DNA from: SAR202 cluster bacterium
Lineage (GTDB): Bacteria; Chloroflexota; Dehalococcoidia; Lucifugimonadales; UBA2985
Assembly (NCBI GenBank): GCA_009391535.1
Contig: VFHP01000008.1
Coordinates: forward strand, 386-64,385
Reading direction: 5' to 3'
Length of the DNA: 64,000 nt
In this document: positions 1-64,000 of the stretch, in pieces
How positions within the stretch are numbered: position 1 is the stretch's first letter
Layout of the letters: the number at the start of each line of letters is the position of its first letter
Notes under the pieces: generated by a model
What the model saw: the letters and a program-made list of their open reading frames with translations, nothing else
Told to the model about the DNA's origin: nothing
The model's database searches: none
Position numbers and translations under genes: made by a program

Positions 1-1099
1 CTGGTTGAGTCGTCATTCTTTCTCTTATGACTCTTTCCATCCTTAAGAATCCGACCCTGAGCTGATTTTGCAATAATTCGCCCACGGCTCTTATCCTTCG
101 ATTGCCCAGATGGTCTATATCATCATGACCTTCTTGGGAGTTATTCACCAGTATCATCTTTCTAATCACTGCAACTAAGTCATCTCTGGTCAAAGTGCAT
201 TCCGTATCTGCAACATCGATTTCCAGTCTTCTATTTAATTTATACCTACCCACATTGCCCAAGTCGTATCTTCTAGGGTTGAAAAAGAGGTTTTCCATGA
301 GGTTACGGGCATTTTCTACGTTTGGTGGTTCACCTGGCCTCAAACGCTTGTAGAATTCTAATAGGGCCTGATCCTGTGTTTTGACTTGTCCGTCTCTTTC
401 AAGGGTCGTAGCAATATATTTATGGTTTGGATTGTTGTCCGCATCTTCGAAAAGGGAAAGTATCTCAGATTCTTCCACTATACCAATTGCTTTCAGTAAA
501 GTAGTAACCGACGCTCTTCTCTTACGGTCAACTTTGACGGATAGTACATCTTTGTTATTTGTTTCGAATTCTAGCCATGCACCCCTATATGGGATTAATT
601 TACCGAAACACATATCTCTATCAGTTGTGATGTCTTTTTCTACCGTGAAGTATACGCCAGGGGACCTTACCAGCTGACTGACGACAACTCTTTCTGCACC
701 GTTTATTATGAAGGTGCCTTGAGTGGTCATCAAGGGGATGTTACCCATGAAAAGTCTTTGTTCTTTGACTTCACCTGTTTCTTTTATTAACAATCTAGTT
801 GTTATATAAAGGGGGGCTTCGAAGGTTATCTCTCTGATTCGGCATTCTTGTTCAGTGTACTTAGGTGTTTGGAATTCGTGATCCAAGAATGATAACTCAA
901 ATCTACCACCGGTAAAATCTTGTATGGGAGAAATTTCTTGAAACAAAGAAGTCAAACAGTCTCCTACAAACCATTCAAAAGACTCCATTTGAAGTTGTAT
1001 TAGATTTGGCACGTCCAGTATCTGTGGAATTCTTGCGTATGTCTTTTTTTGAACGGTAATATCTGGATTATTAATAGTTCGAACAGATGAAGGGCTCAT
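1..1099 (-). CDS. rpoB: DNA-directed RNA polymerase beta subunit, 5' part (runs off window start)
   Basis: Not in the ORF track; translated by hand from ATG at 1099 (AGGAG RBS upstream): MSPSSVRT...YARIPQILDVPNLIQLQMESFEWF...EISPIQDF...FMGNIPLMTTQGTFIINGAERVVVSQLVRSPGVYF, hallmark RpoB N-terminal motifs. Confidence 0.97.
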   Translation of the reverse strand, partial: MSPSSVRTINNPDITVQKKTYARIPQILDVPNLIQLQMESFEWFVGDCLTSLFQEISPIQDFTGGRFELSFLDHEFQTPKYTEQECRIREITFEAPLYITTRLLIKETGEVKEQRLFMGNIPLMTTQGTFIINGAERVVVSQLVRSPGVYFTVEKDITTDRDMCFGKLIPYRGAWLEFETNNKDVLSVKVDRKRRASVTTLLKAIGIVEESEILSLFEDADNNPNHKYIATTLERDGQVKTQDQALLEFYKRLRPGEPPNVENARNLMENLFFNPRRYDLGNVGRYKLNRRLEIDVADTECTLTRDDLVAVIRKMILVNNSQEGHDDIDHLGNRRIRAVGELLQNQLRVGFLRMERVIRERMTTQP

Positions 1100-1229
1100 G
1101 GCAATTCACGCTCCTGGGTTAATTAAGAATGTGTTTCAGTTAGACACGAAGAAGAGACAACGTGGAAGTTGCCTCAGAGTTATAAATAGAATAGAAAATG
1201 TGATCTGCCTCATAAAATGACAATACCCA

Positions 1230-1258
1230 ATTGTATATCCAACAACGATCTACGTCAA
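1230..1258 (-). promoter_or_regulatory. sigma70-type promoter of rpoB
   Basis: TTGACG-N17-TACAAT on minus strand about 130 nt upstream of the rpoB ATG. Confidence 0.65.
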
Positions 1259-1288
1259 TAGGCTAAGAAGTATTAGGAAAAGGGCACT

Positions 1289-2002
1289 CTATTCCTGTGT
1301 TGCCCATATGCGACCAGCTACTGGGTAACCGATAGCATTCTCACCCTTTGTTGTCTTTATTACTATTATTCCTTTGTGTAGGCTAGACTCTATAATTTCC
1401 ACTTTTTCGTTTGGTAGAACATTTTGGGCCACTAGAAAACTCAATAATTCTTGGTCTTCTTCAGGCACTCTGATGATTATACATACACTTCCCTGTTCAA
1501 CATCTCTTAGTGCAATTACGGGCTTATCGGGAGGTGAGTATTTACTGTCTGGTATTGGTCCACCAAATGGACAGGTGGTTGGATATCCTAAGAGTTCGTC
1601 TATTCTTGCTTCCACGTCAGGGGAAATAGCATGTTCTAACCTATGGGCTTCTACGTGGGCTTTATCAAGTTCCAAACCAAGTAAATCCACCACAAATCGT
1701 TCAGCAAGTCGGTGTCTTCTAATCATATCTTTTGCTGCGACTAAGCCTTGAGTAGTCAGTTGCACTTCTTTGTCGTTACCAAAGGTTAACAAACCTTCTT
1801 TAGACATTCTCCTCAACATTCCAAGTACAGATGGCAAACTTGTTCCAAGTCCTTCGCTAGCTGGTAAGGATTTAAGATGTTCGGCTATATGGGCAGGGGT
1901 GGCTTTGATGGCTTCTTCTGATAAAATAAAAAGTGAAAGTAAATAGTTTTCCGCAACTTGAGATAGTTTGTCAGGATTAATGGTGTTTTTATGGTTCTTC
2001 AT
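1289..2002 (-). CDS. DtxR/MntR-family metal-dependent transcriptional regulator with C-terminal FeoA (SH3-like) domain
   Basis: ENYL helix, RRHRLAERF, EAHRLEHAIS, PTTCPFGGPIP, FeoA-like C-terminus. Confidence 0.9.
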   Translation of the reverse strand: MKNHKNTINPDKLSQVAENYLLSLFILSEEAIKATPAHIAEHLKSLPASEGLGTSLPSVLGMLRRMSKEGLLTFGNDKEVQLTTQGLVAAKDMIRRHRLAERFVVDLLGLELDKAHVEAHRLEHAISPDVEARIDELLGYPTTCPFGGPIPDSKYSPPDKPVIALRDVEQGSVCIIIRVPEEDQELLSFLVAQNVLPNEKVEIIESSLHKGIIVIKTTKGENAIGYPVAGRIWATQE

Positions 2003-2242
2003 ATATTTTCAGGACTTTTCAATCTCTTAGGTAAATGCCAGCATCACATAAACATTCTTTATTTTCAGCGATATTAATGTGGTATGCCAGGATATATCAG
2101 TATTTTATCACATTGATGTGATATACGATACAATTTTTATGCAGATGACTTGGCACCTAAAATACCCATTATTAGGTATTGCAGTAAATTTAAGGCTTGG
2201 TTATTATGGATCCGCAAAATTCACTGGATGATGGTTGCAGTA

Positions 2243-2776
2243 ATGGCTAATGTAGTACTAATTATAGATATGGTAAGAGGGTTTTTGGAGAATGGGAATT
2301 TATACTGTGGAGATGATGCCCGAAAGATTATACCTAATCTAACTAAGCTCCTGGATTCAGAAGTTAAGAAAAACTCTGATCTAATATTCATATGTGATAG
2401 TCATGAGCTTGGAGATTTGGAGTTTCAAATGTTCCCGATCCATTGTCTTTCAGGGTCATCGGAAACGGAATTGATACCAGAGTTGGCTAAGTATAGTGGA
2501 TTAAGAATCGATAAGAAGCGGTATAGTGCATTCTATGAAACCGAGTTAACCAACCATTTAGAGAGATTAAAACCGAGTAAGGTGATAGTCTGTGGGGTTT
2601 GCACGGATATATGTGTCATGCATACAGTATCAGATGCGCGCAACAGAGATTATAATGTTGTGGTTCCAACAGATGCAGTAGCATCATTTGACTTAGACGC
2701 ACACAATTGGGCTATAGTTCACATGGAAAAAATCTTAGGAGCTCAGATATCATACGTAAATGATATGGTATTGTGA
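2243..2776 (+). CDS. pncA: Nicotinamidase / isochorismatase-family cysteine hydrolase
   Basis: IIDMVRGF, CDSH, FPIHC, KKRYSAF, GVCTDICV (Asp-Lys-Cys triad and metal ligands); start moved to MANVVL; adjacent to an NAPRTase homolog. Confidence 0.85.
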   Translation: MANVVLIIDMVRGFLENGNLYCGDDARKIIPNLTKLLDSEVKKNSDLIFICDSHELGDLEFQMFPIHCLSGSSETELIPELAKYSGLRIDKKRYSAFYETELTNHLERLKPSKVIVCGVCTDICVMHTVSDARNRDYNVVVPTDAVASFDLDAHNWAIVHMEKILGAQISYVNDMVL

Positions 2777-2799
2777 TAGAGTTATTATGAAGGATTTTA

Positions 2800-3792
2800 A
2801 TGTCACAGTCAGAATTTGACCCTAAACCGTCACTAATGATCGGAGACACAGCTGATATAGCGTTGCACAGGAGTATATCTGTCCTACGTAGCGAGGGGGT
2901 GAATCCGCTTGTTACTATGGATTTCACCTCGACTTCAGCAGGGGTTTTATGTGGTGTAAATGAAATCAAGTCTTTATTGAACAAGATCCTACCCGAAAGT
3001 AACAGGAATGTGTGGGCCATCGAAGAGGGGTCGGACATTTCAGACCAAGAATTGGTGCTTCAAATTACGGCACCATACAATTCATTTGCTGTATATGAAA
3101 CTGCTATTACTGGGATAATGTCCCATTGTACTGGATGGGCTACTGCTAGTAGAGAATGTGTCGAAGCAGCGGCTGGTGTTCCAGTAATTTCTACTGGTTC
3201 TTCTATAGTGCATCCACACGTCGCTGGTATTATGGACTATTCTGCAGTGATTGGTGGTTGTGTTTCTTGTACGACGACACTGGGAAGTAAATTAGCAGGC
3301 ATAAACTCATCTGGTGCTATATCTCCCAACGTTATTCTTTTAATAGGAGACGCAGTGATGGCTATGCAGAATTTTGATAAAAATATGCCACAGGAATATC
3401 CCAGAATGGCTCCCGTAAATGTGATAAAAGATGAACTTGAAGAAACGTTGACTCTCGCAAGAGTAATGGGTCAAAGATTGAGGGGTGTTATATTGGATGA
3501 CACTGCTAATTTGAGCCCCGCGAGGGTAAAAGAGTTACGGGCGAGGCTTTCATTATCTGGCTACCCCCATGTCGAGGTTTTGGTGAGAGGGAACATATCG
3601 GCTGACGATATTAGACTTTACTCTCAAGCCGAGGTCTCCGTGAATGCTTTTGGCGTTTCCGATTATATTAGTGCTGCTCGTCCTCTTGAATTCAAAGCAA
3701 ATATTAGTAAAATTGATGATCAACCGGCCGCAAGAAGAGGCAGTATACCCGGTTCTGGATCAAATCCTAGGTTGATCAATATAATCCAGTAG
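2800..3792 (+). CDS. Nicotinate phosphoribosyltransferase homolog (type II PRTase, archaeal/Dehalococcoides-like) with degenerate active-site motifs
   Basis: Scaffold matches NAPRTase (YETAITGIMSHCTGWAT, VHP..AGIMDYSAVIGGC, FGV..YI, RRG.IPG) but catalytic motifs are altered; see findings. Confidence 0.8.
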   Translation: MSQSEFDPKPSLMIGDTADIALHRSISVLRSEGVNPLVTMDFTSTSAGVLCGVNEIKSLLNKILPESNRNVWAIEEGSDISDQELVLQITAPYNSFAVYETAITGIMSHCTGWATASRECVEAAAGVPVISTGSSIVHPHVAGIMDYSAVIGGCVSCTTTLGSKLAGINSSGAISPNVILLIGDAVMAMQNFDKNMPQEYPRMAPVNVIKDELEETLTLARVMGQRLRGVILDDTANLSPARVKELRARLSLSGYPHVEVLVRGNISADDIRLYSQAEVSVNAFGVSDYISAARPLEFKANISKIDDQPAARRGSIPGSGSNPRLINIIQ

Positions 3793-5206
3793 CAGTAAAC
3801 GCAATTGTGATTACCTTCATGGTGTTAGTGTCTAATGCCAGTCCGTCTGCTTTTCTGTAACCTACCACCCAGATAATTTCGTCATTTAAAGTTACAATAG
3901 GGACAGAGTCCCTCTTGGAGTTTGGTATTTTGGCATCGACCATGAAATCCTGTAACTTTTTTGTATTTTTCATACCAGTCGGCACAAATTTGTCCCCGGG
4001 CAATCTACCTCTAACGAATATAGGTTCATCTATTTGGTCGGCATCTAAGGTAATGTGATACTCGCTGGACAATCTTGTAGTAGATGTTTTTTCAATCCAG
4101 GAAACGATCTCCCATCCCGGAATAGTTGTTTTACCAGGCACTTTTATTATGTGCCTGGTAAGGATTTGGGTCTTGGTTTCGGCCAGACAGTTTCTTGATA
4201 CAAATTGTATTTCTTGATTGTCTATACAAACTACGAGATTGTTAGGCAAATGCACGATTTTACTTTTACCATTACTTGCCAAATCCAATATTGTATCTAT
4301 ATGAGCACTCTTGATTTTTTTGGTGTTACCAACCATCTTCTTATAGGCTAAGAGAACCAAATTTGTTTGTATAACACGGTGTTGTTCACAGAAAGCATAT
4401 CTCGAAAAGGTTATGCCGTGAGGAGCGGAAATTTTCACATGGTTCATAGTCTCCAAAGTGATTGTTTCAATATACTCTTGATAGTGTCTAGCAGCCGAAC
4501 TCATCCTAAGTAAGGCCTTGCCGAAGCTTTGGTTATAGGATTTGATTATAGGTATCAAATCAGCTCTTATTTTGTTTCTGGTGAAATGTATTGATGAATT
4601 AGATGTGTCTATTCTTGGCTGCAAGTTGTAGAAAGAACAATATTTTTCAGTCGAATCTTTGTCGATGTTCAATAATGGTCGTACCAACACAGTACAGGTA
4701 TCGGTGTCTACAGACTGCCACTTACTGAAAGCGGACATGCCAAGTAAGCCGTTCAATCCAGTGCCTCTGATCAAGTGCATCAGAATTGTTTCGACTTGAT
4801 CGTTTTTCGTGTGACCAAGTACTATTCCGAATCCTTTTTTTTCCTTGACTACGCTAGAGAGAAATTCGTATCTTATGTTTCTAGCCGCTTCTTCTATCGA
4901 GGTTTTATTTGTTTTGGCATAGTCTTTTACATTGCCGAGTCTGGTGGTATACGGCAATCCTAGTTGGTTTGCCAGATCAATTACAAACCGTTCATCATCG
5001 TCAGATTCCATTCCACGTAGACCATGGTTCATATGAGCTATGTGAAGCTTCAGATCAAGTTCATCTTTCAGATCATTAAGCGCGAGTAACAGGGCCACCG
5101 AGTCAGGGCCTCCAGATAAAGCTACTATTAATGGTTTAATCCGGTCATGAACCGGTATTTCACCCAGTGTTCTTTTTACGTTTTTTTTGATGTTATGTTC
5201 GATCAT
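3776..5206 (-). CDS. tilS: tRNA(Ile)-lysidine synthetase
   Basis: VALSGGPDSVAL, HMNHGLRG, EEAARNIRY, GHTKNDQVET, RNKIR, C-terminal TilS_C (KKLQDFMVDAKIP); start likely MIEHNIKK. Confidence 0.95.
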   Translation of the reverse strand: MIEHNIKKNVKRTLGEIPVHDRIKPLIVALSGGPDSVALLLALNDLKDELDLKLHIAHMNHGLRGMESDDDERFVIDLANQLGLPYTTRLGNVKDYAKTNKTSIEEAARNIRYEFLSSVVKEKKGFGIVLGHTKNDQVETILMHLIRGTGLNGLLGMSAFSKWQSVDTDTCTVLVRPLLNIDKDSTEKYCSFYNLQPRIDTSNSSIHFTRNKIRADLIPIIKSYNQSFGKALLRMSSAARHYQEYIETITLETMNHVKISAPHGITFSRYAFCEQHRVIQTNLVLLAYKKMVGNTKKIKSAHIDTILDLASNGKSKIVHLPNNLVVCIDNQEIQFVSRNCLAETKTQILTRHIIKVPGKTTIPGWEIVSWIEKTSTTRLSSEYHITLDADQIDEPIFVRGRLPGDKFVPTGMKNTKKLQDFMVDAKIPNSKRDSVPIVTLNDEIIWVVGYRKADGLALDTNTMKVITIAFTATGLY

Positions 5207-5231
5207 ACCTTTGCATTTACAGGGTGTGGGC

Positions 5232-6500
5232 TTATTCGTTATGCGAATCATGGTTTTTTGTTATTGTTACTTTTTCTATTTTCATTCTAGTTAATTGTGT
5301 GACCACTAAACGAATATTTTTGTATACAAAATGATCGCCTGATACCGGTATTTTGCCCAGATTCTCGAGTATGAACCCTGCTACCGTTTCGTAATCTCCC
5401 TTAGGTAGATCCAACTCTAGTTCTTCATTTGCCTCTTCTATTTGCATTCCACCATCTATGATGAAAATGTTTTCATCTATCTCTTCATATTCCATTTCAG
5501 GAAGTTCACCGTCTTCCCCAACAGGACCAACTATTTCTTCGGTCAATTGTTTTAAAGTCACTATTCCAGATATGCCTCCAAATTCATCGACCGCTATAGC
5601 AATCTGGTTCCCTACTTGTTGCATTTCACCAAACAGGGTGCCAACTGTTTTTGTCTCAGGAACGAAATCTACTGGTCGCAGCAGTGTAGTTACATTTCCT
5701 GAATCATATAGATTGCCTTCTGCAATGGCCCCCATAACATCCTTAAGGAGAAGTATACCTAGGATGTTTTCTGGATTTTCTTCGTAAACTGGAAATCGTG
5801 AGTGGGAATAGTTTTGATAGATCTCGAAAAACTGTTTTAAGTTTGTGCCGGATTCGATCAAAACCAGTTCCGGTCTAGGTGTCATAATTTCCTTCAGTTG
5901 ACGATCACCGAATCTGAATACATTCTCCAACATTTGTGCCTCGTGTTCTTCAACAGAACCTGATTCACGGCCAATGGATATAGCCGTCTTAACCTCTTCC
6001 TCGCTAAAGTAGGCTCTTTTGTCACTCCCCAGACAGAAAGCTAGAATCCTGTTTATTCCTTGAAGGACCAAAGCGATGGGAAACAACAATTTTTCCATAC
6101 CATTGATTATCCGAGAGGAGAAGAAAAAAAGTGCTTCCGGATATCTTATGCCAATAGTTTTGGGAAGCGTTTCTCCTAATATAAGTAGTATTACTGTGCT
6201 GATAATAGTCGCGAAGAGCACTCCTTTGGCTTCCCCTATCAAACCTATCAACATCACGGTGAATAATGCGGCAAACGCCGTGTTTACCAAGTTGTTTACC
6301 AGGAGTATTGTGGGTAGAACTCTTTCTGGTTCCTCCATCATTTTGGCTACGCGTTCCGCTCCGGCTATTCTATTTTCGGCCATACTCCTTATCCTTACTT
6401 TTCTAAGAGATAAGAATGCTGCCTCTGAACTCGAAAAAAAAGCAGACAATATCAGGCAGGGGAGTAGCAGGATTAAATAAATAGCTGATATGTGATCCAT
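5232..6500 (-). CDS. Hemolysin-family CNNM/DUF21 + CBS pair + CorC_HlyC protein (putative Mg/Co transport)
   Basis: SAFFSSSEAA, ILGETLPK, IMTPR, HSRFPVY, VDEFGG, YETVAGF; GAGGTGG RBS before ATG 6500. Confidence 0.92.
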   Translation of the reverse strand: MDHISAIYLILLLPCLILSAFFSSSEAAFLSLRKVRIRSMAENRIAGAERVAKMMEEPERVLPTILLVNNLVNTAFAALFTVMLIGLIGEAKGVLFATIISTVILLILGETLPKTIGIRYPEALFFFSSRIINGMEKLLFPIALVLQGINRILAFCLGSDKRAYFSEEEVKTAISIGRESGSVEEHEAQMLENVFRFGDRQLKEIMTPRPELVLIESGTNLKQFFEIYQNYSHSRFPVYEENPENILGILLLKDVMGAIAEGNLYDSGNVTTLLRPVDFVPETKTVGTLFGEMQQVGNQIAIAVDEFGGISGIVTLKQLTEEIVGPVGEDGELPEMEYEEIDENIFIIDGGMQIEEANEELELDLPKGDYETVAGFILENLGKIPVSGDHFVYKNIRLVVTQLTRMKIEKVTITKNHDSHNE

Positions 6501-6650
6501 ATATCCACCTCGGTTAATGCTTATTCTAATATTATTCAAGAATTTGTGCGATGCCAATTTGGTATTGGGGAATGATTAACTATAACGCTGAGTGGGTTAA
6601 TGTTAATATAGGACGTAAAGAGTTTCCCAAAGAAGAATCCGTTTGCAGAA

Positions 6651-6679
6651 ATGATAGCATCGCCTCATTATAGTGTCAA
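6651..6679 (-). promoter_or_regulatory. sigma70-type promoter for the CNNM-tilS unit
   Basis: TTGACA-N17-TATCAT with extended TGn on minus strand. Confidence 0.55.
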
Positions 6680-6756
6680 AGATACTGGGTGTATTTTGGT
6701 GTGTGCCATGTGACCGTAGAATTGGAAACTCAAAATCTGATTAAATCGGTGTTTTT

Positions 6757-7680
6757 TTGAATATTGTTTATCCTACAAATGATCAGTTAAAGAGTTTGGA
6801 AGATAGCGCAGTGGATTTTGCCATTGGGGCTAAGGGCTTATTAGAGAAAAACTTGAGAAATAAAAGTGTCACATATAAGGGTGATGGTTTTTCTAACCCT
6901 GTAACAAGCGTGGATTTGGAAATCGAAAAATATTTGAGAGAGAAGATATTGAAAAAATTTCCAGATCACACTGTCATAGGAGAAGAATACAAAAATGATG
7001 CAAGTGAATATAGCGATTTTATATGGGTTATTGATCCTATAGACGGAACTTCTAATTTTGTGGCTGGATTATCGATATACAGTATATCTATAGGATTATT
7101 CTACCAAGGTGAGCCAGTAGTCGGGGTGATGTTTTCCCCATTTGATAATACAGGAGAAGGGATATATCACTCCAGAAGAGGAGGAGGATCATTTCTGGCT
7201 GGAGATAAATTGGAAGTTATGAATACACAAGAACCAATATCTTCGAATCTGATCGGTCTTCCTCTAGGATACAGAAGGAGTGGGTTGTTTGGTGGCAAGG
7301 GATATGATGTAGGCAACGTCAGGATTACTGGCAGCATCAGCGTTGAAATGTTGATGGTTGCTAAAGGTGTGTTTCAACATTCATTTTTTTCTCATCCCAA
7401 AATTTGGGATGTGGCGGCTGGCATAGTACTTGTAAGAGAAGCTGGGGGGGAAGTTTTGAGATTCAACAACAGCGAATGGAAACCACTCGGCAATTTGATG
7501 GACAATCTATTTGAAGAACCAGGAGAGGGATATCTTCAGGGTCTCAGAAATTGGAGCTACCCTCTCCTGGTAGGGAACGCAGGTTTGTTAGAATATATTA
7601 CAACTAAAGGGGATGATGCCAAGATCAGCCTCAAATCAGGGATCGTTAAAATGAAAAAGCTGTTTGGCAAATTCATTTAA
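6757..7680 (+). CDS. Inositol monophosphatase family protein
   Basis: VTSVDLEIE, IGEE, WVIDPIDGTSNF, WDVAAG. Confidence 0.92.
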   Translation: MNIVYPTNDQLKSLEDSAVDFAIGAKGLLEKNLRNKSVTYKGDGFSNPVTSVDLEIEKYLREKILKKFPDHTVIGEEYKNDASEYSDFIWVIDPIDGTSNFVAGLSIYSISIGLFYQGEPVVGVMFSPFDNTGEGIYHSRRGGGSFLAGDKLEVMNTQEPISSNLIGLPLGYRRSGLFGGKGYDVGNVRITGSISVEMLMVAKGVFQHSFFSHPKIWDVAAGIVLVREAGGEVLRFNNSEWKPLGNLMDNLFEEPGEGYLQGLRNWSYPLLVGNAGLLEYITTKGDDAKISLKSGIVKMKKLFGKFI

Positions 7681-7681
7681 T

Positions 7682-7945
7682 TCAAGACTTGCTGGCCTCG
7701 AGAGCTATAGATTCTAGTAGTTCTTTTCCGTTACCTTTGTTATTTCTGTTAATACTGTTGTCAGCAATTGTTGCAGTTCGGGGCTCTATGTTTTTCTCAT
7801 TGCCTATAAGTTCATACTTATGTTCGAGGTCGAGAATTAGGCGATCTAATTCTTGTTGAGCTCTTTGTGCTTCCAGATTTTTTCTGTCCACATCCATCTG
7901 TGCTTTCTTCAAGTGATATCTGTCATTCGAATCTAATTCGTTCAT
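7682..7945 (-). CDS. Small hypothetical coiled-coil protein
   Basis: AGGAG RBS before MNELDS; heptad-like RKNLEAQRAQQELDRLILDLEHKY. Confidence 0.7.
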   Translation of the reverse strand: MNELDSNDRYHLKKAQMDVDRKNLEAQRAQQELDRLILDLEHKYELIGNEKNIEPRTATIADNSINRNNKGNGKELLESIALEASKS

Positions 7946-8014
7946 TGAATGTCTCCTTGTCAAAACTCTAGTCTTCAAAATAGTACATATGTTCTATTAT
8001 GTCAAGGGGCTAGT

Positions 8015-8749
8015 TCAGAACCAAGGCCACGGTATATTTCGTCGGTCATTATCTGGTTGCGGGAATTTTTGGTTTTGGAGAAGACTGTCTAATCGGTTTT
8101 CCAATGCTTCAGACTCGGTTTGTTTTAATACAGACTGTAAAACTACTATCTCGGGTGACTTAATTGTGAATGAATGTTTCAAGATCCGTAATTGGTTTAA
8201 GATAGTTATGGGTATGTTCTGATCTATGAAATCCCATATAACAGTTCTCAATTTCCAATGCTCATGGAATGTCAATCCGTGATCTATTGACCAAATGTGT
8301 TTCCTGTTGTCTGTGAAGCAATGACTAGCTTTGCGGTCGGCGTTGTTCGTTATCAAGTCGAATACCGCTATCTTCTTAAGTTCCTCAGGCTGATTTTCTC
8401 TAATGGTAAAGTAATTTGTTTCAGGGTCGGCATCGATAAATTGTTGTAATGATCCAATACCGTATGGGCCTTCTCTGATAACGGTTGTTGGTACGAAATA
8501 CCACTGAAGTAATTCAGATAACACATAGGAGGCATATTCTCTCTGGTATAGAGTACCTGGAGGGAAATCCCATAGTGGCTGTTCTCCCACTTCAGGTTTA
8601 TATATTGCTTTCAGGGTTTTGCCTTGGTACTCGACGTCTACTAAAAATGTGTAATTTGACCCTATAGGTATCAATCCTAATGGTGCAACATTGCCATTTT
8701 CAAGATGATTTGCCGTTTCCATTTTAGATGGCATGTTCTTGTCTGTCAT
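8015..8749 (-). CDS. SCO1664-family PI3/PI4-kinase-like protein
   Basis: GSNYTF, IYKP..GEQPLWDFP.GTL..RE, GPYGIGSLQ, NNADRK, IDHGLTF, C-terminal PWPW. Confidence 0.88.
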   Translation of the reverse strand: MTDKNMPSKMETANHLENGNVAPLGLIPIGSNYTFLVDVEYQGKTLKAIYKPEVGEQPLWDFPPGTLYQREYASYVLSELLQWYFVPTTVIREGPYGIGSLQQFIDADPETNYFTIRENQPEELKKIAVFDLITNNADRKASHCFTDNRKHIWSIDHGLTFHEHWKLRTVIWDFIDQNIPITILNQLRILKHSFTIKSPEIVVLQSVLKQTESEALENRLDSLLQNQKFPQPDNDRRNIPWPWF

Positions 8750-8781
8750 ATCAACACATTATGGGTATAGGTTAAAATAGC

Positions 8782-9300
8782 TCAATTGGCATGATGTCCG
8801 TTAGATCGGGCACATCTATGGGGTTCAACACCCATAGGGGAATTACATAGGGGACATAATGGTCTTCCTGCAGCGCAAACTTCCTGAGCTTGGTCAGCAA
8901 ATAGATTCAGTTGCTCTTTATGTATTTTAAATGAGAGATGTATTTCAGGTCCGGTATCATTCTCGAGTCCATAAACGGATATTGAAAATATATTTTCTTC
9001 TTGGATGTAGAATAAATTTATATTACCTACATCAATTTCAAAAGAGTCGGGTTCTTTACTGTCCATATTGGAGATATTATCTGTTGATTGAGCTTCATAA
9101 ATTTGTTCTGAGTAACCTACATTTATAATCTCTTGTTTTATAACAACTGATAGCCTGAAAAGCTGAGTTTTCTCCAACCAAAGATCCGCGGAAACGTTTC
9201 CAGCAGAGACAGTTATTCTAAAACGTCTCTGGCCAGGTTCCCCAATGGCTTCTGCTTTTATCGAGTCTATTAAACCGAAATTGTACCTAGGATTATCCAT
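8782..9300 (-). CDS. DUF3090-family protein with C-terminal Cys/His motif
   Basis: AIGEPGQRRF, LWLEK.QL, AAGRPLCPLC..P....HRC.RSNGH; GGAGG RBS. Confidence 0.85.
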   Translation of the reverse strand: MDNPRYNFGLIDSIKAEAIGEPGQRRFRITVSAGNVSADLWLEKTQLFRLSVVIKQEIINVGYSEQIYEAQSTDNISNMDSKEPDSFEIDVGNINLFYIQEENIFSISVYGLENDTGPEIHLSFKIHKEQLNLFADQAQEVCAAGRPLCPLCNSPMGVEPHRCARSNGHHAN

Positions 9301-9345
9301 GTGTGTCCTCCGTATACTAGACAATCGATTTGGAGTTTACTTTAG

Positions 9346-9371
9346 AAAAAAAGGGGTCCTAACGAGGACCC
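9346..9371 (-). terminator. Rho-independent terminator after greA
   Basis: GGGTCCT-cgtt-AGGACCC hairpin followed by T7 on minus strand. Confidence 0.75.
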
Positions 9372-9404
9372 ATTTCTAAGATTCATGGGTAAATTGATAT
9401 GATA

Positions 9405-10217
9405 CTAGCTTATTTCCTTAATCAAGTAACTCATATTACCCCTGGGAGTTTCGACCTGGACTGTATCTCCTACTACTTTGTCTACTACTGCTTTACCCAC
9501 AGGTGATTGGACAGACATTTTGTGATCTAATGGACTTGCTTCAGAAGCGTTTACTATAGTGTAAATCAACTCTTCTTTGTTTGATTTATCCACTAACTTG
9601 ATTTGACTACCTAATCCAATTCTGTTAGCAAGCTTACCACCAGACTTATTCTTCTTATTTGAGACCACTCTGGCTCGCTGTAGACCGTCTTCCAACTCTC
9701 TAATACGCGCTTCCGAAAAACCTTGTTTCTCTCTCGCTGCATCTAAAGGAGCATTTTCACGGAAATCTTTGTCAGCGGCAGCGCTACTTATTTCTTTAGC
9801 TATCTCGACTCTTTGATCTCGTAGTAACTCTAATTCTGTGACCATGTTCTGATATCCTTGTTCGGACATATCTATTTTGTTGCTTGATTTATCTATCAGA
9901 ACGTTAATACGATTTACTTTTCTTACCCTAAGGTGTTTAGCCAGTGGGGTGGACGTAATGTTATTTTTGTAACAAAAGGACAAGAAGTCTTTTATTGCTT
10001 GAACTCTTTCGCTTGTATCTTGGGTTCCAGCAGTATCTGATATTATGTCGCCATAGGACGCCGTTTCATGTGGTTTGAGTTCTTCTGCTTCCCGTTCTTG
10101 GCCGCACCAGATTATAAATTTGCTCAGTTCTTTTAATGTTTCTGGATTAAGGTTGACGCGTTTAGATGACAGGTAACTTGTTAGTGCTTTAGACAGGGGT
10201 ATAGTTTTTGAATCCAT
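9405..10217 (-). CDS. greA: Transcription elongation factor GreA with about 110 aa N-terminal extension
   Basis: DKDFRENAPLDAAREKQ, EARIRELE, SVQSPVGKAV, VETPRG in the C-terminal 155 aa. Confidence 0.92.
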   Translation of the reverse strand: MDSKTIPLSKALTSYLSSKRVNLNPETLKELSKFIIWCGQEREAEELKPHETASYGDIISDTAGTQDTSERVQAIKDFLSFCYKNNITSTPLAKHLRVRKVNRINVLIDKSSNKIDMSEQGYQNMVTELELLRDQRVEIAKEISSAAADKDFRENAPLDAAREKQGFSEARIRELEDGLQRARVVSNKKNKSGGKLANRIGLGSQIKLVDKSNKEELIYTIVNASEASPLDHKMSVQSPVGKAVVDKVVGDTVQVETPRGNMSYLIKEIS

Positions 10218-10390
10218 GTTATTAGTTTCGACTTCCCGTTTTATTAATATTAAATATACACCATTGTTACTTTTTTGGGTAGATAAGGGTAACTCGAAGT
10301 CTGTTATAATTTACTTATCTCACGTCCAACTTAGTTGTTACTAAATTTAAGTAGGCGTGCCGATTCAATTAAGAGAATGATTGGAGTTTC

Positions 10391-10648
10391 ATGGTGCCTT
10401 ATGGAGTTACGATAAAAGAAGACGTTGGAGATACTAGAATAGAGATTGAATGTGAACACCAAAATGGACTGATTTACGTAGTGCCATCCGAAGCTAGTTG
10501 GGTTTGTGACAGCAGTAATATACACGCACATGCATTGGCAGGGTTTTTTCGAGAACTGTGTGAGTTGTCTGATTCGCGTGTTTCAGCATTGATGCAACGC
10601 TGGGGTTTATATTATAGATCAAGACCAATCAGAGGCGACGAAACATAG
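10391..10648 (+). CDS. Small hypothetical protein, possible metal binder (CEH...C...HAH)
   Basis: GGAG RBS; fills the gap between greA and ftsH; globular composition. Confidence 0.7.
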   Translation: MVPYGVTIKEDVGDTRIEIECEHQNGLIYVVPSEASWVCDSSNIHAHALAGFFRELCELSDSRVSALMQRWGLYYRSRPIRGDET

Positions 10649-10658
10649 GACGCAATAT

Positions 10659-12497
10659 TTATACCGTGTCTTCAGAAACCTCAGCATTTGGAGGATCGGA
10701 TTCGAAAAGCTCGGTTAATTCTTTTCCTTCAACTGTCTCGTTAGCCACCAAATAATCGGCGATCTGAGCCAGTTTGCCTTTGTTTGCTTTTAGGATGTCA
10801 GTAGCTTGTTCATATGCAGATTGAATCAATTTATGCACTTCATCATCGATTTCCTCCGCTATTTTGTCGCTATAATCCCTTTGTTCGGATATTTCCCTAC
10901 CCAAGAATATCATGTCTTCTTTTTTGCCGAAGGTTCGAGGTCCTAGTGATTCACTCATTCCATATCTGGTTATCATTTGTCTCGCGATATTTGTAGCATT
11001 TTCAATATCGTTACTAGCTCCTGTGGTAACAGCATCAAATGTTAATTCTTCTGCCACCCTACCGCCAAGTGCGGTAGCCAGCATATCGGTAAACTGTTCT
11101 TTTCTCATCAAGTATCTATCTTCAGTAGGGAGCAATCTTGTGTAGCCACCCATACCACCTCTGGCTATTATAGATATTTTCTGTACTGGGTCGGCATTAG
11201 GTAGGAGATGAGCCACCAAAGCGTGTCCTGCTTCATGATATGCGGTCATTTCCTTTTCTTTATCACTGATTACTCGACTTTTCCTTTGTGGTCCAGCTAT
11301 GACACGATCAATAGCTTCAGCAAACTCAGTTTGGCCAATCTCCTTCGCACCTCTTCTGGCAGTTAGTATAGCTGCTTCGTTTATCAAGTTCGCTAAATCT
11401 GCTCCACTGAATCCAGGGGTCTGTTGAGCAACTGTAGTTAGATTTACCTCTGAAGCAAGAGGTTTGCCTTTGGCGTGTACATTGAGTATAGCGTCCCTTC
11501 CGTTTATATCTGGAGAATCTACCATTACTCTACGATCGAACCTTCCGGGTCTAAGTAGTGCCGGGTCAAGTATGTCTGGGCGGTTGGTCGCAGCAAGTAT
11601 TATTATGTTTACGTTGGTATCAAAACCGTCCATTTCTACCAGGATTTGGTTCAGCGTTTGTTCTCTTTCGTCATGTCCTCCACCAAGTCCTGCTCCTCTA
11701 TGCCTTCCAACTGCATCTATTTCATCAATGAAAATAATACAGGGGGAATTCCGTTTAGCTTGGTCGAACAGGTCCCGAACACGGGAAGCTCCAACTCCCA
11801 CAAACATTTCCACAAATTCACTGCCACTTATACTGAAAAACGGTACGCCAGCCTCTCCGGCCACAGCCCTTCCGAGAAGAGTTTTACCTGTGCCAGGTGG
11901 TCCTACGAGGAGAACTCCCTTTGGTATTTTTGCACCAAGGGCCGCGAAGCGTTCTGGATATCTCAAGAATTCAACTACCTCATGCAGTTCTTGTTTGGCT
12001 TCATCTATGCCGGCAACGTCCGCGAAAGTGACACTTACTTTATTGCCGACAAACATTTTGGCTTTACTTCTACCAAAACTTAATGTTTGATTGTTACTGC
12101 CTTGTGCTTGCCTCATCATGAAAAGTATTATTGCCCCAAAGAATATTAGAGGCAAAAAGTTTATTAGCAATCCAAGGAGGCTACCAAATCCACTTGCTCC
12201 CTCAATTTCAATTTCTATGCCAGCAATGTCTGCCCCTGCGTTCTCCAGCATTTCTATAACTGGAGTGTTATCCTCCTTACGAGATTTATATACTCGCCCT
12301 CCAATATCTTCAACTTCTAGAATCTCAAGGTCAACTTTAATAGAACGAATCTCTTTATCCTTGGCCATCTGGATGACTTGGCTAACAGGTATGTCTCTTC
12401 TACTGGAAGGTGCTTGGAAAAAAGTAAAGAATATCGCCAATACTGATATTATTATCAGGAGATATACAAAACTATTTTTGGTCCATTGAGTATTCAT
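10659..12497 (-). CDS. ftsH: ATP-dependent zinc metalloprotease FtsH
   Basis: Two TM segments, [30 protein letters not shown]. Confidence 0.98.
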
Positions 12498-12722
12498 TTT
12501 GATGACTAAACCAGTGTAAAACCTTTATACATTTTATAATAGAGGACAATATTACCTTAAATTAAGTGCTAAAGGAAGCAGGTTGATACTAAAAGCTATC
12601 CAAATCCTTCAATTGTGAGTAGGGTTATTTGGGTTTTTCGTTGTCAAAGTGTGTTCAAAGTGTATGTAGTTGTTGAAAATTTTGTCTTTCATAACAAACT
12701 ATGGAACTTCTCTTTTTTTCAT

Positions 12723-14009
12723 TTACCAAAGAGTCATTGATTCCAAAAACAATTGCCGAAGTTCTTTACGTGTAATAGGACGAGGGCAAAGATCTAAGAG
12801 TCTTTTTTGAGGCAAAGTAGCTGTTACTAATGCTTCTATGTCGTCCAGCTGATATCCGATGGCACCAAGCCCGTTGGGTATGTTTATCTTTTTGACAATA
12901 TTTGTTATGGCTTTACCCAACAAGTATCCTGCGTATTCATTATCGGCCTTAGTAGATTTGATTCCCATGATTTCGGCTGCATTACGATGCCTTTCTGGAT
13001 TCGTAGGAGCCGTAAATCGAAAAACTGCAGGTGCATTTAGTATAACCGACATACCATGAGGAACAATGGGGTCCTCTTGTGGGTAGCCATCAGGAGCGAA
13101 GTTACGAACCATGCCAGATACAGCATATGACATGCCATGAGGTAGGTGGCAACCTGCATTGCCGAAACCAACCCCTGCATATGTGGCGGCTAACATCATT
13201 TCACTTCTTGCCTCAATATCTTCAGGATCATGTACGGCTCTTACAATGTTTTGGGACACCATTTCTATAGCCTTTATAGCCCAGATGTCACTTATGGGAT
13301 TCGAACCCTGATAAGATGGCCTTGTTAGAGGGTTTTCAGGAGCAGTGCGTTGATTGTAAGGGAGAGCGGTGTATGATTCTAATCCATGTGACAAAACATC
13401 TAAACCGCTGCTGGCCACTACCATCCCTGGTAATGTAAGAGTATGGATGGGGTCGATTAGTCCGATTGCTGGCCTCAGATAACGATGTGCAATACCCGTT
13501 TTGGCTTTCATTTCAAGGAAATCGAATATGGCAGTACCAGTCGTTTCACTGCCTGTGCCAGAAGTTGTTGGGATTGCCAGCAAAGGTTTTATGGGGCCAG
13601 GCACCGGTACACCCTGCCCTATAGGTGCGTTGACGTAGGTTAGAAATTCTGCTGGATATGTAGCATATAGATTTGCCGCTTTAGCTGTGTCTATACTTGA
13701 GCCTCCTCCAACCCCGATATATCCGTCGAATTTGCCGTTGGTAGCGAATGCGATCGCTTCTTGGAAAGACGTATCCGTGGGCTCTACATGAACGCCATCG
13801 AATAATGTGGCATCTATTCCTCCTTGTTTGAGAGAGTTTAGGGTTATAGATACTGCTTCACTGTTTTTCATTTTAGGATCTGTAACAACCATTACTCTAG
13901 TTGCATTTAGTCTTTTCATTTCGAAACCGACTTCTTTAGTGATGCCAGGACCAAATTTTATACTGGAGACATCTATAGAGAAAGCTGTTTCGAGATTACC
14001 GTTTTTCAT
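12723..14009 (-). CDS. Hydroxyacid-oxoacid transhydrogenase (HOT/ADHFE1-like, iron-containing ADH family)
   Basis: VEPTDTSF, GGGSSIDTAKAANL, YVNAPIG.G.P, PTTSGTGSETTG, YQGSNPISD, GNAGCHLPHGMSY, VPHGMSV. Confidence 0.9.
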   Translation of the reverse strand: MKNGNLETAFSIDVSSIKFGPGITKEVGFEMKRLNATRVMVVTDPKMKNSEAVSITLNSLKQGGIDATLFDGVHVEPTDTSFQEAIAFATNGKFDGYIGVGGGSSIDTAKAANLYATYPAEFLTYVNAPIGQGVPVPGPIKPLLAIPTTSGTGSETTGTAIFDFLEMKAKTGIAHRYLRPAIGLIDPIHTLTLPGMVVASSGLDVLSHGLESYTALPYNQRTAPENPLTRPSYQGSNPISDIWAIKAIEMVSQNIVRAVHDPEDIEARSEMMLAATYAGVGFGNAGCHLPHGMSYAVSGMVRNFAPDGYPQEDPIVPHGMSVILNAPAVFRFTAPTNPERHRNAAEIMGIKSTKADNEYAGYLLGKAITNIVKKINIPNGLGAIGYQLDDIEALVTATLPQKRLLDLCPRPITRKELRQLFLESMTLW

Positions 14010-14032
14010 GGCACCTCCTTTAATGGTAAGGT

Positions 14033-15295
14033 TTATCTATATCGGGGCTTCTTAAGAGACATGAACATGGCTGCCGATATAATCAGTAGTCCGGCAAATG
14101 TAAGAAAAGCTATACGGTAAGAACCTGAGGTATCGAATATGTAGGCCGCAAATGTTGGTCCTAGCATTGAACCCGCCATCTGCACCATTCCCGATAAACC
14201 TAGGATACTGCCAAATGATTTACGTCCGAAATAATCTCCTTTTATTGCTGGCATAGTAGCTGCAGAGCAGCCGTACGATGGTGCATATATTACTACGAAC
14301 AAAATGACTTGCCATAAATTTTGTGCATAAGCCAATACCAAGCATGATACAGCAAGGAGACATACACTTGCTATTGCAACCGGCTTGGTTCCAAAAGCAT
14401 CGTTCATGAAACCACCACCTAATCTACCAACGATACTTACCATACCCATAGATCCCAAGACAGCCGCCGCCGTTGCGCCGGAGTACCCTAGGTCCTCAAC
14501 TAGAGGGATAGCATGTAATGTGGCAGCTCCTGTAACCATTAATCTAATAGCAAATCCTATAGATAATGCCCAAAAGGCTCTGGAATACAGGGCTTCCATC
14601 ACTGTCATTCCTATATCATTGTTATGGTAGGGTTGGTTTTCAATGTCGGACGTCATGTGTGTTGCTGGATCCGCAGTCTTTATTGGCGAATCTCCGTCTG
14701 GGAGCAATCCATATAACTCCGGCCTGGGCTTCATTACGAAAGATGTGGGGACACCTATCAACAGGATACCTATACCGGTTGCCACAAATGCCGACCTCCA
14801 GCCGAATTCATTAATGAACCACGAAACAACTATTACTCCTGCAGCGCCTACAGCTACCGCTGTCCTTAGTATTCCAAATGCTGTACCTCTTCTTCTTATA
14901 AACCAATTGGCTACTGTAGTATCTATGGCTACCATGGCACTAAGGCTACGTCCGACCGTCACTAACAGTATGAACACTAAGTAAAATTCTACGAGAGAGT
15001 TTATTACGGACAACCATATCATTCCGATTGAGGATAATATTATCCCTAACAATATTATCCTGGTAGGACCATATCTATCTACTAGGAAACCTTCTATTCC
15101 TCCAAGAACACCTGCTTCGAGTCTTGATAGACTTATTGCACCGGCCAACCCTGTTCTTGTCCATCCGAAATGATCAATAAGCCTTTTGTAGAATAAGCTG
15201 AATCCGTAGCCGCCTGTCATACTGGTAAAAGTTAGAGCTAAGAAAGCTGCTAATACTATCCACCAACCATAGAATATTCGCTTGGGTTGTTGCAT
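14033..15295 (-). CDS. MFS transporter (OFA/MCT-like)
   Basis: About 12 hydrophobic segments, G.LVDRYGP motif A, DYFGRKSF. Confidence 0.9.
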   Translation of the reverse strand: MQQPKRIFYGWWIVLAAFLALTFTSMTGGYGFSLFYKRLIDHFGWTRTGLAGAISLSRLEAGVLGGIEGFLVDRYGPTRIILLGIILSSIGMIWLSVINSLVEFYLVFILLVTVGRSLSAMVAIDTTVANWFIRRRGTAFGILRTAVAVGAAGVIVVSWFINEFGWRSAFVATGIGILLIGVPTSFVMKPRPELYGLLPDGDSPIKTADPATHMTSDIENQPYHNNDIGMTVMEALYSRAFWALSIGFAIRLMVTGAATLHAIPLVEDLGYSGATAAAVLGSMGMVSIVGRLGGGFMNDAFGTKPVAIASVCLLAVSCLVLAYAQNLWQVILFVVIYAPSYGCSAATMPAIKGDYFGRKSFGSILGLSGMVQMAGSMLGPTFAAYIFDTSGSYRIAFLTFAGLLIISAAMFMSLKKPRYR

Positions 15296-15372
15296 CAGTT
15301 CTCCAAGATGTGATCATTGAGATTGGATATTAGGGATAAAGTTGGTTGAACAATATCACTTGAATCTATTTA

Positions 15373-17349
15373 TTAATTCACCAAATGTTCGAAGTTTTTC
15401 TCTGCTTGAGATCTTACAGTATCTATATCTTCTGGCAAAAGGTATCTGTCTTGCACTAGAGCCTCTGAAGCTGCATTTATTTTGTCCAAGTAATCTTCTT
15501 TTGATAGATAAAGTTCCTCTATGGATTTCCGGGGGTCATTTAGCCGAAGTCTTTCTTCTTCGGTAGATGGTAATTTTAGAGTCCATCCAGCCAATCCGCC
15601 GGTAATGCCTATGTATAGGTCTTGATTGCCAACCTCCGGATGTCTAAGATTCCAACCGGCGTAAGTGGCTAGAGGAACGGATATATGTGGGAGTCTTATT
15701 CCAGATATGTCATTGAAGTTGTCATCCACATCTGATACGAATGCTGGATACGTTTTACCTTGCACAGGAGGAAGTATTGATAGAATACCATCTGCTACGT
15801 CTTGTCCGTGATCTAATCTTAATGCTCTTAGAGGTCTTGGAGGAAACTTTATCATTTTCAAGTTTGCGAATTTCTCTGCAAGAGTAAAGGATTGAACAGC
15901 GGTACCATCTGAAAGCCTAGGATGGCAACTTTGTGGAGGTTCAATATTGTCGCTTACCCATATATCGAGATTAGAAAGAGCGGCTCTCAGTAAAGGAGAG
16001 TAATCCAGAATATTGAATTTAAGTTGCCCTTTAACCCCATCATCTCTTACATCTTTTAGAGGTAGAGATCCTGGCACATGTTGAGCTCCAGAGAAAAGAT
16101 ATCTTCTGACGGCATTAGAATCCGGGAGATCAGTCATATTTTCCAAATTTACATGTATTAGTGCCGCATCTCCTCGCCAATATTCTGAAGAAGTATTGAT
16201 AAACATTATTTTGGGAACTTGCTGGTTTTTAGACTGCATTGCGTCCAGTAATCCTGCTTCATTCCCACTTACTGGATCCTTAGTTCTTACGTCACATGCT
16301 GGGAATAATTGGGGATTACTGTAGCAGATATCTTGTGATGGTTGCCCGAATCTAATGTTGAATTCACCCCTTAACCCTCCTGCAACATGGGCAATTATGC
16401 CATCTAGGGCCATTCTTCCATTTTCATCTTCGTTGATCGCGACATTAATAAATTCTCTCAGAAATCTACCACTTTGAGATCTTCCATAGGCAAATGCATA
16501 TTTTAGGGAGTTGGCAAATTCATTGCCTTCTTCTTTGGTCCCGTATTTTAAAAATGACACAGCATCCCTAACCGCTGCCATGCCCAATCCTATTATTTTG
16601 GAGCCCTTAGTAGTGTAGACCAGTTGATACATGAGTCCTGGTTTGAAACCTGACTGCATAAATATGTATTCTGGTACAGATTTGTTGCCGTTTGCCTCGT
16701 CTACAAATGACCATTCGGATCTGTCTATTGTATGTGGTTTATCTTCCGGTAGATTTCTTACAGTTAACATAGCCTCATTTTCGTTGATGTCGTAAGGCGG
16801 ATGAGGTGTATGCCCGTTGTGAGACAGCATGAATCGTTGAGTTGGTTGATTGCATTGGAATTGACACATTATCTTGCCTACTACCTGATCGCCATTCTCA
16901 TCTAGGGCATCTGGTAACTGCATTCCTAGTAACCCTGCAATAGGAGGCACGTCAGGTTGCCATCCGCAGAAAACTATGGTGTAGCCGTAACGCATTAGAA
17001 AGCCATTACCTGGATCTATTGGGTCTGAAGGAACTACAGGTCTTTCTGGGTCGTTGAAGCTAATTATAGCTGTTTTTCTACCTCTATTCAGAATGTCAAA
17101 GAATATCTTTCCGTTCCCTTTGTTGGGATCTTTAGGACTCAGTATCACGAAATCACTTGAAAACTCCACTTGACCGTTGTGGTTAGTGTCAGCCAGTTCA
17201 AGATCATTGATAGGTTCGTTATATTTGTTGTTTGGGTCAACTGAGAATTCGAAAGTTCCTTCTAGTATTTCATATGGACCAGTTTTGCCAAATGATTGTC
17301 CTTCTGCAAAAGGAAGTCTGCTTTTTATGTTGAAATTGCTTACCGACAT
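15373..17349 (-). CDS. Large alpha/beta-hydrolase-domain protein (Abhydrolase_10-like)
   Basis: GRSQSGRFL nucleophile elbow, NRGRK, GWQPD, SSEYW, GAQH, GIRLP; AGGAGG RBS before MSVSNF. Confidence 0.8.
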   Translation of the reverse strand: MSVSNFNIKSRLPFAEGQSFGKTGPYEILEGTFEFSVDPNNKYNEPINDLELADTNHNGQVEFSSDFVILSPKDPNKGNGKIFFDILNRGRKTAIISFNDPERPVVPSDPIDPGNGFLMRYGYTIVFCGWQPDVPPIAGLLGMQLPDALDENGDQVVGKIMCQFQCNQPTQRFMLSHNGHTPHPPYDINENEAMLTVRNLPEDKPHTIDRSEWSFVDEANGNKSVPEYIFMQSGFKPGLMYQLVYTTKGSKIIGLGMAAVRDAVSFLKYGTKEEGNEFANSLKYAFAYGRSQSGRFLREFINVAINEDENGRMALDGIIAHVAGGLRGEFNIRFGQPSQDICYSNPQLFPACDVRTKDPVSGNEAGLLDAMQSKNQQVPKIMFINTSSEYWRGDAALIHVNLENMTDLPDSNAVRRYLFSGAQHVPGSLPLKDVRDDGVKGQLKFNILDYSPLLRAALSNLDIWVSDNIEPPQSCHPRLSDGTAVQSFTLAEKFANLKMIKFPPRPLRALRLDHGQDVADGILSILPPVQGKTYPAFVSDVDDNFNDISGIRLPHISVPLATYAGWNLRHPEVGNQDLYIGITGGLAGWTLKLPSTEEERLRLNDPRKSIEELYLSKEDYLDKINAASEALVQDRYLLPEDIDTVRSQAEKNFEHLVN

Positions 17350-17513
17350 TTCAACCTCCTTGTTGGATAGTATGAGGATGTTAATTAAATCTTGCTTTAC
17401 ATGCAAATCGCGTAATCCGATGTAATTGCAGGATATTTGTTAATAATAAAGGATCAATTCTGAAATTTATATGTTAGGATTGTCCCCATGTGTTCAATCG
17501 GACTAATTATTAG

Positions 17514-18797
17514 ATGTTTATCTCCATGTTAACATCTGGCCACAAAAAATATACGAATAACAAAATTTTTTACGGATGGTACATTGTATCCGCAGGGTTC
17601 TCGATTCAGTTATTGATCGGGTCCTTGATGATCCACAGTTTCACAGCCTATTTCCCTCTATTGGAGGCACAATTTGGTTGGAGTAGAGCTACGTTGTCCG
17701 GAGCTTTTGCGTTATCAAGAGCCGAAAGCGGTTTACTGGGTCCATTGCAGGGTTGGCTGATAGAAAAATATGGACCCCGCATGATGGCTGCTTTTGGTAT
17801 GTGTTTATTCGGTATCGGTTTTATACTTTTCAGCCGGATAGATTCAATATTGGGGTATTACGTTACCTTTTTCCTTATGGCTGCAGGATCAAGTATAGCG
17901 GGACACTTAACTGTGGCAACGGCGATTATTAATTGGTTTAACAGGAAAAGAGGAGTTGCTGTAGGTCTTAGTTCGACGGGCTTTGGTTTGGCAGGGATAC
18001 TGGTACCCCTGATTGCCTGGTCATTAACGACGCAAGGTTGGAGGGATACCGCTTTTTATTCTGGCATCGGGATAATAATAGTGGGTATTCCAGTCTCTTT
18101 AATTTTACGTCGCGCCCCAGAACCTTATGGCTATTTGCCTGATGGAGATAGGCTATCAGACGTTGGAACTATGGATAAACAAGACCAAGACTTAACTGGA
18201 TTTACCGTAAGAGAGGCTATAAAAACGAGTTCGTTTTGGTATCTTGGGATAGGTCATGCTTTATCACTATTGACGGTGGGAGCCGTTTCACTTCATTTAG
18301 TTCCCCACGTTGTTGATAGTGTGGGTCTATCCGTAACAATTGCATCAACTGCTGTAGCGGTGATGACTGTATTCTTTGTAACCGGACAAGTCGTGGGAGG
18401 ATTCCTTGGTGATAGATATAGCAAAAGGTGGTTAGCTGCCATTGGTACATTGATGCATGCATTAGCTCTGTTAATTCTGGCTTATTCTACAAATATTATA
18501 ATGGTATATACATTTTCCGTACTGCACGGCAGTGCATGGGGTCTTCGTGGTCCCATAATGGCTACTATAAGGGCCGATTATTTTGGAAGAGCTTATTTTC
18601 CGTCAATAATGGGCTTTTCCTCTTTAATTATTATGCTAGGAATGACAGTAGGACCACTTTTCGCGGGTTATATGGCAGATGTTTTTGGTGACTACAAATT
18701 AGGTTTCATTATAATATCTGCACTTGCAGCACTTGGGTCAATGTTCTTTGTTTTGGCAAAGCCTCCAGTAATAACTGAAAGGCAGTTACAGACCTAA
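17514..18797 (+). CDS. MFS transporter (OFA/MCT-like)
   Basis: About 12 TM segments, FYGWYIV, LSRAESGLLGP, GDRYSKR, DYFGRAYF. Confidence 0.9.
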   Translation: MFISMLTSGHKKYTNNKIFYGWYIVSAGFSIQLLIGSLMIHSFTAYFPLLEAQFGWSRATLSGAFALSRAESGLLGPLQGWLIEKYGPRMMAAFGMCLFGIGFILFSRIDSILGYYVTFFLMAAGSSIAGHLTVATAIINWFNRKRGVAVGLSSTGFGLAGILVPLIAWSLTTQGWRDTAFYSGIGIIIVGIPVSLILRRAPEPYGYLPDGDRLSDVGTMDKQDQDLTGFTVREAIKTSSFWYLGIGHALSLLTVGAVSLHLVPHVVDSVGLSVTIASTAVAVMTVFFVTGQVVGGFLGDRYSKRWLAAIGTLMHALALLILAYSTNIIMVYTFSVLHGSAWGLRGPIMATIRADYFGRAYFPSIMGFSSLIIMLGMTVGPLFAGYMADVFGDYKLGFIIISALAALGSMFFVLAKPPVITERQLQT

Positions 18798-19082
18798 TTT
18801 TTTCTTGATAGAGTCTTCCCTTTCAGAAAACCTCCAATAGTTTCTCAACTCAGTCTTGTTGATAATTGACAGGTAGTAGTTACTGGACTGCAACTTTTGG
18901 TAAGTCAAACTTTCGTGTTCCAAAGATAAATTCTTGCCGTTATCGTCGTACCGTAATTTCCCTTTAAATTCTGCCATTAAACCTACCACCTAATTAATTT
19001 GGGAAACAATATAACATCAAATGCTTATTCCGGATACATTTTCCCAATCAAAACGGACAAATGTAAAGGAAATTCAAACTTA

Positions 19083-19168
19083 TGGTGCCGAAGGTGAGAT
19101 TTGAACTCACACGCCCAAAAGGACACTGCGCCCTGAACACAGCGCGTCTGCCGTTCCGCCACTTCGGC
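19083..19168 (-). tRNA. tRNA-Leu(CAG)
   Basis: GCCGAAG...CTTCGGC-ACCA acceptor stem, anticodon loop TT-CAG-GG, long variable arm, GTTCAAAT T-loop. Confidence 0.95.
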
Positions 19169-19266
19169 ATTGGTTATTGAAACTGATATGCGCAACGCAA
19201 ATGTATCAAAATCGGAGTTGGGGTTTATGCTAGTAGATATTTCTGCAATTTACAAGGTGGAAAATA

Positions 19267-20895
19267 TTAGAATCCTGCGGCGTACCCGTCTCCTCTAGGA
19301 TCAGAAGCACCTGCCAGAACGCCTGTTTCTTGATTTATAGAAATAACCTGGAAAATGCCGTGACTTATACCTTCCTGTCCCCAGGTGATTTTATGCTTCT
19401 TGGCAATCAATTCTTCTGAGACGGTTTCAGACATTCTAGGTTCTAATTGGACTTCTGGAGGATTTCCCATATCTAAAGGATGGCTTCCTGGGATACTGTG
19501 CCATCGAGGTGCATCTACTGCTTCTTGAGGAGTCAATCCATGATCTAGTATTGAGGTAATGATCTGTAGATTACCTTGAGTTTGAAAGTCTGCGCCTGGC
19601 GACCCTGATACGATCACTGGTTTGCCATTTCTTAATACTATAAAACAGTTCAAAGTGTGCATGGGCCGCTTGCCAGGTTTAACGGTATTTGGATGTCCTT
19701 CTTCTAGCCTGAATCCTTGCTGGCGGTTGTTGAAGAGGATTCCGGTTCCCTCTGCCACGAAAGCCGAACCGAAACCATTATACAAGCTGTGTATAAATGA
19801 AATTACATTGCCGTCTTTATCTACAATGCAAAAATAGCTAGTATCAGTCCCCTCCTTAATGGGGTTGCCAGGACCAATGTTTTTACCGGCACTCTTGTGG
19901 TCTATTGTGTTTCTCCTCTTTTCAGCAAATTCCTTTGATATTAGCTCTTCAAGAGGATTATTCTCGAAGTTTGGATCACCTAGATATGCGTTTCTGTCTG
20001 CAAATGCAAGTTTCTTGGACTCGATCATTAAGTGAATTAATTCTGGATCAAGGTGCCCATATCCGGTTACATCAAACCCTTCCATTATGTTGAGCATTTC
20101 AAGTAGCATGAATCCTTGCGAAGGAGGTCTGTTTTCTGCTATAACATATCCTCTGTAATTGGTAGTAATAGGATCGTAAACTTCTACTTGGTGATTAGCC
20201 AAGGATTCTAGGTCCAAAACCCCCCCTGCCTTACCGAATTCCTCAACAATTTTGGATGCGATTGCTCCTTTGTAGAATGACTCTGTTCCTTCTTGGGAAA
20301 CGACTTTGAGGGTATTGGCAAGATCTGGATTTTTGAATAATTCACCTGCTTTGTACGATGAACCGTCTTTCTTTAAGAAGATCTTACTCGTAGAAGGGAA
20401 TTTGAGTATTCTATTTTTCATTGACGCGAAAACCCGTGAAGCTCTAGGTGTTATTGGGTGCCCTTCCTCTGCATATTTGATAGCATAGGAAAGTAATGCT
20501 GACATACTCATTGTGCCATATTGGCGGTTGAGATATTCATATGCCGCTAGTTCTCCGGGAGGGGATACGGCTAATGGTCCGTCTATAGGCATAGAGTCGT
20601 ATCCTCTAGATCGGAAATAGTCCGAGGTTGCCAAGGCTGGAGCCATGCCAGTAGAGGTTAATCCAAGTGTTTTTCCCGTTTTTGCTTCGTAGAACATAGC
20701 GAAAACTTCTCCACCAAATCCACACATCCCGGGTACCGTAATGGCTTCCATTGCCGCGGTAGCAATGGCTGCGTCAAAGGCGTTGCCTCCTTCGCTGAGA
20801 ATCTTTATACCAATGGACGCGGCAAGTGGCGAATGGGAACACACCATACCATTTGATGCATAAACCGTAGGCCTAGACATGTAAGGAACATTCAT
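19267..20895 (-). CDS. ggt: Gamma-glutamyltransferase family protein (no signal peptide, YwrD-like)
   Basis: GGNAFDAAIA, KLAFADR..YLGDP, autoprocessing Thr in GTDTSYF, PGKRPMHTL, GASDPRGDG. Confidence 0.9.
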   Translation of the reverse strand: MNVPYMSRPTVYASNGMVCSHSPLAASIGIKILSEGGNAFDAAIATAAMEAITVPGMCGFGGEVFAMFYEAKTGKTLGLTSTGMAPALATSDYFRSRGYDSMPIDGPLAVSPPGELAAYEYLNRQYGTMSMSALLSYAIKYAEEGHPITPRASRVFASMKNRILKFPSTSKIFLKKDGSSYKAGELFKNPDLANTLKVVSQEGTESFYKGAIASKIVEEFGKAGGVLDLESLANHQVEVYDPITTNYRGYVIAENRPPSQGFMLLEMLNIMEGFDVTGYGHLDPELIHLMIESKKLAFADRNAYLGDPNFENNPLEELISKEFAEKRRNTIDHKSAGKNIGPGNPIKEGTDTSYFCIVDKDGNVISFIHSLYNGFGSAFVAEGTGILFNNRQQGFRLEEGHPNTVKPGKRPMHTLNCFIVLRNGKPVIVSGSPGADFQTQGNLQIITSILDHGLTPQEAVDAPRWHSIPGSHPLDMGNPPEVQLEPRMSETVSEELIAKKHKITWGQEGISHGIFQVISINQETGVLAGASDPRGDGYAAGF

Positions 20896-21027
20896 CTTAA
20901 ATCCTCATGCACAATCCTATATTAGCAATCCGTAATTGCCAATACCTTATTTTTGTTGGATACTGGTTTCGTTGTCTGTGAACTCGGGTACCGGCAAAAT
21001 ATCAACTGTAAAAGAGTAAGCGGGAAA

Positions 21028-22125
21028 ATGTCCTTATTGGTCAACAAGTCAATTAATATTCTAATTAGTTTTGCTGCAGTATTTGTTTTGTTTTTCTGTG
21101 GAGTTCATTTGGTATATGCAGACCATTTTACGGACGATTATATTGAATCCGAAAAAGACAAACTTGAATCCCAATTTGAAGCAGGTTTAATCGATGGAGA
21201 AGAAGACTATCAGATTAAACTAGAATTCCTGCTTGAAGAGTTATATAAAGACCACGAATCGGTTGAATACAAATCTCCCTTTCAAGAGAAAAAAGAAGAA
21301 CGATCTGGGACAGGTTTGTTTGGTGTTGTGGTGCCTGCGATAATTATTGGATACTTTCTGCTAAGAATGAGAAACAGGAGATCACAAAATACTGTTGTAG
21401 AAAGCGAACCCTACCGGAGCCGGAGTTCATCAGATTTGGAAAATGAATCAGCTTCAAGAGAAACGGTCGAAGAAATAGAAGAACCAAATATGGTTATTGA
21501 ACGTGATCCGTATCAAGACCCCAATTTACCAGACATACAAAATGAAAGCTCAGGAAATTCTTGGAGAGAGAAGCTTAGAGATAAATCCAGAGATGACATG
21601 GTTCAATATTTGAATGCAACTGGAGTGAAAGCAACTATGTCTGAACGTGGCAGAGTAGAAGAGAATATAAGATCTGGTCGATTTCATCGGAGTTTAGGAC
21701 TGATAGATATAGAGGAAGATGTTATCAATTGGATAAACGTTGTTAGAATAAAATCCAGAGATAAGAATGGTCCTTCAAGGTATCGAACTGTATTCGCTAT
21801 TCCAGATGCTACAGTACCATTGGAGCATGAGGCTTTAAAAGTAGCTACAGTAAGGAAGAAGTCATTCCCAATATTCGGTAAAGTAGTAGGCATACATTGG
21901 CAAGCTGAGGAGAAACTTAATCCTCTGGTCGAGTTGTTTGCTAAGGATGAGGAAATTGAAGCCCTAGTCAAAGAAGTAGGTGATGTTCAAATACACACTC
22001 ACCCGGGCATTTTTCAGGGTTGGACTATAGAAATTCTAACTGTAGGTTCTGTTTTTGAACCACATGAGGTTCATTGGAACGTAATACATAAGATAGCGGA
22101 TTATCTGATTTCCTCCCCTCGCTGA
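21028..22125 (+). CDS. Hypothetical membrane-anchored protein (signal peptide, acidic segment, single TM, soluble C-terminal domain)
   Basis: N-terminal hydrophobic stretch ending VYA-D, internal TM LFGVVVPAIIIGYFLL followed by RMRNRR. Confidence 0.7.
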   Translation: MSLLVNKSINILISFAAVFVLFFCGVHLVYADHFTDDYIESEKDKLESQFEAGLIDGEEDYQIKLEFLLEELYKDHESVEYKSPFQEKKEERSGTGLFGVVVPAIIIGYFLLRMRNRRSQNTVVESEPYRSRSSSDLENESASRETVEEIEEPNMVIERDPYQDPNLPDIQNESSGNSWREKLRDKSRDDMVQYLNATGVKATMSERGRVEENIRSGRFHRSLGLIDIEEDVINWINVVRIKSRDKNGPSRYRTVFAIPDATVPLEHEALKVATVRKKSFPIFGKVVGIHWQAEEKLNPLVELFAKDEEIEALVKEVGDVQIHTHPGIFQGWTIEILTVGSVFEPHEVHWNVIHKIADYLISSPR

Positions 22126-22204
22126 TGAAGAGTAGTAAGCAAGCTCTCTTGTTAAGTATATAAGGAATCAGAGATTTTTTATTTATTCATAAATTGCTCT
22201 GCTG

Positions 22205-23107
22205 TTATAGTGGGTCTGGCATTTCTCCAGCCAACTCTAGTCTTTGTTTGGCCTCGTTGTAAACATCTGGATTCAAAGGACCCCGTAGAGTAGCATCTAT
22301 ATTTTCCTGTAGATGTTCTGTTTTAGTAGTTCCAACAATTATAGTATCTGCATTTGGATGGCTCAATGTGTACCTCAAAACAAATGATGAAGGAGTTTCA
22401 TTATCTTCCATTAGATCTTTCAGTGACGCTTTGTCAAATATTTCCCAAGTGTCTGAGGCTCCTCTGCCCACTCCAGTTTCTCCTTGAGCTACACCACCTC
22501 TGATTATTATACCCACTCCTTCCTTAGCAGCTTTTTCAATCCAAAGCTCGTGCTGTCTTTGAAGAGCGGAGTAAGGTATCTGCATTACATCAAACACACC
22601 CCAGCTTAGGAAGATAGGAAGATCTGGATTTGTCGTTGATGATCCAATCCATTTCACCATCCCTTGATCTCTTATGTCGGACAATGCTCTCACCAAGTCT
22701 CCTTTTTCGCATTCTTCTACGGTGGCGTTGTGTAGTTGAATTATATCTATACTGTCTCTATTGAGGCGGCGCAGCGAGATTTCAATGTTGCGAAATAAAT
22801 TATCTCTGGTCCAGGAATGGTTGGAGTCGTTACTGGTTGGCCTAGTATCTGTACATCCACATTTGCTGGCTAAATAGAATTCGTTGTATCGGGATCTCAA
22901 TGCCCAGCCTATCCACTCTTCGCTGTTCACATAATCGTAAGCAGTATCGAAAAAATTTATTCCCGCGTCTAACGCCATATTCCAGACCTTGGTTGCCTGT
23001 TCCGTAGTCCAATGCGTTATGTTATCTCGATAATTTGCACACCCAAAACCCAGTCGAGTTACTTCTAAACCTGTACGGCCCAGAATAGCTTTCGGTAACA
23101 TGTCCAT
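22205..23107 (-). CDS. Aldo/keto reductase
   Basis: LGRTGLEVTRLGFG, GINFFDTAYDY, SEEWIG, SKCG, SLRRL..DSIDIIQLH. Confidence 0.92.
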   Translation of the reverse strand: MDMLPKAILGRTGLEVTRLGFGCANYRDNITHWTTEQATKVWNMALDAGINFFDTAYDYVNSEEWIGWALRSRYNEFYLASKCGCTDTRPTSNDSNHSWTRDNLFRNIEISLRRLNRDSIDIIQLHNATVEECEKGDLVRALSDIRDQGMVKWIGSSTTNPDLPIFLSWGVFDVMQIPYSALQRQHELWIEKAAKEGVGIIIRGGVAQGETGVGRGASDTWEIFDKASLKDLMEDNETPSSFVLRYTLSHPNADTIIVGTTKTEHLQENIDATLRGPLNPDVYNEAKQRLELAGEMPDPL

Positions 23108-23268
23108 TATATGTAAACCTCTCTTTTTGAAAGAATTATAGCATTATTAAAGATTAGACCCAGCATTTCATAAATATTATTCCTGTTTTAGAATGTGTCT
23201 TGATTGACTATCTGAATACATTATTCTAGTATCCGAGAAATCGCAAAATATAGTGGGGGGATAATAAT

Positions 23269-24498
23269 ATGAATGCGAACAGAAAGCCGTTTCTGACCCC
23301 TGGTGAAGCACTGGAATTCCATAAGGATGTTTTGGTTGTAGATACTAAAATGCCTGCTAATCATGGTCTTTTCTATAATGACAACATGCGAGAAGCGATG
23401 AAAAATTGGGTAGAAGACGGACGTCTATCTAGATCAGAAATACAAGCTAACCTTTACGAAATGACAGTCAAGGAACTTAAGGCATCTGAAAAATCAAGGA
23501 AAGAATACTTGGGCATATGGGAAGAAGCAGGAGTTAATGTTGCAAGTGTTACATATGCAGGTCCGCATTCTCCTGATGGAGCATTCGAGACCGCCACAAG
23601 ATCTCTTATGCAAGGTAGAGGTACAATAGACGCCTTAGGTGAGGACTTAAGATTAGTGCTCAATGCCGATGAATTGGAAAGAGTTTATAAGGACAATGTT
23701 AAAGGTGTAATTTTCGATTTTCAAGACACCACTAGTATAGGTGGTGACTTAAACAGATTGGATATGTTTCACAACATGGGCCTACGAATAGTACAACTGA
23801 CATATAATCTCCGTAATTTAGTAGGAGATGGTTGTACGGAAAGATACAAGACAGGATTAACATATTTCGGAATAGAACTTGTTGAGAGGTTGAACGAATT
23901 GAAAATGGTTGTGGATGTCAGTCATTGTAGTCAGCAGGTTGGATGGGATGCTATCAAATTTTCTAAATCTCCCATAATGGTGACTCATTCGACTAGTAAT
24001 GCTGTTTGTTATCACGATAGGGGTAAAGATGATGATCTGGCCAAAGCAGTGGCTGATAGTGGTGGATTTTTTGGTGTAGCCGCCATTGCCGGATTTGTGA
24101 AGAATGACATAAATGCCACGTTGGACGATTATGTTGATCATGTGGAGCATTTGATTAATATTATGGGTATCGACAACGTAGGCATAGCGAGTGACAAGTG
24201 TGGACCGGGACCTGGGACAGAGACAATGTATGAATTTCCAGAGGCATTAGGACCATTTGACACTTCATATTTGTTCAAAGATTCCCCTGATCCTAGAAGC
24301 AAGCCACCGGGATTTGATTGGTCTGGATTTAGGCCTGAACATAGGTTAAGTGATAAACACAGGATGGTAGACTTTGATACACCCACAGATTGGCCGAACA
24401 TAACGTTGAAGTTAGTCGAAAGGGGTTTTAATGAGGAAGAATTGCGGAAACTGTTAGGTCTGAATTTTTTGAGAGTGTTTCGTGATATAGTGGGTTGA
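23269..24498 (+). CDS. Membrane dipeptidase (peptidase M19)-like amidohydrolase
   Basis: GLRIVQLTYN.RN..GDGC, GLT.FG..LV..LN, DVSH, THS, DHVEH, VGIASD, KLLGLNFLRVF. Confidence 0.85.
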   Translation: MNANRKPFLTPGEALEFHKDVLVVDTKMPANHGLFYNDNMREAMKNWVEDGRLSRSEIQANLYEMTVKELKASEKSRKEYLGIWEEAGVNVASVTYAGPHSPDGAFETATRSLMQGRGTIDALGEDLRLVLNADELERVYKDNVKGVIFDFQDTTSIGGDLNRLDMFHNMGLRIVQLTYNLRNLVGDGCTERYKTGLTYFGIELVERLNELKMVVDVSHCSQQVGWDAIKFSKSPIMVTHSTSNAVCYHDRGKDDDLAKAVADSGGFFGVAAIAGFVKNDINATLDDYVDHVEHLINIMGIDNVGIASDKCGPGPGTETMYEFPEALGPFDTSYLFKDSPDPRSKPPGFDWSGFRPEHRLSDKHRMVDFDTPTDWPNITLKLVERGFNEEELRKLLGLNFLRVFRDIVG

Positions 24499-24513
24499 TG
24501 TCTGCGGAGTAAG

Positions 24514-25653
24514 GTGACTTACATGAAATTAAATGAGATTAAAACCCCATCTCTAATAATTGATAGGCAAAGACTGGTCAAAAACTGTAATTACATGTCG
24601 AATCGGATGAGAAAGTTCGGTGTCGATTTACGTCCTCATCTTAAAACTGCGAAATCTTTTGAGATAGCTAAGATTGCCACGAACGGCCACTTTGGGGGTA
24701 TAACAGTTTCAACTTTAGCAGAAGCCAGTTATTTCTTAGCAAATGGTATTACTGACATTACGTATGCCGTCGGTATATCTCCAGACAAATTGGAGGAAGT
24801 TAGCGATTTACTGGATAAGGGTGCTAGAGTAAGAGTCATAACAGATAATTTGGCCGTTGTTCCTGTTTTACAGGAAAAATGCGCATCCTTAAAAGCTAAT
24901 ATGAACGTATTAATCGAGATAGATACCGGAGGACTTAGGGGTGGCATAAATCCTGAATCTGAAGAATTGGTCGATTTGGCAAAAGCTATTGAACAGGCTA
25001 ATAATTTGAATCTTGATGGGGTATTAACACATGCAGGACATTCTTACGAATGCGACAATATAGATTCAATCAGACTCGTAGCAGATAATGAAAGATCAGG
25101 TGTAGTTAAGGCGGCCGAAATATTACGAAAACAGGGAATATCCTGTGACGTGGTAAGTGCAGGATCCACTCCGACTGCAGTTTTCGTAGAAAATCTTGAT
25201 GGTATAACCGAAATGCGCCCTGGAGCTTACATGTTTTTTGATTTAGATCAGGTTGGTATGGGGGTCTGTAAGATAGATGATATAGCTGTAACAGTATTGG
25301 CTACCGTGATAGGTCATAAGAAGGATCCCCAAAGATTGTTGATAGACGCCGGTTCGCTCGCTCTTTCCAAAGATTTGAGTGCTAACCAGTTCATGGACAA
25401 TGTTGGTTATGGACTAGTCTGTAGGGCAGACAATTGTTCCGTGATTCCAGGACTCTATGTAGAACGTACATATCAGGAGCATGGCCTTATAGCTTCTATA
25501 AGCGGACCTATAGAGTTCGATTCATTTCCTATAGGAACTAAAGTAAGAATCCTTCCTAATCACACTTGTATTACCTCTGCAGCACATGATAAATATTATG
25601 TGCTTGATAACAATATGGTTGCAGAAACTTGGGACCGAGTTAATGGTTGGTAA
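24514..25653 (+). CDS. PLP fold-type III D-amino-acid enzyme (D-threonine aldolase / DSD1-like dehydratase family)
   Basis: TPSLIID, LRPHLKT (PLP Lys), THAGHSY, SAGSTPT, EMRPGAY, IDAGSLALSKD, QEHG, ILPNHTC. Confidence 0.88.
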   Translation: MTYMKLNEIKTPSLIIDRQRLVKNCNYMSNRMRKFGVDLRPHLKTAKSFEIAKIATNGHFGGITVSTLAEASYFLANGITDITYAVGISPDKLEEVSDLLDKGARVRVITDNLAVVPVLQEKCASLKANMNVLIEIDTGGLRGGINPESEELVDLAKAIEQANNLNLDGVLTHAGHSYECDNIDSIRLVADNERSGVVKAAEILRKQGISCDVVSAGSTPTAVFVENLDGITEMRPGAYMFFDLDQVGMGVCKIDDIAVTVLATVIGHKKDPQRLLIDAGSLALSKDLSANQFMDNVGYGLVCRADNCSVIPGLYVERTYQEHGLIASISGPIEFDSFPIGTKVRILPNHTCITSAAHDKYYVLDNNMVAETWDRVNGW

Positions 25654-25719
25654 CGCACACCAGAGCCTGAGTATCTATGTCGATGAATTCAAATGGGTTT
25701 TGGCATGGGTAAATTGTAG

Positions 25720-26928
25720 GTGATTAACCCTCTATCCTCTCCATCTTTCACATATAGAGACTTTAGATTTCTTTGGTTATCAAGTGCTTTTAACTCGATA
25801 GGATTCATAGGTGAGCAGGTGATTGTGGGATGGGTTATCTTAGAAATTACCGATTCATCTTTTATGGTTGGTGTATCTCTGGCCCTTCGGATGGTACCTT
25901 TTCTGTTTCTGGGCATTATTGCAGGATCTTTAGCAGATAGGGTCAATCGACGTAACCTTCTTCTTTTAGTAAGTGTAGTTATGGGATTCTTAAGTTTATC
26001 GTTGACTTTCATAATTTACTTTGGATTTATTGAAGTATGGATAATCTTATTGCTGACATTCTTGGCTGGTTGTGTACGAGCTGTTGGCCAACCAGCCAGA
26101 CAAAGTTTTGCTTATGATATAGTCGGAACTGCGAATTTAGTGAATGCCATATCTAATTTGTCTTTAGGAATGAGGGTGGGAGGTATAGGAGGTTCTTTAT
26201 TAGCGGGTCTGTTAGTTGGTAAATTTGGCGCTGATGCTGGATACTTGGTTTTATCATTAAGTTATTTTACTTCCGTATTCACATTACTGTTCATCCGATC
26301 ACCGGAAAGTCCGGATTTATCTGAACAAGAATCGTTTTGGCAGAATATTGCTGGGGTTGGTAAAGAGATAAAGCACAACAATTCATTATTGGTAATTTTG
26401 TTGCTGTCAGGGATGGTAGAAATACTGGGGTTTTCCCATCAAGCTTTATTACCAGTTATATCTAGGGATGTATTGGGTTTGGGGGCGGAAGGATTAGGTG
26501 TAATGAATGCTATGCGTTCAGCTGGAGGGATATTAGCAGTTATAATTTTATCGTCATTAGGTGACGTTAAACGTAAAGGTCTTCTTTATTTGTTTGTTCT
26601 GTATGCTTTCGGCATTTCTCTGTTTCTGTTAGCTTATGCTCAATCTTTCTTATTGGCTGTTTTCGCTATTGTCGTGATTAGTGGTTTAGGTGCGATATCT
26701 GACATATTGTCTCAAAGTTTAATACAACTTGTGGTGCCGAATGAACTGAGAGGAAGAGCAATGGGCACTTGGATCTTTGCAGTTGGATTAGGTCCTATAG
26801 GTCATATGGAAATAGGCGCCGTCGCAGCACTGACAGGTGTAGGACTCGCCTTAACCGTACATGGTGGATTGCTCTTATTTCTAGCAGCTTCAACTATGAT
26901 CTTTTTCCCTCGGATACGTTCTCTATAA
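25720..26928 (+). CDS. MFS transporter (H+ antiporter / MFS_3-like)
   Basis: RDFRFLW, GSLADRVNRR motif A, VPNELRGR. Confidence 0.88.
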   Translation: MINPLSSPSFTYRDFRFLWLSSAFNSIGFIGEQVIVGWVILEITDSSFMVGVSLALRMVPFLFLGIIAGSLADRVNRRNLLLLVSVVMGFLSLSLTFIIYFGFIEVWIILLLTFLAGCVRAVGQPARQSFAYDIVGTANLVNAISNLSLGMRVGGIGGSLLAGLLVGKFGADAGYLVLSLSYFTSVFTLLFIRSPESPDLSEQESFWQNIAGVGKEIKHNNSLLVILLLSGMVEILGFSHQALLPVISRDVLGLGAEGLGVMNAMRSAGGILAVIILSSLGDVKRKGLLYLFVLYAFGISLFLLAYAQSFLLAVFAIVVISGLGAISDILSQSLIQLVVPNELRGRAMGTWIFAVGLGPIGHMEIGAVAALTGVGLALTVHGGLLLFLAASTMIFFPRIRSL

Positions 26929-26999
26929 TATAAGATATATTTATAAATATTGTGCTAGTATTATTCGGTAGTTGCCCGAATTTCAATAGGAGATGAGCC

Positions 27000-28358
27000 A
27001 TGTCTAAACTAGACGATATGATAACTCAAGTTGAAGCCTGTACCTCTGAGATAATCGAATTAGAACAGAATCTGGTCAGAATTCCTTCAGTAAATACGGG
27101 GTTCATGCCCACAGGAGATGAAACAGATGTATGTAGATATGTAAAAGAATTCTTGTCCAAACACGGAATAGATGCGGAGATTTTAGAATCAGCACCTAAC
27201 AGAGGAAATCTCATTGCAAGAATGGACGGGTCATCGGGCAATGCTGGCTTATTGTTTATGTCTCATACAGATGTTGTGCCAGTCGAGGAAGAGAACAAAT
27301 GGACATATCCACCGTTTGAGGGCAGGTTAGTTGGAGACCGGATATACGGTAGGGGTGCATCGGATTGTAAGGGATTGTTGACTGCCCAACTTATGGCAAT
27401 GACCATATTGAAACGTAATGATATTCAGTTGAGGGATGGCCTTATTTTGGCTTCAGGGGCGGATGAAGAACATGGGGGTCGCTATGGATTTGGATGGCTA
27501 TCTGAAAACCACCCGGATAAAATCATGTCACCATATGCAGTTAATGAAGGTGGTGGCGGTACTATGGATGCTGCAGCAGGTTTTACATATACCCTTGGTA
27601 CAGGAGAGAAGGGTAGACTTCAGATAGAAATCGATATAAGAGGGGAGAGCGCTCACGCTTCAACACCCTGGCGGGGTGTTAATTCACTTTTTGGGCTAGG
27701 CAAAGTTATAGAAGGAATAGAAAAATATGAACCAGCCCGGGATACTTCAGTAGAATTTTTTAAATATCTTTCTACATTTGCTTTGGAATATGTCGCTACT
27801 TCCCAAAACATAGACGGGATTATAGGAGAGGTGGAATCAAAAAACAAAAATCTCGCGTCGGTTATGAGGGCATTGTCCAGGATGACTGTGACTCCAACCA
27901 TGGTTCAAGGGGGCATAAAGTCTAATAGTGTTCCTGAACACATACGGTTAACTTGTGATGTTCGTACTCTACCGCATCAGGATGAGAATTATCTTAGGCA
28001 AGAACTTGACACAATCTTGAAAGATATACCGGGAGTAGAATATCAAGTTGATTATATGTCAGTACCCAATTCTTCACCATTTGACACTGAATTATCCAGA
28101 GCGATAAAAAGGTCGACAGCTAGAGCACTTGATATGGATGATATACAAATAATCCCCTCGATTAGTACGGGGTTTACCGACTCCAGATTCACTAGAAACC
28201 TTGGGATAGTCACTTATGGTTTTAGTGGAGCCCACCCCGATGATACAGTTGATAACAATATACACGGCACAAACGAATTTCAGAGCGTGAAAAGTCTGAT
28301 AAACAGTACCAAGGTAATGTTGATTCTTGCCTACGACATGTTGGTGGATACGCAGTGA
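27000..28358 (+). CDS. M20/M25/M40-family metallopeptidase/amidohydrolase
   Basis: SHTDVVP, GRGASDCKG, DEEHGG, NEGGG, GEKG, H(A)STP, TDSR, IHGTNE. Confidence 0.92.
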   Translation: MSKLDDMITQVEACTSEIIELEQNLVRIPSVNTGFMPTGDETDVCRYVKEFLSKHGIDAEILESAPNRGNLIARMDGSSGNAGLLFMSHTDVVPVEEENKWTYPPFEGRLVGDRIYGRGASDCKGLLTAQLMAMTILKRNDIQLRDGLILASGADEEHGGRYGFGWLSENHPDKIMSPYAVNEGGGGTMDAAAGFTYTLGTGEKGRLQIEIDIRGESAHASTPWRGVNSLFGLGKVIEGIEKYEPARDTSVEFFKYLSTFALEYVATSQNIDGIIGEVESKNKNLASVMRALSRMTVTPTMVQGGIKSNSVPEHIRLTCDVRTLPHQDENYLRQELDTILKDIPGVEYQVDYMSVPNSSPFDTELSRAIKRSTARALDMDDIQIIPSISTGFTDSRFTRNLGIVTYGFSGAHPDDTVDNNIHGTNEFQSVKSLINSTKVMLILAYDMLVDTQ

Positions 28359-28361
28359 CTG

Positions 28362-28547
28362 TTATTTGTCACGTTTAATCAGGTTATCTACTATCATAAG
28401 TATCGGGATCAGTTTTATAGATACAACTATTCCTACTACAATACCGAATAGACCACCGATTATGAAACCCAGTGTGCAGAACACTGCAAAAATTAACGAT
28501 CCCAGTATTGATATGGAAACGAATGTCATCATTGTAGTATAATACAA
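28362..28547 (-). CDS. Small hypothetical two-TM membrane protein
   Basis: Entirely hydrophobic 61 aa ORF filling an intergenic gap, basic C-terminus; weak RBS. Confidence 0.4.
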   Translation of the reverse strand: MYYTTMMTFVSISILGSLIFAVFCTLGFIIGGLFGIVVGIVVSIKLIPILMIVDNLIKRDK

Positions 28548-28606
28548 GTCAACTTAATTGTTTCCCACCGACCTGTTTATATTGGCCTTGAATCGGAGGT
28601 TTTAAT

Positions 28607-30232
28607 ATGTCCAGTATAGAAGATGATGAAGTTGAAGTATTAATAATTGGTGCTGGCGCTTCCGGGGCAGCTGTGGCGTGGAGTCTGGCAAGTTCAGGGA
28701 TAGAAGTCCTTTGTCTGGAGCAAGGCGGATGGACTGATCCTAAAGATTATGCCTCTGCTCATGATGACTGGGAATTGCGAGCAACTAACATATCCAATCC
28801 GCAGCCTAATGTACGTAATCTTCCATCGGATTACCCCGTGAATGATAAGGACAGTCCGATAGCCCCTCTTATGTATAACGCAGTTGGTGGCAGCACCATA
28901 TTTTGGAGTGCCCACTTTCCGAGATTCCATCCATCCGACTTCAAAGTAAAATCATTAGATGGAGTCGCTGATGACTGGCCTATATCGTACAGGCAACTGG
29001 AACCATATTTTGATAAGAATGATGAGATTATGGGTGTTTCGGGATTAGACGGTGATCCTGCTTATCCACCCAAATCACCAAGGCAAATGCCTCCGTTCCC
29101 ATTGGGAAAGGGCGGACAGAAGCTGGTAGACGGTTTTAACAAGCTTGGCTGGCACTGGTGGCCTTCAGATGCTGCAATAAATAACTCCAAATATGACGGA
29201 AGGGCTGCTTGCAATTACTGCGGCCCTTGTAACACGGGGTGTTACTTGGGGGCGAAAGCCAGTACTGACATTACGTACTGGCCTAAAGCCATAAGTTTAG
29301 GTGCCAAAATTGTTACAAATGCCAGAGTGCGTGAATTAGTTGTAGGCAAAGACGGGCTCGTTAAAGGTGCGCTATATTATGATGAGGACGGTAATCTGCA
29401 ACAACAAAGTGCTAAGCTTGTAGTAGTAGCTTGCAATGGAGTAGGGACTCCAAGATTATTGCTCAATTCGTCATCTTCAATGTTTCCAGATGGATTGGCC
29501 AATAGTAGTGGCTTGGTAGGCAAGAACTTAATGTTTCACCCTTACGCTGCCGTAACGGGGTTTTTTGATGAATTTGTTGACGGCTATATGGGGCCACAAG
29601 GTATATCAATTATAAGCCAGGAGTTCTATGAGACGGATTTGTCCAGAGGATTCGTGCGAGGATATAGCTTTCAGGCTACAGCCAAGGGTCCAGGTCCCCG
29701 CGGAGCGGCAAATTCGGGTGGAATGACAGCAGGGCAAGCGTCGTATATTGCGTGGGGTGAAGGACATCATGATGCGTTTGAAAGCAAGTATGGAAGAACG
29801 GCAACCATTGTAGTTATAGGAGAGGATCTACCAGAAGAAATAAATACTGTAACATTGGATCCAGAATTAACCGATGGAGACGGGATTCCTGCCCCTAAGA
29901 TCACTTATCGTATGAGCGAGAACAGCCTTAATATGATGGATCACGGCATTAAAAAGGCTGAAGAGCTTTTGAATGCATCTGGGGCGATACGCATTACTAA
30001 CAATCCTCTCCTTAGAGTTGCCGGATGGCATCTTATGGGTACTGCCAGAATGGGTTCAGATCCATCGAAGTCCGTTGTAAATGAAAAGGGTCAGGCACAC
30101 GACGTAAAAAACCTTTTTATTGTAGATGGTAGTGTTTTTGTAACTGGTGCCGCAGTTAATCCTACATCAACTATTCAAGCTGTAGCATTGTATATAGCGG
30201 ATCAAATAAAAAAGGAAGTCACACATTTATAA
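28607..30232 (+). CDS. GMC-family FAD oxidoreductase large subunit
   Basis: IIGAGASG, VGGSTIFW, CNYCGPCNTGC, VGKNLMFH, HLMGTARMG, NPTSTI; GGAGG RBS. Confidence 0.93.
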   Translation: MSSIEDDEVEVLIIGAGASGAAVAWSLASSGIEVLCLEQGGWTDPKDYASAHDDWELRATNISNPQPNVRNLPSDYPVNDKDSPIAPLMYNAVGGSTIFWSAHFPRFHPSDFKVKSLDGVADDWPISYRQLEPYFDKNDEIMGVSGLDGDPAYPPKSPRQMPPFPLGKGGQKLVDGFNKLGWHWWPSDAAINNSKYDGRAACNYCGPCNTGCYLGAKASTDITYWPKAISLGAKIVTNARVRELVVGKDGLVKGALYYDEDGNLQQQSAKLVVVACNGVGTPRLLLNSSSSMFPDGLANSSGLVGKNLMFHPYAAVTGFFDEFVDGYMGPQGISIISQEFYETDLSRGFVRGYSFQATAKGPGPRGAANSGGMTAGQASYIAWGEGHHDAFESKYGRTATIVVIGEDLPEEINTVTLDPELTDGDGIPAPKITYRMSENSLNMMDHGIKKAEELLNASGAIRITNNPLLRVAGWHLMGTARMGSDPSKSVVNEKGQAHDVKNLFIVDGSVFVTGAAVNPTSTIQAVALYIADQIKKEVTHL

Positions 30233-30254
30233 AAATGAATGTGTGAAGGTTTAG

Positions 30255-30758
30255 ATGTATATGGACATGGATAGAGGTGAACTTAGGTTTTTTAGTGAAG
30301 CTCAATCTGCTCTTATGGAGTCTGTTTTAAATCAGATAATACCATCCGATGACAAATATCCCGCAGCAGGAAATTTAGGATTGGTTGCCTACATAGATAA
30401 GGTTATGTTCGATCCCATATACCTTGCACGGCATGATAAAAGCCTCAGACGTATATTTATTGAGGGTATGCATCAAATAGAGATTTGTGCTGCTAACAAA
30501 TTTCAAGGTGCATTTGTATCTCTTGTTTCAGATCAACAAATAGCAGTGCTGAAAACCATTGAAGAAGAATTGCCAGAGTTTTTTAACGCTCTGATTACAT
30601 ATACTTATAATGGTTATTATACTGATTATAGAATACTGAAAATTTGTGGCGCACCAACTAGACCACCTCAGCCATTGGGCCATAAGTTGCCTGACTCAGA
30701 TTTTTCTTCTACAGAATTAGTTAAATCTCGGGGTACCATATATAAGGAAGTAGATTAA
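30255..30758 (+). CDS. Gluconate-2-dehydrogenase subunit-3-like small subunit
   Basis: IIPSDD..P.A...G...YID, F..L...QQ..VL, FF.......GYY; directly after the GMC gene. Confidence 0.8.
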   Translation: MYMDMDRGELRFFSEAQSALMESVLNQIIPSDDKYPAAGNLGLVAYIDKVMFDPIYLARHDKSLRRIFIEGMHQIEICAANKFQGAFVSLVSDQQIAVLKTIEEELPEFFNALITYTYNGYYTDYRILKICGAPTRPPQPLGHKLPDSDFSSTELVKSRGTIYKEVD

Positions 30759-30828
30759 ACTTGCTTATATCATACTAATCATCTAGAGTAGACTGCATCT
30801 ATATTTTGTTATTGGAGGCACAATACGT

Positions 30829-31119
30829 ATGTACGGTAGCATATTTAATTTAAAGGTTAAACCAGGCCACGAGGCAGACTTATTAAAGACTCTCAATGAA
30901 ACTTCTTCAGATGCTCCCGAAGGCGGCTTTGCCTTTTTTGTGATGCAACCTGATCAAGGAGGAGACTGGACAGCAGTAGCTGTTTTCAAGGATAAAGACT
31001 CCTATGTTGCCAATGCTAACAGACCTGAGCAGCATGAAATGTTTCTCAGTATGATGGAGCACCTAGAATCAGAGCCTAGTTGGAATGATGGCACATATGT
31101 TATAGGCGAGGTATTATAA
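30829..31119 (+). CDS. Dimeric alpha/beta-barrel (ABM-like) small protein
   Basis: VKPGHE, AVF.DK.SY.ANA..PEQ, P.W.DG; GGAGG RBS. Confidence 0.7.
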   Translation: MYGSIFNLKVKPGHEADLLKTLNETSSDAPEGGFAFFVMQPDQGGDWTAVAVFKDKDSYVANANRPEQHEMFLSMMEHLESEPSWNDGTYVIGEVL

Positions 31120-31132
31120 CATTTAGCTACAA

Positions 31133-32293
31133 TTACCACTCCAGTGCAGGATCGTATACCAGTACCGAATCAATGGCTTTTCTTACGCTGAGACCACCAT
31201 ATTTATCGAGATTTATATCATGTCCGCCTATAATTAATGTTCTTCCGTCGCTTAGCAATACCGAGGTATGAACCCCACCTCTGGGGTTTGAAAAGCCTCC
31301 AATAGGAGTCCAATTGTCTGATGATGTGTTATATATTGACAGTTTTTCATTTCCTACAAATAGAACGTTTCCGTTGTTCAATACCGTTGCGGTATGCCTC
31401 CAACTCCTGGTTGGCATAGGCTCTAAAAGTGACCACGTGGCATTATCCGGGTCATAGACTTCCATCGTGGCTGTAGTTTCCGGTGTGAGTCTTCTACCTT
31501 TTGTGCCTCCTCCGGAGACGAGCACTTTTCCATCATTCAATAGAACTGCAGTAAATTTTTCTGCGTGTTCGTCCAACAATGGTCCTAATGCTGTCCATGT
31601 GTCGTTATCAGGATCGTATAGTTCGGCAGTAGTTACACCTCGCACATATTGTTCTTCGTTATCAGAACCGATAACCAATATCTTTCCGTTGTTAAGCAGT
31701 ACTGCATGATGCTTTTCTCTGGGCATAGTCATGTCTGATACTAATCGCCAGGAACCATCTTTAGGATTGTATATTTCTGCTTTGGCAATAATTTTCTTAT
31801 TTCCCTCAACTTCGGCCAAACCGCCTGTAACTAGTACCTCTCCATTAGCCATTAAAGTGGCAGTATGCCCTAGCCTTCGCGCGTAACTCATTTTGCTTGT
31901 TTCCGTCCAGGTGTCACTGGCGGCATTATAGATTTCTGGAGGGAGATCCTTAACGCCATTTGGTGATCCTCCTACAGCAAGTAGGCTACCGTCGTTTAAT
32001 ACAGTTTGTGTATGACCGTATCTTGGATGATTCAGAGAGCTAGCCGAAGTCCATGAGTTTGTAGTTAGATCCAGTATCTCTGAACTTCCTATTGCAGGGG
32101 ATCGTTGTCCTGCCCCCCAATCCCCTATTCCGCCAGAGACTAATATTCTCCCGTCATTCAAGGTTGACGCAGCATGATCGCCTCTAGCTGTAGTCATTTT
32201 CCCTACGCCAGCGTCACCACAGCTAATAAGAGTTAAAGTGGAAAGAACGCCTAGTAAAATAGACCTCAAAAGTAATGATAGCAAGCTAGTCAT
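31133..32293 (-). CDS. Kelch-repeat beta-propeller lipoprotein
   Basis: Lipobox LISC; about 6-7 repeats of R..H.A..L.DG.VLV.GG....E.Y.P....W. Confidence 0.88.
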   Translation of the reverse strand: MTSLLSLLLRSILLGVLSTLTLISCGDAGVGKMTTARGDHAASTLNDGRILVSGGIGDWGAGQRSPAIGSSEILDLTTNSWTSASSLNHPRYGHTQTVLNDGSLLAVGGSPNGVKDLPPEIYNAASDTWTETSKMSYARRLGHTATLMANGEVLVTGGLAEVEGNKKIIAKAEIYNPKDGSWRLVSDMTMPREKHHAVLLNNGKILVIGSDNEEQYVRGVTTAELYDPDNDTWTALGPLLDEHAEKFTAVLLNDGKVLVSGGGTKGRRLTPETTATMEVYDPDNATWSLLEPMPTRSWRHTATVLNNGNVLFVGNEKLSIYNTSSDNWTPIGGFSNPRGGVHTSVLLSDGRTLIIGGHDINLDKYGGLSVRKAIDSVLVYDPALEW

Positions 32294-32313
32294 AACGCCC
32301 CTCTGAATAAATA

Positions 32314-32388
32314 TGGTGGCAACGGCGGGATTCGAACCTGCGACCTAGGCCTTATGAAGACCCCGCTCTGCCGCTGAGCTACGTTGCC
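32314..32388 (-). tRNA. tRNA with CAT anticodon, probably elongator tRNA-Met
   Basis: GGCAACG/CGTTGCC-ACCA acceptor, TT-CAT-AA loop; acceptor resembles elongator Met rather than fMet; Ile2 not excluded. Confidence 0.9.
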
Positions 32389-32465
32389 ATGGAACCTTTT
32401 GTGTTTCAGGGTTTGATATAGCAATTCTATCAGTAGATCAGGTAAAACAGAAGTCACTATTTAAG

Positions 32466-34865
32466 TCAATTTCTGAGTATGGCGCCGATCTGGTGGTTTA
32501 GAGTGCTAAGTATATCATTCAAAGCTTTATTGATTTCCTCACCCGTCAAGGTGCCTTTGTCAGATTGGAACAGAATTCTGTACGCAAGAGATCGAGTACC
32601 TGCCTCTAATTCGTTCCCTTCGTATAGGTCAAATAGAGTAGCGGTGTGGACCAGTTTGTGCCGCTCTATTAACCTTTTTACTGTCGAAGATGATGTGGCG
32701 TTGTCCAATATCAAAGCAAGATCTTTATAAGAGCCCGGGTATCTGGATATCGGCTCATATTTATACATCGATTTGTTGGACAGTTTACATAGTTTATCGA
32801 GATCAAGTTCAAAGATTGATACTGGTTTGATATCTATATCGAACACTCTTAATATGTCGTCATGTAAAGACCCCACTGAGCCTATATGTTGGCCTTGGTA
32901 GTGTATATCTGCTGCGTTACCGGCAGCAAACAATGGATTGTTGGATGGTTCAAATATTGGATCGACGCGCAGCTCACCAAACAGACCTTCTAGAATGCCT
33001 TTGGCATCAAAAATGTCCATATTAGTTGAATTGTTAAGCCAATCATCTGACCAACGTTGTCCAGTTAATGCTCCCACTAGGATTTCACGTTCTGTAGGTA
33101 GTTGATCTTTTCTTTGTAAGTAAATGCGGCCAATTTCAAAGATTTTCATACCTTTTCTTATCTGGTTAAGGTTGTATGAGAGTGCGTTCAGGATGCTACT
33201 CAGCATGTTTGTCCTCAGATATTCTTGGTGTTCGCTCATGGGATTTGCGAGGCGTATGGGGTTTAAAGATTCTGTAGATGGCGTAGACTTTTCTAGATCC
33301 TTTAGGCTGACTAGGGAATAAGAAATGACTTCCTGCATGCCACTTGAAACCATTAGGTCTCTAATCTTTTCTCGCATGTTACGATTGTGATCAGGTGTTT
33401 GATTGGGTATAGGCGTTGATATGGAAGATATAGGTAGGTTATCGTATCCAACCATGCGTGCAATTTCTTCAATGAGATCATCGGTCTGGTCTATGTCACT
33501 TCTCCAATATGGTGGTTTAACCAGCAGCTCATGGGTAGAAGATTTGTTAATGGAGAAGCCTAGTGACTCCAGGATAGAACGCGCTTTTCCTATCTTCATG
33601 TCAAGTCCTAAGACCTGTTTAATTCTGTGAAGCGTCAGACTAATTGGAGCACCTTCTTCATTTACAGGATATTTATCGATTATATTGCTACAGACTTTTC
33701 CCCCGGCTATTTTTTGAATAAGGTAAGTCGCTCTTTTCAGTGCCACTAATGCTAATTCAGGCTTCAATCCTTTTTCGAATCGAGAAGATGACTCACTTCG
33801 TATCCTCAATGACTGAGAGGTTTTCCTAGTGTTTACAGCATTGAAAGTGGCTGCTTCAACAAGTACTGTAGTCGTTTCGCTGGTCATTTCTGTGTTTAGT
33901 CCGCCCATAATGCCTGCTAGTGCAACTGCTCTATTGGAATCTGCAATAACTAACATAGGTGGGCTAAGTTTTCTTTCTGTTCCATCAAGAGTAGTAAAGG
34001 TTTCCTGTTCGGTGGCTTGTCTTACAATTATCTTACCGCTGTTAATAGTTCTAAAATCAAATGCGTGTAGAGGCTGACCATATTCCAGCATCACATAGTT
34101 GGTTATATCTACCACGTTATTTATTGGTCTTTGCCCTGCTTTTATTAATCTTTCAGTGATCCATGTTGGGGATGGACCTACAACTACATCTCGTATGAGG
34201 CTGGCTGTATATCTACTACATAATGAGGGATCTTCTATATTTACTTCTAAGTGAGCCTCTATAGGATCGTTTTCAGTCGTGTAATTGGTATCTGGATCTT
34301 TGATTTTCTTGCCGGTTATAGCCGCAATTTCTCTTGCTACTCCTATTACTGACATACAATCCGGTCTATTGGGAGTTAGTTCCAGATCAAATATCGTATC
34401 TCCCAGGTAATTCTCTAAAGGAATTCCTATTGGAGCATCATCTGGTAAAACCAAGATACCAGAGGAATCATTGCCCAAGCCCAGCTCTTCTTCAGAGCAA
34501 ACCATGCCGCTGGACTCTACTCCTCGTATCTTGGCAGTTTTGAGAGTTTCCTGGCCACCACTATGAGGGTTATTCAAAATGGCTCCAACTTTCGCGAATG
34601 CGATTTTTTGACCTTCTGCTACATTCGGTGCTCCACATACCACAGTTAATATATCGCTTCCAATGTCCACAGATACTAGGCGTAATCTATCAGCGTTTGG
34701 ATGGATGTTTATTTCTTTTACTTCACCCACGAAAACCTTGCCCCATCCTCCCGTTTGTTCGATGGTGCCTACTTCTGTCCCTGCCATTGTGAGTTCATGG
34801 GCTATAGATTCGGGATCAACGTCTATATCAACGTATTGCTTAAGCCAAGATAGAGGTGTTCTCAT
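32466..34865 (-). CDS. pheT: Phenylalanine-tRNA ligase beta subunit
   Basis: HPNADRL, VCGAPN, IRGVESSGM.CS, LTPNRPD, NNVVDITNYV, EEIAR..GYD, FDX-ACB C-terminus. Confidence 0.98.
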   Translation of the reverse strand: MRTPLSWLKQYVDIDVDPESIAHELTMAGTEVGTIEQTGGWGKVFVGEVKEINIHPNADRLRLVSVDIGSDILTVVCGAPNVAEGQKIAFAKVGAILNNPHSGGQETLKTAKIRGVESSGMVCSEEELGLGNDSSGILVLPDDAPIGIPLENYLGDTIFDLELTPNRPDCMSVIGVAREIAAITGKKIKDPDTNYTTENDPIEAHLEVNIEDPSLCSRYTASLIRDVVVGPSPTWITERLIKAGQRPINNVVDITNYVMLEYGQPLHAFDFRTINSGKIIVRQATEQETFTTLDGTERKLSPPMLVIADSNRAVALAGIMGGLNTEMTSETTTVLVEAATFNAVNTRKTSQSLRIRSESSSRFEKGLKPELALVALKRATYLIQKIAGGKVCSNIIDKYPVNEEGAPISLTLHRIKQVLGLDMKIGKARSILESLGFSINKSSTHELLVKPPYWRSDIDQTDDLIEEIARMVGYDNLPISSISTPIPNQTPDHNRNMREKIRDLMVSSGMQEVISYSLVSLKDLEKSTPSTESLNPIRLANPMSEHQEYLRTNMLSSILNALSYNLNQIRKGMKIFEIGRIYLQRKDQLPTEREILVGALTGQRWSDDWLNNSTNMDIFDAKGILEGLFGELRVDPIFEPSNNPLFAAGNAADIHYQGQHIGSVGSLHDDILRVFDIDIKPVSIFELDLDKLCKLSNKSMYKYEPISRYPGSYKDLALILDNATSSSTVKRLIERHKLVHTATLFDLYEGNELEAGTRSLAYRILFQSDKGTLTGEEINKALNDILSTLNHQIGAILRN

Positions 34866-34901
34866 GTATGGATCCTTTTAGCATGATTGAAATTTATAAT
34901 A

Positions 34902-35954
34902 CTAGAACTGACTCAAAAATCTGACGTCGTTAGAATAAAATAATCTTATGTCGTCTATTCCATATTTTAGCATCGCTATTCTCTCCGGACCCATTCCGAA
35001 TGCGAAACCTGTGTATATAGATGGGTCATATCCCAATCCTTCAAGGACTTTTGGATTTACCATGCCAGCTCCCAGTATTTCTATCCATCCAGTGCCCTTA
35101 CAAACTCTGCATCCTTCACCGTTGCTGCAAGAAAAACAGTCAATGGCCATTTCAGCCCCGGGTTCAACGAAAGGGAAGTAGTCCACTCTGAATCTTACCT
35201 TCCGATCTGTTCCAAATAACAACCTTGCAAATTCATACAAGGTTCCTTTGAGGTTTGCAAATGTGATTCCCTGATCTACGACTAATCCCTCAACTTGGTA
35301 GAATTGTGACTCGTGTGTAGCATCTGTTGCTTCGTATCTGTAACATTTTCCAGGTACCAAGACTCTCAGAGGAGGCTGACTGTTTTCCATTATTCTTACT
35401 TGCATTGGGGACGTGTGGGTTCTCATTAGCATTGATTTTTCCCTATTATCATTTTCATAGTCTATCCATAGTGTGTCCCACATGTCCCTAGCTGGGTGAT
35501 CTTTTGGTATATTCAGCTTCTCAAAATTGTAATGGTCCCATTCAACTTCGGGTCCTTCTACAACTTGGAATCCCATGCCGACAAATGCATCACATATTTC
35601 ACGTAATATTTGAGTGGTAGGGTGCAGTTTTCCAATCGATATTTGTCTTCCGGGCATAGTAACGTCTACACTAGGATTTCCGTTAGTATTGGCAGACTTG
35701 GTAAGTGATTGTTCGGCGTTAGCGAAGCTTTGTTCCAAGTTAGTTTTTACTTTATTACCTATAGATCCCAGGAGTCTCCTATCTTCGGGAGTTAATGACG
35801 GCAATTGTCTTAAAATAGATGTAAGTGCTCCTTTACGGCCGATATATGATATTCGCCACTCTTCCAAGGACTCTTTTGACTGAGCCTCATCCAAAGCAAT
35901 GAGAGCGTTTTGCTCCAAAGCCTTAATTTCTTCGATTAAATCATTTCCTGCCAT
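34902..35954 (-). CDS. pheS: Phenylalanine-tRNA ligase alpha subunit
   Basis: HPARDMWDT, RTHTSPMQ, FYQVEGL, YFPFVEP, GFAFGMGPER. Confidence 0.98.
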   Translation of the reverse strand: MAGNDLIEEIKALEQNALIALDEAQSKESLEEWRISYIGRKGALTSILRQLPSLTPEDRRLLGSIGNKVKTNLEQSFANAEQSLTKSANTNGNPSVDVTMPGRQISIGKLHPTTQILREICDAFVGMGFQVVEGPEVEWDHYNFEKLNIPKDHPARDMWDTLWIDYENDNREKSMLMRTHTSPMQVRIMENSQPPLRVLVPGKCYRYEATDATHESQFYQVEGLVVDQGITFANLKGTLYEFARLLFGTDRKVRFRVDYFPFVEPGAEMAIDCFSCSNGEGCRVCKGTGWIEILGAGMVNPKVLEGLGYDPSIYTGFAFGMGPERIAMLKYGIDDIRLFYSNDVRFLSQF

Positions 35955-36111
35955 TGAGAAACTCCATCTTCTAGAGACTATTATTATAGTTATCTGTTTT
36001 GTGTGGTCAAGTTGGATATCGTCTACTTTTGATTGACTTACCCTACTTGGTAAAAAAATACAAAAGGAGAACGTATTTTATAGAAACCAATTTAGCTCTG
36101 TGCTATTATTC

Positions 36112-36267
36112 AAGGACCTGTTTATTGCAGGTACATTAACAATGTTATGGAGAGAAGAAGCCGGTGAGAGGCCGGCGCTGTCCCGCAACTGTATGCCTAC
36201 TGTTACTACATAGGCAAGCCAGATCGTCTCTCTAGTGTCCGTTGTTTTAGAACCTTCGAGGAAAGGT
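36112..36267 (+). ncRNA. Cobalamin riboswitch (compact, class II-like)
   Basis: GAA-GCCGGTGAGAGGCCGGC-GCTGTCCCGCAACTGT core, short TGCCTA/TAGGCA stem, B12-box AAGCCAGA, downstream ACCTTCGAGGAAAGGT hairpin; upstream of a predicted B12 transporter. Confidence 0.9.
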
Positions 36268-36289
36268 ATCGGCATGTTTTCGTGCGATT

Positions 36290-36321
36290 AACCTGCCCTT
36301 AAGATGGGTGGGTTTTTTTTT
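36290..36321 (+). terminator. Intrinsic terminator of the riboswitch expression platform
   Basis: AACCTGCCC-ttaagat-GGGTGGGTT followed by a long T run, before the GGAGG RBS at about 36348. Confidence 0.8.
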
Positions 36322-36359
36322 GACAACCGAAGTTGTCATCAGATTAGGGAGGTTTAGGT

Positions 36360-37010
36360 ATGTCTAATTTAACAAGATCTTATGCGGTGATATCCAAACA
36401 ATTTAACTTTCCCAGTTTAGATTTACTCGGAATAAACAAAGCCGATGCAATTACCGTAGGTGTTTTCATAATCGCGATTTTGGGAACTAATTATGCTATG
36501 ACTGGATTTCCCAACGTGAAACTATTTGATTTATTGGTGTTCTCGGCTGGGTATGTGTTGGGTTTCAGAAAAGGAGTTCTTGTTGGGGTAAGTGCTTGGT
36601 TGTTATATGGGACTTTCAATCCTTGGGGCCCGGCTGACTCTTTGTTGTTGACTATTCTGATGACAAGCGAGGCTATATATGCCTTTATGGGTTTTGGTTT
36701 TAGAAAATTAATGGAGCCAAACAGCTTGCGGATCTCTAACTTGCGACAGTCATTGATTTTAGGCGGCTTGGCAGCATTGAGTACATTCTTATATGACTTA
36801 TTTACCAATGTATATACTGGTGTAGTCTGGGCTAATATTTCCGGTGGTTCATACGTCGACTGGATAAATATAGCTTTATTCAACCCAGGGGCTTTGTTAT
36901 TTTCATTTGTGCATATCTCTAGCAACATAGTCATTTTCGTTACTCTGGGACCACTGGTTATGAGGGGTTTTATGGCTTTGAATAGAGTTGCAAAGATCTG
37001 GAATCAATAA
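36360..37010 (+). CDS. ECF transporter S component, probably cobalamin-specific (CbrT-like)
   Basis: PNVK motif, about 6 TM segments, FNPWG, YDLFTN, HI.SN; B12 riboswitch upstream. Confidence 0.8.
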   Translation: MSNLTRSYAVISKQFNFPSLDLLGINKADAITVGVFIIAILGTNYAMTGFPNVKLFDLLVFSAGYVLGFRKGVLVGVSAWLLYGTFNPWGPADSLLLTILMTSEAIYAFMGFGFRKLMEPNSLRISNLRQSLILGGLAALSTFLYDLFTNVYTGVVWANISGGSYVDWINIALFNPGALLFSFVHISSNIVIFVTLGPLVMRGFMALNRVAKIWNQ

Positions 37011-37469
37011 TTGTTTAGATTGAGGGTAATTCCTAGTCAATTCATAACTTTTTTACTACTAGTCGCGCTTCTTCCAGGATGTATTGCAACTGGAGATCAC
37101 GGGGATGGCGATATTAGAGGCACTATAAATGTTAGTGTTCTGATACATGAAAGCAGTGATGATTTTCAATGGTTTCGGAATGTTGAAACAACTGAAGGAT
37201 CCAATGCTTACGAATTAACGAAAACTGTTGTTCAAGGTGATTTAGAATCCACATACTATGCGTCTATGTTTTCGCATCTTGTGGAATCTATATTCGGAAA
37301 GAGAAACGAAGATCCAAATTATTGGATAATATTTCTATGGGATGATAGTCAGAAGAAATGGGCTCCTTTGCCTGTGGGTGCAGATCTTTTTTCCCTTAAA
37401 GATGGTCATGTCATAGGTTGGATTTACACGGAATATGGTCAGGAGGCATTGGGCTTTCCGTCACCTTAG
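37011..37469 (+). CDS. DUF4430 (transcobalamin-like beta-grasp) lipoprotein, putative B12-binding
   Basis: Lipobox LPGC, V.SI.G..N....YW..........VGAD...LKDG..I.W.Y. Confidence 0.78.
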   Translation: MFRLRVIPSQFITFLLLVALLPGCIATGDHGDGDIRGTINVSVLIHESSDDFQWFRNVETTEGSNAYELTKTVVQGDLESTYYASMFSHLVESIFGKRNEDPNYWIIFLWDDSQKKWAPLPVGADLFSLKDGHVIGWIYTEYGQEALGFPSP

Positions 37470-37518
37470 GTAAGTAGGTATGCAAATATTGGATGGCATG
37501 ATTAAGGAGCTTTGATAA

Positions 37519-38604
37519 TTGAAAAGAACTTCATTATTTGATAACCATGTTTCATCAGGAGCTCTTATGGTTCCGTTTGGAGGTTGGGACATGCCTATTC
37601 AATACTCTAGCATATTAAATGAAGCGAAGGCAGTCAGGTCAGGAGTGGGGATTTTTGATGTTTCTCACATGGGTTTGGTGGAACTGAAAGGGCTCAGTTC
37701 AGTAGAATTTTTGAACAAGATAGTAACAGCTGATGTTACAGCTATGAAAGGTGGTAGGGCTAAATACACTCTAATTTGTAACGAACAGGGTGGCATTATA
37801 GATGATACGATACTCTATAGATTAAACGCGCAGCATTTCTTACTTGTTCCAAATGCCTCAAACACCGACGAAATAATGATTTGGTTGGAGAAATGGAAAA
37901 ACAAGATGCAGATGTCTGTAAACATTAATCTAGTAACAGGGAAAAAATCTTTAATTGCCATACAAGGGCCATCTTCTGAAAAGATACTCGGGCATTTGTT
38001 AACATCAAATCCTTCTCACTTAAGACCATTCCGTTGTGAACAATCGTATATCAAAACTTTTCCAGTCATTGTTTGTAGAACTGGATACACAGGTGAAGAT
38101 GGGTTTGAATTGGTAGTTCCAAGCGAAGGAGTGGTTTCTATATGGAAGGAATTAACGGCATTGGGTGCAACGCCTTGTGGTTTGGGGGCGAGAGACGTTT
38201 TAAGATTAGAGGCGGGTTTGTTGCTTCATGGTTCAGATATGGATTCTAATACTAATCCGTTGGAGGCTGGGCTTGAGAGGTTTGTGTCTTGGAATAAAGA
38301 ATATTTTGTAGGGCAAGAGGCCCTGACATTTATTAAACAAAGAGAATCTATAAAAAAGATAGTGGGATTTAAATTACTGGAGCGTGGAGTGCCTAGAAAT
38401 GGTTATGCAATTTTGGATGATGAATGCAACCAAATTGGTGTTGTTACAAGTGGAACCTATTCTCAAAATCTTAATATGGGTATAGGATTAGGATATGTTC
38501 CTAAGCCCTTTTCCATTCTTGGGACCATCATTAACGTAGATATACGGGGCAGGAACACTCCAGCGGAGATCGTGGGCATTCCATTTTACAAAAAACAGGG
38601 GTAA
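37519..38604 (+). CDS. gcvT: Glycine cleavage system T protein (aminomethyltransferase)
   Basis: FGGWDMP.QY, FDVSHMG, GGIIDD, RTGYTGEDGFE, GARDVLRLEAG. Confidence 0.97.
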   Translation: MKRTSLFDNHVSSGALMVPFGGWDMPIQYSSILNEAKAVRSGVGIFDVSHMGLVELKGLSSVEFLNKIVTADVTAMKGGRAKYTLICNEQGGIIDDTILYRLNAQHFLLVPNASNTDEIMIWLEKWKNKMQMSVNINLVTGKKSLIAIQGPSSEKILGHLLTSNPSHLRPFRCEQSYIKTFPVIVCRTGYTGEDGFELVVPSEGVVSIWKELTALGATPCGLGARDVLRLEAGLLLHGSDMDSNTNPLEAGLERFVSWNKEYFVGQEALTFIKQRESIKKIVGFKLLERGVPRNGYAILDDECNQIGVVTSGTYSQNLNMGIGLGYVPKPFSILGTIINVDIRGRNTPAEIVGIPFYKKQG

Positions 38605-38608
38605 TAGC

Positions 38609-38998
38609 ATGTATCCAAACGATAGAAAATATTCAAAAGAACATGAGTGGGCTAAACAGGATATTAATGAAAGCTTGCTAATTGGTATTACTGATTATGC
38701 TCAGGAACATTTGGGTGATATCGTTTATCTTGACCTTCCGAATGTTGGATCCATGTTAAGTAAAATGCAGAAACTTGGAGAAATAGAATCGGTAAAATCA
38801 GTCTCAGACATATTTTCACCAGTTTCTGGTGAAGTTATAGAGATAAATAATATTGCACTAGACAGTCCGGAACTGGTGAATTCAGACCCCCACAATAACG
38901 GTTGGTTGGTGCGTATTATCGTTTCTAATGCCTCTGAGTTTGATGAATTATTGACTGCTGATGAGTACCAATCATTTTTGGATTCTTTAGGCTCTTAG
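38609..38998 (+). CDS. gcvH: Glycine cleavage system H protein
   Basis: HEW, GITDYAQ..LGDIVY, ESVK (lipoyl Lys), PVSGEV, N.DP...GWL. Confidence 0.97.
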   Translation: MYPNDRKYSKEHEWAKQDINESLLIGITDYAQEHLGDIVYLDLPNVGSMLSKMQKLGEIESVKSVSDIFSPVSGEVIEINNIALDSPELVNSDPHNNGWLVRIIVSNASEFDELLTADEYQSFLDSLGS

Positions 38999-40345
38999 TT
39001 GATGACATCAGAAACCAGACATTCTCCATATGTGCCTAATACTGATGCCGATAGAGATCAGATTATTAAATGCTTAGGAGTTAGTTCGACAGACGAACTG
39101 TTCGGTGACATACCGAAACAACATTATCTCCCTAATTTAAAACTTAATGAACCTCTCTCAGAGCTGGAAATCACTAAGGAACTCCAACGATTATCAATGC
39201 TGAATTATACTCCGGATACAATGCCATGTTTTCTTGGGGGTGGCGCTTATAGGCATTTTATACCTTCCATTGTCAAACATGTGATCAGCAGGGGAGAGTT
39301 TGCCACGGCTTACACCCCATATCAACCTGAAGTTAGTCAAGGTACTTTACAAACGATATATGAATTTCAATCTTTGGTATGTCAACTTTTTGAGATGGAT
39401 ATAGCAAATTCTGGAATGTATGACGGCGCAACCGCGATCGCTGAAGCAGCTTTGATGGCTTGTAGAATAACCAATAAGGATCGTATCGCGGTATTAAATA
39501 CACTTTCACCTGTTTACGTCTCTGTCATACGAACTTATGTAGAACCTCAGGGATTGAAAATATATTCGGTAGATCCATCTGACATAAAATTAGACCAAGA
39601 GACAGCGTGCATTTTAGTACAACATCCAAACTTTTACGGCTACTTGGAAGATTTGAAAAATATTGCCAAGGTTGCTCATGAAAATGATGCTTTGTTGGTT
39701 ACATCCACCGATCCAATTTTCTTAGGCATGTTTAATGCTCCTGGTAAATACGGTGCGGATATCGCGGTTGCTGAAGGCCAACCCTTAGGAGTACCTTTGA
39801 GTTATGGAGGGCCATATGTAGGTTTATTCACGTGTAAATCTGATTTTGTAAGGCAAATGCCAGGCAGAATAGTTGGTAAGACAACCGACACTAAGCAAAG
39901 GGAAGGATATGTTCTTACCTTGCAAACTAGAGAACAACACATAAGAAGAGAACGGGCCACATCCAATATTTGTACTAGTGAAGCTCTTATAGGTACCGCT
40001 GTTGTAGCATACATCGGTTCCATGGGGAGAGTGGGCATTAAACACGTTGCAGAAATGACTTATCACAAAGCTCATTATGCCTCATCTATGATATCCAAGA
40101 TTCCAGGTTACAGCTTGCCATTTGGTGGCACATTTTTTAAAGAGTTTGTTGTTAGATGTCCTATTAGTCCAGCAAAACTCAATTCTTACTTGTTGGAGAA
40201 TGGGCTTATAGGTGGTATTGATGTTAGCGACAGGGTAGAGAATGGGCTACTCATAGCAGTCACAGAAATGAACACGAAAGAAGAAATAGATAGGTTAGTT
40301 TACCTCATGGCAGAACATCCCGCTCGAGGGAATAATTTATTATGA
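38999..40345 (+). CDS. gcvPA: Glycine dehydrogenase subunit 1
   Basis: FLGGGAY.H, TAYTPYQPEVSQG, MYDGATA, REQHIRRERATSNICT. Confidence 0.97.
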   Translation: MMTSETRHSPYVPNTDADRDQIIKCLGVSSTDELFGDIPKQHYLPNLKLNEPLSELEITKELQRLSMLNYTPDTMPCFLGGGAYRHFIPSIVKHVISRGEFATAYTPYQPEVSQGTLQTIYEFQSLVCQLFEMDIANSGMYDGATAIAEAALMACRITNKDRIAVLNTLSPVYVSVIRTYVEPQGLKIYSVDPSDIKLDQETACILVQHPNFYGYLEDLKNIAKVAHENDALLVTSTDPIFLGMFNAPGKYGADIAVAEGQPLGVPLSYGGPYVGLFTCKSDFVRQMPGRIVGKTTDTKQREGYVLTLQTREQHIRRERATSNICTSEALIGTAVVAYIGSMGRVGIKHVAEMTYHKAHYASSMISKIPGYSLPFGGTFFKEFVVRCPISPAKLNSYLLENGLIGGIDVSDRVENGLLIAVTEMNTKEEIDRLVYLMAEHPARGNNLL

Positions 40346-41808
40346 ATATAGAGTATAACGAGCGTAGATCACTTGCGGAACGAAGCTTTAAAGGTAAAAT
40401 TGGAACCACATTACCAAGGCTAGACGTGCCAGTACAAGATATGCCTGATGCAGAAGACATTAGAACTGACTTGTTTCTTCCCGAGGTTAGTGAGGGGGAA
40501 GTAGTGAGGTACATGACATTGCTAAGCCAAATGAACTTTTCTATAGACACTAACTATTATCCCTTGGGCAGCTGTACTATGAAGTACAACCCGAAAGTTA
40601 ATGAGGAAATGGCTAGCCTTCCTGGATTTGCCAATATTCATCCTCGACAGCCAAAAAGTACAGTACAAGGGGCTTTGGAACTGGCATACAATTTACAGGC
40701 AATCCTTGCGGAGATAGTGGGTATGTCTGGATGCAGTTTGTCTACAATGGCAGGTGCTCAAGGAGAGTTGGCAGGAATGTTAATGATTAGAGCATATCAT
40801 GTTTCTAGAGGAGACCATAAAAGAAAATTTGTGTTAATACCTGACAGTGCACATGGTACCAATCCTGCATCTGCGGCAATGTGCGGATATGAAGTAGTGA
40901 CAATACCCTCAGATACTGCTGGTAACATGGATATAAATGCCTTGCGAACAGCATGTAACGAAGAAACCGTTGGATTGATGTTAACCCTCCCTAATACGTT
41001 GGGATTGTTCGATACAAATATATTAGAAATTTGCAAATTAGTACATGATTGCGGAGGACTGGTTTACGGTGACGGCGCTAATATGAATGCTATGTTGGGT
41101 CGGACTAAGCTGGGTGATTTGGGTTTCGACGTAATGCATTTTAATCTCCACAAGACCTTTAGTACGCCTCATGGTGGTGGTGGTCCGGGATCTGGGCCGG
41201 TATGTGCCAGAGATATTTTGGTTCCATTTCTGCCGTCACCAGTGATAAGCAGGAATACCGACGAAGAATCAGATAGTTATGAGCTTTATGAACCAGATAC
41301 TAGTATTGGAAAAACATCCGCATTCCATGGCAATTTTGGTATGTTAGTTAGGGCGTACACTTACATAAATCTTCTTGGGGCAAGTGGGTTGTTAGAAGTG
41401 AGTGAAAATGCTGTCTTGAATGCTAATTATGTGTTGGCCAATTTAAAGGATCATTACAGTTTACCTTATGATAGAGTTTGTATGCACGAAGTGGTCTTTT
41501 CCGCGAAAATGCAAAAGCAACAAGGTGTGAGTGCTTTGGACATTGCCAAAAGACTGATTGACTACGGAATTCATCCTCCTACCATGTACTTCCCGTTGAT
41601 AGTAGAAGAGGCTCTTATGATTGAACCTACAGAAACTGAAAGCAAGGAAACAATAGACAATTTTATACAGGTCATGCAAGCTATAGCCCAAGAAGTGTTA
41701 GATGACCCGTCACTATTAAAAAACGCTCCCTATGCGACGCCGAATACAAGATTAGATGAAGCCAAAGCCGCGCGTAATCCAGATTTGAGATGGCATCTTT
41801 CTTCTTGA
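40342..41808 (+). CDS. gcvPB: Glycine dehydrogenase subunit 2
   Basis: YPLGSCTMKYNP, SAHGTNPASA, NLHKTFSTPHGGGGPG, IEPTETE. Confidence 0.97.
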   Translation: MNIEYNERRSLAERSFKGKIGTTLPRLDVPVQDMPDAEDIRTDLFLPEVSEGEVVRYMTLLSQMNFSIDTNYYPLGSCTMKYNPKVNEEMASLPGFANIHPRQPKSTVQGALELAYNLQAILAEIVGMSGCSLSTMAGAQGELAGMLMIRAYHVSRGDHKRKFVLIPDSAHGTNPASAAMCGYEVVTIPSDTAGNMDINALRTACNEETVGLMLTLPNTLGLFDTNILEICKLVHDCGGLVYGDGANMNAMLGRTKLGDLGFDVMHFNLHKTFSTPHGGGGPGSGPVCARDILVPFLPSPVISRNTDEESDSYELYEPDTSIGKTSAFHGNFGMLVRAYTYINLLGASGLLEVSENAVLNANYVLANLKDHYSLPYDRVCMHEVVFSAKMQKQQGVSALDIAKRLIDYGIHPPTMYFPLIVEEALMIEPTETESKETIDNFIQVMQAIAQEVLDDPSLLKNAPYATPNTRLDEAKAARNPDLRWHLSS

Positions 41809-41836
41809 ATCCAATCCAGTATTAAGATTATCTTCG

Positions 41837-41865
41837 TTGACAAGGGTAAGAGGCTATGCTAAATT
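41837..41865 (+). promoter_or_regulatory. sigma70-type promoter of the GT20 gene
   Basis: TTGACA-N17-TAAATT with extended TGn; overlapped by inverted repeat ACAAGGGTA/TACCCTTGT. Confidence 0.6.
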
Positions 41866-41980
41866 GCCACGTACCCTTGTATATTTCACTATAACCTCTT
41901 GGTAGTGTTCCCTGTAGATCCCGGACCTCGATCGTTTTAGTGGCAAATGTTAATAATTCTGGTATTACTCGGATGTTATT

Positions 41981-43501
41981 ATGATAAACGATTCTGATAA
42001 AACTGAGAAACTCAATAATCTACTGACAAATGTGTCTGAGATATTAAAAAGCAGATCATTATTTATAGTCAGTAATAGAGGCCCTGTAGAGCATCACATA
42101 ACAAACGGCGATAGTATTGTTCCAAGGAGAAGTAGCGGTGGAGTGGTTACTGCGTTAAATCCGCTTTTTGGTTTGGGCTTTACATGGATTTCTAATGCAA
42201 TGGGTGAAGGGGACCGACGTGTGGCTAGGAACTTTGAAGGGGAGACTATAAGATCGACCATTCCAGGGCACAAATTCTCTATAAAATATGTGCTAACCTC
42301 AAGACGTGTGTATCACAAGTTCTACAATATTTTTTGTAATCCTCTGTTATGGTTTCTACATCACAACATGTGGAGTTCTCCATATACTCCTAACATCGAC
42401 AATTCAGTATATGATGCTTGGGAAACTGGATATGTGCCGGTTAACAGGGCGTTTGCGGATTCCATTATTGAAGAATGCGAAAAAAGTAATAAACCTCCTA
42501 GTGTTGTGATACATGACTATCATTTGTACATGGTTCCAGGCATGTTACGCGAATCTATACCAGAGGCAATAATTCAACAATTTATTCATATCCCTTGGCC
42601 GGATTCCAGTTACTGGCAAATGCTACCTTCAGATATAAGGACCAAGATATGTGAAAGTCTGATAATGACGGACACTGTTGCTTTTCAGAATTTCAGAGAT
42701 GTGAGGAATTTTCTTCAAAGTTGCGAAACTTTCGTACTAAATAGTGAAGTTAATTACAAGAATTGTACTGTAACGCTAAATGGCCATACAACCGAGGTGA
42801 AGTATCGACCGATGGGTATATCGATTGGCGAGGTTAGAAATATAGCGGAATCAAACAGGGCTCGTGAATACGAAGATAAATTAAGAAGTGTATTGACAGA
42901 AAATACAATAGTGAGAATAGATAGAGTCGAACCGAGCAAGAATATAATAAGAGGATTTCGTGCCTACAGATTGTTGTTGGAGAGAAACCCAGATATATTA
43001 GGAAAGGTAATATTCCTTGCTTTTATGGTGCCATCCAGAACTCATATCAGGCAATATCAAAGATATTTTCAGGAAGTAGAAGAGATAGTTGCTGAAATTA
43101 ATAATTCATTTGGTAATAGCCAGTGGAAACCAATCCTGCCATTTTATGATAACAATTATACCCAAGCCATGGCTGCTATGAAATTTTATGATGTTTTGCT
43201 GGTGAACCCCATCATGGATGGTATGAATCTTGTATCCAAGGAAGGGCCAGTTGTAAATGGTAGATCAGGTGTGCTAGTCCTTTCAGAAACTGCTGGCTCG
43301 TATGATCAGTTGAGAAACGGAGTATTGCCTGTGTCTCCGGCTGATATAGAAGGAACTTATAGGGCTTTACTTCAGGCATTAGAAATGCCGATGAGAGACC
43401 GTAAAGAAATGGAAGAAATTCTTATAGACAAAATATCTGATGAAGACGTAATTTATTGGGCAAATAAGCTATTTTCTGATTTGAAAGTGTATTCAGATTA
43501 A
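41981..43501 (+). CDS. otsA: Trehalose-6-phosphate synthase-like glycosyltransferase (GT20)
   Basis: VSNRGP, GGVVTAL, HDYHLY, FIHIPWP, RIDR.EPSKN, DGMNLVSKE, LVLSE.AG. Confidence 0.85.
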   Translation: MINDSDKTEKLNNLLTNVSEILKSRSLFIVSNRGPVEHHITNGDSIVPRRSSGGVVTALNPLFGLGFTWISNAMGEGDRRVARNFEGETIRSTIPGHKFSIKYVLTSRRVYHKFYNIFCNPLLWFLHHNMWSSPYTPNIDNSVYDAWETGYVPVNRAFADSIIEECEKSNKPPSVVIHDYHLYMVPGMLRESIPEAIIQQFIHIPWPDSSYWQMLPSDIRTKICESLIMTDTVAFQNFRDVRNFLQSCETFVLNSEVNYKNCTVTLNGHTTEVKYRPMGISIGEVRNIAESNRAREYEDKLRSVLTENTIVRIDRVEPSKNIIRGFRAYRLLLERNPDILGKVIFLAFMVPSRTHIRQYQRYFQEVEEIVAEINNSFGNSQWKPILPFYDNNYTQAMAAMKFYDVLLVNPIMDGMNLVSKEGPVVNGRSGVLVLSETAGSYDQLRNGVLPVSPADIEGTYRALLQALEMPMRDRKEMEEILIDKISDEDVIYWANKLFSDLKVYSD

Positions 43502-44808
43502 ACTCTATCGTCCGTTACATTTGGGTTACGGGCGAAGAAAAGAAATACAGTTCCCAGTATTAAAGCGATGATGAAACTCATAAATGCTACGTGGTAACTG
43601 TTAGTGGAGTCATAAACCCAACCTGCATATATAGGTCCTATCATTGTAGAAGGTATATGACACAATTGCATCCAACCTCTTATTGTGGCGTAATTGGCCC
43701 TTCCGAAATAATCTCCAATTATTGCCATGAAAACCGGTATTGCACCGCCGTAGGATATCCCATAAATTATTACAAAAATCCATAATAATGCCATACTATC
43801 AACCATAGAGAGTACATATATCCCCAAAGCCTGCAATAATGTGCAAAATATTAGGACGTATCGTTTATCTAGATAATCACCTAATAGCCCGAACCCCAAT
43901 CTTCCTACCAGACTGACTGTTACCATTGCCCCTAGTGCTGCACTGGCGTGTAGAAGCGGGATGGAGCGGATATTTGTAAGATAGTTAACTTGATGTATTA
44001 CAACCGAAGTCATTGCCACCGCTCTAGCGCTTGTTCCCAAAACTAACATCCAAAAAGTGATAGATAGTATGGCTTGTTTTACTGTGAAATCCCTGTTTGC
44101 TAGTTGAGCGTTATTCTTTCTTACTGACCCGCCTCTTTTTAGTGGATCTTCAGTTTTTTCAGGTAATCCATCAGGTAGATAACCATATTGTTCAGGTTTA
44201 TGCCTCAGAAGTAATGATATTGGCATGACTATCACGAATATTCCTACTCCAGATAAGAATGCTGCAGTTCGCCAACCGTAATCATTGACTATTATCCCCA
44301 GGAGAAATACAGTCAAACCGCTGCCACCTGCCCCAAGTGAATATATAGCAAATGCTCTCGATCTTTTCTGGATAAACCATGCGTTGACTGCAGCCATACT
44401 GGCATGACCGAATCCCGTGTTATAACCTATAGATATCCAGCCAGCGTATAAAAGGACAAATACTACAAACGCACTCAAATGAACAGAACCGATTTCGATT
44501 GATGAAACTAGGCTCATTAAGAAGAAACCCGAACCAGCTATGGCAGCTCCTATGATAGCCATTTTCCTAGGTCCATATTTGTCTACAAGCACACCAATAA
44601 TAGGTCCCTCCAAACCCCCTTCGAGTCTGGACAGGGATATCACGGCAGCCCCTGCGGCAGCACTCCAACCGAATTCATCTAGCAGAACCTTAAAGAATAT
44701 TGGGAATCCATAGAACCAGACTCCAGCTCCATAAACATTTATGGCAGCCGCTGCGAATACCACATACCAACCAAAAAATATATTTCTGCGAGCACGAATG
44801 AAATTCAT
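43498..44808 (-). CDS. MFS transporter (OFA/MCT-like)
   Basis: FFGWYVV, LSRLEGGLEGP, VDKYGPR, PEQYGYLPDG, DYFGRANY. Confidence 0.9.
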   Translation of the reverse strand: MNFIRARRNIFFGWYVVFAAAAINVYGAGVWFYGFPIFFKVLLDEFGWSAAAGAAVISLSRLEGGLEGPIIGVLVDKYGPRKMAIIGAAIAGSGFFLMSLVSSIEIGSVHLSAFVVFVLLYAGWISIGYNTGFGHASMAAVNAWFIQKRSRAFAIYSLGAGGSGLTVFLLGIIVNDYGWRTAAFLSGVGIFVIVMPISLLLRHKPEQYGYLPDGLPEKTEDPLKRGGSVRKNNAQLANRDFTVKQAILSITFWMLVLGTSARAVAMTSVVIHQVNYLTNIRSIPLLHASAALGAMVTVSLVGRLGFGLLGDYLDKRYVLIFCTLLQALGIYVLSMVDSMALLWIFVIIYGISYGGAIPVFMAIIGDYFGRANYATIRGWMQLCHIPSTMIGPIYAGWVYDSTNSYHVAFMSFIIALILGTVFLFFARNPNVTDDRV

Positions 44809-44862
44809 TTATGTGTCACTCATACCAAAAAATGTGTACAGATATGCAGTACTACAGAACTT

Positions 44863-45633
44863 TTACTCTATATCGTCATCATCGTCATCGTCATCATACT
44901 CTTCTTGGTCATTTGTTCTAATTGTTGGGATGATAGCCCTGCTCTGATTACTTTTGGTTTTGGATGGAGGTAGTTTTCCGATATCATCTTTCATGGATTT
45001 TAACTCTTTTGGTTTAATTTTTTGTATATCCAAAAGTATTCCCTGTATCCCCACGTCTCTGATTACTTTTATATCGTTTTTCTGTAATGGGTTAATGCGT
45101 AGTAGTATAACTGGTTTAGATAGGAGATCTCTTATGGATCTTATGCGCATGGTGTCAATTATACTGAGGTTAGTTGTCTCTTCTATACCGGATAAGATAA
45201 TTGCATCTACGGGTATTTCATTTATCGAATGTGCAAGTTCTTCTGGTGTATCTATAGGTACTACAATAAGCTTGCCAAGATTTTCCGATGCCAATATATC
45301 AGCAGGTTCAGAAAAACTCGAAATTATAAAGAAGTCGCAACCTTCGTTTGCCAAGGACTCTAGCGAATCAGTTGATGCGTGGTTTGTCCAGATGCCCCAT
45401 ATCTGTTCTTTCAGAGTAGCATTTGTTGTTTTCAACATGGTTTTGGTGCTTTTTTGTGTTTTAACGATTGTAAAATCAAAATCATCAGCTTGATTTTTGG
45501 TCAGAGAACCTACATCAGTCAAAGCAGCTAGAGCAATCTGAGGGAATTTGTCCGCTGGTTTGCTAGTTCCAAACCCAATAGGGGTTGGAGTAACGGATCC
45601 TATTTTCTCGAGATACTCGATTATTTTACTCAT
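44863..45633 (-). CDS. Hypothetical protein, possible HpcH/aldolase-like TIM-barrel, acidic poly-Asp tail
   Basis: AGGAG RBS before MSKIIEYL; alternating beta/alpha pattern (GCDFFII, VDAIIL, GIQGILL); ends EEYDDDDDDDDIE. Confidence 0.6.
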   Translation of the reverse strand: MSKIIEYLEKIGSVTPTPIGFGTSKPADKFPQIALAALTDVGSLTKNQADDFDFTIVKTQKSTKTMLKTTNATLKEQIWGIWTNHASTDSLESLANEGCDFFIISSFSEPADILASENLGKLIVVPIDTPEELAHSINEIPVDAIILSGIEETTNLSIIDTMRIRSIRDLLSKPVILLRINPLQKNDIKVIRDVGIQGILLDIQKIKPKELKSMKDDIGKLPPSKTKSNQSRAIIPTIRTNDQEEYDDDDDDDDIE

Positions 45634-45670
45634 TAAACTTCTCCTGTTTTTCACTGAGAACCTAACAAAC

Positions 45671-45707
45671 ATAAGCCATTCCTTGGTTTACCCTCGGAAT
45701 GGCTTAT
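45671..45707 (-). terminator. Stem-loop downstream of the desulforedoxin-like gene pair (terminator or processing hairpin)
   Basis: Perfect 12-bp inverted repeat ATAAGCCATTCC / GGAATGGCTTAT, followed by GTTTGTT on minus strand. Confidence 0.6.
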
Positions 45708-45751
45708 ACTGCTTCGGTATTTAATATAATTTATAAATTAATATTATCTAA

Positions 45752-45895
45752 CTAGTCTGAAGAAGGCAGTCTTCTGGCGTCTTGCAATGCCATATCTTTT
45801 TCACAGCAAGTTGCACTTCCTTCTCCAGCTTTTGTGCATAAAACAACCGTACCACACGTGACACATTGATATCTTTTACCAAGCTCGTTAGCCAT
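45752..45895 (-). CDS. Desulforedoxin-like microprotein B (47 aa)
   Basis: Below ORF-track cutoff; MANELGKRYQCVTCGTVVLCTKAGEGSATCCEKDMALQDARRLPSSD; GGAGG RBS; C-x2-C-x15-CC. Confidence 0.85.
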   Translation of the reverse strand: MANELGKRYQCVTCGTVVLCTKAGEGSATCCEKDMALQDARRLPSSD

Positions 45896-45952
45896 TTACA
45901 AGTTCCTCCATAGTCCTTTACGTTGAGTAAAAGAGGACATTTCTAATATAAA

Positions 45953-46069
45953 TTACTTCTTCTCTGCCGGTTCCCCACAGCATGATATGGTGCCGTCACC
46001 GGCTGTAGTTACTATAAATTCGGAGCTGCAATTCTTACAAAAGTATCTTTTACCTGATTCGTTAGCCAA
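45953..46069 (-). CDS. Desulforedoxin-like microprotein A (38 aa, TTG start)
   Basis: Below ORF-track cutoff; MANESGKRYFCKNCSSEFIVTTAGDGTISCCGEPAEKK; GGAGG RBS; C-x2-C-x15-CC. Confidence 0.85.
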   Translation of the reverse strand: MANESGKRYFCKNCSSEFIVTTAGDGTISCCGEPAEKK

Positions 46070-46104
46070 TGAAATCCTCCCAAAGCATGGCTTAGTTTGT
46101 GATT

Positions 46105-46133
46105 ATTATAGCTATAGGCTTAGTAATGGTCAA
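46105..46133 (-). promoter_or_regulatory. Near-consensus sigma70 promoter of the desulforedoxin-like pair
   Basis: TTGACC-N17-TATAAT about 35 nt upstream of the first start codon. Confidence 0.75.
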
Positions 46134-46211
46134 CCTTAGCTATTGCAATAGAGTAATATTTGGATGCCTGCGAGGAGACACGGAGTAGTGTATTTGATAT
46201 GATTCAACATT

Positions 46212-47108
46212 ATGAAAGAAGTTAAACAGGTCAAACGCAATGGATACAATCGTTTACCTCAATGGTTTAAGGTTCCCATGTCTGGAGGCTCAAACTTTGT
46301 TGAACTCAAGAATTTATTGAAATCTGGTGGCCTAAACACTGTTTGCATAGAAGCCAAATGCCCCAACATCGGGGACTGTTGGGAGGATCGTAGTGCTACT
46401 TTTATGATATTAGGAGAAATATGTACACGGGCTTGTAGATACTGTGCTGTTAGTACTGGTAGACCCTCCATGCTAGATTTAGATGAACCGAGGCGATTAG
46501 CTGAGAGTGTAGAAAAGTTGAACTTGGAGTATTGCGTCATAACATCTGTAGACCGTGATGACTTATTGGACGGCGGGGCTAGTATTTTCGCAGAATCTAT
46601 CAAGAGGATAAGATCAAAGTTGCCTTTTTGCGAAATAGAAGTTTTAATACCTGATTTTCAAGGCTCTGAAATCTCTTTACTAACTGTTCTAAGTGCTATG
46701 CCGAACGTCCTTAATCACAATATTGAAACCGTAGAAAGAATATTTCCTATGGTGAGGCCTCGGGGCGATTATTCACAATCCCTTTCGTTGTTAAAGAAAG
46801 TGAAGGAACAATATTCACACATTGTAACTAAATCAGGAATGATGGTCGGATTAGGCGAAGAATCAGATGAAATTTTGGAGACCATGTATAATCTGAGATC
46901 AGCAGGATGTGATCTATTGACTATCGGTCAATATTTGCAACCTTCCCAGAAACATTTTCCTGTGTCGAGATTTTATACACCTGAAGAGTTTGATCATATC
47001 AAAGTAGAGGCTGAAAAACTTGGATTCACTAACGTGACTTCAGGCCCTTTGGTGCGTAGTTCATATCGAGCCGGCAAACAATTACATTCCTTTCTCTCTA
47101 ATGGATAG
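46212..47108 (+). CDS. lipA: Lipoyl synthase
   Basis: C-x4-C-x5-C (CIEAKCPNIGDC), CTRACRYC radical-SAM motif, SVDRDDL, RSSY. Confidence 0.97.
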   Translation: MKEVKQVKRNGYNRLPQWFKVPMSGGSNFVELKNLLKSGGLNTVCIEAKCPNIGDCWEDRSATFMILGEICTRACRYCAVSTGRPSMLDLDEPRRLAESVEKLNLEYCVITSVDRDDLLDGGASIFAESIKRIRSKLPFCEIEVLIPDFQGSEISLLTVLSAMPNVLNHNIETVERIFPMVRPRGDYSQSLSLLKKVKEQYSHIVTKSGMMVGLGEESDEILETMYNLRSAGCDLLTIGQYLQPSQKHFPVSRFYTPEEFDHIKVEAEKLGFTNVTSGPLVRSSYRAGKQLHSFLSNG

Positions 47109-47110
47109 CT

Positions 47111-48685
47111 GTGATGTATGAGTCGCGACAGACTTTATGTTTATACAACGGTAATATAATAACGATGGATCCAGTAGCTCCACAGGCTTCTTGGCTAACC
47201 GTTGACGGAAGATTTATTAGTAAAGTTGGAACAGGGATTCCACCGTTTGATAATTTACCTGGCGACACCCATTACATAGATTGTTTGGGTCGAACTGTTC
47301 TGCCGGGTTTCAACGATTCTCATACTCACATACTTTCCAGCGTGGCGCATGAAACAGCGGTGAATTGTAGCCCATCTTCAGTGAACTCTATAGAGGATAT
47401 AAAGACTAAATTGAGCGACTTTTCCAAGCTTCTACCCAAAGGGCATTGGATTAGGGCAGTAGGATACGATGAATTCCATCTTGAAGATTCGAGGCACCCC
47501 ACCCGCTGGGATTTAGATGATGCCATACCTGATTATCCAGTAAAATTGATTCATAGGTCTGGTCATGCGATGGTGTTGAACAGTTTAGCTATGAATATAG
47601 CTGGAATAACAGATAGTACTGTTGATCCTGTAGGTTCCGTTATAGAGAGGCAACATTTGACAGGCACTCCAACTGGATTACTTTTTGATATGAACGATTA
47701 TATTAGTAAAGTCACTCCTGCATTGTCTGAAGAAGATATATCCATAGGGCTAGGGCGTTACAACGAACTATGTTTATCATATGGACTGACTTCTTTAAAC
47801 GATGCCAGTATCAATAACGATTTAATGAAAATGGATTTACTCAAAGGATTCAAGGAAAACGGTACTCTAGTTCCTTCAATAAATTTTATGGTAGGGATTG
47901 ATCATCTGGAAGATTTTCTGAGAAAAGGTATTAAGTTTGGTGACGGATTGGACAGTTTTAGAATTGGTTCTGTTAAAATCGTATTAAGTTTGACTACCGG
48001 GGTTTTAGATCCAGGAAAAAAAGAATTGAGGAGTTTGATAGGATACGCTAATCGGAATGGATTTCAAGTTGCCATCCATGCTGTTGAAAACGAGTCGATT
48101 ATGGAGGCCGTATCTGCACTGGAAGATTCCGGAAGTGATGAGATTGTTAACGGGTTTCGGAACAGGATAGAACATTGTTCGGAATGTACACCGGATCTCA
48201 TGAATAGAATTATTAAGAATAACATTGGTGTTTCTACCCAACCTGGTTTCCTCTATTACAATGGTCAAAGATACTTAGCTGAAGTGGATGAACGGTATAA
48301 AGAGTTTTTATACCCGATAGGTTCTTTTATTGAAGCTGGTGTCACTTTAGCTTATGGATCGGACAGTCCAGTTATACCAATGAATCCGATGGTTGGTATA
48401 TCAACTGCTGTTAACCGATTTTCCAGATCAGGCGATCTAATGCAGCCTTGGGAGCGCGTTTCAGTATTAAATGCGATAAAATCTTATACAGTTGACAGTG
48501 CGTATTTGTCTTGGCAAGACAAGGTTAGGGGATCAATATCGGAGGGGAAAATTGCAGATATAATTCTAGTGGATAGCAATCCGTTAGGAATTCCACCAAA
48601 GGAAATAATCAATGTAAAAGTATTAATGACCGTGGTTGAAGGTGCAGTAGCATGGATTGACGGTGAAAGGTTCAATATTGTATAG
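47111..48685 (+). CDS. Amidohydrolase_3 family (YtcJ-like) metal-dependent hydrolase
   Basis: PGFNDSHTH, SGH....NS.A, IHAV, RIEH, GSDSP, G.I.EGK.AD. Confidence 0.9.
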   Translation: MMYESRQTLCLYNGNIITMDPVAPQASWLTVDGRFISKVGTGIPPFDNLPGDTHYIDCLGRTVLPGFNDSHTHILSSVAHETAVNCSPSSVNSIEDIKTKLSDFSKLLPKGHWIRAVGYDEFHLEDSRHPTRWDLDDAIPDYPVKLIHRSGHAMVLNSLAMNIAGITDSTVDPVGSVIERQHLTGTPTGLLFDMNDYISKVTPALSEEDISIGLGRYNELCLSYGLTSLNDASINNDLMKMDLLKGFKENGTLVPSINFMVGIDHLEDFLRKGIKFGDGLDSFRIGSVKIVLSLTTGVLDPGKKELRSLIGYANRNGFQVAIHAVENESIMEAVSALEDSGSDEIVNGFRNRIEHCSECTPDLMNRIIKNNIGVSTQPGFLYYNGQRYLAEVDERYKEFLYPIGSFIEAGVTLAYGSDSPVIPMNPMVGISTAVNRFSRSGDLMQPWERVSVLNAIKSYTVDSAYLSWQDKVRGSISEGKIADIILVDSNPLGIPPKEIINVKVLMTVVEGAVAWIDGERFNIV

Positions 48686-48696
48686 CTGAGCGGTTA

Positions 48697-49674
48697 CTAA
48701 TATTGCCGGTCCATAACATAGTCTGCCAGTTCAACTAAGCAGGTTTTGTATTTTGAATTCGGTAGCAACGATATCGCCAATTTTGCTTGCCCACAATGAT
48801 CCTTCGCTATTTCATAAGACTTGGCCATTATATCAGAATTCTGTATTGCACTAATAGCTTCAACTAAATTGGTTTCCATGTCTCTGTTTTTACAGAGTTT
48901 TTCGATGGGGTTATCTTTGGGATATTCTTCAATCAGCAGTATTGAAGGCAGAGTTATTGTTCCCTGCCTTAGATCATTTCCTACTGGCTTGCCAATCTGA
49001 TCTTGGCTGCCTTCAAAGTCAAGGATATCATCTACTATTTGGAATGCCATACCTAAATGGTATCCATAATTTTTCAACGATTGGATTATATTTTCCGGTG
49101 CACCACTAAGTATTGCACCGGACTCAGAAGATGTAGAGAATAATGAAGCTGTTTTGTAGTAGATTCTTTGGTTATACTCGGCTTTCGTCAGCTGCCAGTT
49201 AAATGAATTAGACATTTCAGACAATTCTCCGCTTGACAGGTCCATTATGGTTTCCGAAAAACGTTTTATAACTCTTACATTATTTGTTTCGCATACCATA
49301 GTAGCTGATGCAGCAAACACGTAGTCACCTAACAGAACAGCTATTTTATCTCCCCACTTGCTGCTAACAGTTTCCCTTCCTCTTCTGATGGAGCTTTCGT
49401 CTACAGTGTCGTCGTGAATCAGTGTAGCTATATGTAACAATTCGACCGCTCCTGCCATAGTTATAGGAAGGTCATGGTCATGGTTATGGAATTTAGAAGA
49501 CAGAATTGTAATAGCTGGTCTTGTAAGTTTGCCCGGTGTTTCCAGTACGTGTTGTAATAAGTCTGATAGTAACTGAGGGTCTTCTATCGACCGCTTTTCG
49601 GCGGTCAGGACTAATTTTGCCTCGACTGCCTTTAGTTCCTCTTGGACAAGTTCATGAATTGAAAATTTATTCAA
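48697..49674 (-). CDS. Polyprenyl diphosphate synthase
   Basis: GKLTRP, LIHDDTVD..RRG (FARM), KTA, FQIVDDILD (SARM). Confidence 0.95.
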   Translation of the reverse strand: MNKFSIHELVQEELKAVEAKLVLTAEKRSIEDPQLLSDLLQHVLETPGKLTRPAITILSSKFHNHDHDLPITMAGAVELLHIATLIHDDTVDESSIRRGRETVSSKWGDKIAVLLGDYVFAASATMVCETNNVRVIKRFSETIMDLSSGELSEMSNSFNWQLTKAEYNQRIYYKTASLFSTSSESGAILSGAPENIIQSLKNYGYHLGMAFQIVDDILDFEGSQDQIGKPVGNDLRQGTITLPSILLIEEYPKDNPIEKLCKNRDMETNLVEAISAIQNSDIMAKSYEIAKDHCGQAKLAISLLPNSKYKTCLVELADYVMDRQY

Positions 49675-49695
49675 ATTACTCCTATTGGTTCATTT

Positions 49696-51378
49696 TCATT
49701 GTGGCTCGATGCCAAGTTTACTGGATTCTTCTTCTGCCATTTCGTCTTCAAATTTAACGAACAGAGCTTCTGGGTTATTTAGTCGTTGCCCAGGAGGTAA
49801 GTTTATTTCAGAAGAATGCCAAGCCCATGTGTGCTTTTCAATTAAGTCGGAGAATCCTAACATTTCGTGGAGTTTTTGGGATGTGGATGGTAAGAAGGGA
49901 TATAGTGCCATTTTGAGACAGTTTATTGCTGAAAGCGCAACCCACATAGTAGTACCTGCGGTTTCGCGATCCGTTTTAATCGTTTTCCACGGGGCTGATG
50001 CCTCCAAAAACCTATTGGCCTCTTGGGCAATCGCCATTGCGTTAACTAACGCGTTTCTAAAATGACATTCTTCTAATTGTTGCGTTACTTCCGAGAATAA
50101 AGAATGCACTTTCTCCAGAAATTGCTTATCATTTGTTGTCAATGTTAGAGGCTGAGGGATTGATTGGCCAAAATTCCGGTATGTGAAAGTGAGTACCCTA
50201 TGCACTAAATTGCCGTACGTTGCAACGAGCTCATCGTTGTTACGACGAACAAAATCCTTCCAGGAGAAATCTGAATCGCCACTCTCTGGCATGTTGGCCG
50301 ATAGGTAATATCTCAATTGTTCCTTGTCATATTTTTCTAAGTATTCTGGTATCCACACTGCCCAATTACGGCTAGTGGAAAGCTGGTACCCTTCTAAGTT
50401 CAAAAATTCGTTAGCAGGTACGTCATATGGCAAATTTAATCCTCCAACACCCATTAACATGGCTGGCCATATTATGGTGTGAAACGGAATGTTGTCCTTG
50501 CCCAAAAAATTATATACTTTAGCATCTTTGTGCCAGAAGTCTTTCCATGCCTCCGGATCGTTAGTTGTACTAGCCCATTCTTTGCTAGCAGAGAGATACC
50601 CGATCACTGCCTCAAACCAAACATATATCTTTTTGTTTTCAAAACCCGTTACAGGTACGTCTATGCCCCAGTCTAAATCTCTAGTTATTGCTCTATCTAT
50701 CAATCCATCTTCGATATATCTCCGGGTGAAATTTAGTACGTTTGGTCGCCAATGTTTTTGTTTATTCACCCATTCTAAGAGGGGTTTTTGGAAAGCGCTC
50801 AGTTTGAAGAAAAAATGCTCAGAGTTTCTGATTTCAGGTTTGTCACCTGAAATACGGCATTTAATATCAATTAAATCTTCAGGATTCATTGGTTTGCCGC
50901 AGTTATCACATTGATCACCTCTAGCATCCAAATTACCGCAATTGGGACATGTGCCCCTCAAATATCTGTCGGGTATGGATCTTTTGCATGTGTGGCAATA
51001 AGGCAAAGGAACTGTGTTGGGGTATATGTAATTTTTGTCCAGCAGTGTGGTGAAAATGTCATGTACGGTTTGTCGGTGATTCTCAGTGCCAGTAGTAGTG
51101 AATAAATCGAACGAGATGCCCATTCTTTCCCAAGATGACAGGAATTCTTTATGGTATTTGGATACTACATCCTCAGGTGATACGTTTTCTTGCTCGGCTC
51201 TAATAGTGATAGGAGTGCCATGTTGGTCACTGCCTGAGACCATGAGCACTTGATTGCCATTCATGCGATGGAATCTAGCGAATATATCTGCACTCAGGTA
51301 GCAGCCTGCTATATGCCCCATATGTATAGATCCATTGGCATATGGCCAGGCTACACCTATTAATATACGTTGTGACAT
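49696..51378 (-). CDS. metG: Methionine-tRNA ligase (short form, no C-terminal tRNA-binding domain)
   Basis: WPYANGSIHMGH, GSDQHG, Zn knuckles, YVWFEA, GKDNIPFH, QLSTS (KMSKS equivalent). Confidence 0.97.
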   Translation of the reverse strand: MSQRILIGVAWPYANGSIHMGHIAGCYLSADIFARFHRMNGNQVLMVSGSDQHGTPITIRAEQENVSPEDVVSKYHKEFLSSWERMGISFDLFTTTGTENHRQTVHDIFTTLLDKNYIYPNTVPLPYCHTCKRSIPDRYLRGTCPNCGNLDARGDQCDNCGKPMNPEDLIDIKCRISGDKPEIRNSEHFFFKLSAFQKPLLEWVNKQKHWRPNVLNFTRRYIEDGLIDRAITRDLDWGIDVPVTGFENKKIYVWFEAVIGYLSASKEWASTTNDPEAWKDFWHKDAKVYNFLGKDNIPFHTIIWPAMLMGVGGLNLPYDVPANEFLNLEGYQLSTSRNWAVWIPEYLEKYDKEQLRYYLSANMPESGDSDFSWKDFVRRNNDELVATYGNLVHRVLTFTYRNFGQSIPQPLTLTTNDKQFLEKVHSLFSEVTQQLEECHFRNALVNAMAIAQEANRFLEASAPWKTIKTDRETAGTTMWVALSAINCLKMALYPFLPSTSQKLHEMLGFSDLIEKHTWAWHSSEINLPPGQRLNNPEALFVKFEDEMAEEESSKLGIEPQ

Positions 51379-51451
51379 TAGTAATCTACTGTTATGGAAT
51401 TTAGTGACATTTTATCATAGGAATTGTTCTATAAGTGGCGGTGTAACTTAT

Positions 51452-52564
51452 TTAACTGCAGATATCCTTTATAGTGTCTTGCACGACTCGGTCGTCAACC
51501 GTTGATGATACAAATGAATGTCCTATTTCTCTTAGTAGTATCCAGTTAATCTTTTTGTCTTTGACTTTTTTATCCATTTGGATTGCGTTTAGGACACTAT
51601 CTGGATCAATGCTCGGGCATGATGTGGGTAATCCATAATTTGTGAGCACATTGGTGTATCTATCCAAATCTTTATTACTTAACAATCCCATTGATACGCT
51701 TATTTTACCGGCTGCTATCATCCCAACTGACACCGCTTCTCCATGAAGAAAAGATGAGTAATTTGTTACAGATTCTAGAGCGTGTCCTATTGTATGGCCA
51801 TAGTTCAACAGCATTCTAAGACCAGTAGTTTCTTTTTCATCTTGCTCGACTATTTTACCTTTTATCTCCATACTTCTTTGTACAATAGATCTAGTTAAAT
51901 CTGGTTCTAGGTTAATCAACCCATTATGGTTTTCTTCGAACATGTAGAAAAGGTTAGAATCAAGTATCAATCCATGTTTTATAGCTTCTGCCCAGCCTGA
52001 CGCGAGTTCCCTTGTGGGTAAAGTTCTCAAAGTGTTTAGATCCGCTAGAACTAATTTGGGTTGATAAAATGCTCCCACCAAATTCTTGCCTGAAGAGAGA
52101 TTTACTGCAGTTTTACCGCCGATGGATGCGTCTACCATAGCAGAAAGTGAAGTAGGTATTTGGATGAAAGGGATCCCTCTCAAGAACGTAGCCGCTACAA
52201 AACCTGTTAAATCCCCGATCATTCCACCGCCCAGTGCCATTAGGGTGCTTTTTCTTTCACATCGTTCGCTAGCCAACCATTCGTACAGTTGGTTCGCGGT
52301 GGATAAGCTTTTTGTTGCCTCCCCAGCGTCAACTGTGAATACTTTAGATTCTAAATCACCTCTGTTCAGGGAAGTTACAACTTGTTCCCCATGTGAAGAC
52401 CAGACGTTGGAATCGGAAATTATGTAGACTGTACCGTCTACTCCTTGAGTTTTGAGAATGTTACCCAATTCATCCAACAGTCCATTTTCAGCATAGACTA
52501 AGTATTGTGACGAGGGAGCGTCGACAGAAAAAGCGGGCTTGATTGATGGTTTATTTGTGTCCAT
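51452..52564 (-). CDS. aroB: 3-dehydroquinate synthase
   Basis: GEATKS, GGGMIGD, VDASIGGKT, KNLVGAFYQP, LNYGHTIGHA, HGEAV. Confidence 0.97.
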   Translation of the reverse strand: MDTNKPSIKPAFSVDAPSSQYLVYAENGLLDELGNILKTQGVDGTVYIISDSNVWSSHGEQVVTSLNRGDLESKVFTVDAGEATKSLSTANQLYEWLASERCERKSTLMALGGGMIGDLTGFVAATFLRGIPFIQIPTSLSAMVDASIGGKTAVNLSSGKNLVGAFYQPKLVLADLNTLRTLPTRELASGWAEAIKHGLILDSNLFYMFEENHNGLINLEPDLTRSIVQRSMEIKGKIVEQDEKETTGLRMLLNYGHTIGHALESVTNYSSFLHGEAVSVGMIAAGKISVSMGLLSNKDLDRYTNVLTNYGLPTSCPSIDPDSVLNAIQMDKKVKDKKINWILLREIGHSFVSSTVDDRVVQDTIKDICS

Positions 52565-52565
52565 T

Positions 52566-53108
52566 TCATCTTTCCCTAGTTATTCGGTTCCAGTATTTGA
52601 TTGCCTGCAAAGCTACTTGTTTGGTGCTCATCTTTTCAGTATCTATCTTAAAGTCTGCTAAATCGTAGTAGTGTTCGCGTTGTCTTTTTAAGTTCCGGAT
52701 AGTGGTTATAGGTTCAGTGCCTGTAAGTAAAGGGCGAACCTCTTGATTCTTGAAGCCTTCCTTTTGTTTTAGCAACCTTTTGTGTATTGTTTCTGGTTTT
52801 GCATCAAGGCACACTATTACCCCGGAATTTTTCATTCTGAAGTAATTTCTTTCGTCTATGATTGTACCTCCACCAGTAGATATGACGATACCACTTTCCG
52901 AACATGCCATATCTACTTCTTGAGATTCCAAAGTTCGAAAATATTGTTCTCCACTAGAGTCAAATATTTCGGATATCGTTTTTCCCGTCTTCAGGACTAT
53001 AGACTGGTCTATATCTATGAATTTAACGGATTGCATTTTGGCTACAATTTTTCCAACTCTGGATTTACCTGTTCCAGAAAACCCAGTAAAAATCAAATTT
53101 TCTTGCAT
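52566..53108 (-). CDS. aroK: Shikimate kinase
   Basis: GFSGTGKS P-loop, GEQYFR..E, STGGG, RPLL. Confidence 0.96.
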   Translation of the reverse strand: MQENLIFTGFSGTGKSRVGKIVAKMQSVKFIDIDQSIVLKTGKTISEIFDSSGEQYFRTLESQEVDMACSESGIVISTGGGTIIDERNYFRMKNSGVIVCLDAKPETIHKRLLKQKEGFKNQEVRPLLTGTEPITTIRNLKRQREHYYDLADFKIDTEKMSTKQVALQAIKYWNRITRER

Positions 53109-53190
53109 AGTCTTATAAATCTCTTAGGGTGGCAATTATATGAATGTCCAAAGATTTTAACCTAAAAACGTGTTTGATAGAAGAGTAGAC

Positions 53191-53226
53191 AAAACAAGGC
53201 CTCGAGAAAACTCAGGAGGCCTTTTT
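53191..53226 (-). terminator. Terminator after 23S-tRNA-fMet
   Basis: AAGGCCTC...GAGGCCTT inverted repeat with T-rich flanks on both strands. Confidence 0.6.
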
Positions 53227-53233
53227 GTTGTTT

Positions 53234-53308
53234 TGGTAGCGGGGGTTGGATTTGAACCAACGACCTTCGGGTTATGAGCCCGACGAGCTGCCACTGCTCC
53301 ACCCCGCG
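53234..53308 (-). tRNA. Initiator tRNA-fMet(CAT)
   Basis: CGCGGGG 5' end with C1:A72 mismatch, three G-C pairs in the anticodon stem, CT-CAT-AA, CCA end. Confidence 0.96.
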
Positions 53309-53405
53309 GAATAAGCGATAGTCTGGAATCGCTACGAACGACTGTTGGCTCGAATAAGAAATTCCAACTTTGTAATATGAATAGAGGTTTATGCTCCTGA
53401 ATGCA

Positions 53406-56417
<3,012 letters not shown>

Positions 56418-56448
56418 TACATTCAGGACCATAAACCTCTATTCAATT

Positions 56449-56487
56449 TTTAAAGAGCAAAAAGGCGCCTGGTTGCTGCCAGACGCC
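56449..56487 (-). promoter_or_regulatory. rrn antitermination boxB-like hairpin and boxA
   Basis: GGCGTCTGG...CCAGGCGCC hairpin followed by TGCTCTTTAAA (boxA consensus TGCTCTTTAACA). Confidence 0.7.
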
Positions 56488-56568
56488 GTGGAATTAGCAC
56501 CAGTTTAAACTTATTTCTTCTGTCAGATGTTCAGATTGATTATCCTAAAAAAAGACAGACTGCAAGTT

Positions 56569-56597
56569 AGTATACGTGAAGTAGATATCTCAGTCAA
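56569..56597 (-). promoter_or_regulatory. Promoter of the solitary 23S rRNA gene
   Basis: TTGACT-N17-TATACT about 150 nt upstream of the 23S 5' end. Confidence 0.75.
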
Positions 56598-56744
56598 GTG
56601 TGTTGTCCATAACCTATCACATTTTTTCAATAATTAAATCACGTATGTTCAAACCACATATGTTCAATTAGGAGGCTCAACAGGGGGCAGTATTGTTATT
56701 ATTTAAGTATAATGATATACTCAATCACAATATATGTTGGGATG

Positions 56745-56770
56745 AAAGTGGGCAGCGACCCACTTTTTTT
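56745..56770 (+). promoter_or_regulatory. rimP/nusA leader attenuator hairpin
   Basis: AAAGTGGG-cagcga-CCCACTTT followed by T run, the typical rimP-nusA leader; TATAAT at about 56708 upstream. Confidence 0.7.
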
Positions 56771-56836
56771 CTATCCATAAAAATTTTGGTTTTAATCTCG
56801 AGTTGTAAGTCGAGACAAAAAAGGAGCGAGGAGAAA

Positions 56837-58420
56837 ATGAAAAGCGATTTTCTCATAGCTGTAACTCAATTGGCTGCTGAGCGTCACTTGCCTAGAGAAG
56901 CCGTGGTATCTGCCATAGAGGCAGCTTTGGCTTCTGCGTATAAAAAAGATAGTGTATTGGCTGGTCAAGAAATATCTGTGACTTTGGACCCGGCCAACGG
57001 CGAATTGAAGCTTTTTAGTCATAAAATTGCTGTTGAAACTGTGTTAGACCCCCAGAGAGAAATTAGCCTTGTAGAGGCGAAGAAGATAGAAAAAGGCAGT
57101 GCCGTGGGAGACGTGGTATTAGTAGAAGGTGATATACAGACTACCGGCAGGATCGCTGCGCAGGCAGCTAAGCAGGTTGTGCTTCAAAGACTTAGAGAGG
57201 CCGAGAGGGACTTAGTTTTCGAAGAATACTCCGGAAAAGAGGGAGATATACTAACGGGAACAGTACAGAGAGTAGATTCTAGAAATGTAACTGTGGATTT
57301 AGGAAGAACTGAAGGTATATTACCGTTATCAGAACAAGTTTTCACAGAAAGATATCGTCCGGGTCAAAAACTAAAGCTTCATGTTTCAGAGGTGAGGCGT
57401 AGTGTTAGAGGCCCAGAAGTTGTTGTTTCCAGAAATAGCAAAGAGCTTTTAAGGCGTCTCTTTGAAATGGAAGTTCCAGAGATATTCAACGGTGTAGTGG
57501 AGATAAAGGCCGTTGCAAGGGAAGCCGGATCCAGAAGTAAGGTTGCTGTTTACTCTAGGCAAGAAGGAGTAGATCCTGTTGGATCTTGCGTGGGATTAAG
57601 AGGTGTCCGTATTCAGAATGTTGTGAACGAATTGCAGGGTGAGAAAATAGATGTTGTACAGTGGCACCCTGACCCCAAGGTTTTCTTGGCTAATTCCTTG
57701 AGTCCTTGTCCTGTTTCTAGAGTTGATATAGGAGATGATGCAAGCGACGCAGTGATAGTTGTGCCAGATCAGCAATTGTCTTTGGCTATTGGTAAAGAAG
57801 GGCAAAACGCGAGACTGTGTGCAAAACTGTCGGGTTTAATGGTAAACATAAAGAGCCTGACTGAAGTAGGTGAAGAAAGATTATCAAAGCCAGAACCAAC
57901 ACTGGTATCTGATGTTGAATCCCCGGAAGTGATGGAATCAAGTGTACCTGCGGAGGATGTGATAGGATCTGAAGCAGAGGCCTTGGGTACGTTGTCCGAT
58001 ACGATCGACACAAATAATGTTCAGGATGTAGACAAGTTTGAGGAGCAGATAGATATTGATGAACTTTCAACCGATGGCCTTTCCATAGAAGAACAACTAG
58101 CGGAAGTCTTAGTTGACAACGGATCTTCTGAAGAAGTTGTTGATTCAGCAGAAGCACCTGAACTTACTGAAATATCTGAGACTGTATGGGATATACCGAA
58201 GGTACCAGAACAGCCTCAAACAATCAGATTCGCGGAAGATATAATGGGATCTAAAGGAGATAACAACCCTCGTCGAAAGGGTAGGGCGGGGAAAACGGCG
58301 GGAACTAGTAGGGCAGGAGAAGAAAGAGGTTCCAGGGGCACAAAAAGGTCTAGGCGGAATGATTTTTCTATGGACGAAGGCGACGACTTAATGGACGATG
58401 ATTTAGGGGATCTAGTATAG
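56837..58420 (+). CDS. nusA: Transcription termination/antitermination factor NusA with long acidic C-terminal extension
   Basis: GRIAAQAAKQV, S1 and KH domains, REAGSRSKVAV, DPVGSCVG, LSLAIGKEGQN; GAGGAG RBS before MKSDF. Confidence 0.97.
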   Translation: MKSDFLIAVTQLAAERHLPREAVVSAIEAALASAYKKDSVLAGQEISVTLDPANGELKLFSHKIAVETVLDPQREISLVEAKKIEKGSAVGDVVLVEGDIQTTGRIAAQAAKQVVLQRLREAERDLVFEEYSGKEGDILTGTVQRVDSRNVTVDLGRTEGILPLSEQVFTERYRPGQKLKLHVSEVRRSVRGPEVVVSRNSKELLRRLFEMEVPEIFNGVVEIKAVAREAGSRSKVAVYSRQEGVDPVGSCVGLRGVRIQNVVNELQGEKIDVVQWHPDPKVFLANSLSPCPVSRVDIGDDASDAVIVVPDQQLSLAIGKEGQNARLCAKLSGLMVNIKSLTEVGEERLSKPEPTLVSDVESPEVMESSVPAEDVIGSEAEALGTLSDTIDTNNVQDVDKFEEQIDIDELSTDGLSIEEQLAEVLVDNGSSEEVVDSAEAPELTEISETVWDIPKVPEQPQTIRFAEDIMGSKGDNNPRRKGRAGKTAGTSRAGEERGSRGTKRSRRNDFSMDEGDDLMDDDLGDLV

Positions 58421-58429
58421 GGGTTACAT

Positions 58430-58726
58430 ATGAATCCAAGTCTGGCGCCTACTAGGAGTTGTGCAGGGTGCAACCTTAGGGCGCTTAAGCATAGCCTGAT
58501 ACGTATAGTACGGACAAAGTCCGGGGAAGTAACCTTGGATTTGGATCACAAAAAGTTTGGTCGAGGGGCTTACGTTTGTGGTATCGAGTGTTTTCAAATA
58601 GCGTTCAAGAAAAATAAGTTTGACTACAAATTACGAGGACAAGTTAGCCGAGAGGATCTAAATTCGATAGGACAGATACTCGAATCCAATCGACATATTG
58701 CACACTCCACCGTTTTGGGTGATTGA
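58430..58726 (+). CDS. ylxR: YlxR/RnpM family RNA-binding protein
   Basis: PTRSCAGC, LIRIVR, GRGAYVC...C; conserved position between nusA and infB. Confidence 0.9.
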   Translation: MNPSLAPTRSCAGCNLRALKHSLIRIVRTKSGEVTLDLDHKKFGRGAYVCGIECFQIAFKKNKFDYKLRGQVSREDLNSIGQILESNRHIAHSTVLGD

Positions 58727-58732
58727 GATATT

Positions 58733-60556
58733 ATGCAGAAACAAATTCGCTCAAGCAATAATAAGTTAAGAGAAACCCCGGAAAGTGCTTCTGGTTCATC
58801 AGAGTTGAACTTGAGGGAGATACTTGTACCTAAGAACATAACGGTCAAGCAATTGGCGTATGAAATGGATAGTGATCCAGTTGATGTCATTAAGGAACTA
58901 ATTAGAAACGGTATAATGGCCAATATTAATCAGACCATAGATTATAGTACGGTTTCATTAATTGCAGAGAACTTGGGATTTGTGGTTACTTTGGAAAACG
59001 CAAACCCGACACTGGAAGAAGATAATTTAGGGGTAGTGAAGGCAGAGGATGATCCGGAAAAACAGGTGTCACGCCCACCTATAGTGACAATTATGGGTCA
59101 TGTTGATCATGGTAAAACGACTTTATTAGATTCTATACGGCAATCTAATCTAACTGGATCGGAGGTAGGAGGCATTACTCAACGGATAGGAGCATATCAA
59201 GTTGAATACGAAGGGAAACCAATAACTTTCTTAGATACTCCTGGCCACGAAGCATTTACTGCTATGCGTTCCAGAGGAGCAAGAATCACAGATATAGCTG
59301 TTTTGGTAGTGGCGGCAGATGACGGAGTAATGCCTCAGACATTGGAGGCTATTAATCATGCTAAAGCTGCAGATGTTCCCATCATAGTTGCGATTAATAA
59401 GATAGACGTTCCAGATGCAAATCCGGATCACGTAAAAACGCAACTTGTAGAAAGAGGGCTAGTCATTGAAGAATGGGGTGGAGAAGTTATAGCCGTGCCA
59501 GTATCCGCTATCACCAGGGATGGTATACCAGAGTTATTAGAAAACATCTTACTTGTAGCCGAAATATCAGAGTTGAAAGCAGACCCTGACAGATTAGCTG
59601 TGGGGACTATAGTTGAAGCTCAAGTAGATAAGAGTAAAGGTACACTGGCTACTGTCTTGATACAAACAGGAACACTAACACTCGGCCAATCCGTTGTTGT
59701 TGGCAACTCGTCCGGGAGAGTCAAGGCACTTTTAGGAGACTCAGGAGTTAAGCTGGAATCGGCCGGGCCATCTACGCCGGCTGAGATCTTGGGCTTGGAT
59801 ACCGTTCCTGATGCTGGAGACATACTAATAGTTGTAGATAACGATAAAACTGCCAAAGATATTGTTAAGAAGAGGCAAAAATACAATGATTCTCAAACTT
59901 CATTTAACACTACTTTGGAAGAGGCAAGTTTGAAGTTGACTACTGGGGAGTTAACTGAGATCAATCTTGTGGTCAAAACAGACATGCAAGGCAGCGTGGA
60001 TGCTGTAAGGGAAACCTTGAATAAACTTACGGCAGAAGACAGGAGAGTTAATATTATCCACGCAGGGGTTGGGACAATAAATGAAAGTGATGTATTGCTG
60101 GCAGAGACGTCACAGGCAGTGATAATAGGTTTCAATACAAGAATTGAACCTGGTGCTAGGAGGTCTGCTACGGCGAAGAAATTGGATATCAGGCTATATG
60201 ACATAATATACAGATTGTCCGAAGACATCCAAAGCGCGCTTGAAGGTTTGCTCACTCCGGATGTTTTGGAGATAACCGAGGGTCATTGTGAAGTAAGGGC
60301 AGTATTTTCTGTGGGAAGAAACAACAAAATAGCAGGATCTTATGTCACAGATGGTCGCATATCCAGAAACTCAAAAGCTAGGATCACCAGACAGGGAGAA
60401 TTATTGTACGAAGGATTAGTGTCCAGCCTTAAACACTTCAAAGATGACGTTCGAGAAATGAATACTGGTTTCGAATGTGGAATAGGAATAGAAGGATTCA
60501 GTGATTTTGAAGTAGGGGATATTATCGAGTCTGTTCGGGTAGAAAACGCTAGTTAG
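58733..60556 (+). CDS. infB: Translation initiation factor IF-2
   Basis: [34 protein letters not shown]. Confidence 0.98.
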
Positions 60557-60584
60557 CCCATCATCCGAAAACATTGGTGATCAA

Positions 60585-60962
60585 ATGCAAGCTTCTAGAA
60601 GAACCGAACGTATCAACGTGATCTTGAGGCGTTACATCAGTGAGATAATATCTCGTGATATGAAGGATCCCAGGTTGGCCTCTTTGATTACAATAATTGG
60701 TGTAACTGTATCTAAGGACATTCGGCACGCCAGAATTTTCACGAGCGTTATGGGTGATAGTGCTGAATCTGCGCAAACGATAGAAACGTTAAACTCAGCT
60801 TCGGGCTTCATCAGACAGAATCTGATGCCGAGATTAAGCACAAAAAACGTTCCACACCTTAAATTTGTGTTGGATGATTCCATACAAAGAGGTAATAACC
60901 TCCTTGGGAAAATAGACACAGTGATTAATAATGATAGTCAGTCAGAGGGATCTTACAAATGA
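60585..60962 (+). CDS. rbfA: 30S ribosome-binding factor A
   Basis: KDPRL, VSKD...A.I, ASGFIR, P.LKF..DDSI. Confidence 0.95.
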   Translation: MQASRRTERINVILRRYISEIISRDMKDPRLASLITIIGVTVSKDIRHARIFTSVMGDSAESAQTIETLNSASGFIRQNLMPRLSTKNVPHLKFVLDDSIQRGNNLLGKIDTVINNDSQSEGSYK

Positions 60963-61879
60963 GTGCGGTTGACGGAATTTTGAATGTAATAAAGCCTGTG
61001 GGTTGGACATCCATGGATGTTGTCAGAAAACTTAAAGGTTTGACTCGGCAAAAGAAGGTTGGGCATGCAGGCACTCTAGACCCTGAGGCGACTGGTATTT
61101 TACCTATATGTTTTGGACAGGCTACTAGGGTAATGGAATATTTAGTAGATAGTCCTAAAAGTTATGAAGCTGTAATCAAACTAGGGATTTCGACTGATAG
61201 TTATGACGCTGTTGGCACTATAATTAAAAGTCAGGATCCTTCTCATATAACTCAAGCAGATGTGGAAAAAGGACTTTTAAAATATGTAGGTGATTTTGAT
61301 CAAATTCCCCCAATGTATAGTGCTCTCAAGAAAGACGGAGAACGGCTTTACAACTTGGCGCGTGCGGGCAAAGAGGTCGCCAGAAGACCAAGAGAAGTAA
61401 GTATATATAATTTAGATGTACTAGAATACAATTTACCGGAAATAAGTTTATTGCTGGAATGCGGCAGAGGCATGTATGTCAGATCCTTGGCCCATGATTT
61501 GGGAGAGGATTTAGGATGCGGGGCTCATCTGAAGGAACTAAAAAGAGTAAGTTCTGGTCCTTTCAATTTTTCAAACGCAATTTCTGTAGAAGAAGCGGAG
61601 AATGCTTGTGCCAATGAGTCATGGCAGAGTCTCTTATTTCCTGTTGACTTTCCGTTGTCTAAGTTTAAGGCAGCGGTCGTGAAGGAAGAAAAACGGAAGG
61701 CTGTCATTACAGGACAGGGTGTTTATCTTGGATTCCCTTCTAATCTTGATTCTTCGCAAGATATGTGCAGACTATATTCGGAAGATGGAATGTTCTTGGC
61801 ATTAATGGGTTCAGGAAAAACAAGAGGAGTTTGGAAAGCTAATAAAGTATTTAATCTAAAACGCAGGATGGAAGATTAG
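60959..61879 (+). CDS. truB: tRNA pseudouridine(55) synthase
   Basis: KP.GWTS, KVGHAGTLDP.ATG, QIPPMYSALK..G.RLY.LAR.G, G.YVRSLA.DLG. Confidence 0.97.
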   Translation: MSAVDGILNVIKPVGWTSMDVVRKLKGLTRQKKVGHAGTLDPEATGILPICFGQATRVMEYLVDSPKSYEAVIKLGISTDSYDAVGTIIKSQDPSHITQADVEKGLLKYVGDFDQIPPMYSALKKDGERLYNLARAGKEVARRPREVSIYNLDVLEYNLPEISLLLECGRGMYVRSLAHDLGEDLGCGAHLKELKRVSSGPFNFSNAISVEEAENACANESWQSLLFPVDFPLSKFKAAVVKEEKRKAVITGQGVYLGFPSNLDSSQDMCRLYSEDGMFLALMGSGKTRGVWKANKVFNLKRRMED

Positions 61880-61956
61880 TTACATAAATATATCAGATGA
61901 CGATGCGGGTTTGTCTAAGTCTGGATTTATTCTGTTCTAGTCATATAATGTAACTC

Positions 61957-62562
61957 ATGATAAAAGCAGTTCTTTTTGATATGGATGGAGTCCTGGTCGA
62001 TAGCTTTGAGGCTTGGTTCAGTTTGGTTAATAGTGCAGCTATCGCATTTGATTGTCCCGATATATCTCGACAGCAATTCAAGTCGGTATATGGTCAATCC
62101 ACAGCGTTAGACGTGGCACTGTTTTTTTCTGGCAGGACTGTTTCAGAGGTAGATAATTATTACGAAAACCACTTCTATGACTTTAAGGAGTTCGTGTATC
62201 CAGCCCCAGACTGTCATGCCACTATAGAAGAATTGAAGAAATTAGGGGTCAAATTAGCTGTGATAACAAATACGGCAGGATCCTTGGCTCGGGAGATTTT
62301 GAAGGATCTAGACATAGGAATCGACTGTATAATCGGAGGAGATGAAGTAGCGAGTGGAAAACCTGCTCCTGATATAGTATTCAAGGCTTGTGATTTATTA
62401 GACGTTTCTGTCGAAGAAACTATTTTGGTCGGGGATTCTATATATGACATGGAGGCAGCAAGAGTTTCAGGAAGTTGTTCCATAGGTATAAATGGCGTAG
62501 TGGGTGATTGTACTATTAGAGAATTAAGAGAGTTAACAGGAATTGTAAAGGATTATTTGTAA
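61957..62562 (+). CDS. HAD-superfamily phosphatase
   Basis: FDMDGVLVDS, ITN, KP.PD, VGDS..D. Confidence 0.9.
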   Translation: MIKAVLFDMDGVLVDSFEAWFSLVNSAAIAFDCPDISRQQFKSVYGQSTALDVALFFSGRTVSEVDNYYENHFYDFKEFVYPAPDCHATIEELKKLGVKLAVITNTAGSLAREILKDLDIGIDCIIGGDEVASGKPAPDIVFKACDLLDVSVEETILVGDSIYDMEAARVSGSCSIGINGVVGDCTIRELRELTGIVKDYL

Positions 62563-62588
62563 TTGCAAGTGTGTTACAGGAGGAAGCC

Positions 62589-63227
62589 ATGCCTATTTTC
62601 TACGACAAAAATATACGAATATTTAAAACCTCTTGTGGACCATATGACAATAATGCTTATCTTATTGTTAGCCCTGATACAAACGAGGGGATAATAATTG
62701 ATGCTCCAATGGAGCCAGAGGTTCTACTGGAAGAGGCTTTAAATGTAGATGTTAAGTACATTTTGATTACTCACAGACATCAAGATCATCTGGCAGGACT
62801 TTTCACGATAAAGGAAAAAACCGGCGCGTTGATAGGAATTCATAGTGAGGATGCTGAGGCATTACCAATGGAACCAGATTTACTGGTGAAAGATCAGGAC
62901 AATATAGTTGTATCCAATATCAATATGACAGTATTGCACACACCAGGACATACCCCTGGATCAGTATGCTATTTAGTAAAAGATAATATCTTTTCTGGTG
63001 ATACACTTTTCCCCGGTGGGCCAGGGCACAGTTCATCTGCAGAAAATTTAAACCAGACAATTAACAGTATAAATGAGAAACTCTTTGTGCTACCAGATAG
63101 TTTATCTTTACTACCTGGGCACGGTGCAGAGGGTGTATTGGGTGTATCTAAAGAAGAATACAATGTATTTGCAAGTAGACCTCATAGCGAAGACTTAAGC
63201 GGTGATGTTCTTTGGTTGCAAAGTTAG
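62589..63227 (+). CDS. Metallo-beta-lactamase-fold hydrolase (glyoxalase II-like)
   Basis: THRHQDH, HTPGHTPGS, SGDTLF, PGHG; AGGAGG RBS. Confidence 0.9.
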   Translation: MPIFYDKNIRIFKTSCGPYDNNAYLIVSPDTNEGIIIDAPMEPEVLLEEALNVDVKYILITHRHQDHLAGLFTIKEKTGALIGIHSEDAEALPMEPDLLVKDQDNIVVSNINMTVLHTPGHTPGSVCYLVKDNIFSGDTLFPGGPGHSSSAENLNQTINSINEKLFVLPDSLSLLPGHGAEGVLGVSKEEYNVFASRPHSEDLSGDVLWLQS

Positions 63228-64000
63228 ATAACGACCAAGGGATTATCGTCAGTGATTATCCTTTTTTCTGCCTTTACCGCATTACGTGCATATTTGGATA
63301 AGGTAAAGATTCCCTCATGCATTTCACCATCATAAAAAGAGAGTCCGTTGCATCCTCTGTCTTTTAGCCTTTGATCTACTTCTTCTTTGGAAAATTGTTT
63401 TGGGTCAGGCCCTAGCGAAGCTAGGCTAAAGCCCCAGTCAAAAGAGAAAGAAGGTATCATTGCATGGTAAGGGAACACTTTTGGAAAAACAGTTTTTAAA
63501 GTGTTTACTATTGCAGCGAAAGCGTCCATGTTGCCGGTCATACATTGCTCAGATTGTATGGCGACTAGACCGTCTGGATTCAATTTGTCTTTAATCAACG
63601 AATAAAAGCTATCGGTATAAAGAAACGATGCAGGCCCCCCTTCTTGTGGGTCAGGCAAATCAATTATCATGACATCGAATTTATCAGAAGTATCTTGAAG
63701 GAATTGTTTTGCGTCTCGGAAGTGGAGTTCAGTTTTGATATCATCAAACGCTCCCTTGTGATGGTTAGGTAAGAATCGTCGGCAAATGTCCACAACTTCA
63801 CCGTCAAGATCTACCATAACTGCCTTTTGGACCGTGTTGTGCGATAGAACCTCTCTTAGGGTAGCTCCTTCTCCTCCACCTGCTATAAAAACGTTTACAG
63901 GATTTTTATGAGTTACCATAGCCGGTTGTACCAGAGCTTCATGATAAACGAACTCGTCTGCTTCTGAAGATTGAGTTTTGCCGTCCAGTATAAGAGTTTT
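63224..64000 (-). CDS. speE: Polyamine aminopropyltransferase (spermidine synthase), 3' part; start lies beyond window
   Basis: LDGKTQS..ADEF.YHEALV, GGGEGATLREV, VDLDGEVV, FDVMIIDLPDP. Confidence 0.93.
   Translation of the reverse strand, partial: KTLILDGKTQSSEADEFVYHEALVQPAMVTHKNPVNVFIAGGGEGATLREVLSHNTVQKAVMVDLDGEVVDICRRFLPNHHKGAFDDIKTELHFRDAKQFLQDTSDKFDVMIIDLPDPQEGGPASFLYTDSFYSLIKDKLNPDGLVAIQSEQCMTGNMDAFAAIVNTLKTVFPKVFPYHAMIPSFSFDWGFSLASLGPDPKQFSKEEVDQRLKDRGCNGLSFYDGEMHEGIFTLSKYARNAVKAEKRIITDDNPLVVI

Follow-up and report, generated by a model that had tools for sequence, protein, structure and literature searches.

Two short open reading frames on the minus strand of a 64,000-nucleotide stretch of DNA from a SAR202 cluster bacterium (the whole stretch analysed, here called the window) encode what is apparently an undescribed two-part protein family, A-B, in which a known fold has taken on a new role; the pair is likely to be a helper subunit of an acyl-CoA pathway and not an electron carrier. 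Desulforedoxin is known as an iron-redox module; in several phyla its fold appears to have been put to another use, as a partner of acyl-CoA enzymes without a redox function. Searches of the literature (mainly open-access articles) found no account of the family, the matches for desulforedoxin-like proteins being on C. difficile, and the ESM Atlas returned only unnamed or Desulfoferrod_N clusters. Genes of this length escape routine annotation, and the family label that A and B carry is misleading.

ORF A (45953..46069, minus strand, 38 aa) is a desulforedoxin-motif half without a tail and starts with TTG, not ATG; ORF B (45752..45895, minus strand, 47 aa) is a desulforedoxin-fold half that starts with ATG and carries a C-terminal tail ending in Asp. 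Each has a GGAGG ribosome-binding site, recognised from sequence (A, 46076..46080; B, 45905..45909; both minus strand), the pair has a near-consensus sigma-70 promoter (TTGACC-N17-TATAAT, 46105..46133, minus strand, 11/12 matches), and a 12-bp hairpin lies 3' of B (45671..45707, minus strand, region z = -6.1); all of these were located where the original prediction had placed them. Both peptides contain C-x2-C-x15-C-C, again as predicted, and B has in addition a fifth Cys (C20) and a tail ending LPSSD. The promoter ranked first among 10 promoter-like sites in 3 kb, a count at chance level (9.0 expected), and was kept in 17/17 loci compared; class-wide, a strict promoter pattern was present in 60/76 A-B loci and in 0/76 control stretches, and 14 of the 16 loci that it missed carry a TTGAA...TATAAT variant. 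Among 77 loci, A starts with TTG in 48, GTG in 27 and ATG in 2, whereas B starts mostly with ATG, a difference between B and the TTG or GTG of A (75/77) which suggests that the amounts of the two halves are tuned. The hairpin was kept within the genus and a similar stem was seen in 4/14 other loci compared; it gave no intrinsic-terminator call from sequence and no Rfam family match, and may be a weak terminator or an mRNA-stabilising stem. A 151-nt metatranscriptome contig identical to 45661-45811 spans the end of B and the hairpin, may be DNA and was not counted as expression; one metatranscriptome contained 0.11 of the locus words.

Both ORFs were confirmed to be real genes under purifying selection. 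Mean pN was 0.15 for A and 0.12 for B against a pS of 0.75 (17 loci), nonsynonymous changes being 5-6 times rarer than synonymous ones, and within the genus A showed 0 nonsynonymous changes (synonymous 1 and 3) while B showed 0 and 1 (synonymous 8 and 9). In the search against Desulfoferrod_N (PF06397) that had been proposed, both peptides passed the Pfam cut-off of 23 bits (26.5 and 27.8) and were the only matches above it in the 1.36-Mb window genome (89.6% complete); the cut-off of TIGR00319 (36.05) was not reached (20.7 and 25.4), and among solved chains both matched D. gigas desulforedoxin (E 0.0006 and 0.002). The expected paired conservation was also observed. A Pfam search over 41 genomes of the order matched 32 and returned 30 loci, A lying directly upstream of B in 29 of them (the exception is from a 62%-complete genome), and among 80 further loci, the best 80 of 199 as picked by tail pattern, 78 carry the A-B pair and two B alone. 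The loci closest to the A-B locus are from Dehalococcoidia, and these carry the module as a single, strongly conserved copy. Across 15 genomes A reached 64% with other A proteins and 51% with its own B; A is thus nearer to other A proteins than to its partner, which points to an old duplication with both types retained.

The desulforedoxin fold was assigned to B by model and to A by sequence only; the B model superposed on 1cfw_A with Z 6.1 and rmsd 0.7 over 36 aligned residues, and its tail had no secondary structure. In 59 B sequences, a set partly gathered through the tail, G6, R8 and D47, the last residue, were each found in 59/59, whereas the four Cys ligands were kept in 55, 55, 56 and 41, the fourth position being Cys in 41, His in 9 and Asp in 8. 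The Cys positions are thus not constant across the family. The fifth Cys of B that the original prediction had noted is present in 46/59 sequences and so not invariant. Among the best 80 of 199 loci, His replaced the last Cys in 10 A and 14 B genes. Only 0-1 Cys remained in 14/39 aligned fusions of the two halves (see below), and CxxC was absent from the B half in 82/192 tail-bearing proteins and also from the unfused B genes of three genomes (G222, G254, G374). In the 30 loci that the Pfam search had picked up without use of the tail, B ended LPSSD in 27 and LPSAD and LPSSV in one each, and one gene was cut short. From these alignments the metal site appears dispensable family-wide and the Asp-ending tail nearly invariant. 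Every A and B gene examined from genomes that we label SAR202-type retains three or four ligands, and the metal may therefore matter in this lineage. Lipoyl-lysine, acyl-serine and the fifth Cys were considered as attachment sites and rejected, none being invariant.

Single-chain A-B fusions of 81-110 aa, with an A-like half first and a B-like half second, were found in Chloroflexota, Actinomycetota and Alphaproteobacteria, including plasmid-borne forms in Rhodococcus, Mycobacterium branderi, Streptomyces, Sphingobium and Sphingomonas. A aligned with the first half and B with the second (hhalign, 99.0% and 99.8%); the fusion alignment comprised 39 rows hand-picked from 89 matches, and P0011-P0016, which look like stop read-through of split pairs, were left out. 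Desulforedoxin is a homodimer, and given these natural fusions an A-B heterodimer follows as a plain inference: A and B probably form one, which supports the heterodimeric part of the original prediction. A model of a two-Cys fusion (pLDDT 94.6) had desulforedoxin as its top structural match, with a weak Z of 3.2 and an rmsd of 1.1 over 36/36 residues; Foldseek gave no match for the fused-protein model, and the fusion-family profile had no real match among solved chains. Four longer matches, including amidohydrolase plus small protein and small protein plus a scrambled ligase, were rejected as frameshift artefacts; being single records with low-complexity linkers, they show adjacency and not fusion. 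A third architecture of about 110 aa joins an unnamed helical N-terminal domain to a B domain with the same tail (P0127, P0133, P0155, P0156, P0160, P0166, P0186 and others), one such protein coming from the candidate phylum Candidatus Wildermuthbacteria.

Partners had been expected beside the pair; the co-inherited crotonase and ligase are instead encoded on another contig of the window genome (G000), in an operon of two crotonases followed by an acyl-CoA ligase (G000:C5:25475-28680), and in single-contig relatives such as G007 the pair and this operon are about 650 kb apart. Across the 16 other families of the order, crotonase-2 was concordant with the pair in 16/16 (the same nine positive), the ligase in 15/16 (the nine plus one 82%-complete genome) and an amidohydrolase (E <= 1e-100) in 15/16 (8/9 pair families, 0/7 pair-less ones). 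The module was carried by 26 of 401 genomes of the phylum (29 matches minus three plain desulforedoxins). All 22 crotonase-2 matches at E <= 1e-48, a cut-off set after the orthologue scores had been seen and with six candidates scored per genome, fell in pair-positive genomes, as did 19 of the 20 best ligase matches across the 401 genomes; a ligase of the clade described below was present in 21/26 pair-positive genomes. The amidohydrolase search gave lower-scoring matches in three module-free genomes as well. Kinship makes the genomes non-independent, which inflates these counts and makes Fisher values overstate the association. Five genomes that are 95-99% complete (G111, G174, G270, G294, G342) keep the pair, crotonase-2 and amidohydrolase and have no clade ligase, which shows that the pair is not simply a ligase subunit; in three of them (G111, G174, G342) it stands directly behind family-I CoA-transferase subunits.

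The window itself encodes the Amidohydro_3 protein behind lipA (47111..48685, plus strand), which is co-inherited with the pair and likely belongs to the same pathway; a protein of the same family follows B in distant operons, the order ligase-A-B-amidohydrolase being found in six distant Chloroflexota (G128, G155, G173, G181, G325, G373), mostly with crotonase and CaiB-type genes nearby. In 7/8 annotated plasmid loci read, of 19 records found, the fused gene adjoins a ligase gene. Within 8 kb, the actinobacterial and sphingomonad plasmid loci had neither a close crotonase-2 (best 35%) nor an Amidohydro_3 relative. No enzyme is thus a partner in every lineage, and the differing enzyme sets across lineages indicate that the pair belongs to a pathway. 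Of the partners, the ligase has the broadest range, and within Chloroflexota the crotonase is the tightest. A membrane Fe-S oxidoreductase of about 700 aa, with weak TfrB/LdhH likeness, recurs beside the ligase (L237:4059-6146 and eight other ligase loci).

A tree of 56 ligases (quick IQ-TREE run) separated a 29-row clade (SH-aLRT 100), made up of the G000 ligase, the ligases of module-bearing Chloroflexota and seven plasmid ligases, from 27 others, among which were the best-scoring ligases of module-free genomes. Arg224 was present in 29/29 clade ligases and 0/27 outside, and Arg420 in the 29 clade ligases and three outside; both are possible candidate partners of the acidic B tail. Clade ligases have a loop of 27-33 residues after the A5 motif, where carrier-dependent fatty acyl-AMP ligases have their insertion; loops of 25-30 residues were also found in 4/17 scorable outgroup ligases. 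The G000 ligase passes the PRK06187 cut-off and the clade has an invariant Lys486 in a C-terminal basic loop, a residue of a kind assigned to CoA phosphate binding (PMC8460268). By these marks the clade enzyme still looks like a CoA ligase. The two crotonases are adjacent (L121:5476-7052, G000:C5:25475-27051) and complementary in sequence: crotonase-2 orthologues keep both catalytic Glu positions and mostly have no C-terminal F-x-E-K-R-x-P-x-F element, presumably CoA-binding in crotonases, while crotonase-1 orthologues keep this element and have no second Glu where the pattern read the site. It is likely that the adjacent crotonases form a heteromeric enzyme.

We tentatively favour, with confidence a little short of even, a reading of A-B as a non-catalytic adaptor of the acyl-CoA pathway, that is, a desulforedoxin-type heterodimer in which the metal is likely structural and the Asp tail docks on enzymes. 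A and B would dimerise like desulforedoxin into a compact body with a single tail, and the metal would serve only to stabilise the A-B fold. The tail and the G-K-R-Y face would bind the acid-activating enzyme (the ligase or, in genomes that lack it, a CoA-transferase) as well as the crotonase, and A-B would stimulate the bound enzymes or hand acyl-CoA from one to the other, the order of the pathway probably being amide, acid, acyl-CoA and hydrated acyl-CoA. Two known kinds of helper are comparable. DUF35 is the zinc-ribbon/OB-fold scaffold of thiolase complexes and resembles A-B as a small zinc-ribbon helper of acyl-CoA enzymes, and genes annotated Zn-ribbon OB-fold share plasmid clusters with the fused form; A-B, in contrast, has no OB fold and is partnered with ligase and crotonase. 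MbtH-like proteins are small, have conserved Trp, and bind and activate adenylating enzymes, the dependent ones failing in assays without MbtH. They are like A-B in being small accessory proteins that adjoin an adenylating enzyme, whereas A and B have no Pfam MbtH match, no Trp and no NRPS alongside, and the pair persists without the ligase. If the ligases or crotonases of this clade do need the small protein, assays of them in its absence would fail; the fused form occurs next to the ligase in strains of Rhodococcus, Streptomyces and Sphingobium that are in culture, which makes the matter directly testable.

A covalent carrier like LysW is the first alternative and is considered unlikely: the ligase or CoA-transferase would activate the terminal Asp of B, and the pathway intermediate, bound there as amide or thioester, would pass the crotonases and be released by the amidohydrolase. 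The layout is that of LysW, which combines a small Cys-metal domain with an acidic last residue that is invariant (PMC10433800). A-B shares with LysW/ArgW the Cys-metal domain, the invariant acidic end (D47) and the ligase and amide hydrolase alongside. The unstructured tail in the model, the near-consensus promoter retained across the class, the long loop of the clade ligase at the fatty acyl-AMP ligase insertion site, and a pair that tracks several enzymes, outlives loss of the ligase and stands behind CoA-transferase subunits would all suit a carrier, which would account for both the invariant last Asp and the amidohydrolase. It leaves unaccounted for, however, the CoA marks of the ligase, namely the PRK06187 match and Lys486, and the long loop is shared by ligases outside the clade. 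A-B also differs from LysW/ArgW in belonging to another fold family (no Pfam or NCBIfam match of A or B to the LysW family), in a tail ending LPSSD with no EDWGE motif and in a two-part body; its ligase is adenylate-forming, no LysX/ArgX ATP-grasp ligase was among the recurrent neighbours of the pair, and loading is in A-B a proposal. The tail Ser (SAD and ASD variants) and the TKAG Lys (Lys22, kept in 50/59 B sequences) are not invariant, so the Asp alone could serve as loading site. It is doubtful that A-B is a new carrier class with a desulforedoxin fold, its Asp loaded by a dedicated adenylate-forming ligase, or in other lineages by a CoA-transferase, and conveying the intermediate via the split crotonase to the amidohydrolase; if true, SAR202-type Dehalococcoidia would have a core pathway that has gone unrecognised, and related forms of it would exist in Rhodococcus, Mycobacterium, Streptomyces and sphingomonads.

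The original prediction had proposed an Fe/Zn redox carrier or sensor, and that part of it is not supported, in view of the ligand-free orthologues. A one-electron Fe(Cys)4 carrier or redox sensor like desulforedoxin is improbable. A and B do have the exact CX2CX15CC motif, as named in PMC3116461, they pass the Pfam cut-off with the same fold, and the ligands are kept throughout this order. With desulforedoxin of Desulfovibrio gigas (PDB 1dxg/1cfw) and desulfoferrodoxin centre-I (PF06397) they have in common this motif, a fold of about 36 residues and small size, and differ from them in that A and B are diverged paralogues whose order is fixed and which are often fused, that the tail is invariant, that many orthologues have lost ligands, that no SOR accompanies them and that they are tied to acyl-CoA enzymes. 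A redox role is unlikely for the family because orthologues lose every metal ligand yet keep the tail; replacement of the last Cys by His likewise speaks against it, as does the non-redox character of the co-inherited enzymes. The prediction had noted no SOR domain in the window, and the catalytic domain (PF01880) was absent from the whole window genome and from all 41 genomes (0/41), control genomes being positive; rubrerythrin and catalase gave no match in G000 with the queries used. The pair also contrasts with plain, single, tail-less desulforedoxins in three other Dehalococcoidia (L149, L150, L151), which adjoin catalase-, peroxiredoxin- and rubrerythrin-like genes (labels read from sequences).

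Similarly improbable is a tail-dependent inhibitor or regulator, in which the terminal carboxylate of B would mimic the acid substrate and block the ligase or CoA-transferase until release, perhaps on loss of metal or oxidation. The free carboxylate is invariant, the pair has its own strong promoter apart from the enzyme operon in this order, and a sirtuin deacylase lies inside the ligase operon, between crotonases and ligase, in four genomes (L224:7882-8658, L225, L226, L241), which makes regulation of the ligase probable. In distant lineages, on the other hand, the pair is co-transcribed immediately after or ahead of the ligase, and this suits the stoichiometric helper of the adaptor reading better; metal-free forms would be unable to sense metal.

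That the pair serves LipA or lipoate metabolism, by Fe/S supply or through an acylated Lys in TKAG, is highly improbable: lipA (46212..47108, plus strand) does lie within 4 kb of the pair in 49/80 loci (best 80 of 199) in two arrangements (23 divergent upstream, 26 convergent downstream), but it occurs in 16/16 other families of the order against 9/16 for the pair, seven of the families with lipA thus being pair-less, it is not adjacent to the pair in distant operons or plasmid loci, and Lys22 is Arg in 6/59 B sequences. The gene is a neighbour of the pair and not its partner, contrary to the service to LipA that had been suggested. The other suggested client, the downstream 269-aa unnamed Chloroflexota protein (44863..45672, minus strand, faint HpcH/HpaI likeness), adjoins the pair in only 17/80 loci (best 80 of 199) and is probably outside the module; it has an acidic C-terminal run, and its homologues favour the second ATG (45633) as start. 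On the plus strand, glycine cleavage system-like genes (T, H, P1, P2; 37519-41808 of the window) lie with the next gene 4-9 kb from lipA, that next gene being trehalose-6-phosphate synthase-like (41981-43501, plus strand); both labels are from translations. A tRNA-Met was located at 53234-53308 of the window, and rRNA-like sequence was seen beyond about 53500.
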